From assembly GCA_963831425.1 (NCBI GenBank), contig CAWHQC010000031.1, forward strand, positions 330,199 through 394,198: 64,000 bases of DNA, written 5' to 3'. Both the position numbers and the translations under genes were made by a program. How positions within the stretch are numbered: position 1 is the stretch's first letter; every line of letters starts with the position of its first letter. This stretch comes from an uncultured Gemmatimonadales bacterium (GTDB lineage: Bacteria; Gemmatimonadota; Gemmatimonadetes; Gemmatimonadales; GWC2-71-9). A model generated the notes under the pieces. It was not told where the DNA came from and searched no databases. It was given only the letters and a program-made list of their open reading frames with translations. Below are positions 1-64,000 of this stretch, in pieces.

Positions 1-1178
1 CATCACGATCCCCAGGCCCGCCGGGCTCCTCGGGGGACTGCTTGCCGTGATGCTCGGCGCCACGGCCGCCGCTGCTCAATCGTTCGCCGAGGTCGACGCG
101 ACGGTCCGGGACGGCATTCAGCGTGGCCTGTATCCCGGCGCCGTGGTGGTCATCGGCCGGCGGGACTCGGTCCTGTATGCCCGCGGGTACGGCCACTACA
201 CCTGGAGCCCGGCCTCGCGCGTGCCCGATCCGGATTCGACGATGTGGGACATCGCCTCGATCACGAAGATCGTGGCCACGACCAGCGCGGCGATGCGGCT
301 CGTGGATCGGAACAAGCTGCAGCTCGACGCTCCGGTCCACCGCTATCTGCCCGGTTCTCGGGAGGCCCCAAGAACCGGGTGACCGTACGCATGCTGCTCG
401 ACCATACGAGCGGTCTTCGGAGTTATGTGCCGTTCTACACCAAGGCACACCGGAGCCGGGCGCGCATGATCGACCTGCTCTACGCCCAGCCGCTGGTCCG
501 TGCGCCGGGGGACAGTGCCGAATACAGCGACCTCAACGCACTCCTGCTGGGACTCGTGGTCAGAAGATCTCGGGGGTGCCGCTAGATCAGCTCGCACGGC
601 GCGAAGTCTTCGATCCGCTCGGCCTGAACAGCACCATGTACAAGCCACCCGCCTCGCTCCGGCCGCGGATCGTGCCCAGCGGCATCTGGCGCGGGCATCC
701 CGTCCCTGGCGAGGTCAACGACCAGAACGCCGTCGCGATGGGCGGGGTGGCCGGGCATGCCGGCGTGTTCTCGACCGGCATGGACCTGGCCCGCTATGCG
801 ACCGTCTGGCTCCGCGCCGGTGCCGGACCCGCAGGTCCTTGGGTGAGTCCGGCAACCATGCGCCGGTTTCTCGTCAAGGGTCCCAACAGCGGCTCGCGCC
901 TCCTCGGTTGGGACACACCCGAGCTGGAAGGCGACGAGCCCAGCGTCTTCGGCACCCTGATCAGCGACGCGGCGTACGGTCACACCGGCTTCACCGGGAC
1001 GGAGCTCTGGATCGACCCCTCGCGCGACCTCTACCTGGTGTTTCTGACCAATCGCGCCTTCGACCCGAGGACTCGCGATTCGCTCAAGGAGTTGAAGGTC
1101 GTGCGCGCGGCGCTGTCCGACGCCGCCATCCGGCTGGTGCCGCACGGCTGTGCTCAGGAGCTGGTCTCCCGCTGTTAG
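1..1178 (+). pseudogene. Serine hydrolase / class C beta-lactamase-family protein; 5' end outside window; two frameshifts as assembled
   Basis: Reading from the window start gives a signal-peptide-like GLLGGLLAVMLGATAAAAQS. The SxxK motif (ASITK) is in ORF 47..382. The family continues in ORF 244..585 (MLLDHTSGL) and ORF 123..1178 (YGHTGFTGTELWIDP). Frame switches occur near 360 and 562. Confidence 0.8.
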
Positions 1179-1230
1179 CGGGCGAGGATCGTGCTCCACT
1201 CCGGAGTGGACACACTGTTAACTTTCGGGC

Positions 1231-1557
1231 ATGACTGACGCGACCGCAGGTCCCGTGGCGCCCACCCCCGACACGGTCCGGAAGGCGCTCCGGACCGTGA
1301 AGGATCCGGAGCTCAACCTCAACATCATCGACATCGGGCTGGTCTACGATATCGAGGTGAGCGCCGCCGGCGAGGTGCACATCCGGATGACGCTCACCTC
1401 GCCGGGGTGTCCGGCCGGCACCGAGATCACCGACGACGTGAAGGCAGTCGTGTCCGATCTGGAAGGCGTCCAGGGAGTTGAAGTCGAGCTGGTGTGGGAT
1501 CCGTACTGGACGCCGGACAAGATGGACCCCCGGGTACGCGCGTTTCTCGGGTTCTGA
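1231..1557 (+). CDS. DUF59 / MIP18-family Fe-S assembly protein (SufT/PaaD-like)
   Basis: 108 aa. DPELNLNIIDIGLVY and LTSPGCPAG are typical of DUF59 proteins. Confidence 0.8.
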   Translation: MTDATAGPVAPTPDTVRKALRTVKDPELNLNIIDIGLVYDIEVSAAGEVHIRMTLTSPGCPAGTEITDDVKAVVSDLEGVQGVEVELVWDPYWTPDKMDPRVRAFLGF

Positions 1558-1586
1558 GCGTCTCGTCGTGAGTCGCTGAACGGACG

Positions 1587-2747
1587 TCAGTCTCCCGTTC
1601 CGGTTCCCTTCGCTCCCGGTTCCGCTGCCGCCGCCAGCAGGTCCGCCCCGATCTCACGCCGCTGCCAGGCCCTCAACTCCGGCACCGCCTCCAGCTCCTC
1701 GACCGTTCCGGGATTCAGCCGTGCGATCACCTCCAGCGTCCCGTTCGGGCACAGCACTCCTGGTGCGAGCTCGAGCCTGGTGGCGAGCTGGTTTCGAATG
1801 GTCTTGAGCCGGTCGAGCCGCGCCTCCACCGCGGGATCGTAGGCTCGGCGCGGCGGCCGCTCGATCCGGGGCAGCTCCGCATCCGGAAGGTCGAGGCCGC
1901 GTCGGATGGCTTCCAGGATCTCGCGGCCGCGCCGCTCGGCCTGTTCGCCGCCCACCCCGGGAATGGCCTTGAGCGCCGCCAGGTCCCTCGGGGGCGTCCT
2001 GGCCATGGCGAGCATCGGTTCGTTGTTGAGGATCCGGAAGGTGGCCCGGTCGGTCCGCTGCGCCACACCCTCCCGCCATGCATATAGCTCCCGCAGGACG
2101 GCCAGCTCGCGCCCCTTGAGCGCCTTTGCGCCCTTGAGCCGCAGATAGCCTGGTTCCCCGTCTGTCGGGCTCCAGTGCAGGTCGTGAAGCAGCGCGAACT
2201 CTTCCTCCGCCCAGGCCAGCCGGCCCCGGGCCTCGAGCTGCGTCCGCAGGATGTCGCGCAGCTCGGGCAGGAAGCGGGTGTCCGCCGCCGCGTACTCGAG
2301 CATCGCGGGCGAGAGCGGCCGTGCGGACCAGTCGGCGCGCTGAAACCGCTTGTCGAGCCGGACGCCGAGGTACTTCTCGAGCAAGGCTGCGAGTCCCACC
2401 CCGGGCTCGTTGAGGAGCTGTGCGGCGATGCGGGTGTCGAACAGGCTCGAGGCATGGTAGCCGTACTCCCGGTCGAGCAGCCGCAGGTCGTAGTCCGCGT
2501 CGTGGAACACCGTCTCCACCGCCGGGTCCGCGAGCACTTGTCCCAGCGGCGCCAGGTTCTCCACCGCGAGCGGGTCCACCACCGCCGTCTCCTCGCGCGA
2601 GCTGATCTGCAGCAGGTAGACCCGGTCGGTGAAGCGGTGAAAGCTCGCCGCCTCCGTATCCACTGCGAGCAGGGGCGCGCCGCGGAGTCGCGCGAACAGC
2701 GCCTCCAGCTCCGCCTGCGATTGGATCAACGCTACGCCGGAGCTCAC
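1587..2747 (-). CDS. rnd: Ribonuclease D (DEDD 3'-5' exonuclease plus HRDC)
   Basis: This is the C-terminal 386 codons of ORF 1587..4196, with exonuclease motifs (LAVDTEA, FHDADYD, EYAAADT). GTG 2747 overlaps the stop of the upstream small ORF (GTGA). The remainder of the 869-aa ORF is antisense to the next gene and not credible. Confidence 0.85.
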   Translation of the reverse strand: MSSGVALIQSQAELEALFARLRGAPLLAVDTEAASFHRFTDRVYLLQISSREETAVVDPLAVENLAPLGQVLADPAVETVFHDADYDLRLLDREYGYHASSLFDTRIAAQLLNEPGVGLAALLEKYLGVRLDKRFQRADWSARPLSPAMLEYAAADTRFLPELRDILRTQLEARGRLAWAEEEFALLHDLHWSPTDGEPGYLRLKGAKALKGRELAVLRELYAWREGVAQRTDRATFRILNNEPMLAMARTPPRDLAALKAIPGVGGEQAERRGREILEAIRRGLDLPDAELPRIERPPRRAYDPAVEARLDRLKTIRNQLATRLELAPGVLCPNGTLEVIARLNPGTVEELEAVPELRAWQRREIGADLLAAAAEPGAKGTGTGD

Positions 2748-2914
2748 TCGGTCTTCGACACCTGCTCGAGTCCCGCCGCGATCTCGTCCAGCGCCTTGGA
2801 CAGTGCCTTGTAGAAGTCGGCGTCGGGCTGCGGCGTCCCGCCCATCGCCGCGTCCATTTGCAGCTTGCGGGCGAGCTTCGCGGTATGGCGGATGTAGTCG
2901 GTGGCTGGTTTCAT
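2744..2914 (-). CDS. Hypothetical small protein (56 aa), translationally coupled to rnd
   Basis: ORF below the track size cutoff: MKPATDYIRHTAKLARKLQMDAAMGGTPQPDADFYKALSKALDEIAAGLEQVSKTE. Third codon positions are GC-rich. Its TGA overlaps the rnd GTG. No family recognised. Confidence 0.4.
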   Translation of the reverse strand: MKPATDYIRHTAKLARKLQMDAAMGGTPQPDADFYKALSKALDEIAAGLEQVSKTE

Positions 2915-2943
2915 CGAGGGAGTGGACGATGGGACGGAAAGAC

Positions 2944-2999
2944 GGAGAGGTGGTCTCAGTTCGGGTTGCCGGAAGTGTAGCCACCTGCCTCCGGTTTTG
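2944..2999 (+). promoter_or_regulatory. Terminator-like hairpin plus U-tract in the putative leader of the thioesterase-hydrolase gene
   Basis: GGAG-AGGTGG (2944-2953) pairs with CCACCT-gc-CTCC (2981-2992) and is followed by GGTTTTG. A competing inverted repeat is AAGACGGAGAGG (2939-2950) with CCCCTCCGTCTT (3015-3026). Confidence 0.3.
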
Positions 3000-3053
3000 C
3001 TCGGTCGTACCGTCCCCTCCGTCTTCTCTGGCCCGTGCGTCTATCTTGACCCG

Positions 3054-4265
3054 ATGTCGCCGCCCTCCGCCGTGATCGATCTCCCCGTCTATCCCGACGA
3101 GTGCGACGCGTTCGGGCACCTCAACCAGGCCTCGTTTCTCAGTCTGTTCGAGCGGGCGCGCTGGGAAATGCTGATGCGGGGACCCGGCATGGACGTCTTC
3201 ACCAGGTCCGGCGCCTGGCCGGCAGTCCGGAAGGCGGTCATCGATTATCATGCAGCCGCGTTCCCGGGCGACGTGCTGCGCTTCCACCAGGCGCTTACTC
3301 ACTACGGCCGGACCAGCTTCACCATGCGGCAGACCGCGCGGCGGCTCAAGGACGACGTGCTCCTCGCCACCGCGGAGTTCGTTTTCGTCTGCATCGACCG
3401 CGACGGCCGGCCGACGCCGGTGCCGGCTGAGTTCGGCGCGTTCATGAATGCCCCGCCCGAGCCGGGCGACATGCAGCGTGTCACGGTGAATGGTGTCAGC
3501 CTGGCTGTCGAACTCCGGGGAGAGGGCCCCGCCGTGCTGTTCGTTCACGGCTATCCCTTCGACCACACCATCTGGCGCGATCAGATCGATGCCCTGGACG
3601 GCTATCGACGCATCGCCCTCGACCTTCGCGGGATGGGGCGATCCGATGCGCCGGACCTGGGATACGGAATGGAGATCTACGCCGCGGATATCGCGGCGCT
3701 CCTCGACGCGCTCGGCATCGAGCACGTGGTGCTCTGCGGGCTGTCGATGGGCGGATATGTCATTTTCGAGTTCCTGCGGAGCTGGCGGCACCGGGTGCGG
3801 GGCGTCGTCCTCATGGATACCCGCGCGGAAGCCGATGGTGCGGAGGCGCGGCGTGCGCGTGACGCCGCGGCAGCGACCGCGCGGGACGGCGGCGCCGCCG
3901 CGATCGCCGAGTCGATGCTGCCCAGATTGCTCGCGCCCGGTACGGCGGAGCGGGCCCCCGAGGTCGCCGAGCGCCTGCGCCGCATGATGGCCGCCACTCC
4001 GGTGGCGGGAATCGTTGGCGCGCTTGCGGCCATGCGCGATCGCCGCGACAGCACCGACCTCCTCCCTGCGCTCGCGGGACTGCCGGTGCTGGTGATGGTC
4101 GGCGAGCAGGACGTACTCACGCCGCCCGATTCCGCGCGACGACTGGCCGCCGGGATCCCCCATGCGCGGCTGGTCGTGGTGCCCGGAGCGGGCCACGTCA
4201 CGCCCGTCGAGCGGCCCGCCGAGACGACTGCCGCCCTGCTCGAGTTTCTGCGGGTGGTGGGCTGA
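3054..4265 (+). CDS. Fusion protein: hotdog-fold acyl-CoA thioesterase (4HBT/YbgC type) plus alpha/beta hydrolase
   Basis: Starts at ATG 3054. The N-terminal region (DECDAFGHLNQASF) is thioesterase-like. The C-terminal region has HGYPFD, the GLSMGG nucleophile elbow and GAGHV. Confidence 0.8.
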   Translation: MSPPSAVIDLPVYPDECDAFGHLNQASFLSLFERARWEMLMRGPGMDVFTRSGAWPAVRKAVIDYHAAAFPGDVLRFHQALTHYGRTSFTMRQTARRLKDDVLLATAEFVFVCIDRDGRPTPVPAEFGAFMNAPPEPGDMQRVTVNGVSLAVELRGEGPAVLFVHGYPFDHTIWRDQIDALDGYRRIALDLRGMGRSDAPDLGYGMEIYAADIAALLDALGIEHVVLCGLSMGGYVIFEFLRSWRHRVRGVVLMDTRAEADGAEARRARDAAAATARDGGAAAIAESMLPRLLAPGTAERAPEVAERLRRMMAATPVAGIVGALAAMRDRRDSTDLLPALAGLPVLVMVGEQDVLTPPDSARRLAAGIPHARLVVVPGAGHVTPVERPAETTAALLEFLRVVG

Positions 4266-4424
4266 AACCTTTACGGGACGGGCCGCGTTGTGAGTTCGGC
4301 GGCGCGACGGATTCCCGTCCGTCCCCGTCGGACAGTAGTCCTACCACCTAGGGCTCCGGGGTCGCGGCCACGCAGTACGGTCCCGGGGCCGCTCTCCTTC
4401 AGCGTGCGGGCGGTATAACGTCGA

Positions 4425-4452
4425 GGGGGTCCCGATGCCGGGGCCCCCTTTT
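4425..4452 (+). terminator. Rho-independent terminator
   Basis: GGGGGTCCCG-atgc-CGGGGCCCCC forms a 10-bp stem with one G-U pair, followed by TTTT. It lies in the convergent spacer between the hydrolase and ferredoxin genes. Confidence 0.7.
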
Positions 4453-4473
4453 GATCCGCTCGCCGTTCGGGGC

Positions 4474-4737
4474 TTACCGTTGCGGTCGCCCGGGCGGCGT
4501 GTCGCTGCTGAACACCTCGCGGTTCTTCTCAATGTAGGAGGTCATGTTCGGCGGGACGTCTTCTTCCGGGAAGATCGCCGTCACGGGACACTCCGGCTCG
4601 CACGCGCCGCAATCGATGCACTCGTCCGGGTGGATGTACAGTTGGTCCTCGCCCTCGTAGATGCAGTCTACCGGACACACGTCCACGCAGGCGCGGTCCT
4701 TCACCCCGATGCATGCTTCGGTGATCACGTACGTCAT
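4474..4737 (-). CDS. fdxA: 7Fe-type ferredoxin (3Fe-4S/4Fe-4S)
   Basis: 87 aa, starting [26 protein letters not shown] and continuing with [18 protein letters not shown] Shine-Dalgarno sequence upstream. Confidence 0.9.
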
Positions 4738-4918
4738 TGCCGCCGGTCCTCCGGAGTGGCTGAGTCGCGCGCCTCGTGCGAGCGCATCTTCGAGTAGGTA
4801 TACGAAGGTGCGTGGGGTGGCGCAAGGGCCCGCTGGCTCTCGCCGCTCTTGCGCGCGCTGCGATTGGCGGACCGGTTACGGGTCGGGAAGAGGGCCGCCG
4901 GCAGGAGTGCCGGGTTGG

Positions 4919-5491
4919 CTAGAGGAGCCCCGGTAGTGGCGTCGCATAGCTGGTACTGCGGTCCTCGGGAGGGCCATATCGGCCGTCCGGCCCGTGGAGG
5001 CGGTGCCATTCCTCCCGCAGGCAGAATGGATCCAATCCATGCGGCCGATCTACAGCCAGCACGCCGTCGAGGTGATCGAGCTCGTGCTGGATCAGCTCGG
5101 CGCGATCACCCTCCAGGTCGACCTCGTGCCACTCGCCCTTGGTGTCCTGGTACCGCACCCGGAGCCGGTGCGCGCGCGACACACGGACGAGCAGGTTGGG
5201 GAACGAGAAGCAATCGTCCCACACTTCGAAATCCTGGTTGCCGATGTCCATGATCTCGGGATTGATGAGCGCCCACGGCTGGTCCAGTTCGCAGTAGACC
5301 ATCCGCACCGGCGCGCCGATCTGGGGGGCCGCGATCCCACGACCAGTGCCGAAGCGCGACTGCCAGTCACGCAACGTCTCGCGCATGTCGTCCAGGATCA
5401 CCCGGACTGCGGTGGACCGCGGCTTGGTGATCGGCTCGCTCCTGGCCCGGAGAACTGGATCGCCCAGCAGACGAATTCGATGGATGGTCAT
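4919..5491 (-). CDS. def: Peptide deformylase
   Basis: GIAAPQIG and QHELDHLDG (HExxH) motifs. The Cys motif is DDCFSFP rather than the canonical EGCLS. Confidence 0.9.
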   Translation of the reverse strand: MTIHRIRLLGDPVLRARSEPITKPRSTAVRVILDDMRETLRDWQSRFGTGRGIAAPQIGAPVRMVYCELDQPWALINPEIMDIGNQDFEVWDDCFSFPNLLVRVSRAHRLRVRYQDTKGEWHEVDLEGDRAELIQHELDHLDGVLAVDRPHGLDPFCLREEWHRLHGPDGRYGPPEDRSTSYATPLPGLL

Positions 5492-5603
5492 GTGAACAGA
5501 GCCTCGAAGCGTGGTTGACCGCGGGACCAGACGCTACGCATCAATATGGGATGGCCGCCGTACGCCTGCCAGAGACTGAGTGGGTTTGTTGGCCCGCTAT
5601 GGG

Positions 5604-5622
5604 AGTAGTTTAGATAACTACT
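5604..5622. promoter_or_regulatory. Perfect inverted repeat AGTAGTT-N5-AACTACT in the def/suf divergent region (candidate operator)
   Basis: Read directly from the sequence. It lies in a visibly AT-richer stretch (about 5580-5760). Confidence 0.3.
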
Positions 5623-5726
5623 ACAGAGAGCGCCATCATTCCCTGCCACATCATAGGCTAGTTCCAGGCGCGCAACAGATTGCTAAAACAGTCGGTTACG
5701 ATTTCGCACCAAGAATTTTGCGCGAA

Positions 5727-5761
5727 TTGACAATTCCGACTTTTTCACTTAAGATTCCGAC
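5727..5761 (+). promoter_or_regulatory. Putative sigma70-type suf promoter with two ATTCCGAC direct repeats
   Basis: TTGACA (5727-5732), a 17-nt spacer and TAAGAT (5750-5755). ATTCCGAC occurs at 5733-5740 and 5754-5761, 21 bp apart. The ATG 5764 is only 8 nt past the -10 element. Confidence 0.45.
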
Positions 5762-5763
5762 CT

Positions 5764-6438
5764 ATGGGCGTCCTACCGCTTCCGCTTGCCGGAGTCGTGG
5801 GCCCGCTGGGACAGCGGGGCCCGCGCAGCGCTGTACTAACGCAGCTCAAGCGGGCGAGTCGGCTGACGGCCAGGGAGCTTGCCGGCCGGCTCGGTGTGTC
5901 GCTGAACGCAGCCCGGCACCACCTCAAGGAACTCGAGGCCGAAGGGCTGGTCGAATACGAGCGGGAGCACCGTGGCGTCGGGGCGCCGGCGTTCGCCTAC
6001 CGGCTGAGCGCTTCGGGTGAGGCACTCTTTCCCAGCCGCTACGAGGCGACCCTCGCTGCCGTGCTCGACCACATGGTCGAGCGCGATGGTCGGGGGGCAG
6101 CGGTCGCAGTGCTGGAGTCACACTTCGCAGGGCTCGCCAGCCGGCTCGAGGCCGAGCTGGCCGGAAGCACCCCTGCCGAGCGGTTGCAGGCTGTCGGCCG
6201 CGTGCTCTCGGAGGAGGGCTACATGGCCGAAGTGACGGCCAGCGGCGGGCGCAGGTACGCTTACGGAGCACAACTGCGCCATCCCCGCGGTGGCCGAGCG
6301 CTTTCCCGAAATCTGCGCCGCCGAGGCTCGTTTCCTGGCGCGGGTGCTGGGAGCCGAAGTCGACCGGCGGGCGCACATGCTGAGCGGGTGCAGCGCCTGC
6401 GAATATCACGTGCGGTTCACCACCGTGCAGGAGAACTC

Positions 6439-6442
<4 letters not shown>
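5764..6442 (+). pseudogene. sufR: SufR-type transcriptional regulator of the suf operon; one frameshift as assembled
   Basis: The winged-helix LTARELAGRLGVSLNAARHHLKELEAEGLV is in ORF 5764... The Cys-rich SufR tail LTEHNCAIPAVAERFPEICAAE...SGCSACEYH is in the +1 frame, ending at TGA 6440-6442 and overlapping the sufB ATG (ATGA). The shift lies around 6236-6260. Confidence 0.75.
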
Positions 6443-7879
<1,437 letters not shown>

Positions 7880-7907
7880 TTTCTCACCATTGAACGGAGT
7901 CACGGAC

Positions 7908-8667
7908 GTGCTGGAAATCAAAGGCCTTCGCGCCACCGCCGGCGACACGGAGATCCTCAAGGGCATCGACCTCACCGTCAACGCCGGGAGAGGTCCACGC
8001 CGTCATGGGGCCCAACGGGTCCGGCAAGAGTACGCTGGCCCAGGTGCTTGCCGGCCATCCGGCATACCAGGTCACCGGCGGCTCGGTGCTCTATCAGGGC
8101 CAGGATCTGCTGGAGCTCGAGCCCGAGGAGCGCGCCCAGGCCGGGGTCTTCCTCGCCTTCCAGTATCCGGTGGAGATCCCCGGTGTCACCAACGCCTACT
8201 TCCTTCGCGCCGCATACAACGAAATCCGGAAGTCGCAAGGGCTCGAGGAGGTGGACTCGATGGACTTCCTCGATATCCTCGAAGACAAGCTCAAGCTCGT
8301 GGAGTGGGAGCCGGAGATCATGAGCCGGGCGGTCAACGCCGGTTTTTCGGGCGGCGAAAAGAAGCGCAATGAGATTCTGCAAATGGCCGTGCTCGAGCCG
8401 AAGCTCGCCATCCTGGACGAGACCGACTCCGGCCTCGATATCGACGCGCTCCGGATCGTCGCCTCCGGGGTCAACAAGCTTCGGCGCCCCGACAGCGCGA
8501 CCATCGTGGTGACGCACTACCAGCGGCTGCTCAATTACATCGTTCCCGATTACGTGCACGTGCTGTCGAACGGCCGGATCGTGAAGTCCGGCGGCAAGGA
8601 GCTGGCGCTGGAGCTCGAGGCTCGAGGCTACGAGTGGCTCGAGGAGGCGGTGGGAGTGGCGTCATGA
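7908..8667 (+). pseudogene. sufC: Fe-S cluster assembly ATPase SufC; one frameshift as assembled
   Basis: GTG 7908 opens with LEIKGLRATAGDTEILKGIDLTVNAG. A 1-nt insertion near 7988 precedes the Walker A motif (GPNGSGKST) in ORF 8005..8667. The signature LSGGEKKR variant (FSGGEKKR) is present. Confidence 0.9.
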
Positions 8668-9971
8668 CCGAGCCGTTCGTGCAGGAATTCGAGGCGAGGT
8701 CCGGCACGGCCACCGCGGAGGGCCCCGAGTGGCTCGAGCCGATCCGGCAGGCAGCCATGGAGCGGTTCGCGCGCCGCGGGTTCCCGACCGCCCGCGACGA
8801 GGAGTGGCGGTTCACCCCGATCGGCCCGATCGTCCAGGGGAGCTGGCGTCCGGCTAGCGGGGCCACCGGTGAGCTCGGCCGCGAGCAGCTCGACTCGTTC
8901 ATCTTCGGCCATCCCGACTGGACCACGCTCGTCTTCGTGAACGGCGTGTATCACGATGCGCTGAGCTCGGTGGGCCCGCTGCCGGGCGGGGTGCGGGTCG
9001 CCAGCCTCGCCGAAGCACTCCGGTCGGATGGGGCGAGCATCGAACGCCACCTCGCCCGGCACGCACCGGTGGACGAGAGCCCGTTCACTGCCCTCAACAC
9101 CGCCCTCATGCGCGAGGGGGGCGTGGTGCTGGTGGGTGCGGGAGTAGATCTGGACATGCCGGTGCACCTGCTCCAGGTCAGCACGGCGGAGGCCGCGGGA
9201 ACGGTTGCCCATCCCCGGAACCTGATCGTGGTGGAACGTGGGGCGCGCGCCTCGGTCATCGAGAGCTACGTCACCCTGGCGCCGGGCCGGAGCTACTGGA
9301 CCAACCCCGTCACCGAGGTTGCGGTGGCGGCGGGCGCATGGCTGGAGCACACCCGGATCCAGCGGGAGAGCGAGGCTGCGTTCCACGTGGGCCTCACCCA
9401 GGTGGATCAGGCGCGCGACAGTCACTACCGTTCGTTCTCCTTCGCGATGGGCGGAGCGCTCGCGCGGCACAACCTGCACGTCCGGCTGAACGACGAGAAC
9501 ATCGAGTCGCTGATGTACGGGCTGTATCTCACCCGCGGCGAGCAGGTGGTGGACAATCACACGGCCATCTACCACGACCAGCCGAATTGCCGGAGCTGGG
9601 AGGTGTACAAGGGCATTCTCGACGGCCGCTCCCGCGCCGTGTTCAACGGCAAGGTGTTCGTTCAGCCCGCGGCCCAGAAGACTGACGCCAAGCAGACGAA
9701 CCGTAACCTGCTCCTGAGCGACGGTGCACGGGTCGATACCAAGCCTCAGCTCGAGATCTTCGCGGACGATGTCAAGTGCACCCATGGCGCTACCGTTGGC
9801 CGCCTCGACGATCTGGCCCGGTTTTATGCCCGGAGCCGCGGTCTGTCGGCCAGCGCCGCCGAACGCCTGCTGACGTACGCCTTCGCGGCGGAGGTGGCCG
9901 AGGAGGTGGCACTCGTGCCCGTGCGAGAGGAACTCGACCGCCTGGTATTCGAGCGGCTGGGGAGCCTCTGA
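8664..9971 (+). CDS. sufD: Fe-S cluster assembly protein SufD
   Basis: ATG 8664 overlaps the sufC stop (ATGA). SufD-like C-terminal beta-helix region (KPQLEIFADDVKCTHGATVG). Confidence 0.9.
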   Translation: MTEPFVQEFEARSGTATAEGPEWLEPIRQAAMERFARRGFPTARDEEWRFTPIGPIVQGSWRPASGATGELGREQLDSFIFGHPDWTTLVFVNGVYHDALSSVGPLPGGVRVASLAEALRSDGASIERHLARHAPVDESPFTALNTALMREGGVVLVGAGVDLDMPVHLLQVSTAEAAGTVAHPRNLIVVERGARASVIESYVTLAPGRSYWTNPVTEVAVAAGAWLEHTRIQRESEAAFHVGLTQVDQARDSHYRSFSFAMGGALARHNLHVRLNDENIESLMYGLYLTRGEQVVDNHTAIYHDQPNCRSWEVYKGILDGRSRAVFNGKVFVQPAAQKTDAKQTNRNLLLSDGARVDTKPQLEIFADDVKCTHGATVGRLDDLARFYARSRGLSASAAERLLTYAFAAEVAEEVALVPVREELDRLVFERLGSL

Positions 9972-9978
9972 TCCGCGT

Positions 9979-11217
9979 ATGACGGTCACCGCCGGCCACG
10001 AGCTCGACGTCGAGCGACTGCGGAAGGATTTCCCGATCCTCTCGCAGCGGGTCCGCGGGAAGCCGCTCGTCTACCTCGACAACGCCGCCACCAGTCAGAA
10101 GCCCCGGTCCGTGATCGATGCCATCGGCCGCTTCTACGCGGCCGAGAATGCCAATGTCCATCGCGGTGTCCACTTCCTGAGCGAACGGGCCACGCTGGCG
10201 TACGAGGCGGTGCGCGCGCGCGTGGCCCGATTCCTCAACGCGTCAGGCTCCGGCGAAATCATCTTCACCAGCGGCACGACCGAGGCGGTCAACCTGGTGG
10301 CCCAGAGCTGGGGCAGGAGCGCCGTTCGGCCCGGCGACGAACTCCTCGTCACGGCGATGGAGCACCACTCCAATCTGGTGCCCTGGCAACTCCTTGCGGC
10401 TCAGACGGGGGCGACCGTGCGCGCCGTGCCCATCACGGACGCCGGTGAGCTCGACTTCGACGCGTTCGATCGCCTGCTCACCGATCGCACCCGGCTCCTG
10501 GCGATCGCTCACGTCTCCAACGCGCTCGGCACAGTCAACCCGGTGCGCGCGCTGGTGGCCCATGCGCGCCGGCGCGGCCTGGTGACTCTGGTGGATGGCG
10601 CCCAGTCGGTGCCGCACTTGGCCGTCGACGTCCAGGCGCTGGACTGCGACTTCTTGGCCTTCTCGGGACATAAGGTCTATGGGCCAACGGGCGTCGGCGT
10701 GTTGTACGGGCGGGCGGCGCTGCTCGAGCGGATGCCGCCCTGGCAGGGCGGCGGCGACATGATCGAGACGGTCACCCTGGAAGCGAGCACGTTTGCTCCA
10801 CCACCGGCCCGATTCGAGGCCGGAACGCCGAAGATCGCTCAGGTAATTGGGCTGGGCGCCGCGCTCGACTACGTGGCCGCCGTGGGACTCGCGCAAATCG
10901 GCGCGCGGGAAGAAGAACTGCTGGCGTATGCCACCGATCAGGTGAGCACCGTGGAGGGGATTCGTCTCATCGGCACCGCGCGGGACAAGGCCGCGGTGCT
11001 CTCGTTCGTGGTCGAAGGCGTGCACCCGCACGACGTTGCGGCCGTGCTCGACGATGAGGGCGTCGCGATCCGGGCGGGCCACCACTGCGCCCAGCCGGTC
11101 ATGAGTCGGTTCGGGGTCCCGGCCACCGTGCGCGCGTCCTTCGCGTTCTACAACACCCGGGAGGAAATCGACGTGCTCATCCGCGGTCTCCGCCGGGTCA
11201 GGACGCTGTTCGCCTGA
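9979..11217 (+). CDS. sufS: Cysteine desulfurase SufS (class II aminotransferase)
   Basis: HHSNLVPWQ, SGHKVYGPTGVGVLYG (PLP lysine) and RAGHHCAQP (active-site Cys). Confidence 0.9.
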   Translation: MTVTAGHELDVERLRKDFPILSQRVRGKPLVYLDNAATSQKPRSVIDAIGRFYAAENANVHRGVHFLSERATLAYEAVRARVARFLNASGSGEIIFTSGTTEAVNLVAQSWGRSAVRPGDELLVTAMEHHSNLVPWQLLAAQTGATVRAVPITDAGELDFDAFDRLLTDRTRLLAIAHVSNALGTVNPVRALVAHARRRGLVTLVDGAQSVPHLAVDVQALDCDFLAFSGHKVYGPTGVGVLYGRAALLERMPPWQGGGDMIETVTLEASTFAPPPARFEAGTPKIAQVIGLGAALDYVAAVGLAQIGAREEELLAYATDQVSTVEGIRLIGTARDKAAVLSFVVEGVHPHDVAAVLDDEGVAIRAGHHCAQPVMSRFGVPATVRASFAFYNTREEIDVLIRGLRRVRTLFA

Positions 11218-11660
11218 TGCCGAGCCTGAGCGAGCTGTACCAGAACGTCATCCTGGAGCACAACCGCTCGCCCCGCAACTTCCGGCCGATGCCCGATGCG
11301 GATCGCCACGCCGAGGGGCACAATCCGCTCTGTGGCGACCAGTTGACGGTGTGGGTCCGGATGGACGGCGGTGTGATTGAGGACGTGAGCTTTCAGGGTT
11401 CGGGATGCGCCATTTCCCGGGCTTCCGCGTCGCTCATGACGAGCATGGTGAAGGGCAAGACGCAGGCGGAGGCCACCCTTCTGTTCGAGCAGTTCCACCG
11501 GCTCGTGACCGGAACGCTCGCCCCGGACCAGGCGGAAACCCTGGGGAAGCTCGCCGTGTTCTCGGGAGTGTCACAGTTTCCGATTCGTGTGAAGTGCGCC
11601 AGCCTTTCGTGGCACACCTTGAAGGCGGCGCTCGACGAAGGCATCAACACCAACACCTGA
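11217..11660 (+). CDS. sufU: SufU/IscU-like sulfur acceptor/scaffold
   Basis: 147 aa with NPLCGD, GSGCAISRAS and VKCASLSW. The start overlaps the sufS stop by 1 nt. Confidence 0.85.
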   Translation: MPSLSELYQNVILEHNRSPRNFRPMPDADRHAEGHNPLCGDQLTVWVRMDGGVIEDVSFQGSGCAISRASASLMTSMVKGKTQAEATLLFEQFHRLVTGTLAPDQAETLGKLAVFSGVSQFPIRVKCASLSWHTLKAALDEGINTNT

Positions 11661-11674
11661 AGGAGTACTTGAAA

Positions 11675-12102
11675 ATGCCGTATCCCCCGCGCTCGTGGCC
11701 CCGATGCGCGAAGAGATGACCCGTATGGGAGCCCGTGAGCTCACCAGCGCGGCGGAGGTCGACGCCACTCTCGGCGATCAGAAGGGCACGATGCTGGTGT
11801 TCGTCAACTCTGTCTGCGGCTGTGCCGCGGGGAACGCGCGCCCGGCGCTGCACTTCGCGCTGCAGCATGGAGTGCGGCCGCAGCAGGTCGTCACCGTGTT
11901 CGCCGGCCAGGATGTCGAGGCCACGGCGCGCGCGCGGCAGTACTTCGCGGAGTACCAGCCGAGCAGCCCATCGATCGCCCTGTTGAGGGACGGCGAGGTG
12001 GTGCACTTCGTTCACCGACATCAGATCGAGGGGCGCGCACCGCAGGACGTCGCGGCCGATCTCAAGGTGGCGTTCGACCGTCATTTCCCGGTCGCGGTTT
12101 GA
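11675..12102 (+). pseudogene. Bacilliredoxin (YphP/YqiW, DUF1094 family); probable 1-nt homopolymer deletion near the start
   Basis: VNSVCGCAAG redox motif and PSSPSIALL. A strong AAGGAG sequence and ATG 11675 give MPYPP, then the frame is lost at the C5 run 11684-11688. The family frame resumes as (L)VAPMREEM, which is ORF 11695..12102. Confidence 0.75.
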
Positions 12103-12126
12103 GTGGGGATGCCGTGACCGGGACAC

Positions 12127-12405
12127 GTGTTTCACCCCGGCCATCAGGAGCTGCACGGCGTCACCGTCGTGCTGGAGACACGCGGCTCGCGGACGTATGT
12201 GGGCCGCTTCCACAGCCAGGACGAGCAGGGCGTGGAGTTGCACGACGTGGGTGTCCACGACGCTCTCGCCGGCGGCACGTCCAAGGAGGAATTCCTGCGG
12301 CAGTGCAACAAGTTCGGCATTCGGCCGGAACATCGCGACTTGTTCATTCCCGTCGGGCGATGTCGCGAGCATCAGCCGTTTGGTGGACGCGATCGGATAA
12401 GCTGA
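12127..12405 (+). CDS. Hypothetical protein (92 aa); C-terminus possibly frameshifted
   Basis: ORF track entry. No family recognised. An alternative frame gives the tail [14 protein letters not shown], ending at 12400. Confidence 0.45.
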
Positions 12406-12460
12406 ACTCTTCGGCGGGAGGCTCGTCATCCCGCGCCCGTTCGCCGGTACATTCCGTGAC

Positions 12461-14342
12461 ATGAATCTGCGCTACGACGTCCTGGTCATCGGCGGGGGGC
12501 ACGCCGGCACGGAAGCGGCTGCGCTGGCCGCGCGCGCGGGCGCGCGCACGCTGCTCCTCACGCAGAACCTCGAAACCATCGGTCAGATGTCATGCAATCC
12601 CGCGATCGGCGGCATCGCCAAGGGTACGGTGGTGCGCGAGGTGGACGCGCTCGGCGGGATCATGGGGCGGGCCACTGATCTCGCGCGCATTCAGTTCCGG
12701 ATGCTCAATCGATCAAGGGTCCAGCCGTCTGGTCGCCCCGCGCGCAGTGTGATCGCGGACTGTATCGTCGCGCCGTGCGTTCACTTCTGGAACGTAGCGC
12801 TCGTACTCTTGAGCTGCCCAGGGCACGGCTGTCGGCATGGTCCGGATGAACGCAGGGGCCGTCGCTGGTGTCGAGACAGCGGACGGCCGGCGTTATTCTG
12901 GCACGCGCGGTCGTCCTCACGGCCGGGCACGTTTCTCCGCGGTCGGATCCACCTCGGACTCGACACTCGCGTGCCGGCCGGACGAGCTGGTGAGAGCCCG
13001 CCGATTGAGATGGCGCAAGCTCTTGAGGACTTGGACTTGCAGCATCGGAGATTCAAGACGGGTACGCCGCCGCGCATCGATGGGCGGTCAGTGGACCTGC
13101 GTCAGCTCGACCGCCAGGAGGGCGACACCGGCCCGTTCTGGTTCTCCTTTCACCACCGCGAGGCACATCCGGAACAGCGGCCGTGCTATCTCACCCGAAC
13201 AAATTCTCGGCTCCGTGAAATCATCGAGCAGCACCTGCATGAGTCCGCCCTCTATGGCGGCGCGATCAGCGGTCGGGGCCCGCGGTACTGCCCCTCGATC
13301 GAGGACAAGATCGTCAAGTTTCCCGACGGCGGATGGCCACCAGATATTTCTCGAGCCGGAGGGGCTGGAGACGACGCGAGATGTACGTCAACGGTCTCTC
13401 CACCTCACTGCCGCCGGCGGTGCAGCTGGAGTTGCTGCGTATCGATCCCGGGGCTCGAGCAGGTCCGGATGACTCGCCCGGGCTACGCCATCGAGTACGA
13501 CTACTTCCCGCCGACGCAGCTGCTGCCGACGCTCGAGGTTCGCGGCGTGCCCGGGCTCTTTCTGGCTGGCCAGGTCAATGGCACCACCGGCTATGAGGAG
13601 GCCGCGGGGCAGGGGGTGGTGGCGGGACTGAATGCGGCCTGCGCGTGCACTGGACCGAGAGCCGGTCGCTCTGCCGCGCGACTCGGCGTTCATCGGCGTG
13701 CTGGTGGACGACCTGGTGACTCGCGGAGTGGACGAGCCGTATCGCCTGTTCACGTCGCGATCCGAGTTCCGGTTGCTGCTTCGCCAGGACAACGCGCTCC
13801 GGCGGCTGCTCCCGCTTGGCCGAGCGGCTGGGTCTCTTGAGCGACGCCGAACTCTGGAACGCCGGGCGCAGCGCCTGGAGAGTGAAGATGAGCTCTGAGC
13901 TGGCGGAGCGCACGTCGGTCGAGGTCCGAGCGCCGCCAATCCGGTTCTGCAGGCAGCCGGCTCGCCACCGATTGCGCGACCGGACCGAGTGTCGCCGAGC
14001 TGGCCCGCCGGCCCGGCGTTTCCTGCTGCCGCGTTGCTTGCGGCGGCGGGGGAGGATGGATCGACGAGGCAGCGGAATGGGCCGAGATCGAGCTCAAGTA
14101 CTGCGGGCTACCTCCGGCGCGAGCGTTCTGCCGCATGCACGCTCTGGCGCAGATGGAGGAATTCGCCCTTCCGGCCGAGCCTCGAGTACCGAGGCGCTGA
14201 CGACGCTCTCCTTCGAGGCCCGGGAGAAGCTCGACGCTCGTCAAGCCCGGCCTCGCTTGGCCAAGCGGGTCGGATTCCCGGGGTCTCGCCCAGCGACCTG
14301 CAGAGCCTGGTCATGGAAGTCGTGAAGATCCGCCGCGCTTAG
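12461..14342 (+). pseudogene. mnmG: tRNA uridine 5-carboxymethylaminomethyl modification enzyme MnmG (GidA); at least eight frameshifts as assembled
   Basis: [19 protein letters not shown] motif and SCNPAIGG. Fragments in all three frames include [105 protein letters not shown] and GVSPSDLQSLVMEVVKIRRA (stop 14342). Confidence 0.9.
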
Positions 14343-14367
14343 AAGCGTGTTCGTCGCGCCGCCGGAG

Positions 14368-14383
14368 CGTTTCACGTGAAACA
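14368..14383. other. parS: parS centromere-like site (CGTTTCACGTGAAACA, 15/16 match to TGTTTCACGTGAAACA)
   Basis: Palindrome read directly from the sequence. It lies between mnmG and parA. Confidence 0.85.
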
Positions 14384-14443
14384 CCGAGCCGCTTCTCCTG
14401 AGCCGACTCACGCGATGTCGCCGCTCGAGCCGGCCCTTGCACT

Positions 14444-14459
14444 GGTTTCACGTGAAACA
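14444..14459. other. parS: parS centromere-like site (GGTTTCACGTGAAACA, 15/16)
   Basis: Second copy, 76 bp downstream of the first. Confidence 0.85.
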
Positions 14460-14605
14460 ACTCGACTGTTGGCGCCTTGGACTGCCTCCATCCCCTATAT
14501 TGTCGCGTCGCACCGCCACGCGGCCCCCTCCCCGGCCAAGCGACCACGGAATACGAATAGTCGTAAGTCATTACTTACCAAGTCTTTACAGGACGTAAAG
14601 CGTTC

Positions 14606-15426
14606 ATGGCCCATATCATAGCCATCGCCAACCAGAAGGGCGGCGTCGGCAAGACCACGACCGCCGTCAACCTCGCCGCCTCGCTGGCCATCGCCGAGCG
14701 GCGGACGCTGCTCGCTCGACGCGGACCCGCAGGGCAACGCCACCAGCGGGGTCGGGCATCGCCAAGCACGAGCTGCAGCTCTCGCTCTACGATGCCCTGG
14801 TCGAAGGCCGGCCGCCGCGAGACGATCATCCTCCCGGTGCCCGGGCTGCCGCATCTCTCCGTGCTGCCCGCGACGCAGGATCTGGTCGGCGCCGAGCTGC
14901 AGCTGGTCGAGCGCGAGAACCGCGAGGCCGCGCTGCGCGCCGTGCTCGACGCGACTGCAGAACGACTACGACTACATCGTCGTGGACTGCCCGCCCTCGC
15001 TCGGCCTGCTCACGCTCAACGTGCTCGCCGCGGCCAACACGGTGCTGATCCCCATCCAGTGCGAGTACTACGGACTCGAGGGGATCTCGCAGCTGCTCAA
15101 CACCGTCCGCCTGGTCCAGCAGAACTTCAACCCCGGGCTCGCCATCAGCGGCGTGCTGCTGACGATGTACGACTCGCGCCTCAACCTCTGCCGCCAGGTG
15201 GCGGAGGACGCCAAGGAATACTTCGGCGCCAAGATGTTCGTCACGCCGATCCCGCGAAACGTGCGGCTCGCCGAGGCGCCGAGCTTCGGCAAGCCGATTC
15301 TTCTGTACGACGTGCAGTCGGTTGGCGCCAAGAGCTACCTCGCGGTGGCGCAGGAGCTGATGCGCCGCGTGGAGAATGCCGCCGTGCCCGAAGCCTCCGA
15401 AGCCGCTGCCCGAGGTGGCCACATGA
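14606..15426 (+). pseudogene. parA: Chromosome partitioning ATPase ParA/Soj; at least five frameshifts as assembled
   Basis: MAHIIAIANQKGGVGKTTTAVNLA (deviant Walker A), VDADPQGNATSG, DYDYIVVDCPPSLGLLTLN and PRNVRLAEAPSFGKPILLYD are spread over three frames. The likely true stop is TGA 15424-15426, which overlaps the parB ATG. Confidence 0.9.
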
Positions 15427-16324
15427 GCGAGACCAAGCGGCTGGGTCGGGGCCTCGAGGCGCTGCTCGGTCCCGTGTCGCGGGAGCAGGCGGAGGCCTCA
15501 GGGGCCCTGCGCGAGCTCGCCGATCTCGAGCGTCAGGCCCAATCCTTACCAGCCGCGTACGCGGATGGACGAGGGGCCACTCGAGGAACTGGTCGCGTCC
15601 ATGCAGGCCTCGGGCCTGCTGCAGCCGGTCATCGTCCGTCCTCGTAGCGGCGGCTACGAGCTCATCGCGGGCGAGCGCCGCTGGCGTGCCGCGACCCAGC
15701 TCGGCTGGGCCAAGATCCCCGCCGTGGTGAAGGACGTCGACGACCAACGCTGCTGACGCTCGCCCTCATCGAGAACCTTCAGCGCGACGATCTCTCGCCG
15801 ATCGACGAGGCGGCCGGCTACCAGCGCCTGGGAGCGGAGTTTCAAGCTACCCCAGGCGGAGATCGCGCGGCTCGTCGGACGGAATCGAACGACGGTCGCC
15901 AATCTGCTCCGGCTGCTGCAGCTCCCTGCGGAGGTGCAGGCGCTGGTGCACGAGCGCAAGCTGTCGGAAGGGCACGCGCGTGCCCTGCTTGCGCTCGCCG
16001 AGCCCGCGGCGATGATCGCGCTCGCACGCCAGGCAGCCGCGGAAGGCTGGTCGGTCCGCGAGATGGAAGCGCGGGTCCGTGGCGACGTGCGCGGGCACGC
16101 GGGCGACGGTCGCCGCGCCAGCGCTCAAGCGCGCCCGTCCGGCGCAGCGCGCCGTCACCGCCGACGTGCGGCGCGTCGAGGACGCGCTCCGCAAGCGCCT
16201 CGGCACGGACGTGCGGGTCACCACGCGCCGTCGCGGCCGAGGATTGCTCACCGTCAGCTACTACTCGAACGAAGATCTTGCACGCGTGCTGGAGCTGATC
16301 CTCGGCGGTCCGTTCGAGGGATGA
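15423..16324 (+). pseudogene. parB: Chromosome partitioning protein ParB/Spo0J; at least four frameshifts as assembled
   Basis: KRLGRGLEALLG, GLLQPVIVRP..YELIAGERRWRAA, ENLQRDDLSP and LSEGHARALL, with the C-terminal dimerisation block LTVSYYSNEDLARVLELI. Frame switches near 15540, 15750, 15845 and 16100. Confidence 0.9.
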
Positions 16325-17116
16325 GGCACGCGGCGCGCGCGGTGACCATCGTCGTCCAACCGGACGGCGCGACCCGGTCGCAGACGTATCGCATGCCGGT
16401 GTGGATCATACGGGCCGGCCTCGCGTTCCTGGGCGCGGCGGTCGTGGGCGTCATGTTTGCGGCGGCCCTGTATGGTCCGCTCGCTCGCGCTGCGGCGCGG
16501 GTTCCCGGGCTCGAGCACAGAGTCGCCCGGCTCGAAGCGGACAACGCCAAGGTCCGGCAACTCAGCGCGGCGCTAGACAGCGTCGAGTCACGGTACGCAC
16601 AGGTGCGTGAGATGATAGGCGGCGACATCGTCCGCGATCCTCTCACACTCGGTGCCGCGCTGCCCGTGGCTCCGGCGGTGCTTGCGCGAGTGGCGGACGC
16701 ACCGCGGGGACCGTCGGTCGGGCTCTCGCTCCCACGCCGGTGGCCGCTGGACGAGGCCGGGGTACATCACCCGTGGGCAGGTCGACACCGGCACCGAGGA
16801 CGAGGCGCACCCGGGCCTCGACATCGCCGTCGCGGTCGGGAGCATCGTGCGGGCGTCGGGCGGAGGGAGCGTCCGCCAGCTTGGCGAAGACCCGGAGTAC
16901 GGCTCCTTCGTACTGCTCGATCATCCCGACGACTACCAGACAATGTACGGTCACCTTTCCCGGATCCTCGTGGCACCCGGCGCCTCGGTTGCTCCCGGTC
17001 AGGTGATCGGCCTCAGCGGGAACAGCGGGCGTTCGACCGCGCCTCACCTGCACTTTGAAATCCGGCGAAAGGGGGTCTCGGTGGATCCCCGGACCATGAT
17101 CAAGGAGGGGACCTGA
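16321..17116 (+). pseudogene. M23 family metallopeptidase (membrane-anchored, coiled-coil); one frameshift as assembled
   Basis: ATG 16321 overlaps the parB stop. Contains a TM segment, HPGLDIA and GNSGRSTAPHLHFEIR. Frame switch near 16757 at a G run. Confidence 0.85.
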
Positions 17117-17535
17117 TGGGCTTCTTCACCAACCCGGCGCGGGACGAGCAGGGCAACGAACTCCGCCGCCGACGCACGGACCAGATCCCCTTTTCCATCA
17201 TCGCCAGTGACATGACGGTCATTGGCGATCTGGAAACGGAAGGTGTGGTCCGTGTGGAGGGGCGGGTACGAGGTACCGTGCGCGTCGGGGGCCAGGTACT
17301 GGTGGCGGCTGGCGCAGTCATCGAAGGCGATCTGCATACCCAGGAGGCCGTCGTCGCCGGGCAGGTGAGCGGTACCATCGTCGCGCGTGAGCGTGTGGAG
17401 CTCCAGGCAACGGCCGTGGTGGCGGGGGACATTCATACCCCCAGGATCGCGGTGGTCGAGGGGGCCAAGGTGAGCGGTGAGGTCAAGATGGACGCGGGCG
17501 GCGCGCCGGCCACCCAGGATTCCCACAAGAGTTGA
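17116..17535 (+). CDS. Bactofilin (DUF583 polymer-forming cytoskeletal protein)
   Basis: 139 aa with repetitive beta-helix windings (G.V.G.V.V...V.G.I). The start overlaps the M23 stop (TGATG). Confidence 0.85.
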   Translation: MGFFTNPARDEQGNELRRRRTDQIPFSIIASDMTVIGDLETEGVVRVEGRVRGTVRVGGQVLVAAGAVIEGDLHTQEAVVAGQVSGTIVARERVELQATAVVAGDIHTPRIAVVEGAKVSGEVKMDAGGAPATQDSHKS

Positions 17536-17558
17536 TAAGCAAGGCTAAGTTGTGGAAA

Positions 17559-18613
17559 ATGCGAGCTTTGTCAGCTAAGTGGCTTTATGCTGTCAGCATG
17601 GTGTGCCTGGCGGGGTGCTCCAAAACGGCCCCCGCGCCAGGCATGCGAGTCGGACTCATCACGCCCGGAAGCGTGACCGACGCCGCCTGGAACTCGGGCG
17701 CCTATGCCGGCCTGCAGCGGATCCACGATTCACTCCGTGTCGCCATAAGCCACGTGGAGGCACGCACGCCGGCCGAACAGGATGAGGCGCTCCGGACGTA
17801 CGCGGAGCAGGGCTACGATCTGGTCTTTGCCCATGGGTTCGAGTTTCAGGGCCCGGCCGAGCGGGTGTCGGCGGAGTATCCCAGAACGGTCTTCATCGTG
17901 ACGTCGGGATCGCGCGCTCACGGGAACGTGGCGCCGCTCATCTTCCGGCTGGAGGAGGCCAGCTATCTGGCCGGGATGGTGGCCGGCGGGCTCACGCGGA
18001 CGAACGTGCTCGGGTTCATCGGCGGAATCGAGCTGCCGCCGATCGAGGCCGCGTACCAGGGATGGGTGAACGGCGCGACGGCGGTCAACCCACGGGTACA
18101 GAGCCGGAAGATCTACCTCAACAGCTTCGACGATGCCGCGGCGGGACGCGAAGCGGCGCTGGCGTTGATCCGCGTCGGCGCGGACATGCTCCATCACAAC
18201 GCCGACGCGGCCGCGCTCGGCGTGTTCCAGGCGGCCAAGGAGTCGCCCGGGGTGTACGTATTCGGCGCCAACGCGGACCAGACGGCGCTGGCACCGGAGC
18301 ACGTGCTGGAAGCGCGGTCATCGATTTGCCGCGCGCCTTTCTGCTCGTGGCGAAGGAGGTGAAGAACGGTTCGTTCACCCCCAAGGTGGAAGCGTTCGGG
18401 CTCGCGAGCGGGGTCGTGCGCTACGAGGCGAATCCCGCGCTCAGCCGCATGGTGCCGGCCGGGCTCGCGGCGCGAATGAAGGCGGCGTCCGACTCGCTCG
18501 CCGCGGGGAGGCTGGTCGCGGCGCCGCGTCCGGCGTCGATGCAGGCAATGAAGACACATGGAGAGATGAGCACGTCCGTAGCCTCCTCCGTGTCCAGTGT
18601 GTCTCCATGGTGA
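17559..18613 (+). pseudogene. BMP-family (PnrA/Med-like) ABC substrate-binding lipoprotein; one frameshift as assembled
   Basis: MRALSAKWLYAVSMVCLAGC lipobox. BMP motifs include ITPGSVTDAAWN and GFIGGIELPPI. Frame switch near 18305, with the tail in ORF 18062..18613. Confidence 0.8.
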
Positions 18614-19422
18614 ACCGGGAGAGCGTGACCGCCGTACCGCTGGCCGAGGTGGTCGAATATCTGGATAGCTACCTCCGTGTGCGCTCGATTCCGGACGAGC
18701 GAAACGCCGTCAACGGGCTGCAGGTGGAGAACCGCGGCCTGATCGGCGGGATCGTCGCGGCGGTGGACGCATCGCAAGCCACGATCGACGGCGTGATCGC
18801 GGACCGCGCGGGCGAAGATGATGCGCCGCCGCTCGTGCTGGTGCACCACGGGCTCCTCTGGGACGGGAACATCCCTCTCGCCGGCCGTCGCTATCGGCGG
18901 GTGGCGGCGCTGCTGGAGCACGATATCGCCCTCTACTCCGCGCATATCCCGCTCGACCTGCATCCCGCCGTCGGCAACAACGTCGTGCTCGCCGAGCGGC
19001 TGGGGCTCGCGGTCGAAGGGTGGTTCGGCGACTACAAGGGAGTGCCGATCGGAGTCTGGGGCAATGCGCCTGCCCGGCTGGTGCCGCGGGACGCGCTGCT
19101 CGCCGACGTCAATCACGCGCTCGGCACCGCTGAGCCGGGCGCACGACTCATCGCGGGCGGGCCCGAGCGCGTGGCGCGCGTCGGGATCATTACCGGTGGG
19201 GCGGGCGGCATGGTCGGCGCGGCGCACGAGGCTGGCCTCGACACCTTCATCACTGGCGAAGGCGCGCATCACACCTACTTCGACGCGGTGGAGTGGGGGC
19301 TCAACGTCATCTTCGCGGGACACTATGCTACCGAGACGCTGGGCGTCCAGGCGCTCGCCTCCCATCTCGCGGAGCGGTTCGGTCTCGAGTGGGAGTTTCA
19401 CGACCACCCTACCGGAATGTGA
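18607..19422 (+). CDS. Nif3-like dinuclear metal centre protein (YbgI/YqfO family)
   Basis: 271 aa with LVLVHHGLLW, GHYATE and LEWEF. The start overlaps the substrate-binding protein stop. Confidence 0.85.
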   Translation: MVNRESVTAVPLAEVVEYLDSYLRVRSIPDERNAVNGLQVENRGLIGGIVAAVDASQATIDGVIADRAGEDDAPPLVLVHHGLLWDGNIPLAGRRYRRVAALLEHDIALYSAHIPLDLHPAVGNNVVLAERLGLAVEGWFGDYKGVPIGVWGNAPARLVPRDALLADVNHALGTAEPGARLIAGGPERVARVGIITGGAGGMVGAAHEAGLDTFITGEGAHHTYFDAVEWGLNVIFAGHYATETLGVQALASHLAERFGLEWEFHDHPTGM

Positions 19423-20909
19423 CCGCGCCGTCCCTTCTCGCGCTCCGTGGCATCAGCAAGCGATTCGGCTCCGTGCAGGCACTGCGCGGGGCCGATTTCA
19501 CGCTGATGCCCGGCGAGCTGCACGCGCTGCTGGGGGAGAACGGAGCGGGCAAGACCACCCTCATGCATGTGGCGTACGGGCTCGTGCGGCCGGATGCCGG
19601 CCAGGTGGAGATCGAGGGGACGCGGCGCGCGATTGCCTCGCCCCGGGCGGCCCGCGCCCTCGGGATCGGCATGGTGCACCAGCACTTCACCTCGCTTGCG
19701 GCCCTGTCTGTCGCGGAGAACGTGGCGCTCGCGTCTGGATGGCTGGTGCGCCCACGCGAGCTGCGCAAGCGTGTGCGGGAGCTGAGCGAGCGTCTGGGTC
19801 TGCCGCTCGATCCGCACGCCCGGGCCGGCGACCTCAGCGTCGCGCTCAAGCAGCGGCTCGAGATCGTAAAGGCGCTGGCGTCCGACGCGCGCATTCTGCT
19901 CCTGGACGAGCCCACGGCGGTGCTGGCGCCGGCGGAAGCAGATGAATTGCTCCGCGTCGTCCACGCGTTCACCACAAGCGGCGGCGCGGCGGTGCTCATC
20001 ACCCACAAGCTTGACGAGGCCCTCGGTGCGGCGGATCGGGTGACGGTGCTGCGGCAGGGTGAGGTCGCGTTCACGGGTTCGGTGGCGGGGCAGACGGCGG
20101 CCACGCTGGCCGGAGCCATGATCGGTGATGGAGGCGATCACTCTCCTGCCACTCGCCCCGTGGCCGTATCACGGGCACGCCGGGGAGCGCTCCCCACCGC
20201 AGGGCCGCCCCTGGTGTGGCTGGAAGATGTCGAGCTCCCGCGCGACGGGAGCGAGAGCATTGCCATGCGGCATGCTTCGCTGAGTGTCGGTGCCGGCGAG
20301 ATCGTGGGGATCGCGGGGGTCGAAGGGAGCGGCCAGCGCGAGCTGCTCCGCGCGGTGGCCGGGCGCCTCGCGCCCCTCGGCGGCAAGCTCTCGGTCGCGG
20401 GTCCGATCGGGTACGTGCCGGAAGACCGCTCGACCGAAGGGCTCATCCTCGAGCTCACACTGACCGAAAACGTGGTGCTCGGTTCGCGAACCGACGAGCC
20501 GTGGCTGCGGCGCGGCCGCATTGACTGGGGCGTCGCGCGCTCCCGGACCGAGGCGATGATCCGGGAGTTCGGGATCATGGCGCCTGGGCCCGACGCGCGT
20601 ACCTCGGCGCTGAGCGGCGGGAATCAGCAGAAGCTGCTGGTGGCGAGGGAGCTCGCCGGCGCGCCGCTCGTGGTCGTCGTGGAGAACCCCACCCGCGGGC
20701 TCGACATCCGCGCGGCGGAGCTCATCCACCGACGCCTCCGGGCGGCCGCAGCCGACGGGGCGGCCGTGCTGGTGTACTCGAGCGACCTGGACGAGGTGCT
20801 CTCGCTGGCACACCGGGTGCTCGTGGCTGCGCGCGGCGTGCTGATCGACGTGCCCCCGGCCGCCACGCGGGCACGCGTCGGCGAGCTCATGGTGACGGGT
20901 GGGCGCTAG
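19419..20909 (+). CDS. ABC transporter ATP-binding protein with duplicated ATPase domains (BMP/sugar-type importer)
   Basis: GTG 19419 overlaps the Nif3 stop (GTGA). Contains GENGAGKTT, LLLDEPTA, LSGGNQQK and a second Walker set. Confidence 0.85.
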   Translation: MTAPSLLALRGISKRFGSVQALRGADFTLMPGELHALLGENGAGKTTLMHVAYGLVRPDAGQVEIEGTRRAIASPRAARALGIGMVHQHFTSLAALSVAENVALASGWLVRPRELRKRVRELSERLGLPLDPHARAGDLSVALKQRLEIVKALASDARILLLDEPTAVLAPAEADELLRVVHAFTTSGGAAVLITHKLDEALGAADRVTVLRQGEVAFTGSVAGQTAATLAGAMIGDGGDHSPATRPVAVSRARRGALPTAGPPLVWLEDVELPRDGSESIAMRHASLSVGAGEIVGIAGVEGSGQRELLRAVAGRLAPLGGKLSVAGPIGYVPEDRSTEGLILELTLTENVVLGSRTDEPWLRRGRIDWGVARSRTEAMIREFGIMAPGPDARTSALSGGNQQKLLVARELAGAPLVVVVENPTRGLDIRAAELIHRRLRAAAADGAAVLVYSSDLDEVLSLAHRVLVAARGVLIDVPPAATRARVGELMVTGGR

Positions 20910-21921
20910 AACGGGGGCCATTGCCCTGGTGATCGGTCTCGCCGTGCTCGCGGCGGGATTGCAGGCCGCCGGGTACGACGCGGCGGCGGCGCTCGCGGCG
21001 CTATGGCAAGGGGCGGCGGGCTCCTGGTATGCGCTCACCTCCGCCACGCTCGTCCGCACCGTCCCGCTCGTGGTCATCGGCCTCGGGATCGCGCTCGCGT
21101 TCCGGGGCGGCGCATTCAACATCGGGGCGGAGGGCCAGTTCTACGCCGGGGCCATCGCCGCGACATGGGTGGGGCTGCACGTCGGCGGGCAGCCCGCGGT
21201 GCTGGCGGTGGGTCTGGTGCTCGTCACGGCCACGCTGGCGGGCGCCGTGTGGATCCTCCTGCCGGTGTGGCTCAAGCTGCGGTTCGGCGTCCTGGAGGTG
21301 ATCAGCACGCTCCTGCTCAGCTTCGTCGCCGTGTCGCTCGTCAGCCTCATGGTACAGGGACCGCTGCAGGAGGCACAGCACATCTACCCGCAGAGCGATG
21401 AGATCGCCGGTGCCGCGCGCCTGCCGCTGCTGCCCGGCACCAGGCTGCACGCGGGGATCGTGCTGGCCGTGATCGCCGCGGTGGCGCTCTGGTACCTCTT
21501 CAATCGTACGCTGTGGGGATTCCGGCTCAAGGCGGTCGGCCTGGGCCCCCGAGCGGCGGAGATCGGTGGACGCATCGACGCGCGCCGCATGGCCGCGCTC
21601 GCGCTCCTCGGCTCGGGAGCGCTCGCCGGACTCGCCGGCGGTCTCGAGGTCAGCGGCGTGTCCTACGCGCTCTACCAGAACCTCTCGCCAGGCTATGGCT
21701 TCACCGCGATCGCCGTTGCCCTGCTGGCGCGGCTCGATCCACTCGGCGTGCTCGTGACCGGCTTTCTCTTTGGGGCCCTCGAAGCCGGCGCCGGGGCCAT
21801 GCAGCGTGACGCCGGCGTACCGGCGGTGGCCGTCTACGTCGTCGAGGCGGTGGTGATCATCGTCGTGCTGCTGGCCGAGGCCGCGGCGCGCCGGACCATC
21901 GCGCTGCGGGCGGGGTCGTGA
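20899..21921 (+). CDS. ABC transporter permease (BMP-type importer)
   Basis: 340 aa and polytopic. Overlaps the ATPase stop. Confidence 0.8.
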   Translation: MGARTGAIALVIGLAVLAAGLQAAGYDAAAALAALWQGAAGSWYALTSATLVRTVPLVVIGLGIALAFRGGAFNIGAEGQFYAGAIAATWVGLHVGGQPAVLAVGLVLVTATLAGAVWILLPVWLKLRFGVLEVISTLLLSFVAVSLVSLMVQGPLQEAQHIYPQSDEIAGAARLPLLPGTRLHAGIVLAVIAAVALWYLFNRTLWGFRLKAVGLGPRAAEIGGRIDARRMAALALLGSGALAGLAGGLEVSGVSYALYQNLSPGYGFTAIAVALLARLDPLGVLVTGFLFGALEAGAGAMQRDAGVPAVAVYVVEAVVIIVVLLAEAAARRTIALRAGS

Positions 21922-22830
21922 TCGAGTCGGCGATCGCGAGCGGATTCCTGGCGGCGGCGGTGCGGGTGGCGACGCCGCTGCTCCTGGCGGCCACCGGAGA
22001 GACTGTGGCCGAGCGGGCCGGGGTGATCAACCTCGGGCTCGAGGGCATGATGCTGTCGGGTGCGCTCGCCGCCACGCTCGGCGCCAGCGCGGCCGGGCCG
22101 TGGGCTGGTGTTGCGGCGGCCGTCGTGGTGGGGATGGCACTCGCGGCGGTGTTCGCGGCTGTGGCGATCGGCGCGGGCGCCGACCAGATCATCGCGGGGA
22201 CCGCGATTTCGCTCGGAGCCGTCGGCCTCACCGGGACGATCTATCGCCAGGCGTACGGGGCGGCCGGGGCGGGTCTCGCGCTCCCGACACTCGCCGCGAT
22301 CCCGCTCCCCGGGCTTTCGCGCATCCCGCTTCTCGGACCCGCGCTGTTCGACCAGCCCGCGCCGACGTATCTGGCGTTCATGGCATTGCCGTTCGTCTGG
22401 TGGGTCCTCTTCCGTACGCGCCTGGGACTCTCGCTCCGGGCCACCGGGGAGGGTGCCGCGCTCGCGCGCGCCGCCGGGGTGCGCACGCGCGGTCGTAAGA
22501 ACGGGAGCGACCATCGTGGGCGGCGGCTTCGGTGGCCTGGCGGGGGCCACACTGGTCCTGGCGCAGGTGGGCACCTTCGCCGAGCAGATGACGGCGGGGC
22601 GCGGCTACGTAGCGATTGCCATCGTGGTGCTCGGTCGCTGGCATCCGGTGGGGGTGCTGGTGGCGTCGCTCCTTTTCGGAGCGGCCACGGCGCTGCAGTA
22701 CGTGTTCCAGTCGCTCGGGCTGGCGGTGCCGTACCAACTGTTCCTGATGCTGCCCTATCTGCTGACGCTGCTCGCGCTGGCCGGAGCGGTGGGGCGGGTG
22801 CGGGCGCCGGAGGATCTGGGGAGGGGGTAG
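21918..22830 (+). pseudogene. ABC transporter permease, second subunit; one frameshift as assembled
   Basis: The N-terminal part is ORF 21918.. and the C-terminal part is ORF 22060..22830 (GGGFGGLAGATLVLAQ). Frame switch near 22490. Confidence 0.8.
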
Positions 22831-22843
22831 CGGACTCCGGGGC

Positions 22844-23608
22844 TCACTCCGGCGGCCGACCTCCCGGCGCACTCGCGATCTCCCCCCGGGTTCGGACGAT
22901 CAGGTCGCGCACCCGCTCCCTGAGCGCCGGCACATCCGCCGGCGTAAGACCGGTGGTCTCCACCGGCTCGAGCACCCGCACCTCGGCCCTCGAGCGGGCG
23001 AAGCGCCAATCGTGCTTGGGGAGCGCCGTCGCAGTACCGTGCACCACGAGCGGGAGGATCGGCACGCTCGCATCGATGGCCAGGCGGAAGGCGCCGTCCT
23101 TGAATGGAAGGAGATCGGCGGTCGTGGACCGTGTCCCCTCGGGGAAGATCATCACCGATACCCGGTTCGCCAGCACCTCGCGGCACCTGGCCATCGCATC
23201 CACCGCGCTCGGACCGACGCCGCGCTTCACCGGAATGTCACCCGCGAGCCGCATGAGCCATCCGAGTACCGGCACGCGGAACAGCTCCGCCTTGGACAGC
23301 CACTTCATTTCCCAGGGCAGGTGGCTGATGAGGAGGATATCCACGAACGACTCGTGGTTGGAGACCACCACGTAGGGATGCCGCGGGTCGGCCGGCATGG
23401 TGCCGGTGCAGCGGAAGCGCCACAGCGGATTGACCGCCGCCACGATCACCGGGATCTGCCGGAACAGGTAGCCGACGGCGTAATGGCCTCGGTCGAACGG
23501 CGCCGTGGCCAGGCGGAGCAGGGCCATGAGCGGCAGCCAAATCAGGGTGCACACCACGAGCACGAGCCAGACCCAGATCGACACGATGGTTTGCCAGGCT
23601 CGCGACAT
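22844..23608 (-). CDS. plsC: 1-acyl-sn-glycerol-3-phosphate acyltransferase
   Basis: NHESFVD (NHxxxxD) and FPEGTR motifs. ATG 23608 is preferred because of a GGGAGA sequence upstream. The longer start at 23644 is possible. Confidence 0.85.
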   Translation of the reverse strand: MSRAWQTIVSIWVWLVLVVCTLIWLPLMALLRLATAPFDRGHYAVGYLFRQIPVIVAAVNPLWRFRCTGTMPADPRHPYVVVSNHESFVDILLISHLPWEMKWLSKAELFRVPVLGWLMRLAGDIPVKRGVGPSAVDAMARCREVLANRVSVMIFPEGTRSTTADLLPFKDGAFRLAIDASVPILPLVVHGTATALPKHDWRFARSRAEVRVLEPVETTGLTPADVPALRERVRDLIVRTRGEIASAPGGRPPE

Positions 23609-23678
23609 GGTTCTCCCAGCCAGGGCTCCGGTGTGCTGGCGCACAGCCGAGTGGGCGTCCGCCGCGTAACCTTAGCCC

Positions 23679-24902
23679 GTGCCGGGATGGACAGACAAGG
23701 GCGATTCCCTCGATTCGAGTCAGCGCATGGTCACTCGCAGCACCGAAGATTCGGCGCCGGGCGAGGCGTTGCGGCCGGACGTGCCGGTTCCGGGCGGGCC
23801 ACCGGCGGAAGGCGGCGCGGTGGAGCAACCGGACCTCCGAAAGCTCGGTGAGGCGCTTCGCGACCACGTCGAGGTGCGCTCGATCGCCATCACCGGGCTG
23901 CTCGTGCTCGCGGTTCTGTACACGCTCTATTTTGCACGGGCGTTTCTCCTGCCCATCGTGCTCGCCATCCTGCTCGATTTTCTGCTCAGCCCGATCATTC
24001 GCCTGCTCAAGCGAGTCCGGATTCCCGAGCCCCTCGGCGCCGCACTGGTAGTCCTGGTGCTGCTGGGCGCGTTGGGCGCGGGGGTCTACAGCCTGGCCGA
24101 GCCCGCCCGGGACTGGATGGGACGGGCGCCGGAGAGCATCGCCCGTGTGCAGTCACGGCTCAAGGTGCTCCGGCGACCCGTGGAGCAGGTCACCCGAACC
24201 GCAGAGCAGGTCGAAGCGGCGACACAGGTGGAGAAGGGCGGTCCGCAGGAGGTGGTCGTGCGAGGGCCGAGGCTCAGCGAGCGGCTCTTCGGCACCACGC
24301 AGAGCCTGCTCACGGGAGCGATGGAAACCGTCATCCTGCTGTATTTCCTCCTGGCCGCGGGCGACCTCTTCCTGCAGAAGCTGATCAAGGTGCTGCCGCT
24401 GCTGCGGGACAAGAAGAAGGCGGTGGCGATCGCACGGGAAACGGAGGCCTCGATCTCCACCTATCTCTTCACCGTCGCGCTCGTCAACCTCGGGCTCGGT
24501 ATCGTGGTGACGCTGGTGATGACGCTGATCGGGATGCCGAATGCGGTGCTCTGGGGATCCCTGGCCGCGCTGGCGGAGTTCGTCCCGTACGTCGGCGCCA
24601 CGGTCATGATCGCGTTGCTGACGATGGCCGGCCTGGTCAATTTCCAGAGCGTCGGGCATGCCCTGCTGGTGCCGGGGGCCTACCTGGCCGTGAACCTGAT
24701 CCAGGCCAACCTCATCTCACCGATGGTGCTCGGGCGCCGGCTCACGCTCAATCCGGTGGCGATTCTGGTGGGTCTCGTCTTCTGGTGGTGGCTCTGGGGC
24801 GTGGGCGGGGCGTTCATCGCGGTGCCGCTGCTCGCCACGCTCAAGATCTTCTGCGACCACATCGAGTCGCTGTCGCCCATCGGGGAGTTTCTCGGCAAGT
24901 GA
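23679..24902 (+). CDS. AI-2E family transporter (PerM/YhhT-like)
   Basis: Polytopic, with a family-typical N-terminal TM pair and a C-terminal GAFIAVPL block. The start is uncertain (GTG 23679 or ATG 23727). Confidence 0.8.
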   Translation: MPGWTDKGDSLDSSQRMVTRSTEDSAPGEALRPDVPVPGGPPAEGGAVEQPDLRKLGEALRDHVEVRSIAITGLLVLAVLYTLYFARAFLLPIVLAILLDFLLSPIIRLLKRVRIPEPLGAALVVLVLLGALGAGVYSLAEPARDWMGRAPESIARVQSRLKVLRRPVEQVTRTAEQVEAATQVEKGGPQEVVVRGPRLSERLFGTTQSLLTGAMETVILLYFLLAAGDLFLQKLIKVLPLLRDKKKAVAIARETEASISTYLFTVALVNLGLGIVVTLVMTLIGMPNAVLWGSLAALAEFVPYVGATVMIALLTMAGLVNFQSVGHALLVPGAYLAVNLIQANLISPMVLGRRLTLNPVAILVGLVFWWWLWGVGGAFIAVPLLATLKIFCDHIESLSPIGEFLGK

Positions 24903-24918
24903 GCGCGTCGAGGGATCG

Positions 24919-25392
24919 GTGGACCGGCTGACGGCGCAGGAGTGCGCCCGGCTCGGCGACCTGGTGGCGGGGGTGGACTGCGGTCGCGTGCGGCTGCACC
25001 GTGCCAGCCGTCCGGGGGTCGCCGGCGCGCTCCGCCGAGCCGTGCTCTGGGCCAGCCGAGGCCGCGCCGTCGCGCTCGGCAACCACGTCTTCCTGCCCGA
25101 CCGCCGTGCCGGGGACCTGGCGATCCTGGCGCACGAGCTCACCCACTGCGGACAGTACCAGGCGTGGGGGCGATGGCGGTATTTCAGCCGCGGCGCCGCC
25201 GCACAGATCCAGGACCTGCTCCACCGCACGCTCGGCATCGGAGCGAGCCCGTACAGCTACCGGCTGGAGGCGGGGAAGCCGTTCGAGGCCTACGGCATGG
25301 AGCAGCAGAGCCAGATCGTGGAGGACTCGTACCGCGGCGACCGGGCGGCGCTCGGGGTGTCACCGTACCGCCCGCCCCCGAACTCGGCCTGA
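24919..25392 (+). CDS. DUF4157 domain protein (HExxH metallopeptidase-like)
   Basis: 157 aa with ALGNHVFL and LAHELTHCGQYQ, typical of DUF4157. Confidence 0.65.
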   Translation: MDRLTAQECARLGDLVAGVDCGRVRLHRASRPGVAGALRRAVLWASRGRAVALGNHVFLPDRRAGDLAILAHELTHCGQYQAWGRWRYFSRGAAAQIQDLLHRTLGIGASPYSYRLEAGKPFEAYGMEQQSQIVEDSYRGDRAALGVSPYRPPPNSA

Positions 25393-25398
25393 GGCTTC

Positions 25399-25806
25399 TC
25401 AGGGCGTCCCGTCGGCCTGGTCCCGCGGCGAGTGCTCCGCATCTTCCGGCAGTCGATCCTCCCACAGCGCGAGCACGTTGCCGTCCGGGTCTGCCACCAT
25501 CGCCATGATGCCCCACGCCTGCTGGGTGGGCTCGGTGATGAAGCGCACGCCGCGCTGGTGGAGCTCACCGCAGTAGTGGAGCAGATCCGGCACGAACAGC
25601 GTGATCCCGGTGTGCCGGCCCACCAGCGCGCGTGCGTCCGGATGGACGGCCGGGTGTACGCCGATACGGGTTCCCTCACCGAAGAATTCCGCGCCGAACG
25701 ACCCCTGCCGGGCCAGCGGCAACGCCAGCTTCTCGCCGTAGAACTCGAGCGCCTGACCGAGGTCGTTCACGAAGATGGCGATACTGTACACCGCGGGCGC
25801 GGTCAC
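25399..25806 (-). CDS. VOC (glyoxalase/bleomycin-resistance) family protein
   Basis: GTG 25806 overlaps the upstream stop (GTGA). The VOC fold pattern includes IFVNDL and ADPDGNVLALWE. Confidence 0.75.
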   Translation of the reverse strand: MTAPAVYSIAIFVNDLGQALEFYGEKLALPLARQGSFGAEFFGEGTRIGVHPAVHPDARALVGRHTGITLFVPDLLHYCGELHQRGVRFITEPTQQAWGIMAMVADPDGNVLALWEDRLPEDAEHSPRDQADGTP

Positions 25807-26324
25807 TGGAACAGCCCCGAGCGGAGCTGTGCGGACATCAGCCGGACGAGCAGGACGGACAGTGCGATCGCGCCGGCAGTCACCACGACGATCCCCAGAA
25901 TGACGACCCACAGCAGGCGGCGGCTGGAACGCTTGACCTCGCCGGGCTGCTGGGCGAACCCGTCGAGCAGCGCCAGATTCCGCAGGTTGGATTTGAAGCC
26001 GAGGTCGAACAGATCGCCGAGGAGCGGTACTTCGCCCACGAGCGTATCGAGCGCCACGTTCCAGCCCATGCGCGCCAGGACCGAGCGGGGCACGCCCATC
26101 CGGTGCGCCTCGACGAGGATGTACAGCGAGAGCAGACCGCCCGCGAGGTCGCCGATCCCCGGCACCAGGCCGATCAGGGAATCCAGCCCCACGCGGAACC
26201 GGGTGCCCGGGATGGCGATGGCATTGTCCAGCAGGTAGCCGACCCGGCGAAGGCGCTCGACCCGCCGGGGATCGATGGTGCCCACCTCGGGGACGATCGC
26301 GGGAACGGCCGGAAGTCGATCCAT
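25803..26324 (-). CDS. DUF4112 membrane protein
   Basis: Starts at ATG 26324. Contains LLDNAIAIPGTRFRVGLDSLIGLVPGIGD, the DUF4112 hallmark. Confidence 0.7.
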   Translation of the reverse strand: MDRLPAVPAIVPEVGTIDPRRVERLRRVGYLLDNAIAIPGTRFRVGLDSLIGLVPGIGDLAGGLLSLYILVEAHRMGVPRSVLARMGWNVALDTLVGEVPLLGDLFDLGFKSNLRNLALLDGFAQQPGEVKRSSRRLLWVVILGIVVVTAGAIALSVLLVRLMSAQLRSGLFQ

Positions 26325-26374
26325 GGGGGTGAAAGCTACACCTATGCCGATGATCGGAGCGTGGCAGCCGCCCG

Positions 26375-26599
26375 CTAGAACATGCGGCGCACGATGTACA
26401 ACAGCAGGCTCAACACCACCGATACGATCAGCATGCTCACGATCGGGATGTACACCCGCGCCGACTCCCGCTCGATCCTGATATCGCCCGGCAGCCGGCC
26501 GAACCAGGCGAGGGCGCCCGACCACACCAGCAGCCCCACGAGCGCGAGGACGAGTCCCAGGCCCACCAGCAGCGGTCCGAGCGATTCCTGCGGAGTCAT
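26375..26599 (-). CDS. DUF2905 small membrane protein
   Basis: 74 aa with two TM segments and the GRLPGDI motif. The start overlaps the dinB-family stop (ATGA). Confidence 0.7.
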   Translation of the reverse strand: MTPQESLGPLLVGLGLVLALVGLLVWSGALAWFGRLPGDIRIERESARVYIPIVSMLIVSVVLSLLLYIVRRMF

Positions 26600-27066
26600 T
26601 CGATCAGGCCCGACCGCACCGCGTGAATGAAATCGGTATACGCGGGGGTGCCGCCCGCCTCGCGAACCGCGGCGGCGATTTGACCGCGGTGGTAGGTGGA
26701 ATGGAGCACCACGTGGGTGAGGATGTCCCCGACGGTGCTGGTCCAGAACTGGCCGAGACTGTTGCGGTAGGCCACGCCATCCTCGAGATCCTCGTCGGCC
26801 AGGGATTCGAGGCAGCGCCCCCATTCCCCCTGCAACTCGGTGATCTCCTGGGCACAGGCCTCCGGATCGAGATCCGGCCAGACCGGCAGCGACGAGGGCT
26901 CCTGCCGCAGCCGGGCCAGCCAGATTCGCTCGGACGCCACGATGTGGGCCATGCATCTCTCCGCCCTGGGCGGCGTGGGCCCCTCGCGGAGCGAGACCAG
27001 TGCGGCCGCGTTGGCCCATCCATCGTGCTCGAACAGGCGACGAAACCGTCGGAGCTCCGCGCTCAT
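26596..27066 (-). CDS. DinB-family (DinB_2) metal-dependent four-helix bundle protein
   Basis: 156 aa with HIVASERIWL and LHSTYHRGQI. The start overlaps the queG stop (ATGA). Confidence 0.75.
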   Translation of the reverse strand: MSAELRRFRRLFEHDGWANAAALVSLREGPTPPRAERCMAHIVASERIWLARLRQEPSSLPVWPDLDPEACAQEITELQGEWGRCLESLADEDLEDGVAYRNSLGQFWTSTVGDILTHVVLHSTYHRGQIAAAVREAGGTPAYTDFIHAVRSGLIE

Positions 27067-28004
27067 GAGTCCCGTTCGCAGCGTTGGACCGACGCGAGGG
27101 CCGCCCGGACGTTCCGGCGCATACCGGCGAGGCCGGGTCGTTCGAACGCGGTGCCCCCGTAGCGCTGCCGGAACTCGGCTTCGTCCATGCCGTCGAAGAA
27201 CCCCTCGTCAACGCCCGCCAGCGAGTGCCGCGGGCGCAGCTCGGCCACGGTTGTCGGGTGGGCGAACCGCTGGTTCCAGGGACATACATCGTTGCAGATG
27301 TCGCAGCCGAAGGCGAACCCCTCCATGCGCTCGACGAGCGGCTCCGGAATCGGCCCGCGCTGCTCGATCGTGAGATAGGAGATGCAGCGAGTCGCGTCGA
27401 GCACGTGCGGCTCGACGAAGGCCCCGGTGGGACAGGCGTCCAGGCAGCGGGTGCAGGTGCCGCAGTGGTCGGCCGTGAACGGAGCGTCCGACTCGAGCGG
27501 CAGGTCCGTGAAGATCGACCCGATGAAGAAATACGAGCCCACGCCAGGGCGGATGAGCATCGTGTTCTTCCCGATCCAGCCGAGGCCGGCGCGCCGGGCC
27601 AGCTCGCGCTCGGGGATCGGGCCCGCATCGACGTACGGCCGTGCCACGCGGGCGCCGTGCTCCAGCAGCAACGTGGCCAGCGTCTGCAGCCGCCGCATGG
27701 TGACGTGGTGGTAATCCTCCCCCCGGGCGTATCTGGCGACTCGTGGTGGCTCGAGGGTGTCGGTGTCGTCTGGCGAGTAATAGTTCTCCAGCACGACCAC
27801 GACGGCGAGCGATTCGGGCACACTGAGGCGCGGGTCTTTCCGGCGCCTGGCCTGACGGTGGAGGTACCGCATCGTGCCGGCGTAGCCCTTGGCAAGCCAC
27901 GCATCCAGCCGGTCGGCATGCGGCGGCGGCCCCGGATCAGTGATGCCGCACGCCAGGAAGCCGAGCGCCTCGGCCCGCGCCTTGATGTCGGCCGCGAGAT
28001 TCAT
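27063..28004 (-). CDS. queG: Epoxyqueuosine reductase
   Basis: 313 aa with CGTCTRCLDACPT and CDICNDVCPWN ferredoxin-type motifs, and the GWIGKNT block. Confidence 0.9.
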   Translation of the reverse strand: MNLAADIKARAEALGFLACGITDPGPPPHADRLDAWLAKGYAGTMRYLHRQARRRKDPRLSVPESLAVVVVLENYYSPDDTDTLEPPRVARYARGEDYHHVTMRRLQTLATLLLEHGARVARPYVDAGPIPERELARRAGLGWIGKNTMLIRPGVGSYFFIGSIFTDLPLESDAPFTADHCGTCTRCLDACPTGAFVEPHVLDATRCISYLTIEQRGPIPEPLVERMEGFAFGCDICNDVCPWNQRFAHPTTVAELRPRHSLAGVDEGFFDGMDEAEFRQRYGGTAFERPGLAGMRRNVRAALASVQRCERDS

Positions 28005-29276
28005 GACGACGCGCGGCGGCGGGCGGCCGGACTTCTTCCGTGATCAGTCGCGCTCCCCGACGGTAGGTGACGTAGGACCACGCCCACTGCAGCAGCACCA
28101 TTACCCGGTTGCGGAAGCCGATAAGAAAGAAGACGTGCACGAAGATCCAGACGAGCCAGGCCAGAAAGCCGCCGAAGTGGAGCTTCCAGATATCCGCCAC
28201 CGCACGTCCGCGGCCGATGACCGCGAGCTGCCCCTTGTCCCAGTAGCTGAAGGCGCGCCGCGGGCGTCCGGCAAGGTCGCCCTCGATGGTTCGCGCGGCG
28301 TATTCGCCCATCTGGATGGCGACGGGAGAGATGCCGGGGAGCGTCCCGCCACCCGGCTGTTCGAAGTGGGCGGCATCGCCCAGGACGAACACCTCGGGGT
28401 GCCCCGGAATGGTGCAATCCGGCTCGACGATGGCACGCCCCATCCGGTCGAGCGGCGTGCCCAGGCTCTTGAGCAGCGGGCTCGCGGTGTTGCCGGCGGC
28501 CCAGACGACCGTCTGCGTGGGGATCGTCCAGCCCGCGGCGCACACCCATCCCGGGCGGATGTCGGTCACGAGCGTTTCGGTGCGTACCTCGACGCCCAAC
28601 CGCCGCAGCTCGCGCTTGGCCTCGGTGCTCAGGCTTTCGGGTAGGAGGGCAGGAGGCGTGGGCCGCCCTCGAGCAGCATGACCGTGGCCTCCGCGGGGTC
28701 GATGTGGCGGAAGTCGCGGCGCAGCGCGTAGCGCCGGATCTCGGCGACGGCACCGGCCATCTCGACGCCGGTCGGCCCGCCGCCCACGATGACGAAGGTG
28801 AGAAAGGCGTGGCGGCGAACCGGATCCTTCTCCCGCTCGGCGCGCTCGAAGGCGAGGAGCACGCGGCGGCGGATCTCGAGCGCGTCCTCGAGGCTCTTGA
28901 GCCCCGGAGCGAGCGGCTCCCATTCGTCACGGCCGAAATACGAGTGCCGCGCCCCCGTTCCGACGATCAGGTAATCATAGGCGATGGGCGTGCCATCGCC
29001 GAGGCGCACCTCGCGCCGCGCGACATCGATGGCCTCGGCCTCGGCGAGCAGCACCTCGGTGTTGTCGGATTCGCGTAGGATGGACCGGATCGGCGAGGCG
29101 ATGTCGCTCGGGTTCAGCCCGGCGGTCGCCACCTGATAGAGCATGGGCTGGAACAGATGATGGTTGCGGCGGTCCAGGACCGTCACCTGCACGGGCGCCC
29201 TTCGGAGCGCCTTGGCCGCGTAGATGCCCGCGAATCCGCCGCCGAGAATCAGCACGTGCGGTGGGCGCACGCTCAC
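28001..29276 (-). pseudogene. ndh: Type II NADH dehydrogenase (NDH-2); about two frameshifts as assembled
   Basis: GTG 29276 opens VLILGGGFAGIYAA, and a second dinucleotide fold reads FVIVGGGPTGVEMAG. Frame switch near 28640. The C-terminal RGARLIT block is present, and the probable true stop at 28001 overlaps the queG ATG. Confidence 0.8.
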
Positions 29277-29527
29277 AGCCCCATCGTCTCGCGCCGCCAC
29301 CGCGCGAAGCGGATGACGTCGCGGGCCGGTGGCACCGCCGCTTCGTCGGCGTAGGCGGTATACATTCGCCAGCGCAGGTACTCCCGGTCGGGCACCGGGA
29401 GGAACGGCGGCCGAGACCACCACCGGCGGCGGCGGAAGGCCCAGGCGGTCCTGAGGAGGTCCATCCCGAGCCGCGGGTTGATGAGACCGCGGCTCAGGAG
29501 CCGGAGCGTCAGGGAGGTCCACGACAT
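29273..29527 (-). CDS. Hypothetical protein (84 aa), translationally coupled to ndh
   Basis: ORF track entry. The stop overlaps the ndh GTG (GTGA). Arg/Trp-rich. No family recognised. Confidence 0.4.
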   Translation of the reverse strand: MSWTSLTLRLLSRGLINPRLGMDLLRTAWAFRRRRWWSRPPFLPVPDREYLRWRMYTAYADEAAVPPARDVIRFARWRRETMGL

Positions 29528-29555
29528 GGGCGAAGTATAGCTCTCAACCTATATT

Positions 29556-30443
29556 GTGCTCCATGCCCGGCGCCTCCCGGGAGCACCGGGCGGCGCTGTC
29601 GAGCGTCCGCCACGCCATCTATCCCAACCGCTTCTCTCTCGGGGCGCTGCCAGCGCGCCCGCGCCCTCTTCCTCGAGCGACTCGCCCGTGACCAACAGTC
29701 CCTACCGCCGGCTCGACGACAACAAGCTGCCCACCGAGGACGAGCAGCTCCTGGAGAGCCCGTCTCCGCAGCGGCCGGAACAGCTATTCCAGAAATCGGA
29801 TTCCTGGCGCGTCCTCCGCATCATGGGCGAATTCGTGTGGGGGTTCGATCATCTGGCCGACGTGTACGAAGGGGTGACGGTCTTCGGCTCCGCCCGGACG
29901 ACGCCCACCGACCCGCTGTACATGAAGGCCGTGCAGACAGCGAAGCTGCTGGCGCAGGCCAGCATTCCCGTCATCACGGGCGGTGGCCCCGGCATCATGG
30001 AGGCGGCCAATCGCGGCGCCAGGGAGGGGGGCGGGCTCTCGATCGGGTGCAATATCGAGCTGCCGTTCGAGCAGGGGTCGAACGCCTACCTCAGCCGCAG
30101 CCTCAACTTCAAGTTCTTCTTCGTGCGGAAGACGATGTTCGTGAAGTATGCCACCGCGTTCCTCGTCTTTCCCGGCGGGTACGGCACGTTGGATGAGCTG
30201 TTCGAGGCGCTCACGCTCATCCAGACCGGGAAGGTGAAGCATTTTCCGGTGATATTGTTCGGCAGCGCGTACTGGGCCGGGCTGGTGGAGTGGCTCACCC
30301 GCACGGTGGCGGAGGAGCGCAAGATCAATCCGACCGACCTCCTCCTCTTCCGCGTCACCGACGATCCGGCGGAGGCGGCGCGGATCGTCATCGAGGCGCG
30401 GGCGGCGAAGCCCGAAGACGCCGCGGCCCGCATCATGGGATGA
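29556..30443 (+). CDS. LOG / TIGR00730-family Rossmann-fold nucleotide-binding protein
   Basis: [14 protein letters not shown] and [12 protein letters not shown] motifs. The start is uncertain; GTG 29688 ([11 protein letters not shown]) is plausible. Confidence 0.8.
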
Positions 30444-30459
30444 GCAACGGGATGAGCAG

Positions 30460-31635
30460 ATGACCAGACCTTCGGACCAGTATCTGCGCGGCCAGCGCAT
30501 CGAGCCCACGCCCATCGCGGGCGGGGAGACCGTCGCCACGCTGATCGACAACGCGTTCCTGGCCTACAATGCCGGCCGGCTGCGCGAAGGCTGCCAGCTC
30601 TTCACCCAGCGCATGCTCGAGCCGGGCACCACCGTGGGAATGACCCTCACCGGCGCCATGACGCCGGCGGGACTCGGGATGAGCTGTCTCATCCCGCTCA
30701 TGGAAGCGGGATTCGTGGACTGGGTCATCTCGACCGGAGCCAACCTCTACCACGACGCGCACTTCGCGCTCGGCCTCGCGATGCACCGCGGCACGCCCAC
30801 GGCGAACGACGTCGAGCTCCGCGACAAGGGCGTCGTGCGGATCTACGACATCTTCTTCGACTACAGCGTGCTGCTCTCGACCGATGCGTTCATTCGGGAG
30901 GTATCCGCCCGGCCCGAGTTCCAGCGCCCCATGAGCTCGGCGGAATACCACTACCTCCTCGGCGGCTTCGTGCGCGAGCGTGAGCGGGCTCTCGGCCTCT
31001 CGCGCCGATCGGTGCTGGCCGCGGCGCACGAGCTCGAGGTGCCGCTCTACACCAGCTCGCCGGGGGACAGCTCGATCGGGATGAACGTGGCGGAGCAGGC
31101 GCTGGCCGGCAGCAAGCTCCGGTTCGACGTCAGCGCCGACGTGAACGAAACCGCGAGCATCGTGCTCGAGGCCAAGCGCACCGGCGGCCAGAGCGGCGTG
31201 CTGATCGTCGGCGGTGGAAGTCCCAAGAACTTCATGCTGCAGACCGAGCCGCAGATTCAGGAGGTCCTGGGCATCGACGAGCGGGGCCACGACTACTTCC
31301 TGCAGATGACGGACGCCCGTCCCGACACCGGCGGTCTCAGCGGTGCCACGCCCGCGGAGGCGGTGAGCTGGGGCAAGATCGACCCCGACCAGCTTCCAGG
31401 CACCGTCGTGGTGTACACCGACAACTCGATCGCCCTGCCGCTGCTCACGGCGTATGCCATGGAGAAGCACGCCGCCCGTCCGCTCAAGCGGCTGTACGGA
31501 AAGCGCCAGGCGATGATGGACCGGCTGGTGCAGGAATACCAGGCGGCGCTGGCCTACCGTGACGAGCGCGCGGCGCAGTCGCTCAGCCACATGCACCCGG
31601 GCGCCGGGGGAGCCGAGACGGCGGCGCGGCGGTGA
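30460..31635 (+). CDS. Deoxyhypusine synthase family protein (DHS-like / homospermidine-synthase-like)
   Basis: 391 aa with [21 protein letters not shown] and GGGSPKNF blocks typical of the DHS family. Confidence 0.75.
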
Positions 31636-33125
31636 CCCCGCCGCCCACCCGGGCCTCTAGCTGGTACGCACTCGGCCTGCTGGCGCTCATCAATCTCCTC
31701 AACTACGTCGACCGCAATGTCATCTATGCCCTCTTCGAACCGATCAAGCGCGATCTCGCGCTGACCGACTCGCAGCTCGGCTGGCTGGGCTCCGCCTACA
31801 TCTTCGTCTTCTCGGTCTCGGCCCTGCCGTTCGGTGTGCTCAGCGACTTGCGCTCGCGCCGGGCGGTGATCGCCGGCGGGGTGGCGGTCTGGAGCGCGTT
31901 CACGTTCCTGAGCGGGCTGGTCAACAGCTTCGGCCAGCTCTTCACGTGCCGGGCCGTCGTCGGCGTGGGAGAGGCGGCCTACGGACCCGCGGCAGCGTCG
32001 CTCGTGGCCGACTACTTCCCGGCGCGTGGCCGCGCCGTGGCGATGGGGATTCTCTCGTCCGGCATCGCGCTGGGCGGCGTGCTCGGGCTCCTGCTCGGCG
32101 GCCATCTCGAGGGGATCTACGGCTGGCGGGTGGCGTTCATGACGGTCGGCGTGCCCGGCTTCGTCCTGGCGCTGCTCGTGTCACGCCTCGTGGATCCGAC
32201 ACGCGCCCCGGCACAGCTGACCGTGCGCTCCTTTCTGCGTGACTTCGAGCTCGGTGTGCGGCCGCTGGTGCGGAACCTGTGGCCGCTGCTCGCGGCCGTT
32301 GTCCTGGGCGGCGCGGCGGCGTACCGGCTCGACCGCCGCTATGGCGCCAGCTCCAAAGTGGATCTCGCCGTCTTCAGCGCCGCGCTCGGGCTCGGGCTCA
32401 CGCTCACGGTCTTCCGCTGGGTCCGGCGCACGCCGGCGGACGTAGCGGCGGATACCTCGTTCGGCAGCGGCATCAGCGGCGCGTTCGACGAGATCGTGCG
32501 GGCGGGCCGCACGGTGCTCCGGACGCCGACGCTGGTCTACGTCTTTCTCGCCGGCGCGATGATCTCGTTCGGCCTGAACGGCATCGTGGGCTGGGGCCCG
32601 ACGTTTGTCTCCCGCGAGCTCGACCTGAGCGCCGCCGAAGCGGCGGCTCTCCTGGGAAAATGGGGGTTGATCTCGGGGACCGCGGGCACGCTGTTCGGCG
32701 GCGTGTTCGCGGACTGGCTTCGGCGCCGCTGGGAGACGGCGCGGGTGATCGTCGTCGCGCTCGGGCTGCTGCTCGGCGGGCCGCTGGCGCTCTGGCTGCT
32801 CACCATTCGTGACCCGGTGCTGTTTCAGGCGGTGTTCGCGATCGCATTCTTCTGCCTGTCCTGGTATACGGGGCCGATGACGGCCGTGATCTTTGACGTC
32901 GTGCCCGCGCGCATCAGCGCGACGGTCGCGGGGGCCTATCTGCTCTTCATCCACCTCGCGGGTGACGCCATCGCGTTGCCGCTCGTCGGCAGCCTGAGCG
33001 ACCGGTTCGGCCTCGATCGCGCGATTCTGCTGTTGCCGCTGGTGGTGATCGTCGGCGGGGCCGTCGTGCTCGGCGCGATGCGGACACTGGGGCGGGACAT
33101 GCACCGCGAGCTGGTGGAGAGGTGA
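31632..33125 (+). CDS. MFS transporter (Spinster-like)
   Basis: GTG 31632 overlaps the DHS-like stop (GTGA). Contains [15 protein letters not shown] and about 12 TM segments. Confidence 0.8.
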
Positions 33126-33493
33126 CGGAATTCGTCCATCGGCCTCGTGCGCTCCGGCTCTTCCGAGCGGATGGCTGGGCGGCGCAGTGCTACAGGCGGT
33201 TGCGCAGGGGACAGCGGCTCACGCCACTGCCAGGCGGCCGCACCGGTCAGCGCCGCCTCCGATATACAGTGTGAGGTCTCGCATGATTTCCTTCGGGTGC
33301 AGGAACCCAGAACCGTACATAGGGGAAGGGGGTATGCCAACCGCGGCCGAATTCTGCACTTCCGCCGGGCAGGACGCCACGAGCGCCGTGCGCACCCCTG
33401 CCACAATTGCGCGGGCAAGTCGGCTAACTAGCTGGTGGCCAAAGAGATGCTCTGTGTCGGGGGACGGCATACGTCCTGCCCCCACCAACCGCC

Positions 33494-35032
33494 ATGCCGT
33501 TCAGCGACAGCGCCAGCGACCCCGATCAGGGCAGCACGGCTCCCCCCGGGGAGCCGCTCGTTCCGCTCCTGCGGGTCGAACAGGCGCTGAGCGATCCGGA
33601 CGCGCTCGCAACCTGGCATGCGGCACTCTCGAACGCTCTCTCCGCTGACCTGCCCCACGATCTGCTGGGCCTCTGGCTCTATCCATGGAGCGGTGGCGTC
33701 GCGCTGCTCGGCCCCGAGGCGCTGGCGCAGGACAGCCTGGTCGTGCCACTCGCCGCGCCGCAGGTACAGCCAGGCCAACTGGCGATTTTCGAGGCGACCA
33801 TCCGGCGCGCGGGCTACAGGTCCGTGGCCTGCCTCCCGATCCGCTCGGGCCGGCGGGATGTTGGCCTCCTGCTCGCGGCCGCGCTGGAGCCTATGCGCTA
33901 CGGCGACAGCCAGCTCATGACTCTCGAGGTGGTGGCTCAGCGGCTGGCACCGATGCTCGGCCGCCTGGCCCGCCAGTGGGGCACGACGGGTGACACCGCC
34001 CCGGAAGTCGCGCATCTCGAGGCGCTGGTGGACGCCGTGGCATTCGCGGGCACCCAGTCGGGAACTCCGCAGCTCTACGTCGCCGAGCTGGGCCGGGCGC
34101 TCGAGCCCGTGCTGCCCCACGATCTCCTTGAGCTGCTCGTGGCCGATGCTGCGGCCACGCGGGTGTACCGGCTGGGCGAGCACACCGGCGGACCGCTCTG
34201 GGCCGATCCTTCCCTGGAGATCGGCCGGGAGTACCTCGACCTCGAGGCGCTTTTCGCCGGTGCGGACCGGCTCATCATCGCCGATACGTACCAGGACTCA
34301 CGCTGGCCACGCGGCTATTTCACGGTGGAGGAGCCGGCGGGAGCGGAGCCGCGCGCGGTGGTCGGAGCCCGGGTGCACGGGGTCCGAGGGCTCGAAGCCT
34401 ATCTCCTGGCGGGCAGCGTGAGCGCGGACTTCTACGATGACGCGGACGCCGCGCTGCTGGCGCGGGTCGCCGCCCTGATTGCGGCGCAGGTTTCCCTCCT
34501 GGTCTCGGCCGCCACGCCTGCCGTGCCGGCGCCGCCAATTCCGACCGGACCCGAACCAGCGAGCGCGTTGGATGCCGCGGAGCAGCTCGCCACCGGCATC
34601 GAATTCGCCGAGACGACTCGCCGGGTGGCCGATCTGGCTGCTCGGTTCCTGCCGTTCGACGCGATGCACTTCGCCTTGCGGCTGAGCGAGGGAGACCGCG
34701 TGGTGCTGCTGCAGCCGGGGGAAAGCCGAGCGCTGCCCGACCTGCCGCTGGTGCCGGTGGGTGGGACCGCCCTTGCCGCGGTGCTCCAGGGCGAGATCCC
34801 GCATTCTTTCCTGCTGGCCGAGGGTGAGGCGCGCCTGATCGTACCCCTGCGGGTGGCGGGACGGGTGCACGGCGCCATGGTGCTCACCGCATGCCACCCC
34901 GCGATTCTCCGCGAGGTGCATCTGCGTCCGGCGCAGCAGCTCGCGGACGTGATCGCCGCGCATCTGGAGCTGCTGCGCCGGACGGCGCTTCTGCCGCCCC
35001 CTTACCTGCCCGGGTGGAAGAAAATCAGGTGA
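33494..35032 (+). CDS. Protein built of three tandem GAF-like domains with no recognisable output domain
   Basis: 512 aa with three roughly 150-aa segments. Each ends in a GAF-like pattern: LPIRSGRRDVGLLLAAAL, ARVHGVRGLEAYLLAGSV and VPLRVAGRVHGAMVLTAC. Confidence 0.6.
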   Translation: MPFSDSASDPDQGSTAPPGEPLVPLLRVEQALSDPDALATWHAALSNALSADLPHDLLGLWLYPWSGGVALLGPEALAQDSLVVPLAAPQVQPGQLAIFEATIRRAGYRSVACLPIRSGRRDVGLLLAAALEPMRYGDSQLMTLEVVAQRLAPMLGRLARQWGTTGDTAPEVAHLEALVDAVAFAGTQSGTPQLYVAELGRALEPVLPHDLLELLVADAAATRVYRLGEHTGGPLWADPSLEIGREYLDLEALFAGADRLIIADTYQDSRWPRGYFTVEEPAGAEPRAVVGARVHGVRGLEAYLLAGSVSADFYDDADAALLARVAALIAAQVSLLVSAATPAVPAPPIPTGPEPASALDAAEQLATGIEFAETTRRVADLAARFLPFDAMHFALRLSEGDRVVLLQPGESRALPDLPLVPVGGTALAAVLQGEIPHSFLLAEGEARLIVPLRVAGRVHGAMVLTACHPAILREVHLRPAQQLADVIAAHLELLRRTALLPPPYLPGWKKIR

Positions 35033-35233
35033 CGACCTGCCTTGGCAGCTAAGGGCCCGACGATCGGCTGGGGGAGCGACTCCCGGGGTGCACTGATGGT
35101 GGCGAGTGATGGCCCCAGAGCGAGTGGAGGGTGCGCCGCGCCTCTGGCCCGCAGGACCAGCAACAGCGGTCCGGACAGGCGGACGGTGCGCATCGTCATC
35201 AACGTTTGCGACTCCGTCGCCCAAGTCCAACCT

Positions 35234-35449
35234 TTATCCCGCGGCACCCTCCCTCAATAGCTCGCGGAACTCCGTTTCGCCGGTGGCGAGCATCCGGCGC
35301 AGGTACGGGCGGCAGAGTCCGCACTGGCCACCACACCCGGTCTCGCGGACCAGCTCGTCCAGGGCCCACCCCGCCGCACGGGCCAGCGGGAGCAGGCGCG
35401 CGAACGGTGTGCGCCGGCAGACGCACATGGTCACCAGCACGTCCGACAC
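35234..35449 (-). CDS. BFD-like [2Fe-2S]-binding protein
   Basis: MCVCRRTPF...TGCGGQCGLCRPYL gives the four-Cys BFD pattern. The true start is probably ATG 35428. Confidence 0.75.
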   Translation of the reverse strand: MSDVLVTMCVCRRTPFARLLPLARAAGWALDELVRETGCGGQCGLCRPYLRRMLATGETEFRELLREGAAG

Positions 35450-35451
35450 CG

Positions 35452-36162
35452 CTACGGGTTGGTGGGGCGGATGTCGAGCTCGCTCACCAGGGCCCGCTCG
35501 GGGAGCTGGACGGCGTGCAGGATGGCGTCGGCCACGTCGTCAGGCTGCAGGATGCGCTCCGGATTCGACTTGAGCATCGGCTGGTCGTGGAGCATGCCCG
35601 TGTCCACCGATCCCGGGCAGATGGCGATCACCCGGATGCCTTCCTTCCGGAACTCCTGCATCAGCGCGCGGCTGAAGCCGAGCACGGCGTGCTTGGACGC
35701 GCAGTAAGCGGTGCCGCCGGCGAACCCGTTTCGGCCGGCGAGGCTGGCGACGTTCACGATCGTTCCTCCGCGGCGGCGCCGCATGGCCGGAAGGACGGCG
35801 CGGGTCACGAGGAAGAGACTCCGGAGGTTGGTGGCCATCGTCGTGTCCCAATCCTCCAGAGTCAGCTCCTCGAACGGCCGCGCGATCATGACCCCGGCGT
35901 TGTTGACCAGCAGACCGATTTCGCCCACGGCGCGGGTGAGCTGCTCCACCGCGCGGGCCACCTGGACGGGATCGCCCACGTCGGCGGCGGCGCCGGCGGC
36001 CTCGATTCCCTCGCCTGCAAGCTCCGCGACGAGCGCGTCGAGGGCACCCGCCGTCCGGGCGCAGACGGCGATTCGGTATCCCGCGCGCCCGAGCGTGAAC
36101 GCGGTGGCGCGGCCGATTCCCTGCGTGGCGCCCGTGACGAGCGCGGTGACCATGTTCGTCAT
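35452..36162 (-). CDS. SDR family oxidoreductase
   Basis: TGATQGIG, NNAG and YCASKHAV (YxxxK). Confidence 0.85.
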   Translation of the reverse strand: MTNMVTALVTGATQGIGRATAFTLGRAGYRIAVCARTAGALDALVAELAGEGIEAAGAAADVGDPVQVARAVEQLTRAVGEIGLLVNNAGVMIARPFEELTLEDWDTTMATNLRSLFLVTRAVLPAMRRRRGGTIVNVASLAGRNGFAGGTAYCASKHAVLGFSRALMQEFRKEGIRVIAICPGSVDTGMLHDQPMLKSNPERILQPDDVADAILHAVQLPERALVSELDIRPTNP

Positions 36163-36179
36163 GGCGGCAATCTAACGCG

Positions 36180-36788
36180 CTACCGCCGGAGTGACGCCAC
36201 CTCCGCGCTGAGCGCATCAAGACGCTGGAGCAGCTCGGCGTGGCGGGCGGCGTCGGTTTCCCCGGGCCGCCCCCGGAAGTAGATGGTGCCGTTCGGGTAC
36301 AGCGTCGCGCTGTCCACTTCGTCCAGCGTGTCGAACCCGCGCTCGTGGGCCTTGGCGGTGAGCTCGGCGGCGTTGATGCGAAGGCGTCGCATCTCGTCCT
36401 CGTTTACCTGGCCCGCGGCCACCAGGCAAACGTCCCGGTCGGTGTGGAACAGCAACTGCTTCGACGGGCCACGATAGAACAGCCGTACGAGCAGCGCGTT
36501 GATTCCCAGCAGGGCGGCCGCCCCGACGATTCCGCCGGTGAGCGAGGTATCGTTCCCGATGATGGCGTTCTGCACGGTGTTGGAGAGGGTCAGCAGCACG
36601 ACGAAATCGAACGGGTTGAGCTGAGCCAGCAGGCGCTTGCCGACGGTTCGGAGCCCGAGCACCAGGACCAGGTAGACGAGGATCGGCCGGACCACCTTCT
36701 CCAGCAGTGAGACGGGATGCGTGGCGCTGTCCAGCGCCCCGAAGTGGCTCAGGTTGGCCCAGAGCGCGGGCCAGTCGACGTGGGGCAT
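36180..36788 (-). CDS. DUF421 (YetF-like) membrane protein
   Basis: LNPFDFVVLLTLSNTVQNAI block with N-terminal TM segments. Confidence 0.7.
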   Translation of the reverse strand: MPHVDWPALWANLSHFGALDSATHPVSLLEKVVRPILVYLVLVLGLRTVGKRLLAQLNPFDFVVLLTLSNTVQNAIIGNDTSLTGGIVGAAALLGINALLVRLFYRGPSKQLLFHTDRDVCLVAAGQVNEDEMRRLRINAAELTAKAHERGFDTLDEVDSATLYPNGTIYFRGRPGETDAARHAELLQRLDALSAEVASLRR

Positions 36789-36820
36789 GGGCTCGGTCTC
36801 CGGCGATTAGCTTTCCGGGC

Positions 36821-38716
36821 ATGGCGCTTCCGCTGCAGCATCCGATTGTACGGCCCAACCGAGGCTCCCGTAAGCCCATCGAGCCGCCGCCGGGCTGGCG
36901 CGCCCGGCTCCAGGCGCTGCGGCACGTGCCCCGCCTGCTCGGCCTGGTGTGGCGGACTGAGCCGCGCTACGTGGTGGGCATCCTGGTGCTCCGCGTGGTG
37001 CGGTCGCTGGTGCCGCTCGCGGTGCTCTGGATCGGGAAGCTCATCGTGGACGAGGTGGTGCTCGCGATGGGTGTGGCGGGGCGCGGCGCGGCCGTCGACT
37101 GGGCCCGGCTGGGCGAACTGGTCGTCGTCGAGCTGGCCATCGCGCTCACCGGCGAAGGCCTGGCGCGGGTGTCGGCCCTCCTCGAGAGCCTGCTCGGCGA
37201 TCTGTTCGCCAACGAGACGAGCGTCGAGCTGATGCGCCATGCCGCCACGCTCGACCTGGAGCAGTTCGAGGACGCCGAGCTGTATGACAAGCTGGAGCGG
37301 GCACGGCGGCAGACCGTGGGACGGATCGGTCTCTTCACCATGCTGCTCTCCTCGGTGCAGGACGCGATCACTCTCGCGACTCTGGCGGCGGCACTCGCCG
37401 TGTACGTGCCATGGCTGCTGGTGCTGCTCCTGCTGGCGGTGCTTCCCTCACTCCTCGGCGAGACCCACTTCGCCTCGCTGGGCTACTCGCTGCTCTACTC
37501 CTGGACCCCGGAGCGGCGCCAACTCGACTACCTGCGCTACATCGGCGCGAGCGACATCTCGGCCAAGGAGCTCAAGCTCTTCGGGCTGTCCGACTTCCTG
37601 GTCGAGCGTTACGACCGCCTGAGCGACGATTTCTACGAGGCCAACAAGCGGCTGGCCATCCGGCGGAGCTTCGTGTCCACCCTGCTCGCGGCGGTCGGGA
37701 CGCTCGGATACTACGGGGCCTACGGCGTGATCATCTACCTGACGGTGATCGGCTACCGCTCACCGGCGGGGCTCTTCACCATCGGCGTGCTCACCTTCCT
37801 CGCGGGGTCGTTCCGCCAGAGCCGCGACCTGATCCAGCGGGTGCTGCTCTCGCTCTCGCAGGTGTTCGAGCAGAGCCTCTACCTGGACGATCTGTTCAGC
37901 TTTCTCGCCGTCGAGCCGCGGATCCAGCGCAACCCCGGCGCCCGGCAGGTCCCGGTGCCGATCCGGACGGGGGTGGTTTTCGAGAACGTCGGCTTCCGCT
38001 ACCCGGGTTCCGAGCGGTGGGCGGTGCGCGGGCTGGACTTCTCACTCGCGCCGGGCGAGCGAATCGCGCTGGTCGGCGAGAACGGCGCGGGGAAGACCAC
38101 GCTGGTGAAGCTGCTGGCCCGCCTCTACGATCCGGTGGAGGGGCGCATCCTGCTCGACGGCGTGGATCTCCGCGAGTACGACGTCGACAGCGTGCGGCGG
38201 AACGTGGGGGTCATCTTTCAGGACTTCGTGCGGTACGACTTCGTGCTCCGGGAGAACATTGCCGTCGGCAACATCGCGGCGCGGGAGGACGAGCCCCGGA
38301 TCGAGACTGCCGCGCAGCGAAGCCTGGCTGACACGGTCGCGGCCAGGCTGGCGGGGCGCTACGACCAGATGCTGGGGCGCCGGTTCGACAACGGCGTGGA
38401 CCTCTCGGGCGGGGAGTGGCAGAAGGTGGCGCTGGCCCGGGCGTACATGCGCGACGCGCAGCTTCTCATCCTGGACGAGCCGACCGCGGCACTCGACGCT
38501 CGGGCCGAGTACGAGGTGTTCCTCCGGTTCTCGGAGCTGACGGCGGGCCGCATGGCGGTGCTCATCTCCCACCGGTTCAGCACGGTCCGGATGGCCGACC
38601 GTATTCTGGTCCTCCAGGGCGGCGAACTGGTGGAGCAGGGGACGCACGAGGCGCTGGTGGCCCAGGGCGGTCTCTACGCCGAACTGTTCCACCTGCAGGC
38701 GGCCGGGTACCGCTGA
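36821..38716 (+). CDS. ABC transporter ATP-binding/permease fusion (type I exporter, MsbA-like)
   Basis: Starts at ATG 36821. Has a six-TM domain followed by GENGAGKTT, LSGGEWQKVALARA and LILDEPTAALD. Confidence 0.85.
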   Translation: MALPLQHPIVRPNRGSRKPIEPPPGWRARLQALRHVPRLLGLVWRTEPRYVVGILVLRVVRSLVPLAVLWIGKLIVDEVVLAMGVAGRGAAVDWARLGELVVVELAIALTGEGLARVSALLESLLGDLFANETSVELMRHAATLDLEQFEDAELYDKLERARRQTVGRIGLFTMLLSSVQDAITLATLAAALAVYVPWLLVLLLLAVLPSLLGETHFASLGYSLLYSWTPERRQLDYLRYIGASDISAKELKLFGLSDFLVERYDRLSDDFYEANKRLAIRRSFVSTLLAAVGTLGYYGAYGVIIYLTVIGYRSPAGLFTIGVLTFLAGSFRQSRDLIQRVLLSLSQVFEQSLYLDDLFSFLAVEPRIQRNPGARQVPVPIRTGVVFENVGFRYPGSERWAVRGLDFSLAPGERIALVGENGAGKTTLVKLLARLYDPVEGRILLDGVDLREYDVDSVRRNVGVIFQDFVRYDFVLRENIAVGNIAAREDEPRIETAAQRSLADTVAARLAGRYDQMLGRRFDNGVDLSGGEWQKVALARAYMRDAQLLILDEPTAALDARAEYEVFLRFSELTAGRMAVLISHRFSTVRMADRILVLQGGELVEQGTHEALVAQGGLYAELFHLQAAGYR

Positions 38717-38759
38717 GCCCGCTGCCCCGGCAACGGAACGGCCGGTCCGGCCCGGTGGC

Positions 38760-39629
38760 TTGCACGGCCATCGAATTACGGAGGCTGACGTGGTCCATGA
38801 GCTCGAGGGCGCCGGGGCGCTGCTGATCGACGCCCACGTGCACCTGCACGATTGCTATGCCCCGCAGCGCTTCTTCGAGCATGCGGCGGGCAATTTCGAA
38901 CGAGCGGCGCGGGAGCGCGGATGGAGCCCCACGCCCGGCGTGCTCCTGCTCACCGAGTCGGCCGGCGTGGACTGGTTCGGCCGCCTGGCAGCCGTGGCCG
39001 CGGGCGCGGCCGAGCTGCCGCTGGGTTCCTGGACGCTCACCGCCACGCCCGATCCGAACGCGTTGCTGGCGAGCCGCGGAGCGGAGCGGTTGCTGCTGGT
39101 GTCAGGCCGGCAGGTGGTGGCGCGGGAAGGGCTCGAAGTCCTGCTGCTGGCCACGCGTGCCAGCGTTCCCGATCGGCTCCCCGTCCGGGAGATCCTGGCG
39201 GAGGGCGAGCGGCTCGGCGCCTTGCGGGTGATCCCCTGGGGTGCCGGGAAATGGCTCTTCGGCCGCGGCCGCCTCGTGAGCGAGCTCGTTGAGGCAGCCC
39301 AGCCGGGCGACGGCTTCTTTCTGGGCGACGGTGCGGGGCGGCCGTTTTTCTGGGGCACACCCCGCCATTTCGTCCAGGCCGAGCGGCGCGGCATTCGAGT
39401 GCTGCCGGGCACCGACCCGTTGCCGTTTCCCCGGGAGGTGACCCGACCCGGAGGCTACGGGTTCCGCCTGGAAGCGCCGGGAGATCTCACCATGCCGGCC
39501 GAAGCGATCAAGGGCGCACTTCGCGCTTCGGACGCTCGGCTCACGCCCTTCGGGCAACTGGAGCGGCTGGCCCCGTTCATCCGGAGCCAGCTCGCCATGC
39601 AGCGTCGCAAGCGCCGGGGCGCCCGCTAG
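38760..39629 (+). CDS. Hypothetical protein with an N-terminal IDAHVHLHD metal-hydrolase-like motif
   Basis: ORF track entry. Only the HxH-type motif is recognisable. The start is uncertain. Confidence 0.4.
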   Translation: MHGHRITEADVVHELEGAGALLIDAHVHLHDCYAPQRFFEHAAGNFERAARERGWSPTPGVLLLTESAGVDWFGRLAAVAAGAAELPLGSWTLTATPDPNALLASRGAERLLLVSGRQVVAREGLEVLLLATRASVPDRLPVREILAEGERLGALRVIPWGAGKWLFGRGRLVSELVEAAQPGDGFFLGDGAGRPFFWGTPRHFVQAERRGIRVLPGTDPLPFPREVTRPGGYGFRLEAPGDLTMPAEAIKGALRASDARLTPFGQLERLAPFIRSQLAMQRRKRRGAR

Positions 39630-39630
39630 G

Positions 39631-40113
39631 CTACTCGCCGCTCTTCCCGGTGACCGGCACCTGCGCGACCGATGCGATCTTCCAGCCCCGGAGCCCCCGC
39701 CGCAAGACGGCCAGGTAGTGACTCACGTTCTCACCGCCATCCTTCGGGTGCATCTTCGCAGTGCCGAAATCCAGCGCGGTGCCGCCATACACCCGGACCG
39801 TGTCGGACGTAAGCACCATGTGCGGCCAGTTGGGTGCATCCTTCTCCAACACCTCGCGGATGGCCTTGGCGCCCATGAGCTCGCTGCCATCCGGCTGGAT
39901 GACGATAGCCTCGTCCAGATACATGGCCGCAACCGCCGCCGCGTTCTTGGCGTTGAACGCTTCAGCGTACGAGGCTCGCGTCGTGTTGAGCTGGTCGATG
40001 ACGGTGCGGAGGGGGATGTGCGGAGTCTCGACTCCCTGCGCGGCGGCGGTGCCGGCGAGAGTCAGTGCCAATACCAGCGGGACAGCCAGGCGGAAGCGCG
40101 ACAGGCGTGGCAC
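39631..40113 (-). CDS. Secreted SnoaL-like / DUF4440 (NTF2 fold) protein
   Basis: GTG 40113 is preceded by GGAGGA. The signal peptide is RLSRFRLAVPLVLALTLAGTAAAQG. An NTF2-like core is present. Confidence 0.6.
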   Translation of the reverse strand: MPRLSRFRLAVPLVLALTLAGTAAAQGVETPHIPLRTVIDQLNTTRASYAEAFNAKNAAAVAAMYLDEAIVIQPDGSELMGAKAIREVLEKDAPNWPHMVLTSDTVRVYGGTALDFGTAKMHPKDGGENVSHYLAVLRRGLRGWKIASVAQVPVTGKSGE

Positions 40114-40209
40114 GTGGTCCTCCAATTGTGGGGGGATCGGCGTATGCCGCACTATGCTACAGCCCGGTCCCCGCTCGCGCCAGCCCGATTTGACAACTCC
40201 TTCCGCCCT

Positions 40210-40247
40210 CTCCACCTTGAAAATCCAACTCTCCGAAGGAGGTGGAG
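40210..40247 (+). promoter_or_regulatory. Hairpin able to sequester the EF-G paralog Shine-Dalgarno sequence
   Basis: CTCCACCT (40210-40217) is the exact reverse complement of AGGTGGAG (40240-40247). The second lies inside AGGAGGTGGAGG, immediately before ATG 40251. Confidence 0.35.
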
Positions 40248-40250
40248 GCC

Positions 40251-42296
40251 ATGAAGGTCTATGGCTCCAACGACATCCGGAACGTGGCGTTCGTCGGCCA
40301 CGGAGCCAGCGGGAAGACGTCACTCGTGGACGCCCTGGCCTGGGTGTCCGGCAGCAGCCGCCGGCATGGCGGCATCAAGGAAGGCACCACCCTCACCGAC
40401 TACTCCCCCGACGAGATCGCCCGGCAGCACTCGATCAATCTCGCACTCGGCTTCGCCGAGTGGATGGATACCAAGCTCAATCTCATCGATACCCCCGGCT
40501 ACCTCGACTATTTCGGCGAGGTCGTGACCGGCCTGCACGCCGCCGATGCCGCGGTGGTCGTGGTGAGCGGCACGAGCGGGGTCGAGGTGGGCACCGAGAA
40601 GGCCTGGGAAGTCCTCGATCAGCTTCATCTGCCCCGTGTCCTGTTCGTCTCGCTCATGGACAAGGAGCATGCGGATTTCGAGCGGGTGTTCATGGATGTG
40701 AAGGCGCATCTGACGCCGAGGGTCGTGCCGGTGGAAATCCCGATCGGCGACGGCCCGGACTTCCACGGGATCATCAATCTCTTCTCCGGCCACTGCCACC
40801 AGTACACGAAGGGCGCGCTCAAGGGGGAGGGCGAGGTCGTCCCCATCCCCCCGGAGTTCCAGGGGCGCTACCGCGAATACAGCGAGCACCTGACCGAGGC
40901 GGTTGCCTCGACCGACGACGACCTGATCGAGCGCTATCTCACCGGCGAGGAGATCCCCCGGGAGCAGTTCATCGGCGCCGTCAAGCAGGCGATGCTGGCC
41001 GGACAGATCGTCCCCCTCTTCTGCGGAAGCGCCACGCTGACCTACGGGCTCCGCACCCTGCTGCGCAAGATGGTCGAGCTGTTCCCGTCACCCGCGGAGC
41101 TCGCCCCGCCCGCGGACACCCCGCTTCTCGGCCGTGTGTTCAAGACGATCTCCGAGCCCCACGTGGGCGACGTGAGCCTGTTCCGGCTCTTCACCGGCGA
41201 GCTCCGCAACGGGGACGAGGTCTGGAACGCCGAGCACGAGGTGGCCGAGAAGCTCAACCACCTGTCGATCCAGCAGGGCAAGGAGCGCATCGAAGTGGCG
41301 CAGCTCTGCGCCGGGGACATCGGCTCCGTGGCCAAGCTCAAGGACACGCATACGGGCGACACCTTCTGCCGTCGCGACGCGCCGGTGCGCCTCCCGCCGA
41401 TCCCGCTGCCGGAGGCGGAGACCACCTCCGCCGTCGTCGTGAAGCAGCGCGGGGAGGAGGACAAGCTCGCGGCGGGCCTCCACAAGCTGCACGAGGAGGA
41501 CCCCACCTTCCACTTCGAGTACAACTCCGAACTCGGCCAGACGCTGATCCACGGGATGGGCGAGCGGCACTTCGAGACGATCCTGCAGCGGCTCGAGCGG
41601 AGGTACGGAGTGCACGCCGAGCTGGCGCGTCCCCGCGTCGCGTACCGCGAGACGTTGAAGGGCAAGGCGGAAGGGCAGGGCAAGCACAAGAAACAGAGCG
41701 GCGGACGCGGCCAGTACGGCGACTGCTGGATCCGGATCTCACCCCGGCCGCGCGGCGCGGGGTACGAGTTCGTGGACAGCATCGTCGGCGGCGTGATCCC
41801 CAACAAGTACATCCCGGCCGTGGACCGCGGGGTGCAGGAGTCGGCCGAGCGGGGCGTCGTGGCGGGGTACCCCATGGTGGACTTCCGGGTGGAGTGCTAC
41901 GACGGCTCCTACCACGACGTGGATTCGAATGAGATGTCGTTCAAGATGGCCGGGATTCTGGCGTTCCGGAACGTGGCCTCCAAGGCGCACCCGGTCCTGC
42001 TCGAGCCGCTGGTGGAAGTGACCGCCTGGGCGCCCGACGAGCTGCTGGGGGAAGTGATGGGCGATCTGAGCGCGCGGCGCGGCCAGATCCTCGGCACCGA
42101 ACCGGACGGCCGGCTCACCAAGGTGCGCGCGATCGTGCCGGAAGCCGAGCTGTACCGCTACTCCACCACGCTCCATTCGATTACGCACGGCCGCGGCACC
42201 CACCGGGAAAAGTTCCACGGGTACGCGGAGGCGCCGCCGGAGGTGACGGCAAGGGTGGCGGCCGAGAACGGAAAGGAGCAGGCGGTGGCCTCGTGA
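40251..42296 (+). CDS. Elongation factor G paralog (EF-G2-like translational GTPase)
   Basis: GHGASGKT (G1), DTPG and LMDK (G4 variant). Full EF-G domain order through the C-terminal LEP...EAP region. Confidence 0.85.
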   Translation: MKVYGSNDIRNVAFVGHGASGKTSLVDALAWVSGSSRRHGGIKEGTTLTDYSPDEIARQHSINLALGFAEWMDTKLNLIDTPGYLDYFGEVVTGLHAADAAVVVVSGTSGVEVGTEKAWEVLDQLHLPRVLFVSLMDKEHADFERVFMDVKAHLTPRVVPVEIPIGDGPDFHGIINLFSGHCHQYTKGALKGEGEVVPIPPEFQGRYREYSEHLTEAVASTDDDLIERYLTGEEIPREQFIGAVKQAMLAGQIVPLFCGSATLTYGLRTLLRKMVELFPSPAELAPPADTPLLGRVFKTISEPHVGDVSLFRLFTGELRNGDEVWNAEHEVAEKLNHLSIQQGKERIEVAQLCAGDIGSVAKLKDTHTGDTFCRRDAPVRLPPIPLPEAETTSAVVVKQRGEEDKLAAGLHKLHEEDPTFHFEYNSELGQTLIHGMGERHFETILQRLERRYGVHAELARPRVAYRETLKGKAEGQGKHKKQSGGRGQYGDCWIRISPRPRGAGYEFVDSIVGGVIPNKYIPAVDRGVQESAERGVVAGYPMVDFRVECYDGSYHDVDSNEMSFKMAGILAFRNVASKAHPVLLEPLVEVTAWAPDELLGEVMGDLSARRGQILGTEPDGRLTKVRAIVPEAELYRYSTTLHSITHGRGTHREKFHGYAEAPPEVTARVAAENGKEQAVAS

Positions 42297-42313
42297 GGGC
42301 GCGCCGACTTTAC

Positions 42314-43438
42314 CTACGCCGTCTTCCGCCCGGGCCTGGAGCGCGGCTTCCGCCCTTTCTTGAGCGTGATCACTCCCGCCTCCTCCCGCGGCTGCCGGTA
42401 CACGTACTGCTGCCCCCGGAAGTTCCGCAATACGACCTCTTCGTCGCTCATGCTCACCACGTACTCCGGGAGCAGCGGGATCTTCCCGCCGCCGCCCGGC
42501 GCGTCGATGACGAAGTACGGGTTGGCCAGGCCGCTGGTCCAGCCCCGGAGCGCCTCCATGATCTTGATCCCGGTCTGGATGCTGGTCCGGAAGTGCTCGG
42601 CGCCGGCCACCTGGTCGGCCATATAGATGTAATAGGGCCTCACCCGCGCCATCAGTAGCCGCTGCATCAGCAGCTTCATGACGGCGGGGTCGTCGTTCAC
42701 GCCCTTGAGCAGCACCGTCTGGCAGCCCATCGGGATGCCGGCATCGGCCAGCATGCCGAGTCCCTTGACCGCGGCCGGGGTGAGCTCGTCGGGGTGATTG
42801 AAGTGCGTATTGATGAAGAGCGGGTGGAACCGCTTCAGCGTGGCGCAGAGCTCGGGCGTGATGCGCTCGGGGAGGTGGCACGGTACCCGGCTCCCGATCC
42901 GGATGATCTCGAGGTGCGGGATGGCGCGGAGCCGGGTGAGGATGGCGTCGAGCCGGCGGTCGTTGAGGAGCAGCGGATCGCCGCCCGACATGATGACGTC
43001 CCGGATCTCGGTGTGCTGCTCGAGGTACTGGAAAGCACTCTCGAACTGAGACATCGGAATCTTCTCGGGATCGCCCACCTTCCGGCGCCGGGTGCAGAAG
43101 CGGCAGTAGCTGGCGCACACCGGACTCACGAGGAACAGAGCCCGGTCGGGATAGCGGTGCGTGATGTTGGGGACCGGACTGTCGGCATCCTCGTTGAGCG
43201 AGTCCACGATGCCATCCACGACGTCGAGCTCGTCGACCGTGGGCACGTACTGCCGCCAGATCGGATCGTCAGGAGACTTGATCAGGTCCACCATGGCCGG
43301 TGAGATCCGGAACTCGAAGTTCTCCGCCGCCTGGCGAAGGCGGTCGAGATCGGGGAAGTGCTCGGGCCCGAATCTGGTTGCGAGGGCCTCGAGCGACCTG
43401 ATCGAGTTGGTCTTGAGAACTTCCTGCCAGGTTTCCAT
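42314..43438 (-). CDS. KamA-family radical SAM 2,3-aminomutase (lysine 2,3-aminomutase-like)
   Basis: 374 aa with CASYCRFCTRR (CxxxCxxC), MSGGDPL and a KamA-type N-terminal region (FRISPAMVDLI, PIWRQYVP). Basic C-terminal tail. Confidence 0.85.
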   Translation of the reverse strand: METWQEVLKTNSIRSLEALATRFGPEHFPDLDRLRQAAENFEFRISPAMVDLIKSPDDPIWRQYVPTVDELDVVDGIVDSLNEDADSPVPNITHRYPDRALFLVSPVCASYCRFCTRRRKVGDPEKIPMSQFESAFQYLEQHTEIRDVIMSGGDPLLLNDRRLDAILTRLRAIPHLEIIRIGSRVPCHLPERITPELCATLKRFHPLFINTHFNHPDELTPAAVKGLGMLADAGIPMGCQTVLLKGVNDDPAVMKLLMQRLLMARVRPYYIYMADQVAGAEHFRTSIQTGIKIMEALRGWTSGLANPYFVIDAPGGGGKIPLLPEYVVSMSDEEVVLRNFRGQQYVYRQPREEAGVITLKKGRKPRSRPGRKTA

Positions 43439-43448
43439 TGGGGCCTCG

Positions 43449-43497
43449 GTCGTCAGTCGTCGGTCGCCAGTCGCTGGTCGTCAGTCGTGGGTCGCCG
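43449..43497. repeat. Seven tandem heptads GTCGYNN filling the GNAT-kamA spacer
   Basis: GTCGTCA GTCGTCG GTCGCCA GTCGCTG GTCGTCA GTCGTGG GTCGCCG, read directly from the sequence. Confidence 0.9.
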
Positions 43498-43505
43498 CTG
43501 TCGAC

Positions 43506-44000
43506 TCACGCCTGAGGACTGACGACTTTCACGTACACCACCTGATCATCCCCCGGCGCGTAAAAATCGGGGATGCGGGATGCGACCCGGTACCCGCGGG
43601 CTTCGTAGAAGGCGCGGGTGGGCGCGTACTCCGGCCGGCCGGCCGTTTCCACGACGATGAGCCGGGCCGCGCCGGCCAGCCGGCGCTCCATGGCCCGCAC
43701 CATGGCGGAGCCGATCCCGCTGCCGTGGAGCGCCGGATCGACCGCCATCCAGTAGAGATCGTAGGTGCCGAGGGTACAGGGGGTGGGACCCCAGCAGATC
43801 CAGCCGGCGAGGCGGCCGTCGTGCTCGGCGCCGAGTGCCAGATAGTCGGGCGAACCGGCCATGGCGCCATTGAACACTTCCAGCGCCACCGCGATCTCGT
43901 CTTCGCGGAACAGCCCGACGGCACGGCTGATCTCCTCGATGCGGCCGCGATCGGCCGCGGTGAGGTTTCGGAGCGACGCCAGGGTGAGCGTGCCGCTCAC
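43506..44000 (-). CDS. GNAT family N-acetyltransferase
   Basis: 164 aa. GTG 44000 overlaps the upstream stop (GTGA). The acetyl-CoA motif reads VDPALHGSGIGSAMV, followed by FYEARGY. Confidence 0.8.
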   Translation of the reverse strand: MSGTLTLASLRNLTAADRGRIEEISRAVGLFREDEIAVALEVFNGAMAGSPDYLALGAEHDGRLAGWICWGPTPCTLGTYDLYWMAVDPALHGSGIGSAMVRAMERRLAGAARLIVVETAGRPEYAPTRAFYEARGYRVASRIPDFYAPGDDQVVYVKVVSPQA

Positions 44001-45007
44001 GCGGCCGACACCCCGCTGACCAGGGCAGCGGCGGCGCTGTGGCTCTGGGAGCGCATGAGGGCCTCGTCCACGATCTGCATGACGAGGTCGTCGTAGCTCC
44101 AACCGAAGGCTCGGCCCATGCGGGCGAGCCCGGCGTTGCTCGAGAGGTCGGGGCAGGGATTCACCTCGAGCACGTACGGCTGGCCGTCCTCGTTGACCCG
44201 GAGGTCCACCCGTCCGTACCCCTCGCCACCTGCCATGTGGAACCATGCCTGCCGCGCCACCTCGCCGATCCGGGTGGCGAGCTCGTCCGGCACCTCGGCC
44301 GGGCAGATGGGCACGGTTCCTTCGTCTTCAGGACTTCCCGGAATCCACTTGGCGGCGTAGCTCACGATGGGCCACGTGCCGTCGGGCATGCCGTCGAAGC
44401 GGATCTCGGCCACCGGCAGCATCCGCTTGCCGACGAAGCCCACGTTGAACTCCCGGCCGGCCACGTATTCCTGTACCAGCACTTCGTCGAACTGCTCGAG
44501 CATGAGGGCGACGCGCTTCTTGAGCGCCCGCTTGGAGGTGCACACCGCGCCGTTGTCGATCCCGACGCTCGCGTCCTCGGCCGACGGCTTCACGATGGCC
44601 GGGAGCGGGAATTCGGCCGGGGTCTTGTTGGCCTGCGCCAGCATGAACGCCGGGACCGGCAGCCCGGCCGCCGAGAGCAGCGTGTTGGCGACGTGCTTCC
44701 GGTGGCAGATGGTGGTGGGCCAGGTGCGGCAGCCGGTGAACGCCACTCCCGCAAGCTCCAGCGTGCCGACGACCAGGTCTTCGTACCGGGCGTGGCCGTT
44801 GATCCCCTCGCAGAGATTGAAAACGAGATCGACCCGGCGGACGCGGCTGAGCCAGCGGAAGTCGCCCAGGCGAACGGGGAGCAGTTCGACCTCGTGCCCA
44901 CGGCGCCGGAGGACGGCGCGGACCTCGTGGACATTGCCTACGACCGCTGCCACGTCCTGCGGGCTCCACTCGTCGCTGCCGGCATCGAACAGGATCGCCA
45001 CTTTCAT
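43997..45007 (-). CDS. ATP-grasp ligase, D-alanine--D-alanine ligase family (336 aa)
   Basis: Starts at ATG 45007 (MKVAILFD). Contains IVKPSAEDASVGI, LVQEYVAGREFNV and GRVDLRVNEDGQPYVLEVNPCPDLS. Confidence 0.8.
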   Translation of the reverse strand: MKVAILFDAGSDEWSPQDVAAVVGNVHEVRAVLRRRGHEVELLPVRLGDFRWLSRVRRVDLVFNLCEGINGHARYEDLVVGTLELAGVAFTGCRTWPTTICHRKHVANTLLSAAGLPVPAFMLAQANKTPAEFPLPAIVKPSAEDASVGIDNGAVCTSKRALKKRVALMLEQFDEVLVQEYVAGREFNVGFVGKRMLPVAEIRFDGMPDGTWPIVSYAAKWIPGSPEDEGTVPICPAEVPDELATRIGEVARQAWFHMAGGEGYGRVDLRVNEDGQPYVLEVNPCPDLSSNAGLARMGRAFGWSYDDLVMQIVDEALMRSQSHSAAAALVSGVSAA

Positions 45008-46113
45008 CACGCCACCTCCGCCAGAAGGGAACGGCCGCTGATCCGACGCCAGGCGATATCGGCGACGGTGCGGATCAGCTCGTCGTAGCTCATCCCGGCG
45101 GCCCGTGCGGCCTTTGGGAAGCAGGAATTGTCCCGCGGGTCGGGCAAAATGCCCGGAAGCGGATTCAATTCGACGACCATGGGGCGATTGGCCGCGTCGC
45201 AGCGGATATCGACGCGGCACCAGTCGCGGCAGTCCAGCGCGTGATACGCCGCCAGCGCGGCGGCGCGAACATCCTCGGCCAGCGCTTCAGGGATCCTGGC
45301 CGGGCAGTCGAAAATCTCCAGCGGATGACTCGGCGAGTCCCACAGCCACTTGGCTTCGTACCCGTAGATCGGCGGTGCACCCTTCGGCAGCGTTTCAAAG
45401 TCCATGCCGACGATCGGCAGACAGCGCGCCTCGCTGCCGTTGCCGATCACCGCGACCGTGAACTCGGGCCCCGCGAGGTAGGTCTCGATGAGCACGGGCT
45501 CGGCATAGGTGGCGAGCAGCTTCGAGACCTGTTTCACGAGCTGGCTCCGCGTCTTGCAGACGCTCCGGACGCTGACGCCCTTGCCCGAGCCCTCGAAGGC
45601 CGGCTTGACGAAGAGCGGAAAGGGGAGCTGGACCTTTCGCGCGTCGTCGGGACTCCGGGCGAGGACGAACGGCGCCGTGGGCACGCCGTGGTAGGTCATC
45701 ACTTCCTTGGCGCGCCGCTTGTCCAGGCTGAGGCCCAGGGTCAGCGGATCCGACGCGTGACAGGGCACGCCGAGAAACTCGCAGATGGCGGGGACGTGCC
45801 CCTCGCGATTCGGACCGTAGAGACCCTCGGCGATGTTGAAGACGAAATCGGGCCGGGTGAGCGCGAGCCTGGCGGGAAAGCTCGCGTTGGCCTCGAGGCG
45901 GTAGACCCGGCCGACGGTGCTCAGCGCCCGCTCCACCGCATCGATGGTGGCGGGCTCATCCCACTCGGCGTAGAGATCGGGTTGGGGAAGATCGTCGCGG
46001 AGTGCCCGCCTGTCGGGCTCGTCCGGAGAAGGGGAGTCGGTCGTGGCCCCGGCCGCTGCATCCGCCGGTGCATCTGGCTTGAGATTGAAGGCGAGTCCGA
46101 TCCGAACTGCCAA
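45007..46113 (-). CDS. ATP-grasp ligase, D-alanine--D-alanine ligase family (368 aa), with a low-complexity insert after the first strand
   Basis: TTG 46113 is preceded by GAGGGG. Contains RIGLAFNLK, FVKPAFEGSGKGV, LIETYLAGPEFTV and CRVDIRCDAANRPMVVELNPLPGI. The stop overlaps the next ATG (TGATG). Confidence 0.75.
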   Translation of the reverse strand: MAVRIGLAFNLKPDAPADAAAGATTDSPSPDEPDRRALRDDLPQPDLYAEWDEPATIDAVERALSTVGRVYRLEANASFPARLALTRPDFVFNIAEGLYGPNREGHVPAICEFLGVPCHASDPLTLGLSLDKRRAKEVMTYHGVPTAPFVLARSPDDARKVQLPFPLFVKPAFEGSGKGVSVRSVCKTRSQLVKQVSKLLATYAEPVLIETYLAGPEFTVAVIGNGSEARCLPIVGMDFETLPKGAPPIYGYEAKWLWDSPSHPLEIFDCPARIPEALAEDVRAAALAAYHALDCRDWCRVDIRCDAANRPMVVELNPLPGILPDPRDNSCFPKAARAAGMSYDELIRTVADIAWRRISGRSLLAEVA

Positions 46114-46127
46114 GAGCGCCCCTCTAC

Positions 46128-46155
46128 AAAAAAGGCCGTCCACGAGAGACGAGCC
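46128..46155 (-). terminator. Rho-independent terminator after thyX, 15 nt before the ATP-grasp start
   Basis: The minus-strand RNA reads GGCUCGUC-UCUCGUG-GACGGCC, a 7-bp stem with one bulge, followed by UUUUUU. Confidence 0.65.
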
Positions 46156-46225
46156 GCGACGAGTTAGGTGCTTCGACGAAACTAAAGTAAGGAAAAGGTT
46201 TCGGGAGCACAATAGTTTTTGGGGA

Positions 46226-46978
46226 CTAGACCTTGTGATATCCGACCCGTCCCGCTTCGCTGCCGTCCGTCGAGCGAAAGATCTCCACGTCGTCGAACAG
46301 CGACGGCGCCTCGCGCTGGAGCACGCGGAGGCAGGCGATGGCCATCCGGCGAATCTCCAGCTCGGCGCCTTCGCCCAGGCGAAGTTCGAGCATGGTGCGC
46401 CATGCGCGGACGTTGGCACTAGCCACGATCTTCACCTCGGTGGCGTTGGGGAGGACGCTACGCGCCGCTTCGCGTGCCATCTTCCGGCGGTGCACCGTGT
46501 GTTCCACCCACTCGTAGCGGATCATCAGGTGCTCCACCGCCGCGACGTAGGCCGATTGGGCCGCCTGGACCTGCCGAGTCCACTCGGCCTCGAGCTCGGT
46601 GTCGCCGAGGATGGCGGGAGGCATCACGAACGCGGCGTGGGACTCGTCCACATAGCGCTGGGAAAGCTGCGAAAAGCCCCAGCCGGCCCGATGCCGCACC
46701 AGCTCGTGGCTGCAGCTCCGCGATATGCCCTCGATGAGCATCACGTACGTCGCGTGCTCGAACACCGAGCCGTGGCCCTGCTTGAGGATGTTCCGCAGGT
46801 ATTCGCCCGTGGTGCGGCCGGCCGGGTTGTGCTGGCTCATGTAGCACAGTCGCCCGGCGAACTCGGCGATCCGCTCGCCGTCACTTGCCTCGCCCTGCCA
46901 CTGGACGGGCAGATGGCCGGGCTCGAGGAACTGTGGGCGGGCGATGAGGGTGACTCGGGGCTCGCGAATGATGTCCAT
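46226..46978 (-). CDS. thyX: FAD-dependent thymidylate synthase
   Basis: 250 aa with the ThyX motif SHELVRHR and SQRY. Confidence 0.9.
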   Translation of the reverse strand: MDIIREPRVTLIARPQFLEPGHLPVQWQGEASDGERIAEFAGRLCYMSQHNPAGRTTGEYLRNILKQGHGSVFEHATYVMLIEGISRSCSHELVRHRAGWGFSQLSQRYVDESHAAFVMPPAILGDTELEAEWTRQVQAAQSAYVAAVEHLMIRYEWVEHTVHRRKMAREAARSVLPNATEVKIVASANVRAWRTMLELRLGEGAELEIRRMAIACLRVLQREAPSLFDDVEIFRSTDGSEAGRVGYHKV

Positions 46979-46992
46979 GGGGATCTTGGGTG

Positions 46993-47077
46993 GTGAGTCG
47001 TGAGTCGTGAGTCGCGGGTCGCAGATCGGGCCGTGGGCTGCACGCCCCGCGACTCATGACTCACGACTCACGACTGT
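46993..47077. repeat. Long inverted repeat built from GTGAGTC/GACTCAC heptads
   Basis: GTGAGTCGTGAGTCGTGAGTCGC (46993-47015) matches the reverse complement of GCGACTCATGACTCACGACTCAC (47049-47071) at 22 of 23 positions. GGG/CCC extends the stem. The right arm overlaps the last codons of the FAD oxidase gene. Confidence 0.9.
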
Positions 47078-48673
47078 CCGTTCGTCCGCCAGCTCCAGCC
47101 GGTTCCGCGCGTAGCCGCCGCGCTGTTCGATCCGCCGGAGCTCGCGGGCGATGTCGTCCGGGAGCGCGAGGGCATGGTCGCCCACCTTGAGGCGGCTCAC
47201 GGGCGGCTCGCCGGAAGGAAGAATAACGCCGGGGTTGAGGATGCCGAGCGGGTCGAAGGCGCGCTTGAGGCTTTCGAAGAGCCGGAGGATCTCCGACCCG
47301 TAGATCCGCGAGAGGAGCCCGGCCCGGAGTCGGCCATCGCCGTGCTCGCCCGATGGCGTGCCGCCGAGCCGGACCAGCGCGTCGGTCACCACGTCGAGCA
47401 GCCCGGCCACGGCTTCCTCCCACCCCGCGCGGCCGACTTCGGGCAGCAGGTTCACGTGGACGTGGCCGTCGCCCGCGTGACCGAAGATCACCACCGCGAG
47501 CTCCCGCGCCGCCGCCGCCTCGCGAATGGCCCGGATGTACTCGCCCATCCGCGGCAGCGGCACGCAGCCGTCCTCGATGACCTGAAGGGAGCGGCGCGTC
47601 TCGGGCAGACCCGCCAGGATCGGGCTCGCCGCGTGGCGCAGCGCCCAGAGGCGCTCGGCCGCCGCCGGGGTGAGCCCGGTGTCCACGCTCGTGGCCCAGG
47701 GCGCCACCGCGCGCGCCGCCCGCTGGGCCGCTGAGCGGGCGGCGGCAGGGTCATCCCGCTCCAGCTCGACCAGCAGCACCGCCTCCGCGCCAGTCTCGCC
47801 GACCAGCTCGAGGAAGGTGCGGTCGAGCAGCTCGACGGCGGAGGGCTCGTGCTCCAGCAGCGCGGCCACGGCCTCGCCCAGCACATCGAGCGTCGGGAGC
47901 GCCACGCGGAGCCCCGCCCGCGCCGCGGGCAGCGGATCGAGCCGCCACTCCGCCGCGGTGACGAAGCCGAGTGTTCCTTCGGCGCCGATCACGAGGTCGA
48001 CCAGGTCGCCCGATGCGAGCCAGGCGTCCAGCGCGTAACCCGAGGCGTTCTTGCGGGTGCGCGGGAACCGGGCGCGCACGAGCTCGGCGGCCGCGCGGAT
48101 CGCCGGCGCGGCGTCCGCCTCGAACCGCCCGAGGGCGAGCACGCGGGGCTCGGCCGGCCGGCCGCGCCGGAGCTCGGTCACCTGGCCATCAGCGGTGACG
48201 AGCTCCACCGCCTCAACCCAAGCGCGAACGCTGCCGTACCGCACCGTGCGCGCACCCGCCGCGTTGGTGGAGAGCATGCCGCCGAGCGTGGCCCAGCGGC
48301 CGCTCGAGGGATCGGGCGGCAGGCGCAGTCCCGCGCGATCCGCGGCGATGTTGAGCTCCGCCAGGGTGACGCTCGCACCGGCCCGCGCGCGGCGAGCCGG
48401 CCCGTCCACCTCCAGCCGCCGCGGCAGGGCGGTGAGGTCGACCACGATGCCGTCTCCCACGTTGCCGCCGCCCATCGCGCTGCCGGCGCCGCGCGGCACG
48501 AGGGCTACGCGGTGCGCCGAGGCCCAGTGGGCGAGCGAGGCGACGTCTTCGCGGTCCCGCGGCACGCACACCGCCGCCGGCAGGATCCGGAAGATCCCGG
48601 CGCCTTCGGCGTAGGCGGCACGCGCGCGATGGTCGGTTCGGAAGAGGCCCCGGATCGGCGGGGGAGGCAGCAT
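47054..48673 (-). CDS. FAD-binding oxidoreductase (GlcD / FAD-linked oxidase family)
   Basis: Starts at ATG 48673. FAD-binding PCMH-type region (LVPRGAGSAMGGG) and C-terminal GTPSGEHGDG. Confidence 0.8.
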   Translation of the reverse strand: MLPPPPIRGLFRTDHRARAAYAEGAGIFRILPAAVCVPRDREDVASLAHWASAHRVALVPRGAGSAMGGGNVGDGIVVDLTALPRRLEVDGPARRARAGASVTLAELNIAADRAGLRLPPDPSSGRWATLGGMLSTNAAGARTVRYGSVRAWVEAVELVTADGQVTELRRGRPAEPRVLALGRFEADAAPAIRAAAELVRARFPRTRKNASGYALDAWLASGDLVDLVIGAEGTLGFVTAAEWRLDPLPAARAGLRVALPTLDVLGEAVAALLEHEPSAVELLDRTFLELVGETGAEAVLLVELERDDPAAARSAAQRAARAVAPWATSVDTGLTPAAAERLWALRHAASPILAGLPETRRSLQVIEDGCVPLPRMGEYIRAIREAAAARELAVVIFGHAGDGHVHVNLLPEVGRAGWEEAVAGLLDVVTDALVRLGGTPSGEHGDGRLRAGLLSRIYGSEILRLFESLKRAFDPLGILNPGVILPSGEPPVSRLKVGDHALALPDDIARELRRIEQRGGYARNRLELADERTVVSRES

Positions 48674-48701
48674 GGGCCAAAGGTAACTATCTTGTGCCGG
48701 T

Positions 48702-49496
48702 ATGTCGGACAGCTCCCGCGCGCAGCTCATCCACATCGACGTGGACCGCCGGCTCGGCCATGAGTGGGACGAGTGGGACGGTCGGCCGCTGCCGAACCAC
48801 GGGAACTACGACTCCGCTCCGTCACTCTTCTTTCTCTGGTCCGCGCTGGCGATCGTGCTCGGCCTGGGCGTGGTCGCGGCCGGGCTCTTTCTTTTCGCTC
48901 CCCGTCTTGCGGGCCTGGCTCCCTGGCTTCCGCGCTCGCTCTGGATGGCGCTCCTCGCGCTGGCGATCGTGCTCGTCGCCTGGTGGGGCGTGCTCCTCCT
49001 TTCATACGCGTCCGGCCGAGCGCTGCTGCCCGAGCGCCTCGCCGAGCGCGGGCCTTTGCTTCGGCTGATGCGGCTCACGTCGCGGGTCGCGGGGCGGTTC
49101 GGCCGCAGGGACTGGGTCGAGAACGCATCCGTGAAGGTGTACAACACCCTGGCGCTGCTCCGCGGGCGGAAGGTCGGCAAGGGCGAGCTGCTGCTGCTGA
49201 TCCCCCGCTGCCTCTCGAAGGACACGCTGGACGGCGTGCTGGGGATCGCTGGCAAGTACGGTGTCCCTGTGTTCGTAGCCACGCGCGGACAGCTCGCGCG
49301 CCGGGTGATCCGGGAGCGCCGGCCGCGCGCGGTCGTGGCGGTGGCATGTGAGCGGGACATGGTGAGCGGGTTGCACGACGTGGCGGGGAAGATTCCCGTC
49401 CTCGGCCTCACGATGACGCTGCCCTCGGGCCCCTGCAAGGACGCGGTGCTGAATCTCGGGAAGCTCGAGGAGTGGGTGCAAGCGTACGTGATCTGA
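48702..49496 (+). CDS. DUF116-like membrane protein
   Basis: N-terminal TM pair. The C-terminal region has LLLLIPRCL and AVACERDMVSG, as I recall for DUF116. Confidence 0.5.
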   Translation: MSDSSRAQLIHIDVDRRLGHEWDEWDGRPLPNHGNYDSAPSLFFLWSALAIVLGLGVVAAGLFLFAPRLAGLAPWLPRSLWMALLALAIVLVAWWGVLLLSYASGRALLPERLAERGPLLRLMRLTSRVAGRFGRRDWVENASVKVYNTLALLRGRKVGKGELLLLIPRCLSKDTLDGVLGIAGKYGVPVFVATRGQLARRVIRERRPRAVVAVACERDMVSGLHDVAGKIPVLGLTMTLPSGPCKDAVLNLGKLEEWVQAYVI

Positions 49497-49507
49497 CGCG
49501 ACTCGCT

Positions 49508-50089
49508 TCAGGGCACCTCCTGCTCCGTCGGAGGCGCCTCATCCGCGGGTGACTCCTCTTCCGGCGGCCCGGCGGACTCCCCGTCCGCTTCCGGCGCCGC
49601 GCGTGGCTCCGTCGACGGGGCCGGCGGGCCGCCGTACTGCTTCACGAGACTCGCCAGCGCCGCCCGCATCTTGACCGCCACCGGATGGTCCCGCGGTACC
49701 TGGCGATCCAGCTCGCGGTCCGGGAGCGACGGGTCGGCCACCGGCCGGTATGTGGTCTCGAGGGTGATCTTGCTGAACCCCGGACGGCTGGGGTCGGCCC
49801 ACGCGAGGACGCGTACCACGCCGGAGCCAACACGCCGGTGGCTGGTGCGCCTGCCGGTGGCCGTGTCGAACCAACTGGTCTCGAGCCACGCGTCGCGCAG
49901 CTCGACACGGGCCGGCCGGATCGAGTCCCGCTGGAGCGCCGCGGCCAGGAGGCGGGTCGCCTCCCGCGGCACCAGGCGGACTTCGGTGGTGGCGGCCTCC
50001 GGCACCGGCGGATAGGGCGGCCGGGTGGTCAGCGGCTGACAGGCCAGGAGCCCGGTCGCGACCAACCACCCCGCGACGGCGACACGCAT
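49508..50089 (-). CDS. Hypothetical lipoprotein with an acidic Pro-rich tail
   Basis: Starts at ATG 50089 with the MRVAVAGWLVATGLLAC lipobox. No family recognised. Confidence 0.55.
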   Translation of the reverse strand: MRVAVAGWLVATGLLACQPLTTRPPYPPVPEAATTEVRLVPREATRLLAAALQRDSIRPARVELRDAWLETSWFDTATGRRTSHRRVGSGVVRVLAWADPSRPGFSKITLETTYRPVADPSLPDRELDRQVPRDHPVAVKMRAALASLVKQYGGPPAPSTEPRAAPEADGESAGPPEEESPADEAPPTEQEVP

Positions 50090-50093
50090 GGCG

Positions 50094-50711
50094 TCAGTCC
50101 TGGTGCGGCGGTGTGCCGGGCGCGTGCGTGTGGCTGTGAGGAGCGGGCGCGGAATCGGGCGCCATGGTCGACTCGCTCGGCGTCGGCGCGGCGTGATCGT
50201 GGTCCGGCTCGTCTGCGTCGCCTCCGTGGTGATGATGGCCCTCCGCTCGCTCGTGCATCTCCTCCTGCAGCACCTGCGTTGGGATCCCCGCCGCATGCTC
50301 GAAAACCATGCGCCCTCCCAGCGCCGCCGTCGCGATGAGGACGCCCAGTCCGACCAGTGAGAGTGCGAGCGTCACGCCGCGCTCGGCACCACCCATCCGC
50401 TTCTCCCGGAACACCCGCCAGAGTGCCAGCACCGCGAAGATGCCCAGCGTGGTCAGCGCAAGCGTCTCGTGGGTCTCCATGATCCGGTGCACCGCCTCGC
50501 CGTGCGCGATGTGCTCCTCAGCCTGCAGCCCGGAGACGACCGCGAGGACCCCGCCGACCGCGCCGGCCAGCATCGTGGCGAACCCGATGACCCGAAGCGC
50601 GGGACGGCGCGCCAGGGCGCTCGCCAGGTCGAACAACACCGCCACCAGGAGCAGCGCGGCGGGCAGGTCGTTCAGCGCCGCGTGCAGCCGCGGCCAGTCG
50701 TAGCCGAACAT
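50094..50711 (-). CDS. DUF2231 membrane protein with a His-rich C-terminal tail
   Basis: Four TM segments. The tail is HERAEGHHHHGGDADEPDHDH...HSHTH. Confidence 0.6.
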   Translation of the reverse strand: MFGYDWPRLHAALNDLPAALLLVAVLFDLASALARRPALRVIGFATMLAGAVGGVLAVVSGLQAEEHIAHGEAVHRIMETHETLALTTLGIFAVLALWRVFREKRMGGAERGVTLALSLVGLGVLIATAALGGRMVFEHAAGIPTQVLQEEMHERAEGHHHHGGDADEPDHDHAAPTPSESTMAPDSAPAPHSHTHAPGTPPHQD

Positions 50712-50720
50712 CGGGTCTCC

Positions 50721-51623
50721 TCAGAGGCCGGGGTCGATGGGAACCGGGGGGTCGGACGCATAATCATAAAACCCCCGGCCCGATTTCCGGCCATAAAACC
50801 CGGCTGCCACCAGGCGCCTGAGGAGCGGCGGTGGGGCGTAGCGTGCCTCGCGGTACTCGTCGAACATGATCTCCGCGATCCGAGTCACGGTGTCGAGCCC
50901 CACGAAGTCCAGCAGGAGCAGCGGGCCCATCGGATGGCCGCAGCCGAGATGCATGCCCCGGTCGATGTCGGGCACGGAGGCTACGCCCTGCTCCAGTGCG
51001 CGCACGGCGTCCAGCAGAAACGGCACCAGCAGCCGGTTGACCACGAACCCGGAGCGATCACGCGCCGCGATCGGCTCCTTCCCGAGCCGGCGCGCGAACC
51101 CCAGAGCGCGCTCGAACACTTCGGGCGAGGTGGTGACCGCGCGCACGACCTCCACCAGGGGCATGAGCGGCACCGGGTTGAAGAAATGGAGGCCGACGAA
51201 GCGGTCGGGCCGCCGGGTAGCGGCCGCCATGGCGCCGATCGAGAGGCTCGAGGTGTTGGACGCGAAGATCGTATCGGCGGGGCAGAGGTCGTCCAGGGCG
51301 CGCCAGAGCTCGTTCTTGAGTCCGAGGTCCTCGGTGATCGCCTCGATGATCAGGTCGCACTCGGCGAGGGCGCCAAGCTCGGTGGTGAAGGTGAGCCGCT
51401 CGAGGGCGCTCCGGCTCGACGCGGGGTCGAGTTTGCCCTTTTCGACCAGCTTGCCCAACGACCGCTGAATCGCGCCCTCGCCCTGGGCGAGGAGCCCGTC
51501 TTCGACGTCGCGCACCAGCGTGCTGAATCCGGCCGTCGCGGCGGCCTGGGCGATGCCGCTGCCCATCAGTCCGCAGCCCAGGACGCCTACGCGGGAGATT
51601 TCCGGCACGAGTTGGCTCTCCAT
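50721..51623 (-). CDS. hbd: 3-hydroxybutyryl-CoA / 3-hydroxyacyl-CoA dehydrogenase
   Basis: VLGCGLMGSGIA Rossmann motif, NTSSLSI, HFFNPVPLMPLVE and GFVVNRLL. Confidence 0.9.
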   Translation of the reverse strand: MESQLVPEISRVGVLGCGLMGSGIAQAAATAGFSTLVRDVEDGLLAQGEGAIQRSLGKLVEKGKLDPASSRSALERLTFTTELGALAECDLIIEAITEDLGLKNELWRALDDLCPADTIFASNTSSLSIGAMAAATRRPDRFVGLHFFNPVPLMPLVEVVRAVTTSPEVFERALGFARRLGKEPIAARDRSGFVVNRLLVPFLLDAVRALEQGVASVPDIDRGMHLGCGHPMGPLLLLDFVGLDTVTRIAEIMFDEYREARYAPPPLLRRLVAAGFYGRKSGRGFYDYASDPPVPIDPGL

Positions 51624-51650
51624 TGCCGCCGGCGCGGCGGCGGTAACCGG

Positions 51651-52478
51651 CTACCGGAGCGACCGACGGATCTCCTCCGCCAGCATGCCGATCAGTCCCG
51701 TCCGCCGCGGCAGCCGGCGCTCGGCCGGTGGCCCGCCCTGCTCGAGCTGGTCGAGCGCGCGCTCGAGGCCGAGCTGGATTCTGGCCAGCGCCGGCCGATA
51801 CTGGCGCGCCATTCCGTATCCCAGCCCCATCGCGACCGGGATGGGGATCAGCATCACGGGCAGGAGCGCGCCCAGTACCGCCATCAGGCCGGCGCCCAGC
51901 ACGCCCGCCCCCGCGAGCGCGGCCCCGCCCCCGACGTACTCCGCCCGCGCCCGGCGCGCCTCCGCCACGAGCGTCACGTGACACCACCCCGGCTCGAGCG
52001 CGAGGATCGTCGCCGACACCGTGTCCGATCGCGCGAGCATCATCGCCGCACTGCCCCGGTTGAAGGCCGCGGCGGAGCGGCGGAGCGCGGCGGCCATGCC
52101 GCCGAGCGGTTCCCAGGTGATCCGGCCGGGCTGACGGCGCTGCACGCAGAGCAGCTCCTTCTCCTCCATCCACGCCGCCAGCGCACGCTCGACCTCCGCG
52201 ACCGTTCCCGGGACGGCACGCTGGGCGGTGACGCGCGCGGGGCCCGCGATCCGCTCCCACGCTCCCGCCGGCTGGACCGTCACCAGTCGCGTGCGCTCCT
52301 CCAGCATTGCCTGCTGCAGGTAGCGTCCTGGAATCCCGACCTCGCGGCCGAGCGCCAGCACCTGGTCGGGGGTCAGCTCCTCGCCCGGGCCGTGCTCCGC
52401 CGTCTGCAGTTCGGCCGCCCGCTGGATGATCCGCTCGAGCGCCGCCCGATCAACCCGGGCCGGGGTGCCGTCGCTCAT
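51651..52478 (-). CDS. Hypothetical membrane protein (275 aa)
   Basis: ORF track entry. Soluble N-terminal part followed by Gly/Ala-rich TM segments. ATG 52478 abuts the SPFH stop. Confidence 0.5.
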   Translation of the reverse strand: MSDGTPARVDRAALERIIQRAAELQTAEHGPGEELTPDQVLALGREVGIPGRYLQQAMLEERTRLVTVQPAGAWERIAGPARVTAQRAVPGTVAEVERALAAWMEEKELLCVQRRQPGRITWEPLGGMAAALRRSAAAFNRGSAAMMLARSDTVSATILALEPGWCHVTLVAEARRARAEYVGGGAALAGAGVLGAGLMAVLGALLPVMLIPIPVAMGLGYGMARQYRPALARIQLGLERALDQLEQGGPPAERRLPRRTGLIGMLAEEIRRSLR

Positions 52479-52479
52479 G

Positions 52480-53352
52480 CTATTCCTGCGGGGGCGTCCG
52501 GGCCGCGTTCAGCCGGAGCGAGGACATGAGGGCGGAGAGATCGGCCGCGGGAAGCGCGGTGCCGGGTGCCTCCGCCTCGAGTGCCACGGCTGGCCGGGCC
52601 GACTGAGCTTGCGCTTGCGCCTGCAGGAAGGGCCGGAACAGCTCGATCGGGATCGGGAAGATCGTCGTGGAATTGTTCTCCGCCGCGATCTCGGTGACCG
52701 TCTGGAGATAGCGGAGCTGGATCGCGCTCGGCTCGGTGGCAAGGTTCCGGGCGGCCTCCGCCAGCGTCTCCGACGCCTGGAGCTCACCCTGCGCCGCGAT
52801 GACCTTGGCCCGGCGCTCGCGCTCCGCCTCGGCCTGGCGGGCCATGGCCCGTTTCATCTGGTCGGGAAGGTCCACGTCCTTGACCTCGACCGCGGAAACC
52901 TCGATGCCCCAGGCCTCGGTCCGCTCGTCGATGATCTTCTTGAGCACCGCGTTGATCTTTTCACGATCGGACAGCAGCTCGTCGAGCTCCACCTCGCCCA
53001 GCACCGAGCGGAGCGTCGTCTGGGCGAGCTGGCTGGTGGCGTACATGTAGTCTTCGATTTCGATGATGGCCTTGGCCGGGTCCGATACCCGCATGTAGAG
53101 CACGGCATTGACCTTGACCGAGACGTTGTCGCGGGTGATCACGTCCTGCGGCGGGATGTCCAGCGCCATGATGCGGAGCGAGACGCGCTTCTGCGCGGCG
53201 AAGCCGGCGGGCAGGAAAATCATTCCCGGCCCCTTGGTGCCCCAGTAGCGGCCGAGAAAGAAGGCCACCGCGCGCTCGTACTGCCGGATGACGCGCAGGC
53301 TCGCGAACGAGTAGAGGACGGCAGCAAGCAGGAGTGGCAGCAGCAGGTCCAT
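52480..53352 (-). CDS. SPFH/band 7 (stomatin-like, slipin) protein
   Basis: Starts at ATG 53352. N-terminal TM segment, then [19 protein letters not shown] and [18 protein letters not shown]. Confidence 0.85.
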
Positions 53353-53376
53353 GATTCGTTCCTCGATTCGTTCCTC
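53353..53376. repeat. 12-bp tandem duplication (GATTCGTTCCTC x2) carrying the SPFH Shine-Dalgarno sequence
   Basis: On the minus strand this reads GAGGAACGAATC GAGGAACGAATC, followed by ATG. Confidence 0.85.
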
Positions 53377-54585
53377 AGGCGGGCAGGGCTTCGACCACGA
53401 CGGCCGCACCCTGCCCACCGCCGATGCAGGCGGCGCCCAGGCCGTACCGGGCGCCGCGGCGGCGCAGGGCGGAGAGCAGGTGCAGGGTGAGGCGCGCGCC
53501 GGTCGCGCCGAGTGGGTGGCCCAGCGCCACGGCCCCGCCATCCACGTTGGTACGCTCGCGGTCGAGCCCCAGCTCCTGTTCCACCGCCAGGTACTGAGCG
53601 GCGAAGGCTTCGTTGATCTCGACCAGGTCCATGTCGGCCAGCGTGAGCCCCGCGGAGGCCAGCGCCCGGCGCGAGGCGGGGACGGGCCCGATGCCCATGA
53701 TCGCCGGGTCCACGCCGGCGATGCCCCACGCGACCAGCCGACCGATCGGCCGAAGCCCGCGCTCCCGCGCGAAAGTCTCACTCGCCACCACGAGCGCGCC
53801 CGCGCCGTCGCAGATTCCCGACGCGTTCCCGGCCGTGACGACGCCATCCTTCCGGAAATAGGGCGGCAGCTTGGCCAGCGCCTCGACCGTGGTGTCCGGA
53901 CGCATGTGCTCGTCCGCCGCCCATGCCACCTCCTGGCGGGTCTTCCGGTCCTTGAGCGTGACCGGGACGATCTCGTCGGCGAACGCCCCTGCATCCCACC
54001 CGGCCTTCGCGCGCATCTGGCTCCCGGCGGCATAGCAGTCCACCGCCTCGCGACCGATCCCGTGCTCCTCGGCCAGCCGTTCCGCCGTCTCGGCCATCGA
54101 GAGCCCGCAGTGGGAATCGCGCAGCGCCTCCCACAGGCTGTCCTCGAGCGGAGCCGCCGGCCCGAGCCTGAGTCCCCAGCGCGCACCGCGCACCACGTGC
54201 GGCGCCTGGCTCATCGACTCCGTACCCCCGGCGAGCACCACGCGCGATTCGCCGAGCAGGATCTGCCGCGCACCCTGGATGACGGCTTCGAACCCCGAGC
54301 CGCACAGCCGGTTGACGGTGACCGCGGGCGTCCCGGCCGGCAGCCCGGCGCGCAGTCCGATGTGGCGGGCGAGGTACGGGGCGTCAGCGCTGGTCTGGAG
54401 GACGTTGCCGAAGACGACGTGGTCGACCGCCGCGGGCTCGAGCCCCGAGCGCTCGAGCGCGGCCCGCGCGACGGTCGCGCCAAGATCAGTCGCGGACAGA
54501 TCCCTCAGCGCCCCCCGAATGCGCCAAAGCCGGTGCGCGCGCCCGAGAGGAAGACGACGTCGAGGTCGCGGCCGGCCGAGGTCAC
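53375..54585 (-). pseudogene. Acetyl-CoA C-acetyltransferase (thiolase II); one homopolymer frameshift as assembled
   Basis: Active-site blocks are [28 protein letters not shown] and CIGGGQG. The N-terminus (GTG 54585, DVVFLSGARTGFGAFGG) is in another frame. The switch is at the C6/G6 run 54511-54516. Confidence 0.9.
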
Positions 54586-54718
54586 GCGGGGGAACTCCGG
54601 GAGGGGGGACGGGTGCGGCACATTCTGTGGTGAATATGCCCGCGCCGCAGACGCACTTCAAGGAAACCGAGCTCCCGGCAGTGGCCTGGCCATTACCGAG
54701 CTCCCCGTCGGCTTGACC

Positions 54719-55981
54719 TCAGATGACCGTGCCGCTCATGACGACGGCGTTCTTGGGGATGATGACGATCCCGTCGCGGACGTAGTAGTTGGGACCGTCG
54801 AGATAGGCCGGCTTGTCGTAGGGCGTGATGCGGACCTCGTCGCCGATCCGGGCGTTCTTGTCCACGATGGTGCGCTCGATCCAGGTGCCGTGACCGATCC
54901 CCATCATCGGCGCCCCAGGCACCGGCACCCGCTCCGGGCTGTCGTAGTAGTCCTGGCCCATGATGAGGCTGTCGCGGATCGTGGCCCCGGCCTGGATCCG
55001 GCTGCGGATGCCGAGGAGCGAGTGGTCGATGAGGGCGTCGTTGATGATGCAGCCGTCGGCGATGACCGAGCGTTCGATCTGGCACTTGATGATTTTCGTC
55101 GCCGGGAGATAGCGCGCGTGGGTGAAGATCGGCGCGCTCGAGTCATAGAAGTTGAACCGCGGCAACGGCTCGCAGAGCTCGAGGTTGGCTTCGTAGAAGG
55201 CGCGGATCGTCCCGATGTCCTCCCAGTAGCCCTCGTGGGGAAAGGCGTGCACCCGCCCGGTCTGGATGAGTCGGGGGATGACGTGCTTCCCGAAGTCGAC
55301 CTCGCTCCCGGCCAGCGCGTCGGCCAGCATGTCCCGGTCGAAGACGTAGATCCCCATCGAGGCCGGGAGCGCGTCGGGATAGCCGCGCAGCGTGGCCTGC
55401 ACAGCCGGATCCTTCGGCTTCTCCACGAATCGCGTGATCCGACCACCCTCTTCCACCTCCATGATCCCGAACGCGCCCGCCACCTCGGCGCGCACCGGCG
55501 TGGTCGCCACGGTCACGGCGGCCCCGCTCGCGACGTGGCGCTGAAGCAGTGCCCGGCAGTCCAGCCGGAAGAGCTGGTCGCCCGAGAGGATGAGCACCAG
55601 GCGGTGGGGATAGGAGTTGAGGTGGATCAGGTTCTGCCGCACGGCGTCGGCGGTGCCCTGATACCAGTCGGTGCGGCCTGGCCGCTGCTCGGCGGCGAGG
55701 ATCTCCACGAACCCGGCGGAGAAGGTGTCGAACCGGTAGCTCTCCTGGATGTGCCGATGCAGCGAGCCGCTGTTGAACTGGGTGAGCAGGAAGATCCGGC
55801 GGAGGTCGGAGTTGAGGCAGTTGCTGATGGGGATGTCCACCAGCCGGTATTTCCCGGCGAGCGGGACGGCGGGCTTGGCGCGGTCCTTCGTCAGCGGGAA
55901 GAGTCGCGTTCCCGCGCCGCCGCCCATGATGACCGCGAGCACGTCCTGCGGCCGCAGCGTGGCATCCCAGGGCATGGCCAC
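54719..55981 (-). CDS. glgC: Glucose-1-phosphate adenylyltransferase
   Basis: GGGAGTRLFPLT, KPAVP, WYQGTADA and a left-handed beta-helix C-terminus. Confidence 0.9.
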   Translation of the reverse strand: MAMPWDATLRPQDVLAVIMGGGAGTRLFPLTKDRAKPAVPLAGKYRLVDIPISNCLNSDLRRIFLLTQFNSGSLHRHIQESYRFDTFSAGFVEILAAEQRPGRTDWYQGTADAVRQNLIHLNSYPHRLVLILSGDQLFRLDCRALLQRHVASGAAVTVATTPVRAEVAGAFGIMEVEEGGRITRFVEKPKDPAVQATLRGYPDALPASMGIYVFDRDMLADALAGSEVDFGKHVIPRLIQTGRVHAFPHEGYWEDIGTIRAFYEANLELCEPLPRFNFYDSSAPIFTHARYLPATKIIKCQIERSVIADGCIINDALIDHSLLGIRSRIQAGATIRDSLIMGQDYYDSPERVPVPGAPMMGIGHGTWIERTIVDKNARIGDEVRITPYDKPAYLDGPNYYVRDGIVIIPKNAVVMSGTVI

Positions 55982-55984
55982 CTC

Positions 55985-56653
55985 CTACCGGCCGTCCAGC
56001 GCCGTCCCGCAGTTCACGCAGTGGCGCCAGCCGGCTTCCACCTCGCCATGACAACGGGGGCACTCGGGGGGCGTCTGACGCTGCCCGCAGTGGGGGCAGA
56101 ACCGCGCCGGGCGGCCGGCGGGAAGCCCGCCCCCGCAGTGCAGGCACCGCGGCCCCTCGGAAGGTACCTCCTCCGGATCCGCCATGTCGAAATCCATTGC
56201 CGCGTCGATCACGGAGGTTTCGGGCGCGGGAAGGTCGAGCGCCGGTTCGGCGATGCCCGCGAGCGCCGGGGGCGCCGGTGGGGCGTACGGCAGATCGGGA
56301 TCCGGTGCCGGCTCGAGCGCCTGGGCGAGCGGGGCGGACCGTAGGGACACCAGCACATTCTCGTAGTGGTGCAGCACCCCGAGGTCCGGATTGGGATTCC
56401 TGAGCTCCTCGGCGAACCGCGCGCGAACCTCTTCCGGCTCCGTGCGGGCAAAGCCGCCCTCGCCGGCGCACAGACGCAGGAGCACCAGTTCGTAGTCCTC
56501 GCTGCTCTCCAGCCCGAGCGCACGGCGATTTGAGCGGTAGGGGATGATGGACTCGTGGATCGCCTCGAGCGGGAGCGGCTGACGGAGGCGGGCCGGGTCG
56601 GTCGCCGCGAGCGTGGCGACGAGCCGCCGGAAGAGCCGCTCGAGATCGGTCAC
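55985..56653 (-). CDS. Hypothetical protein with a C-terminal double zinc ribbon
   Basis: Starts at GTG 56653. Contains CLHCGG...FCPHCG and CPRCHG...HCVNCG. Confidence 0.55.
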   Translation of the reverse strand: MTDLERLFRRLVATLAATDPARLRQPLPLEAIHESIIPYRSNRRALGLESSEDYELVLLRLCAGEGGFARTEPEEVRARFAEELRNPNPDLGVLHHYENVLVSLRSAPLAQALEPAPDPDLPYAPPAPPALAGIAEPALDLPAPETSVIDAAMDFDMADPEEVPSEGPRCLHCGGGLPAGRPARFCPHCGQRQTPPECPRCHGEVEAGWRHCVNCGTALDGR

Positions 56654-56675
56654 GGGCGAGCCGTCTGGACGGATC

Positions 56676-57302
56676 TCAAGGAACGAGGTCCGCCAACGGA
56701 AATGACTCGCCCGCGGACACGCGCCGCTCGAGGGCCGCGAACGCCTCGTCGGGATCATAGGTCAGGTACGATCCCTTCTTCCGTCTGGCCTCGAGCCAGG
56801 GCTCGAACTCCGATTCCACCATCCCCTCCGACGTCCGCTGCTCCCTTGCCGCCAGTACCGCGAGATCATTGGCGTACTCGTTCTTGGCGTGCCCCTGATG
56901 GCCGCGCACCCAGGTCCACTGCACGTCGTGCAGCCGAGAGGACGCGAGCAACGCCTTCCACAGCTCGAGGTTCTCGATCGGACCCTGCTTCCGGCTCCAC
57001 CCCCTCGCGGCCCAGGCGGAGACCCACTCCCTCATACCCTTCACCAGGTACTGGGAGTCGGACACGATCAGGACCCCGAGCCGCGATCCCTTCTTGGCCA
57101 GGAGCTGCAGCGCCGCGATCGCGCCGCTCAGCGCCATGCGGTTGTTGGTCGTGGCCGGCGAGCTGATGTAGAAGTCGCGCCGCTCGACCCGGCCCCGGCC
57201 GCTCCGCGCCTCGACCAGTCCGCCGCTGCCGCCGGGGTTCTCGCCCTCGCGCCCGTTGCCCAGGCAGCTCTCGTCGAGGTGGAGGACGGCGACACCGCTC
57301 AT
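56676..57302 (-). CDS. rnhA: Ribonuclease HI with a C-terminal extension
   Basis: LDESCLGN, TNNRMAL, SDSQY and GHQGHAKNEYAD-like blocks. Confidence 0.85.
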   Translation of the reverse strand: MSGVAVLHLDESCLGNGREGENPGGSGGLVEARSGRGRVERRDFYISSPATTNNRMALSGAIAALQLLAKKGSRLGVLIVSDSQYLVKGMREWVSAWAARGWSRKQGPIENLELWKALLASSRLHDVQWTWVRGHQGHAKNEYANDLAVLAAREQRTSEGMVESEFEPWLEARRKKGSYLTYDPDEAFAALERRVSAGESFPLADLVP

Positions 57303-57523
57303 CCGACCACCTGGAAGCTGTCGATCTGATCCAGCCGGAACGTCAGCTCCTCGCCGGTCATCGGCAGCCGCCCGATCAGCACGTCGTGCCGGTCCTCGTT
57401 GGTGACGCGCAGGGCGACGACGACGTATTCGGTGCCGCGCCGCGAGAGCGCAACCCGCTGACCCCGGCGGGCGGCGTGCTCGAGCTGGTCCATGCGGTCA
57501 GCGGTCCAGCGTAGGGGCGGCAT
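57299..57523 (-). CDS. Hypothetical small protein (74 aa), coupled to rnhA
   Basis: ORF track entry. The stop overlaps the rnhA ATG (ATGA). No family recognised. Confidence 0.45.
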   Translation of the reverse strand: MPPLRWTADRMDQLEHAARRGQRVALSRRGTEYVVVALRVTNEDRHDVLIGRLPMTGEELTFRLDQIDSFQVVG

Positions 57524-57565
57524 CGGGCGGTGTGTCGGGGAGTGCGTCGAACACGGGGCTCGAGG

Positions 57566-58642
57566 TCACACGAACTTCCTCACCACGCGAATGCGGCCCG
57601 CCGGTGCCGCCGTCACCCGTCCGATCACGGCAGCCGCCGGCGTCCGCTCGGCGTGCAGGGCGGCGAGCAGCGCCGCCTCGTTCTCGCGTGGCACGGCCAG
57701 CAGCAGCCCGCCCGACGTCTGGGCATCCACGCACATCACCCGGTCCGCCGGTGCCAGGTCGTCTGCCCACTCGACCTGCGATTCCGCCGCCGTCAGGTTG
57801 CGCTGGGTGCCGCCGGGGACGACGCCGCGGTTGGCCAGGTTCCAGGCGTGCGGCAGCAGCGGCAGCGACTCGTACGCGATCTCGGCGCCGACGCCGCTCG
57901 CCGCGAGGATGTTGCCCAGATGGCCCAGCAGTCCGAAGCCGGTCACGTCCGTCGCCGCGCTCACGCCCACCGCGAGCGCGGCCCGGGCGGCGCCGTCGTT
58001 GAGCGTGGTCATGGAGCGGACCGCGTCGGCCATGCCCGCCTCGATCAGGGCGTCGCGCTTGAGCGCGGTGGACAGGATGCCCGTGCCGAGGGGCTTGGTG
58101 AGGACGAGCACGTCGCCGGCGCAGGCGCCGGCGTTGGTGAGTGCGCGATCGGGGTGGACCTCACCGATTACCACGAGCCCGAAGAGCGGCTCGAGCACGT
58201 CGATCGAGTGGCCGCCCAGCATGAGACAGCCCGCGCGACCGGTCACTTCAGCCGCCCCCGCGAGCACCTCGCCAAGGACGTCGAACGGCACCTTCTCCCG
58301 CGGCCAGCCCACGAGATTGAGCGCGAAGAGCGGCGTCCCGCCCATCGCGTACACGTCACTCAGCGCGTTCGCCGCGGCAATTGCCCCCCAGGCGCGCGGG
58401 TCGTCCACGATGGGGGTGAAGAAGTCCGTGGTGGCCACGAGCGCCCGGTCGTCGCTCAGCCGGAAGACGGCCGCATCGTCGCGGGTCGTCGCGTCGACCA
58501 GCACGCGGGGGTCGGCCACGCCGGGCAGGTGCCGCAGCACCTCGGCCAGGTCGACAGAGCCGAGCTTGCAGGCGCAGCCCGCCCCGTGGGAGAGCGAGGT
58601 GAGTCGGAGTCTGGACTTCGGGTCCGCCGTCGCGTCGGCCAT
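57566..58642 (-). CDS. selD: Selenide, water dikinase (selenophosphate synthetase), Cys-type
   Basis: SHGAGCACK N-terminal loop (Cys rather than Sec), DDAAVF, TTDFFTP and GGHSI. Confidence 0.9.
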   Translation of the reverse strand: MADATADPKSRLRLTSLSHGAGCACKLGSVDLAEVLRHLPGVADPRVLVDATTRDDAAVFRLSDDRALVATTDFFTPIVDDPRAWGAIAAANALSDVYAMGGTPLFALNLVGWPREKVPFDVLGEVLAGAAEVTGRAGCLMLGGHSIDVLEPLFGLVVIGEVHPDRALTNAGACAGDVLVLTKPLGTGILSTALKRDALIEAGMADAVRSMTTLNDGAARAALAVGVSAATDVTGFGLLGHLGNILAASGVGAEIAYESLPLLPHAWNLANRGVVPGGTQRNLTAAESQVEWADDLAPADRVMCVDAQTSGGLLLAVPRENEAALLAALHAERTPAAAVIGRVTAAPAGRIRVVRKFV

Positions 58643-58647
58643 GCTCG

Positions 58648-59388
58648 TTGGGGAATGCGGTGAACGGTGGTAGGATTCCGCCCATGTCGACCGATGCGAT
58701 CGCCCTCGGCACGGCCGCCATGCTGGGCTTTCTCCACGCGCTGGAGGTGGACCACATGGTGGCCGTCACCACCTTCGTCAGCCGGCGGCCGACACCGGCC
58801 GCGGCGGTCCGGTTCGGCTTCAAGTGGGGAGTTGGGCATTCCGTTGCCGTGCTCGCGGCGGGCGGGTTGCTGCTCGCGACCGGCCTGCGCTGGCCCACCC
58901 GCTACGATGCCCTCGGCGAGGGGCTCGTCGGCCTCATGCTCATCGGGCTGGGGAGCTGGGCCCTCATCTCCGCACGGAAGTTACACCTGCACCCCCAGGA
59001 GGAACACGGGGGCCACGCGCACCTCCACCTGCACGGGGGCGCCGCGCGGCACGCCCACGCCCACGGCGCGGCGGCCCCGGCGCGCGAGCCGCACGAGCAT
59101 GGCGGGATCACGCTGGTCGGCCTGCTCCATGGACTGGCCGGCAGCAGTGGCGTGGTGGCGCTCGTGCCGGTCAGCATGATGGACCGGGTCGGCCTCGGCG
59201 TGGGCTATCTCACCTGCTTCGGCGTCGGGGTAACGCTGGCGATGGTGCTCTTCGCGCTGATCGCCGCACGGCTCATGCACCGGGCGACGAAGGGCTCGCT
59301 CGTCTGGGGGCGCCGCATGGTTCGGCTGGTGGGACTCTCCGGCCTGGCGGTGGGCGTCTGGTGGCTCCGTGCGGCGGCGGGGATCTAG
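58648..59388 (+). CDS. Nickel/cobalt transporter-like membrane protein (NicO/UreH-like) with a His-rich loop
   Basis: GFLHALEVDHMVAV motif. The loop is HLHPQEEHGGHAHLHLHGGAARHAHAHG. The start is probably ATG 58684. Confidence 0.5.
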   Translation: MGNAVNGGRIPPMSTDAIALGTAAMLGFLHALEVDHMVAVTTFVSRRPTPAAAVRFGFKWGVGHSVAVLAAGGLLLATGLRWPTRYDALGEGLVGLMLIGLGSWALISARKLHLHPQEEHGGHAHLHLHGGAARHAHAHGAAAPAREPHEHGGITLVGLLHGLAGSSGVVALVPVSMMDRVGLGVGYLTCFGVGVTLAMVLFALIAARLMHRATKGSLVWGRRMVRLVGLSGLAVGVWWLRAAAGI

Positions 59389-59389
59389 T

Positions 59390-60271
59390 CTAGGTGCCGA
59401 CCCAGACCAGCGCGCGGACAGCAATCAAGGCGCGCTCCTCCTGCGCCATCGTACCGAAGGTGCCATCCGCCCGCTGACGCTCGGCCACGGCGGGCATGGC
59501 GCGGTGGATGAGGGTCCGCGCGCCCGCGAGGCCAGTCGCGAGCAGCGCCTCGAGCGTGGCGAACATGTCCGCGTGGGGCCAGCATCCGTCCACCCGCTGG
59601 TGCGAGGTCATGAGCGACACCAGCGCCTCCACCGTCGGGCGAAACCGTGTGCCGCCCAGCGCGAGCGCGTGCAATCCCGCCACGATCACGTCCGGCGGGA
59701 AGAACCCGCTCCAGTCCGTCCACTGTTCGGCCAGAAGCTGCAGGCTCTCGAGGTGCTGCGCGATCGCCGGCCGGTGTCCCAGCCCAGCCCGGAGCGCCGC
59801 CCTGAGCGCGAGGCAACTGATCCCGAATCGCGCCGCCGGCTCCGCGCGAAACACCTTGCCGTTGGGCAGGGTGATCGGCGCGAGCCGCTGGCCCGGTGGC
59901 GCCGCAGCGAAGAACCCGCGCAGCCAGTGCTCGCAGGTGCGCTGGGCGTGCCGCAGCCGATCGCATCCCTCACCATAGGCCCCCACGTCCCCCTGGTGCC
60001 GCAGCAGCCAGTCGAGCACCAGACGAACATCCGGGTCGTCGGGCGGACGGCCCAGATCGAGCAGCTCGTGCGCGCGCCAGATCGTGGGCACGGCCGCTCC
60101 GCCTACGCTGCCGTCGGGCCGGACCTCGGCCGCCATCGCGGCGGCGAGCTCGCGCGCGAGCTCGCCGTCTCCCGCCGCCGCCGCCCCGAGTGCACGCCGC
60201 GCCAGAACCCCCTGCCGGGTCTGGCGGGTGGCGAAATACAGCGCCAGCCGTTCGAGGGGCGTCGGACTCAC
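59390..60271 (-). CDS. Prenyltransferase / terpene-cyclase-like alpha-alpha toroid repeat protein
   Basis: Starts at GTG 60271. Four Q..DG..G-type repeats: VRPDGSVGG, HQGDVGAYG, HQRVDGCWP and RQRADGTFG. Confidence 0.45.
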   Translation of the reverse strand: MSPTPLERLALYFATRQTRQGVLARRALGAAAAGDGELARELAAAMAAEVRPDGSVGGAAVPTIWRAHELLDLGRPPDDPDVRLVLDWLLRHQGDVGAYGEGCDRLRHAQRTCEHWLRGFFAAAPPGQRLAPITLPNGKVFRAEPAARFGISCLALRAALRAGLGHRPAIAQHLESLQLLAEQWTDWSGFFPPDVIVAGLHALALGGTRFRPTVEALVSLMTSHQRVDGCWPHADMFATLEALLATGLAGARTLIHRAMPAVAERQRADGTFGTMAQEERALIAVRALVWVGT

Positions 60272-60293
60272 GGTGCGGGGGTCCGGCCGGCAC

Positions 60294-61664
60294 CTACCAC
60301 GACCGACGGATCGAGTCGGCGGAGAACAGCACGCCGCGGGACATGACGCGGTCGATCGCGAGCGTGTTGCCGATATCGGCGAGTGGATCCCGGGTGAGCA
60401 CCACCAGATCGGCCGCCTTGCGCGGGGCGATGATGCCGAGCGAATCGACGCCGAGGAGCAACGCCCCGCTCCGGGTCGCGGCGGCGAGGGCGTCACGCGG
60501 GGAGAACCCCGCCTGCACCAGCAACGCCATCTCGCGATGCTCGCTGTAGCCAGGGATGAGCATCTGGTTGGACGCGTCGGTGCCTGCGGCGATGGTGCCG
60601 CCCGCGGCCGCGAAGCGGCGAAGAAAAAGGTCCTGCCGCGGCCGTGCCGCTCGAAATGCCGCGAACTCCGCGGCCGTCCACCCCGCCCGCCGCACCATGT
60701 CCGGCACGTTCCAGCGCTGCTGCTGCAGCGCCGGCACGGCACGGAGCATCGTGTCCTGGAGCATCGTTGGATCGTCCAGCCGGCTGAAGGTATCGTGCAG
60801 CACGAGGGTGGGCACCATGATCACGTGCTCGTGGGCGAGCTCGGTTGCCACCCGGTCGAGCGCCGCGGAATCGAGCCCGGCCCAGCTCCGTTCGAAGGCG
60901 GTCCACCCGGGAAAGAAGCCACGGTAGTGCGCCGCCATGATGGATGACGCATCGGGCACGCACGATTCCGGCACGCCGCTCAGGTGCTCGATGGACCAGA
61001 TCCCCGCTGCCCCGGCCACGGTCGCGCTGGTCATCCCCAGGTGGCCGGCCACGCGCAGGTTGAATGTCTTCGCCTCGTCCACAGCGGCGCGAAGCAGGGT
61101 CGGATCGATCCGGGTATAGACCTTCACCAGGTCGACGCCCGAGTTGACCAGGCGGTCGACGGCCTTCCGGGCGTCGCGCGCGCTGCTGGCGCCGATCGCG
61201 TCGGGGTACGTGGTGGGCAGGCCGTCGATCATGGCGCCCGCGCTGTAGATCCGCGGCCCGGGCATGCCGCCGCGATTGATCCGGTCGCGGAGTCGCAGAA
61301 TGGTGTCGAGGCTGCCGTGCAGATCGCGCACGGTCGTCACCCCCCACGCCAAGTAGCGTGGCAGGGCCCACGGCTCGACGTGCGCGTGCGCATCGATGAG
61401 GCCGGGGATGATCCATCGGCCGCGGAGCTCCACCTCCACCGTACGCGGCGGGAGCTGGAAGCCGGCCCGGGTGCCGACCGACTCGATCTGGCCGCGCCGT
61501 ACCACGATGGCCGCGTCGGGGAGCGCCGGCCCACCGCTGCCGTCGATCAGCGTTGCGCCGACGAGAGCCACACCGTCGGTGGTTTCGCGGCGGCAGCCCG
61601 CGAGCAGGCCGATCGCCAGCAGCAGCGACGCGGTGGCGGACGCGGGACAACGGCTGAGGCGCAT
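60294..61664 (-). CDS. Amidohydrolase-family lipoprotein (metal-dependent hydrolase)
   Basis: LLLAIGLLAGC lipobox, PGLIDAHAHV (HxH) and AAGTDA near the C-terminus. Confidence 0.8.
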   Translation of the reverse strand: MRLSRCPASATASLLLAIGLLAGCRRETTDGVALVGATLIDGSGGPALPDAAIVVRRGQIESVGTRAGFQLPPRTVEVELRGRWIIPGLIDAHAHVEPWALPRYLAWGVTTVRDLHGSLDTILRLRDRINRGGMPGPRIYSAGAMIDGLPTTYPDAIGASSARDARKAVDRLVNSGVDLVKVYTRIDPTLLRAAVDEAKTFNLRVAGHLGMTSATVAGAAGIWSIEHLSGVPESCVPDASSIMAAHYRGFFPGWTAFERSWAGLDSAALDRVATELAHEHVIMVPTLVLHDTFSRLDDPTMLQDTMLRAVPALQQQRWNVPDMVRRAGWTAAEFAAFRAARPRQDLFLRRFAAAGGTIAAGTDASNQMLIPGYSEHREMALLVQAGFSPRDALAAATRSGALLLGVDSLGIIAPRKAADLVVLTRDPLADIGNTLAIDRVMSRGVLFSADSIRRSW

Positions 61665-61750
61665 GTGAGGACGGGTTAAGAGGGTGTAGCAAGGTGGGGC
61701 GGCGGCCCGGCCCGTGCAAGATCCGCGTGGGGCCGCATTATACTTGGGCG

Positions 61751-63604
61751 ATGACGGACGTCAGCATCGGATCGCCCTCGGATGCGGCCGAGCCCCGCCT
61801 CGCCCCGCCCCGGCCCCAGCCGATCTCCGATTATGGCCTCATCGGAGACATGCGCACCGCCGCCCTGGTCGGCCTCGACGGCGCGATCGACTGGTGCTGT
61901 CTCCCCCAGTTCGACAGCGGCAGCGTCTTCGCCGCGTTGCTCGATCCGGAGCGCGGCGGTACCTGGTCCGTCCGCCCCCGCGCCGAGTGGACCTCCACTC
62001 AGCGCTATCTCCCCCGGACCAATATCCTGGAGACGACGTTTCGCGCGCCGACGGGCGTAGTGGTGGTCACCGACTTCATGCCGGTCGACGAGGATGGCCG
62101 GCCGTCCGGTCCACATCCCGAGATCCACCGGCACCTGCGTTGCACCCGCGGCCAGGTGCCGATGCAGATGACCTTCATGCCGCGCTTCGAGTACGGTGCG
62201 CGGACCACCCGGCTCGAGTCGCTCCGCGCGGGCCTCTTCGCCACCGACCGCACCGATCAGGTGCTGACGCTGTCCAGCGCGGTGCCATTCGAGTGGGTGG
62301 TCGAGCAGTCCACCGCCATGGCGGCATTCACCCTCGAGAAGGGCGAGGCCCGCTGGATGGTGCTGCGGTACGATGACGACGACATCCATCCGGTGGACCG
62401 CTACGAGAGCGCCCGCAAGCTCGACATCACCGCCGCGTTCTGGGCGCGCTGGGCTGCCGGCGTGCGCTATACCGGACCGTTCCGCGGGATGGTCAAGCGC
62501 TCGGCGCTGCTGCTCAAGCTGCTCACCCATGCCGAGACCGGCGCGATCATCGCCGCGCCGACCACGTCATTGCCGGAGACGATCGGAGGGATGCGGAACT
62601 GGGACTACCGCTTCGTCTGGCTGCGCGATGCGGCATTCACGCTGGCTGCGCTGGACGCGGTGGGGCACCGGCGCGAGGCCGACGCGTTCATGCGCTTCCT
62701 GAAGAAGATCTCCCGGCATGAGGGCGGCGGCCACCTGCAGATCATGTACGGCATCGATGGCCGGCGCGACCTGGTCGAGCGTCAGCTCGATCACCTGTCC
62801 GGCTACCGCGGCTCACGGCCCGTGCGCGTGGGCAACGGCGCGGTCGGGCAGTTGCAGCTCGACGTCTACGGCGAGGTGCTCGAGACCGCCGACATCTGGC
62901 GGCGCAATCACGAGATGACCGAGGGCACCTGGCGGGTGTTGCGCGGCCTGGTGGATTGGGTCAGCAGGAACTGGCACCTTCCCGACTCCAGCATCTGGGA
63001 AGTCCGGGGTGAGGTCCGGCACTACGTCTTCAGCAAGGTGATGAGCTGGGTGGCGCTCGACCGCGGGATCCGGATGGCGGACGAGCTCGGCCTCGAGTCC
63101 AACGGGGGCGACTGGCGGGCCCAGCGCGACGCGCTCCACGCGGAGATCATGGAGCGAGGCTGGAGCGAGCGGCACCAGTCGTTTACCCAGGCCTACGATG
63201 ACGACGCGCTCGACGCCGCGGCGCTCGCCATTCCCATGGTCCGCTTCCTCCCATGGAACCACGCCCGGGTGCACGCCACCGTCAACGCCGTGGCCCGCGA
63301 GCTCACCAGCGCGGACGGGGAGCTGGTTTACCGCTATCGGCACCCGGACGGCCTGGAGGGAGACGAAGGGGCGTTCTCGATCTGTACGTTCTGGCTGGCC
63401 CAGGCACTGACGATGATCGGTGAGCGCGAGCGGGCTGAACGGGTGTTCCGCCGGATGTTGCGCCACGCGAACCACGTCGGGCTCTACTCCGAGGAGATCG
63501 ACCCGGCGACCGGCGAATTCCTGGGCAACTTCCCCCAGGCGTTCACCCACATCGCGCTGATCAACTGCGCCGCTGCCCTGGCTCGAACGAGGCCGGTCGG
63601 CTAG
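61751..63604 (+). CDS. Glycoside hydrolase family 15 protein (glucoamylase/trehalase-like)
   Basis: Starts at ATG 61751. Contains ISDYGLIGDMRTAALV, RNWDYRFVWLRDA and FWLAQAL. Confidence 0.85.
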   Translation: MTDVSIGSPSDAAEPRLAPPRPQPISDYGLIGDMRTAALVGLDGAIDWCCLPQFDSGSVFAALLDPERGGTWSVRPRAEWTSTQRYLPRTNILETTFRAPTGVVVVTDFMPVDEDGRPSGPHPEIHRHLRCTRGQVPMQMTFMPRFEYGARTTRLESLRAGLFATDRTDQVLTLSSAVPFEWVVEQSTAMAAFTLEKGEARWMVLRYDDDDIHPVDRYESARKLDITAAFWARWAAGVRYTGPFRGMVKRSALLLKLLTHAETGAIIAAPTTSLPETIGGMRNWDYRFVWLRDAAFTLAALDAVGHRREADAFMRFLKKISRHEGGGHLQIMYGIDGRRDLVERQLDHLSGYRGSRPVRVGNGAVGQLQLDVYGEVLETADIWRRNHEMTEGTWRVLRGLVDWVSRNWHLPDSSIWEVRGEVRHYVFSKVMSWVALDRGIRMADELGLESNGGDWRAQRDALHAEIMERGWSERHQSFTQAYDDDALDAAALAIPMVRFLPWNHARVHATVNAVARELTSADGELVYRYRHPDGLEGDEGAFSICTFWLAQALTMIGERERAERVFRRMLRHANHVGLYSEEIDPATGEFLGNFPQAFTHIALINCAAALARTRPVG

Positions 63605-63633
63605 TCGGGAGTTGCCGCCGGCCCGGCGTCCGC

Positions 63634-64000
63634 TCAGCGGCGGCGTCCGCCTCGCTTCGTGGCTTTCCGGGAAGCCTTCCTCGCGCTCTTCCTGGGAGCT
63701 TGCTTCGCCGCCTTCTTGGCCATCTTCTTTGCACCTTTGGCGGGCCGCTTGGCGGTTTTCCGGGCTGCCTTCTTTGCCGCAGCCTTCTTCGCGGACTTTT
63801 TAGGGGATTTTTTGGCTGTCTGCCTGGCTGCCTTCTTCGACGACTTCTTGGGCCCTTTCTTGGCCGACTTCTTGGCCGGCGTCCGTTCGGACGAGCGCGA
63901 GCGGTCCCGCTGAGCCCTGGTCGCAGGTTCGCTGAGGCGCGGGGGCGCCGATTCCCCCGGCGAAGGAGCGACCGGGGGCGCGGACGGGGCCGGAGGATAC
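63634..64000 (-). CDS. Lys/Ala-rich histone H1-like protein, C-terminal part (5' end outside window)
   Basis: Manual reverse translation gives ...ERTPAKKSAKKGPKKSSKKAARQTAKKSPKKSAKKAAAKKAARKTAKRPAKGAKKMAKKAAKQAPRKSARKASRKATKRGGRRR, with the stop at 63634-63636. It is open to the window edge. Confidence 0.6.
   Translation of the reverse strand, partial: YPPAPSAPPVAPSPGESAPPRLSEPATRAQRDRSRSSERTPAKKSAKKGPKKSSKKAARQTAKKSPKKSAKKAAAKKAARKTAKRPAKGAKKMAKKAAKQAPRKSARKASRKATKRGGRRR

Follow-up and report, generated by a model that had tools for sequence, protein, structure and literature searches.

A candidate cassette for a beta-lysine-derived amide compound: a lysine 2,3-aminomutase-type enzyme beside two Ddl-like ATP-grasp ligases

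A Gemmatimonadales genome carries four closely coupled minus-strand genes, for two ATP-grasp ligases, a small GNAT N-acetyltransferase and a KamA-family aminomutase, at positions 42314-46113 of the 64-kb stretch of DNA analysed here (the window). This arrangement raises the question of whether the four proteins serve one pathway, and what that pathway would make. The original prediction read them as enzymes that form a beta-amino acid, ligate it into a peptide, oligomer or conjugate, and N-acetylate it. Our analysis supports this interpretation overall; the peptide, oligomer or conjugate nature of the product and its acetylation are what we infer.

Organization of the locus

The coordinates, start codons, overlaps, repeat-filled spacer and CASYCRFC motif reported earlier for the four genes were all verified, as was the converging EF-G paralog (Table 1). 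The TTG start of ligase 1 has a Shine-Dalgarno-like sequence (GAGGGG) 8 nt upstream, and the N-terminus agrees with that of its homologues (M-x-I-A-L-x-Y-N). At the junction of the two ligase genes, TGA and ATG have one base in common, and the TGA of ligase 2 lies within the overlap with the GTG of the GNAT gene (GTGA). The spacer holds a 7/14-bp tandem repeat (43446-43494; period 14, 3.5 copies; Tandem Repeats Finder), shows no significant RNA structure (z = -1.7), and varies in length from ~15 to ~175 bp across close relatives. The hairpin between thyX and ligase 1 faintly suggests that the four genes may form their own transcription unit, the terminator scan having returned 2 sites against a shuffled-sequence mean of 1.8, that is, no excess. 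The 64-kb window contains no further ligase, GNAT or KamA paralogs.

Table 1 Features of the cassette and its immediate surroundings in the window
Feature	Position	Strand	Description
EF-G paralog	40242-42296	+	end 17 bp from KamA stop
KamA-family radical SAM/PLP aminomutase	42314-43438	-	374 aa, CASYCRFC; lysine 2,3-aminomutase type, without zinc site
Intergenic spacer, tandem repeat	43439-43505		67 bp, between GNAT and KamA
Small GNAT N-acetyltransferase	43506-44000	-	164 aa, GTG start
ATP-grasp ligase 2	43997-45007	-	336 aa, ATG start
ATP-grasp ligase 1	45007-46113	-	368 aa, TTG start
Terminator-like hairpin with T-run	46136-46152	-	thyX-ligase 1 gap; consensus match only

Enzymes of the cassette

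The aminomutase matches the Pfam families Radical_SAM and LAM_C and exceeds the cut-off of TIGR00238 (277 bits, cut-off 199). Its top NCBIfam model is TIGR03820 (AblA/lysine 2,3-aminomutase), at 438.8 bits and below the cut-off of 525, and it shares 48% identity with the Clostridium lysine 2,3-aminomutase structure (2A5H; 3e-109, phmmer). All compared positions that bind the radical SAM cluster, PLP, and the carboxylate and epsilon-ammonium groups are kept (C125, C129, C132, R134, E236, D293, D330, and K337), while Asp occupies position C268 and the C-terminal zinc site is missing. The substrate had been considered impossible to read off by eye; because the lysine-binding residues are intact, that question is largely answerable, and the enzyme is predicted to be of the lysine type. 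Among the aminomutases of seven other cassettes, five show the same HMM profile and six keep the same residues, the exception (L096) having Gln at the D293 position. An EpmB identity was rejected: of the KamA subfamily models, EpmB scored lowest (227 bits, cut-off 369) and AblA/lysine 2,3-aminomutase highest. Likewise, the neighbours in the gene-called loci are ligases and GNAT, and the gene tables of these loci contain no Pfam tRNA-synt_2-type (EpmA-like) entry.

Both ligases match Dala_Dala_lig_C (PF07478; 1e-33 for ligase 1, 4e-28 for ligase 2), and Pfam detected neither a RimK domain nor the N-terminal domain PF01820 in either. The AlphaFold model of ligase 1 (pLDDT 89.5) has Ddl enzymes as its nearest PDB structures (TM ~0.8, target-normalised; 25% identity), and the PDB sequences that rise above noise as relatives are all Ddl or Van ligases acting on small molecules. 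The D-Ala-D-Ala-ligase architecture proposed earlier, as opposed to a RimK type, thus holds. The two enzymes are 31% identical and fall into separate clades that are both kept across lineages, ligase 2 grouping with orthologues from six other lineages apart from ligase 1; they are distinct ancient paralogs. One protein, P0251, resembles a fusion of ligase 1 and ligase 2, judged from the two halves obtained by cutting it at the midpoint. Ligase 1 has the family motifs FNIAEG and YGYEAKW, and the catalytic Lys, Arg, Asp and Asn columns are invariant among 26 diverse ligase members.

The Pfam matches and the Ddl fold would also fit ordinary peptidoglycan D-Ala-D-Ala ligases that lie beside KamA incidentally, but we regard this explanation as effectively refuted. 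Both proteins fail every NCBIfam Ddl cut-off (168.9 and 140.5 bits where 243 are required) and lack a detectable PF01820 domain. In both, Trp replaces Tyr216 and Glu replaces His63 of Ddl, the substrate-site loops carry insertions of two and four residues, and the N-terminal ~30 residues fail to align. Furthermore, they form a tandem of two diverged copies, their linkage to KamA is very strong, and relatives occur in archaeon-labelled or archaeal-type contigs.

The acetyltransferase matches Acetyltransf_1 (PF00583), Acetyltransf_7 (PF13508), and Acetyltransf_10, and scores 99 bits against PDB 2R7H, a structural-genomics GNAT of unknown function. Only three weak NCBIfam matches were found at E<=1e-3; the top one is RimI, far below its cut-off, and the AblB model is not among them.

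Co-conservation and variant loci

We evaluated 55 Gemmatimonadota loci and a taxonomically broad set of 29 metagenome loci (G+C 33-73%). The order lig1-lig2-GNAT-KamA is present in 45 of the former, and exactly the window's gene order in 19 of the latter; KamA adjoins a ligase in 26/29 metagenome loci and a second ligase is found in 27/29. Outside the phylum, aminomutase and ligase genes are paired in seven individually inspected loci, two of which have archaeon-labelled or archaeal-type contexts. These loci include one whose lig1 cluster has a Nitrososphaerales-labelled member, a DPANN-like archaeal context, an Anaerolineae contig, and an uncultured-bacterium lineage, among others. The four-gene neighbourhood is therefore kept well beyond the phylum, and on these counts the association is far beyond chance. 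The GNAT gene is present at all 55 Gemmatimonadota loci and at 20 of the 29 metagenome loci, and KamA adjoins the ligases even where it is missing (L092-L096); KamA and the two ligases are the core of the cassette, and the GNAT is a frequent accessory.

Some loci depart from this pattern. KamA is missing from seven of the 55 Gemmatimonadota loci (one of these retains a fragment), and at three the KamA-family gene is just 28% identical; therefore, the ligase pair and GNAT may act without a locally encoded KamA. In two KamA-less variants, arginine decarboxylase and agmatinase genes adjoin the ligase pair (L136), and one expanded cassette (L093) has two more ATP-grasp genes and an Orn/DAP decarboxylase gene, variants that would fit ligases acting on small basic amines. 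Myxococcota and Bdellovibrionota have loci in which a fused double Ddl-like ligase accompanies a Peptidase_S58 protein (DmpA/BapA family) in place of KamA. The KamA-less loci, where the ligase pair and GNAT persist, and these fused ligases would both fit two pathways lying side by side, the ligases acting on something unrelated such as a dipeptide of D-amino acids or a polyamine conjugate. This we consider improbable, given that KamA is linked to lig1 in 26/29 diverse loci, that it adjoins the ligases even at L092-L096, which lack the GNAT, and that the GNAT itself bears no AblB match.

The genomic surroundings bear on two further alternatives. Many Gemmatimonadota loci have an EF-G paralog downstream, and one archaeal cassette sits among ribosomal-protein and tRNA-synthetase genes, contexts that would suit a role in protein modification, in which the ligases attach beta-lysine to a protein lysine or terminus (EpmA-independent, or as RimK/LysX-like tailing) and the GNAT caps it. 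The acyl-phosphate route would presumably yield the same amide as EpmA, and the GNAT's top match is RimI, albeit far below cut-off. However, the ligases are of Ddl type, with small-molecule enzymes as their PDB relatives and no RimK domain match, and the EpmB model scores lowest for KamA. The distance to EF-G varies and EF-G is missing at L001, and no conserved carrier or target gene was found in the cassette at the inspected and metagenome loci. Protein modification is thus unlikely, although it is the strongest of the alternatives.

Slightly less probable is a secondary metabolite, in which the ligases would build oligo-beta-lysine or a different antibiotic-like polycation and the GNAT would confer self-resistance. 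Streptothricin-type compounds bear beta-lysine chains, and GNATs detoxify them by acetylating the beta-amino group, which provides a precedent in the producers; the expanded L093 cassette also resembles a small biosynthetic gene cluster. By contrast, the cassette lies within housekeeping synteny (FAD oxidase, thyX) conserved across Gemmatimonadota, contains no exporter gene, and extends to lineages whose genomes appear to be small (a Patescibacteria-labelled homologue and the DPANN-like context). KamA, at 76-92% identity across Gemmatimonadota, is under strong purifying selection, which is more typical of core physiology.

Proposed pathway and comparison with known systems

We propose, at about even odds, that the four genes act together as a single biosynthetic cassette that makes a small amide compound derived from beta-lysine. 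The KamA-type enzyme would use radical SAM/PLP chemistry to turn free L-lysine into beta-lysine, a well-supported step. Each Ddl-like ligase would then make one amide bond via an acyl-phosphate intermediate, either joining beta-lysine by its carboxylate or placing other amino acids on its beta- and epsilon-amino groups, to give a di- or tripeptide-like product. As optional tailoring, the GNAT might cap a remaining free amine with acetyl-CoA; alternatively, it could serve in self-resistance. A point against such a pathway is the in vitro oxygen sensitivity of KamA enzymes, given that Gemmatimonadales and Nitrososphaerales are mostly aerobes. Widely differing bacteria and archaea have the cassette with the same set of genes, and a beta-lysine-containing amide product is therefore probable. 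In what is the most tentative part of this account, the product would most likely serve as a stress or compatible solute of the cytoplasm, or as some comparable small metabolite; the cassette contains no transporter or regulator pointing to osmoadaptation. The open-access literature searched contained no description of KamA combined with twin ligases.

Two of the nearest parallels are osmolyte pathways. AblA/AblB of methanogens make the compatible solute N-epsilon-acetyl-beta-lysine (PMC12776343), and there too a lysine 2,3-aminomutase-type gene adjoins an acetyltransferase gene; the window KamA scores best against the AblA model and keeps the lysine-binding residues. However, the cassette adds two ATP-grasp ligases, which are KamA's more constant partners, its small GNAT has no AblB match, and its KamA lacks the zinc site and falls under the AblA equivalog cut-off. 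Ngg/AsnO make N-acetylglutaminylglutamine amide (NAGGN), with Ngg coupling N-acetylation to peptide-bond formation to yield an osmolyte, from an operon that also has a peptidase (PMC8070244). The non-ribosomal logic is alike, acetyl-CoA-dependent N-acetylation and an ATP-dependent peptide bond giving an N-acetylated dipeptide osmolyte, whereas Ngg is a single bifunctional protein, NAGGN contains no beta-amino acid, and the window GNAT has no significant NCBIfam match to Ngg.

With Ddl and Van enzymes, the cassette ligases have in common the fold, the ATP-grasp catalytic residues, and the omega-loop Lys, and they would be expected to act on small amino-acid substrates through acyl phosphates. 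They differ in their sub-cut-off scores, Trp/Glu replacements, loop insertions, and unalignable N-termini, and in being encoded as a diverged pair beside KamA, also in archaeal contigs. In the EpmB/EpmA system, a KamA-family enzyme likewise supplies beta-lysine for amide-bond joining, but the partner is a LysRS paralog rather than ATP-grasp ligases, and neither the EpmB score nor the archaeal occurrence of the cassette matches that system. Microviridin/graspetide clusters encode the RimK-type ATP-grasp ligases MdnB and MdnC, which act on a ribosomal precursor peptide, and the GNAT MdnD. They resemble the cassette in having two ATP-grasp ligases and one GNAT in one operon, whereas the cassette has Ddl-type ligases and KamA, and its gaps (1-nt and 4-nt overlaps and the spacer) are too small for a precursor gene. 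Finally, the fused-ligase/S58 loci of Myxococcota and Bdellovibrionota, which are uncharacterised and were found in the present analysis, are on the same branch of the ligase superfamily and likewise bring two ligase modules together. They differ in having an S58 aminopeptidase-type gene instead of KamA or GNAT, and in the tree both halves of the fused ligase group on the side of lig1, pointing to a duplication that arose independently.

Four genes form one conserved cassette

The cassette comprises four minus-strand genes spanning 3.8 kb in all, encoding two ATP-grasp ligases, a small GNAT acetyltransferase and a KamA-family protein, in a window with a G+C content of ~69%. By Pfam, KamA has Radical_SAM and LAM_C domains, the small protein has GNAT domains and each ligase has Dala_Dala_lig_C; neither window ligase matched a RimK domain (PF08443), in agreement with the original prediction of a D-alanine-D-alanine ligase (Ddl) rather than RimK architecture. 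The tightly coupled junctions described there were all present in the window: ligase 1 shares 1 base with ligase 2 (TGATG), ligase 2 shares 4 nt with GNAT (GTGA), and a repeat-filled spacer precedes KamA, while the coordinates confirmed a convergent EF-G paralog ending 17 bp from the KamA stop. No second copy of a ligase, GNAT or KamA gene type was found within the 64-kb window.

The repeat unit of the spacer is CGACTGACGACC-like when read on the coding strand, and spacer length varies from ~15 to ~175 bp among close relatives, suggesting that the spacer behaves like an expanding microsatellite; a role as an RNA element was rejected, since it folds no better than shuffles (z = -1.7) and its length is not conserved. 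A hairpin resembling a terminator between thyX and ligase 1 constitutes weak evidence for an operon boundary, because such sites were no commoner in the scan than in shuffled sequence. The EF-G paralog was rejected as a functional partner, as it lies anywhere between 17 bp and several kb from KamA and is missing in one Gemmatimonadota locus (L001). PADLOC models of known anti-phage defence returned zero matches for all four proteins, and the reading as a defence system was rejected on this basis.

Upstream of the cassette we observed a block of DUF116, FAD-linked oxidase (GlcD-like) and thyX genes, which is syntenic in most sampled Gemmatimonadota loci (L001-L081); L001 has thyA and folA in place of thyX at the same position. 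A deoxyhypusine-synthase-like bacterial gene lies ~10 kb from the cassette, between genes for a LOG/'possible lysine decarboxylase' protein and an MFS transporter.

Within Gemmatimonadota, out of 581 confirmed relatives we sampled the best 80, in which ligase 1 is 56-99% identical. The closest genome contig (L002, DATAHW010000025.1) matches the window in gene order, with ligase 1 at 99% identity. Ligase 1, ligase 2 and GNAT were always adjacent in this 80-locus sample, and KamA, which is better conserved than the other three genes (76-92% identical), came next in 45 of the 55 loci that had enough downstream sequence to be evaluated. Three further loci, from Gemmatimonadales genomes (L011, L015 and L016), carry a 462-aa KamA-family protein, 28% identical, in the KamA slot, which is a non-orthologous replacement inside the same superfamily; it has a CPQYCGHC motif and scores below all NCBIfam subfamily cut-offs. 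KamA was absent downstream in the remaining 7/55 (L029, L032, L037, L042, L049, L053, and L045 with a fragment only), of which L032 has a SusC-like TonB-dependent receptor downstream and a GNAT with a ~45-aa insertion. In two contigs labelled as Bacillota (L024) and Solirubrobacterales (L009) MAGs, the Gemmatimonadales cassette occurs at 80-85% identity together with Gemmatimonadales synteny (FAD oxidase, thyX); both contigs are probably mis-binned.

Since the best 80 of the 581 relatives from the profile scan were all Gemmatimonadota, conservation outside the phylum required other sampling. A metagenome scan seeded on a non-Gemmatimonadota member yielded 80 loci (43-50% identity, G+C 33-73%), including the query's own contig (100%). 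Among the 29 with enough flank, KamA was present in 26, ligase 2 in 27 and GNAT in 20, and the exact order ligase 1, ligase 2, GNAT, KamA was kept in 19. In seven of seven singly inspected single-domain representatives from different lineages (L090-L096), KamA adjoins one or both ligases. L090, whose ligase 1 cluster has a member labelled as a Nitrososphaerales archaeon, carries an eIF2-alpha domain gene on the contig, and its ligase 2 lies on the other strand, with KamA, ligase 1 and GNAT coming after it; L095 places the cassette amid ribosomal-protein genes in an archaeal-type (DPANN-like) context, so that archaeon-labelled or archaeal-type contigs also carry it. L091 retains the gene order of the window, L092 has a PlsC-type acyltransferase after KamA in place of GNAT, L093 combines KamA and both ligases with an Orn/DAP/Arg decarboxylase and two extra ATP-grasp_4/ATP-grasp_3 proteins (440 and 427 aa), L094 has an elongated KamA, and L096, from Anaerolineae, has a single ligase with KamA. 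The C-terminal part of the L094 protein resembles a partial second copy of the KamA barrel and C-terminal region, with a second KPYY-like motif.

This co-conservation is the decisive evidence for the cassette. In an unlikely rival explanation, two unrelated pathways lie side by side: in its favour, some loci have ligases and GNAT with no KamA downstream; against it, the full set recurs in window order in most evaluable loci inside and outside the phylum. The lack of co-conservation that the original prediction named as a refutation was not observed. Collectively, these findings strongly support the four genes as one conserved cassette, with the small GNAT as a frequent fourth member.

Coordinates of the cassette, its surroundings and compared loci
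Feature	Location	Coordinates	Strand	Remarks
Ligase 1	window	45007-46113	-	368 aa, TTG start
Ligase 2	window	43997-45007	-	336 aa
GNAT	window	43506-44000	-	164 aa, GTG start
KamA-family protein	window	42314-43438	-	374 aa
GNAT-KamA spacer	window	43439-43505		67 bp
Tandem repeat in spacer	window	43446-43494		7/14 bp
EF-G paralog	window	40242-42296	+
DUF116/FAD-linked oxidase/thyX block	window	46226-48736, 48702-49496
Deoxyhypusine-synthase-like gene	window	30460-31635		PF01916
LOG/'possible lysine decarboxylase'	window	29556-30443
MFS transporter	window	31632-33125
KamA, ligases, decarboxylase	L093	1169-8416
Elongated KamA	L094	9485-11194		569 aa
Replacement in KamA slot	L011	12706-14094		also L015, L016
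Fused double ligase + Peptidase_S58	L082	8001-11198		Myxococcales
Fused double ligase + Peptidase_S58	L083	8001-11175		Halobacteriovorax
KamA-less ligase locus	L136	4519-10414
KamA-less ligase locus	L128	2888-6474
Single ATP-grasp family gene	L087	6773-9855		pNGR234a

Aminomutase and acetyltransferase

Alignment of KamA to the solved clostridial lysine 2,3-aminomutase (2A5H), to which it is 48% identical, strongly supports the presence of all lysine 2,3-aminomutase features compared. The radical SAM motif CxxxCxxC reads CASYCRFC, with the equivalents of C125, C129 and C132 kept, and Arg134, Glu236, Asp293, Asp330 and Lys337 are retained; in 2A5H, K337 is the PLP lysine, Arg134 binds the carboxylate, and Asp293 and Asp330 bind the epsilon-ammonium group. 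Arg134, Asp293, Asp330 and K337 are conserved in 6/7 other cassette aminomutases, L096 having Q at position 293, and the five of these seven scanned with HMMs gave the same profile as the window KamA. Whereas the clostridial enzyme has a structural zinc site (Cys268 and a C-terminal Cys triad), the alignment revealed none in KamA, in which Cys268 is replaced by Asp and the basic C-terminal tail lacks Cys.

KamA passed the general subfamily model TIGR00238 (277.1 bits against a cut-off of 199.2). Its top-scoring model was the TIGR03820 equivalog, yet the score remained below the cut-off, largely because the C-terminal ~45 residues are missing. The glutamate and arginine equivalog cut-offs were not reached, and both Asp residues are retained; glutamate 2,3-aminomutase reportedly has Lys and Asn replacing the two Asp (Ruzicka and Frey, 2007). 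With the lysine 2,3-aminomutase model scoring best and the lysine-site residues intact, KamA appears to be a lysine-type enzyme. The original prediction left the choice between Lys, Glu and Arg to such comparisons; HMM scores and conserved residues largely favour lysine, with arginine, or ornithine, formally possible as substrate.

Scores of KamA against subfamily models
Model	KamA score (bits)	Cut-off (bits)
AblA / lysine 2,3-aminomutase (TIGR03820)	438.8	525.4
Glutamate 2,3-aminomutase	386.7	650
AblA-like-2	317.6	396.25
Arginine 2,3-aminomutase	309	600
EpmB (TIGR03821)	227.1	369.3

A new, EpmA-independent system for protein beta-lysylation is less likely. EpmB works in partnership with epmA/efp, whereas the neighbours of the window KamA are ligases and GNAT, and the EpmB model gave the lowest score among the KamA subfamily models; the EpmB assignment that the original prediction named as fatal to its pathway was thus not borne out. 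No Pfam tRNA-synt_2-type gene appeared in the called-gene tables of the inspected cassette loci.

For GNAT, NCBIfam at E<=1e-3 returned weak RimI, PRK03624 and AAC(6') matches only. The beta-lysine N-acetyltransferase AblB has an NCBIfam model of its own, TIGR03827, whereas the window GNAT had no AblB match at this threshold. An unlikely rival explanation would cast GNAT as the resistance enzyme for a polycationic secondary metabolite. A tblastn search of plasmids with GNAT found stand-alone GNATs only and was uninformative on KamA.

Ligases with a Ddl fold and an altered site

The two ligases are paralogs (31% identical) that match the ATP-grasp C-terminal domain PF07478 at 1e-33 (ligase 1) and 4e-28 (ligase 2), and Ddl and Van ligases are the sole clear relatives with known structure for both. 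Modelling of ligase 1 with AlphaFold (pLDDT 89.5) confirmed the Ddl fold, with Ddl as the top Foldseek match (TM ~0.8 normalised to target, 25% identity), and substrates were not readable from it. However, every NCBI Ddl cut-off was missed (best model NF002378, 168.9 and 140.5 bits vs 243), and Pfam did not report the N-terminal Ddl domain PF01820 for either ligase.

When 26 diverse members of the family were aligned as a profile to Ddl enzymes from the PDB, we observed that the Ddl omega-loop YDY(D/E)AKY aligns to YSYEAKW, replacing Tyr216 with Trp, and that ALHGRGGEDG aligns to FNIAEGLxGxxRES, with two residues more and His63 replaced by Glu; His63 and Tyr216 are Ddl substrate-site residues (E. 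coli DdlB numbering). The loop after NPLPG has an insertion of four residues, and the first ~30 N-terminal residues are unalignable. Lys255 and Glu96, which occupies the position of His63, are invariant in the 26 members, and Trp256, at the position of Tyr216, is found in the majority and is invariant in the two smaller alignments only. As invariance extends to the columns of the catalytic Lys, Arg, Asp and Asn while Ddl site positions are replaced, the enzymes look active, with a substrate site differing from that of Ddl. A neighbour-joining tree separates the orthologues of ligase 1 from those of ligase 2 as distinct clades, each retained across lineages, and one family protein (P0251) resembles a ligase 1-ligase 2 fusion. 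Two non-redundant, catalytically intact ATP-grasp ligases of Ddl fold are strongly supported.

Ddl serves murein synthesis as a single essential copy in a dcw context, whereas these are diverged tandem paralogs beside KamA; with cut-offs missed, an altered site, tandem copies and KamA linkage, an ordinary Ddl reading is effectively excluded. The family comprises 933 representative clusters at E<1e-30; where public sources name the members, they use 'D-alanine-D-alanine ligase', 'ATP-grasp domain-containing protein' or 'hypothetical protein', and calling this branch Ddl is probably a mistake.

Related ligases also occur apart from the cassette. In Myxococcota and Halobacteriovorax, fused double ligases measure ~670 aa, or ~675 aa at L082 and L083, and both of their halves group with ligase 1 in the tree. 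A gene of the Peptidase_S58 (DmpA/BapA) family comes immediately after them, with neither KamA nor GNAT, which looks like a separate synthetase/peptidase system; a DS-family gene lies near the Halobacteriovorax fusion too. Of two KamA-less metagenome loci examined, L136 has agmatinase and pyruvoyl arginine decarboxylase genes upstream of the ligase pair, and both L136 and L128 have class I methyltransferase and GT4 glycosyltransferase genes downstream. The genes in L136, together with the decarboxylase in L093, suggest that small basic amino acids or amines may be the substrates of the family. When plasmids were searched by tblastn with ligase 1, the matches were single ATP-grasp genes of the family (~38% identical) on rhizobial symbiosis plasmids, which was uninformative on KamA; the gene on Sinorhizobium fredii NGR234 pNGR234a has a CapA-family gene nearby and is surrounded by IS elements.

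Proposed pathway and known systems

In the pathway we propose, KamA would convert lysine to beta-lysine, the ligases would form two acyl-phosphate-mediated amide bonds, and GNAT would add an N-acetyl cap. As beta-lysine has one carboxylate and two amines, this would explain the need for two different ligases, and candidate products may include N-acetyl-beta-lysyl peptides or doubly N-acylated beta-lysine. AblA and AblB yield N-epsilon-acetyl-beta-lysine (PMC12776343), and Ngg and AsnO yield the osmolyte NAGGN through N-acetylation and peptide-bond formation (PMC8070244); by analogy with these pathways, a compatible or stress solute would be the most economical guess for the product. It is possible, on a tentative reading, that the cassette (KamA and the two ligases, with or without GNAT) defines a widespread, so far unrecognised class of metabolites derived from beta-lysine, whose synthesis in both Bacteria and Archaea would need neither ribosomes nor NRPS.

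We found no paper describing this gene combination in the open-access literature, most subscription journals being outside that scope, and the original statement that no characterised pathway of such composition was known stood within it. The negamycin cluster (preprint) was dismissed as a precedent, being irrelevant with no ATP-grasp gene.

The compact cassette spans Gemmatimonadota, Nitrososphaerales-labelled contigs, a DPANN-like archaeal context, Anaerolineae and unnamed lineages, and its interest lies in this breadth over Bacteria and Archaea and in the easy testability of so short a unit. If the proposal is true, the twin-ligase relatives elsewhere would represent a 'two-amide' machinery serving small basic amines in general. 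RimK/graspetide systems pair a RimK-type ATP-grasp enzyme with an adjacent precursor or target peptide gene, whereas neither window ligase has a RimK-type domain and the junctions inside the cluster consist of 1-nt and 4-nt overlaps and the 67-bp repeat spacer. The cassette joins two known kinds of system, beta-lysine metabolism and ATP-grasp amino-acid ligases, and would, if the proposal is true, constitute a fourth use, adding a new branch of amino-acid-derived metabolism.
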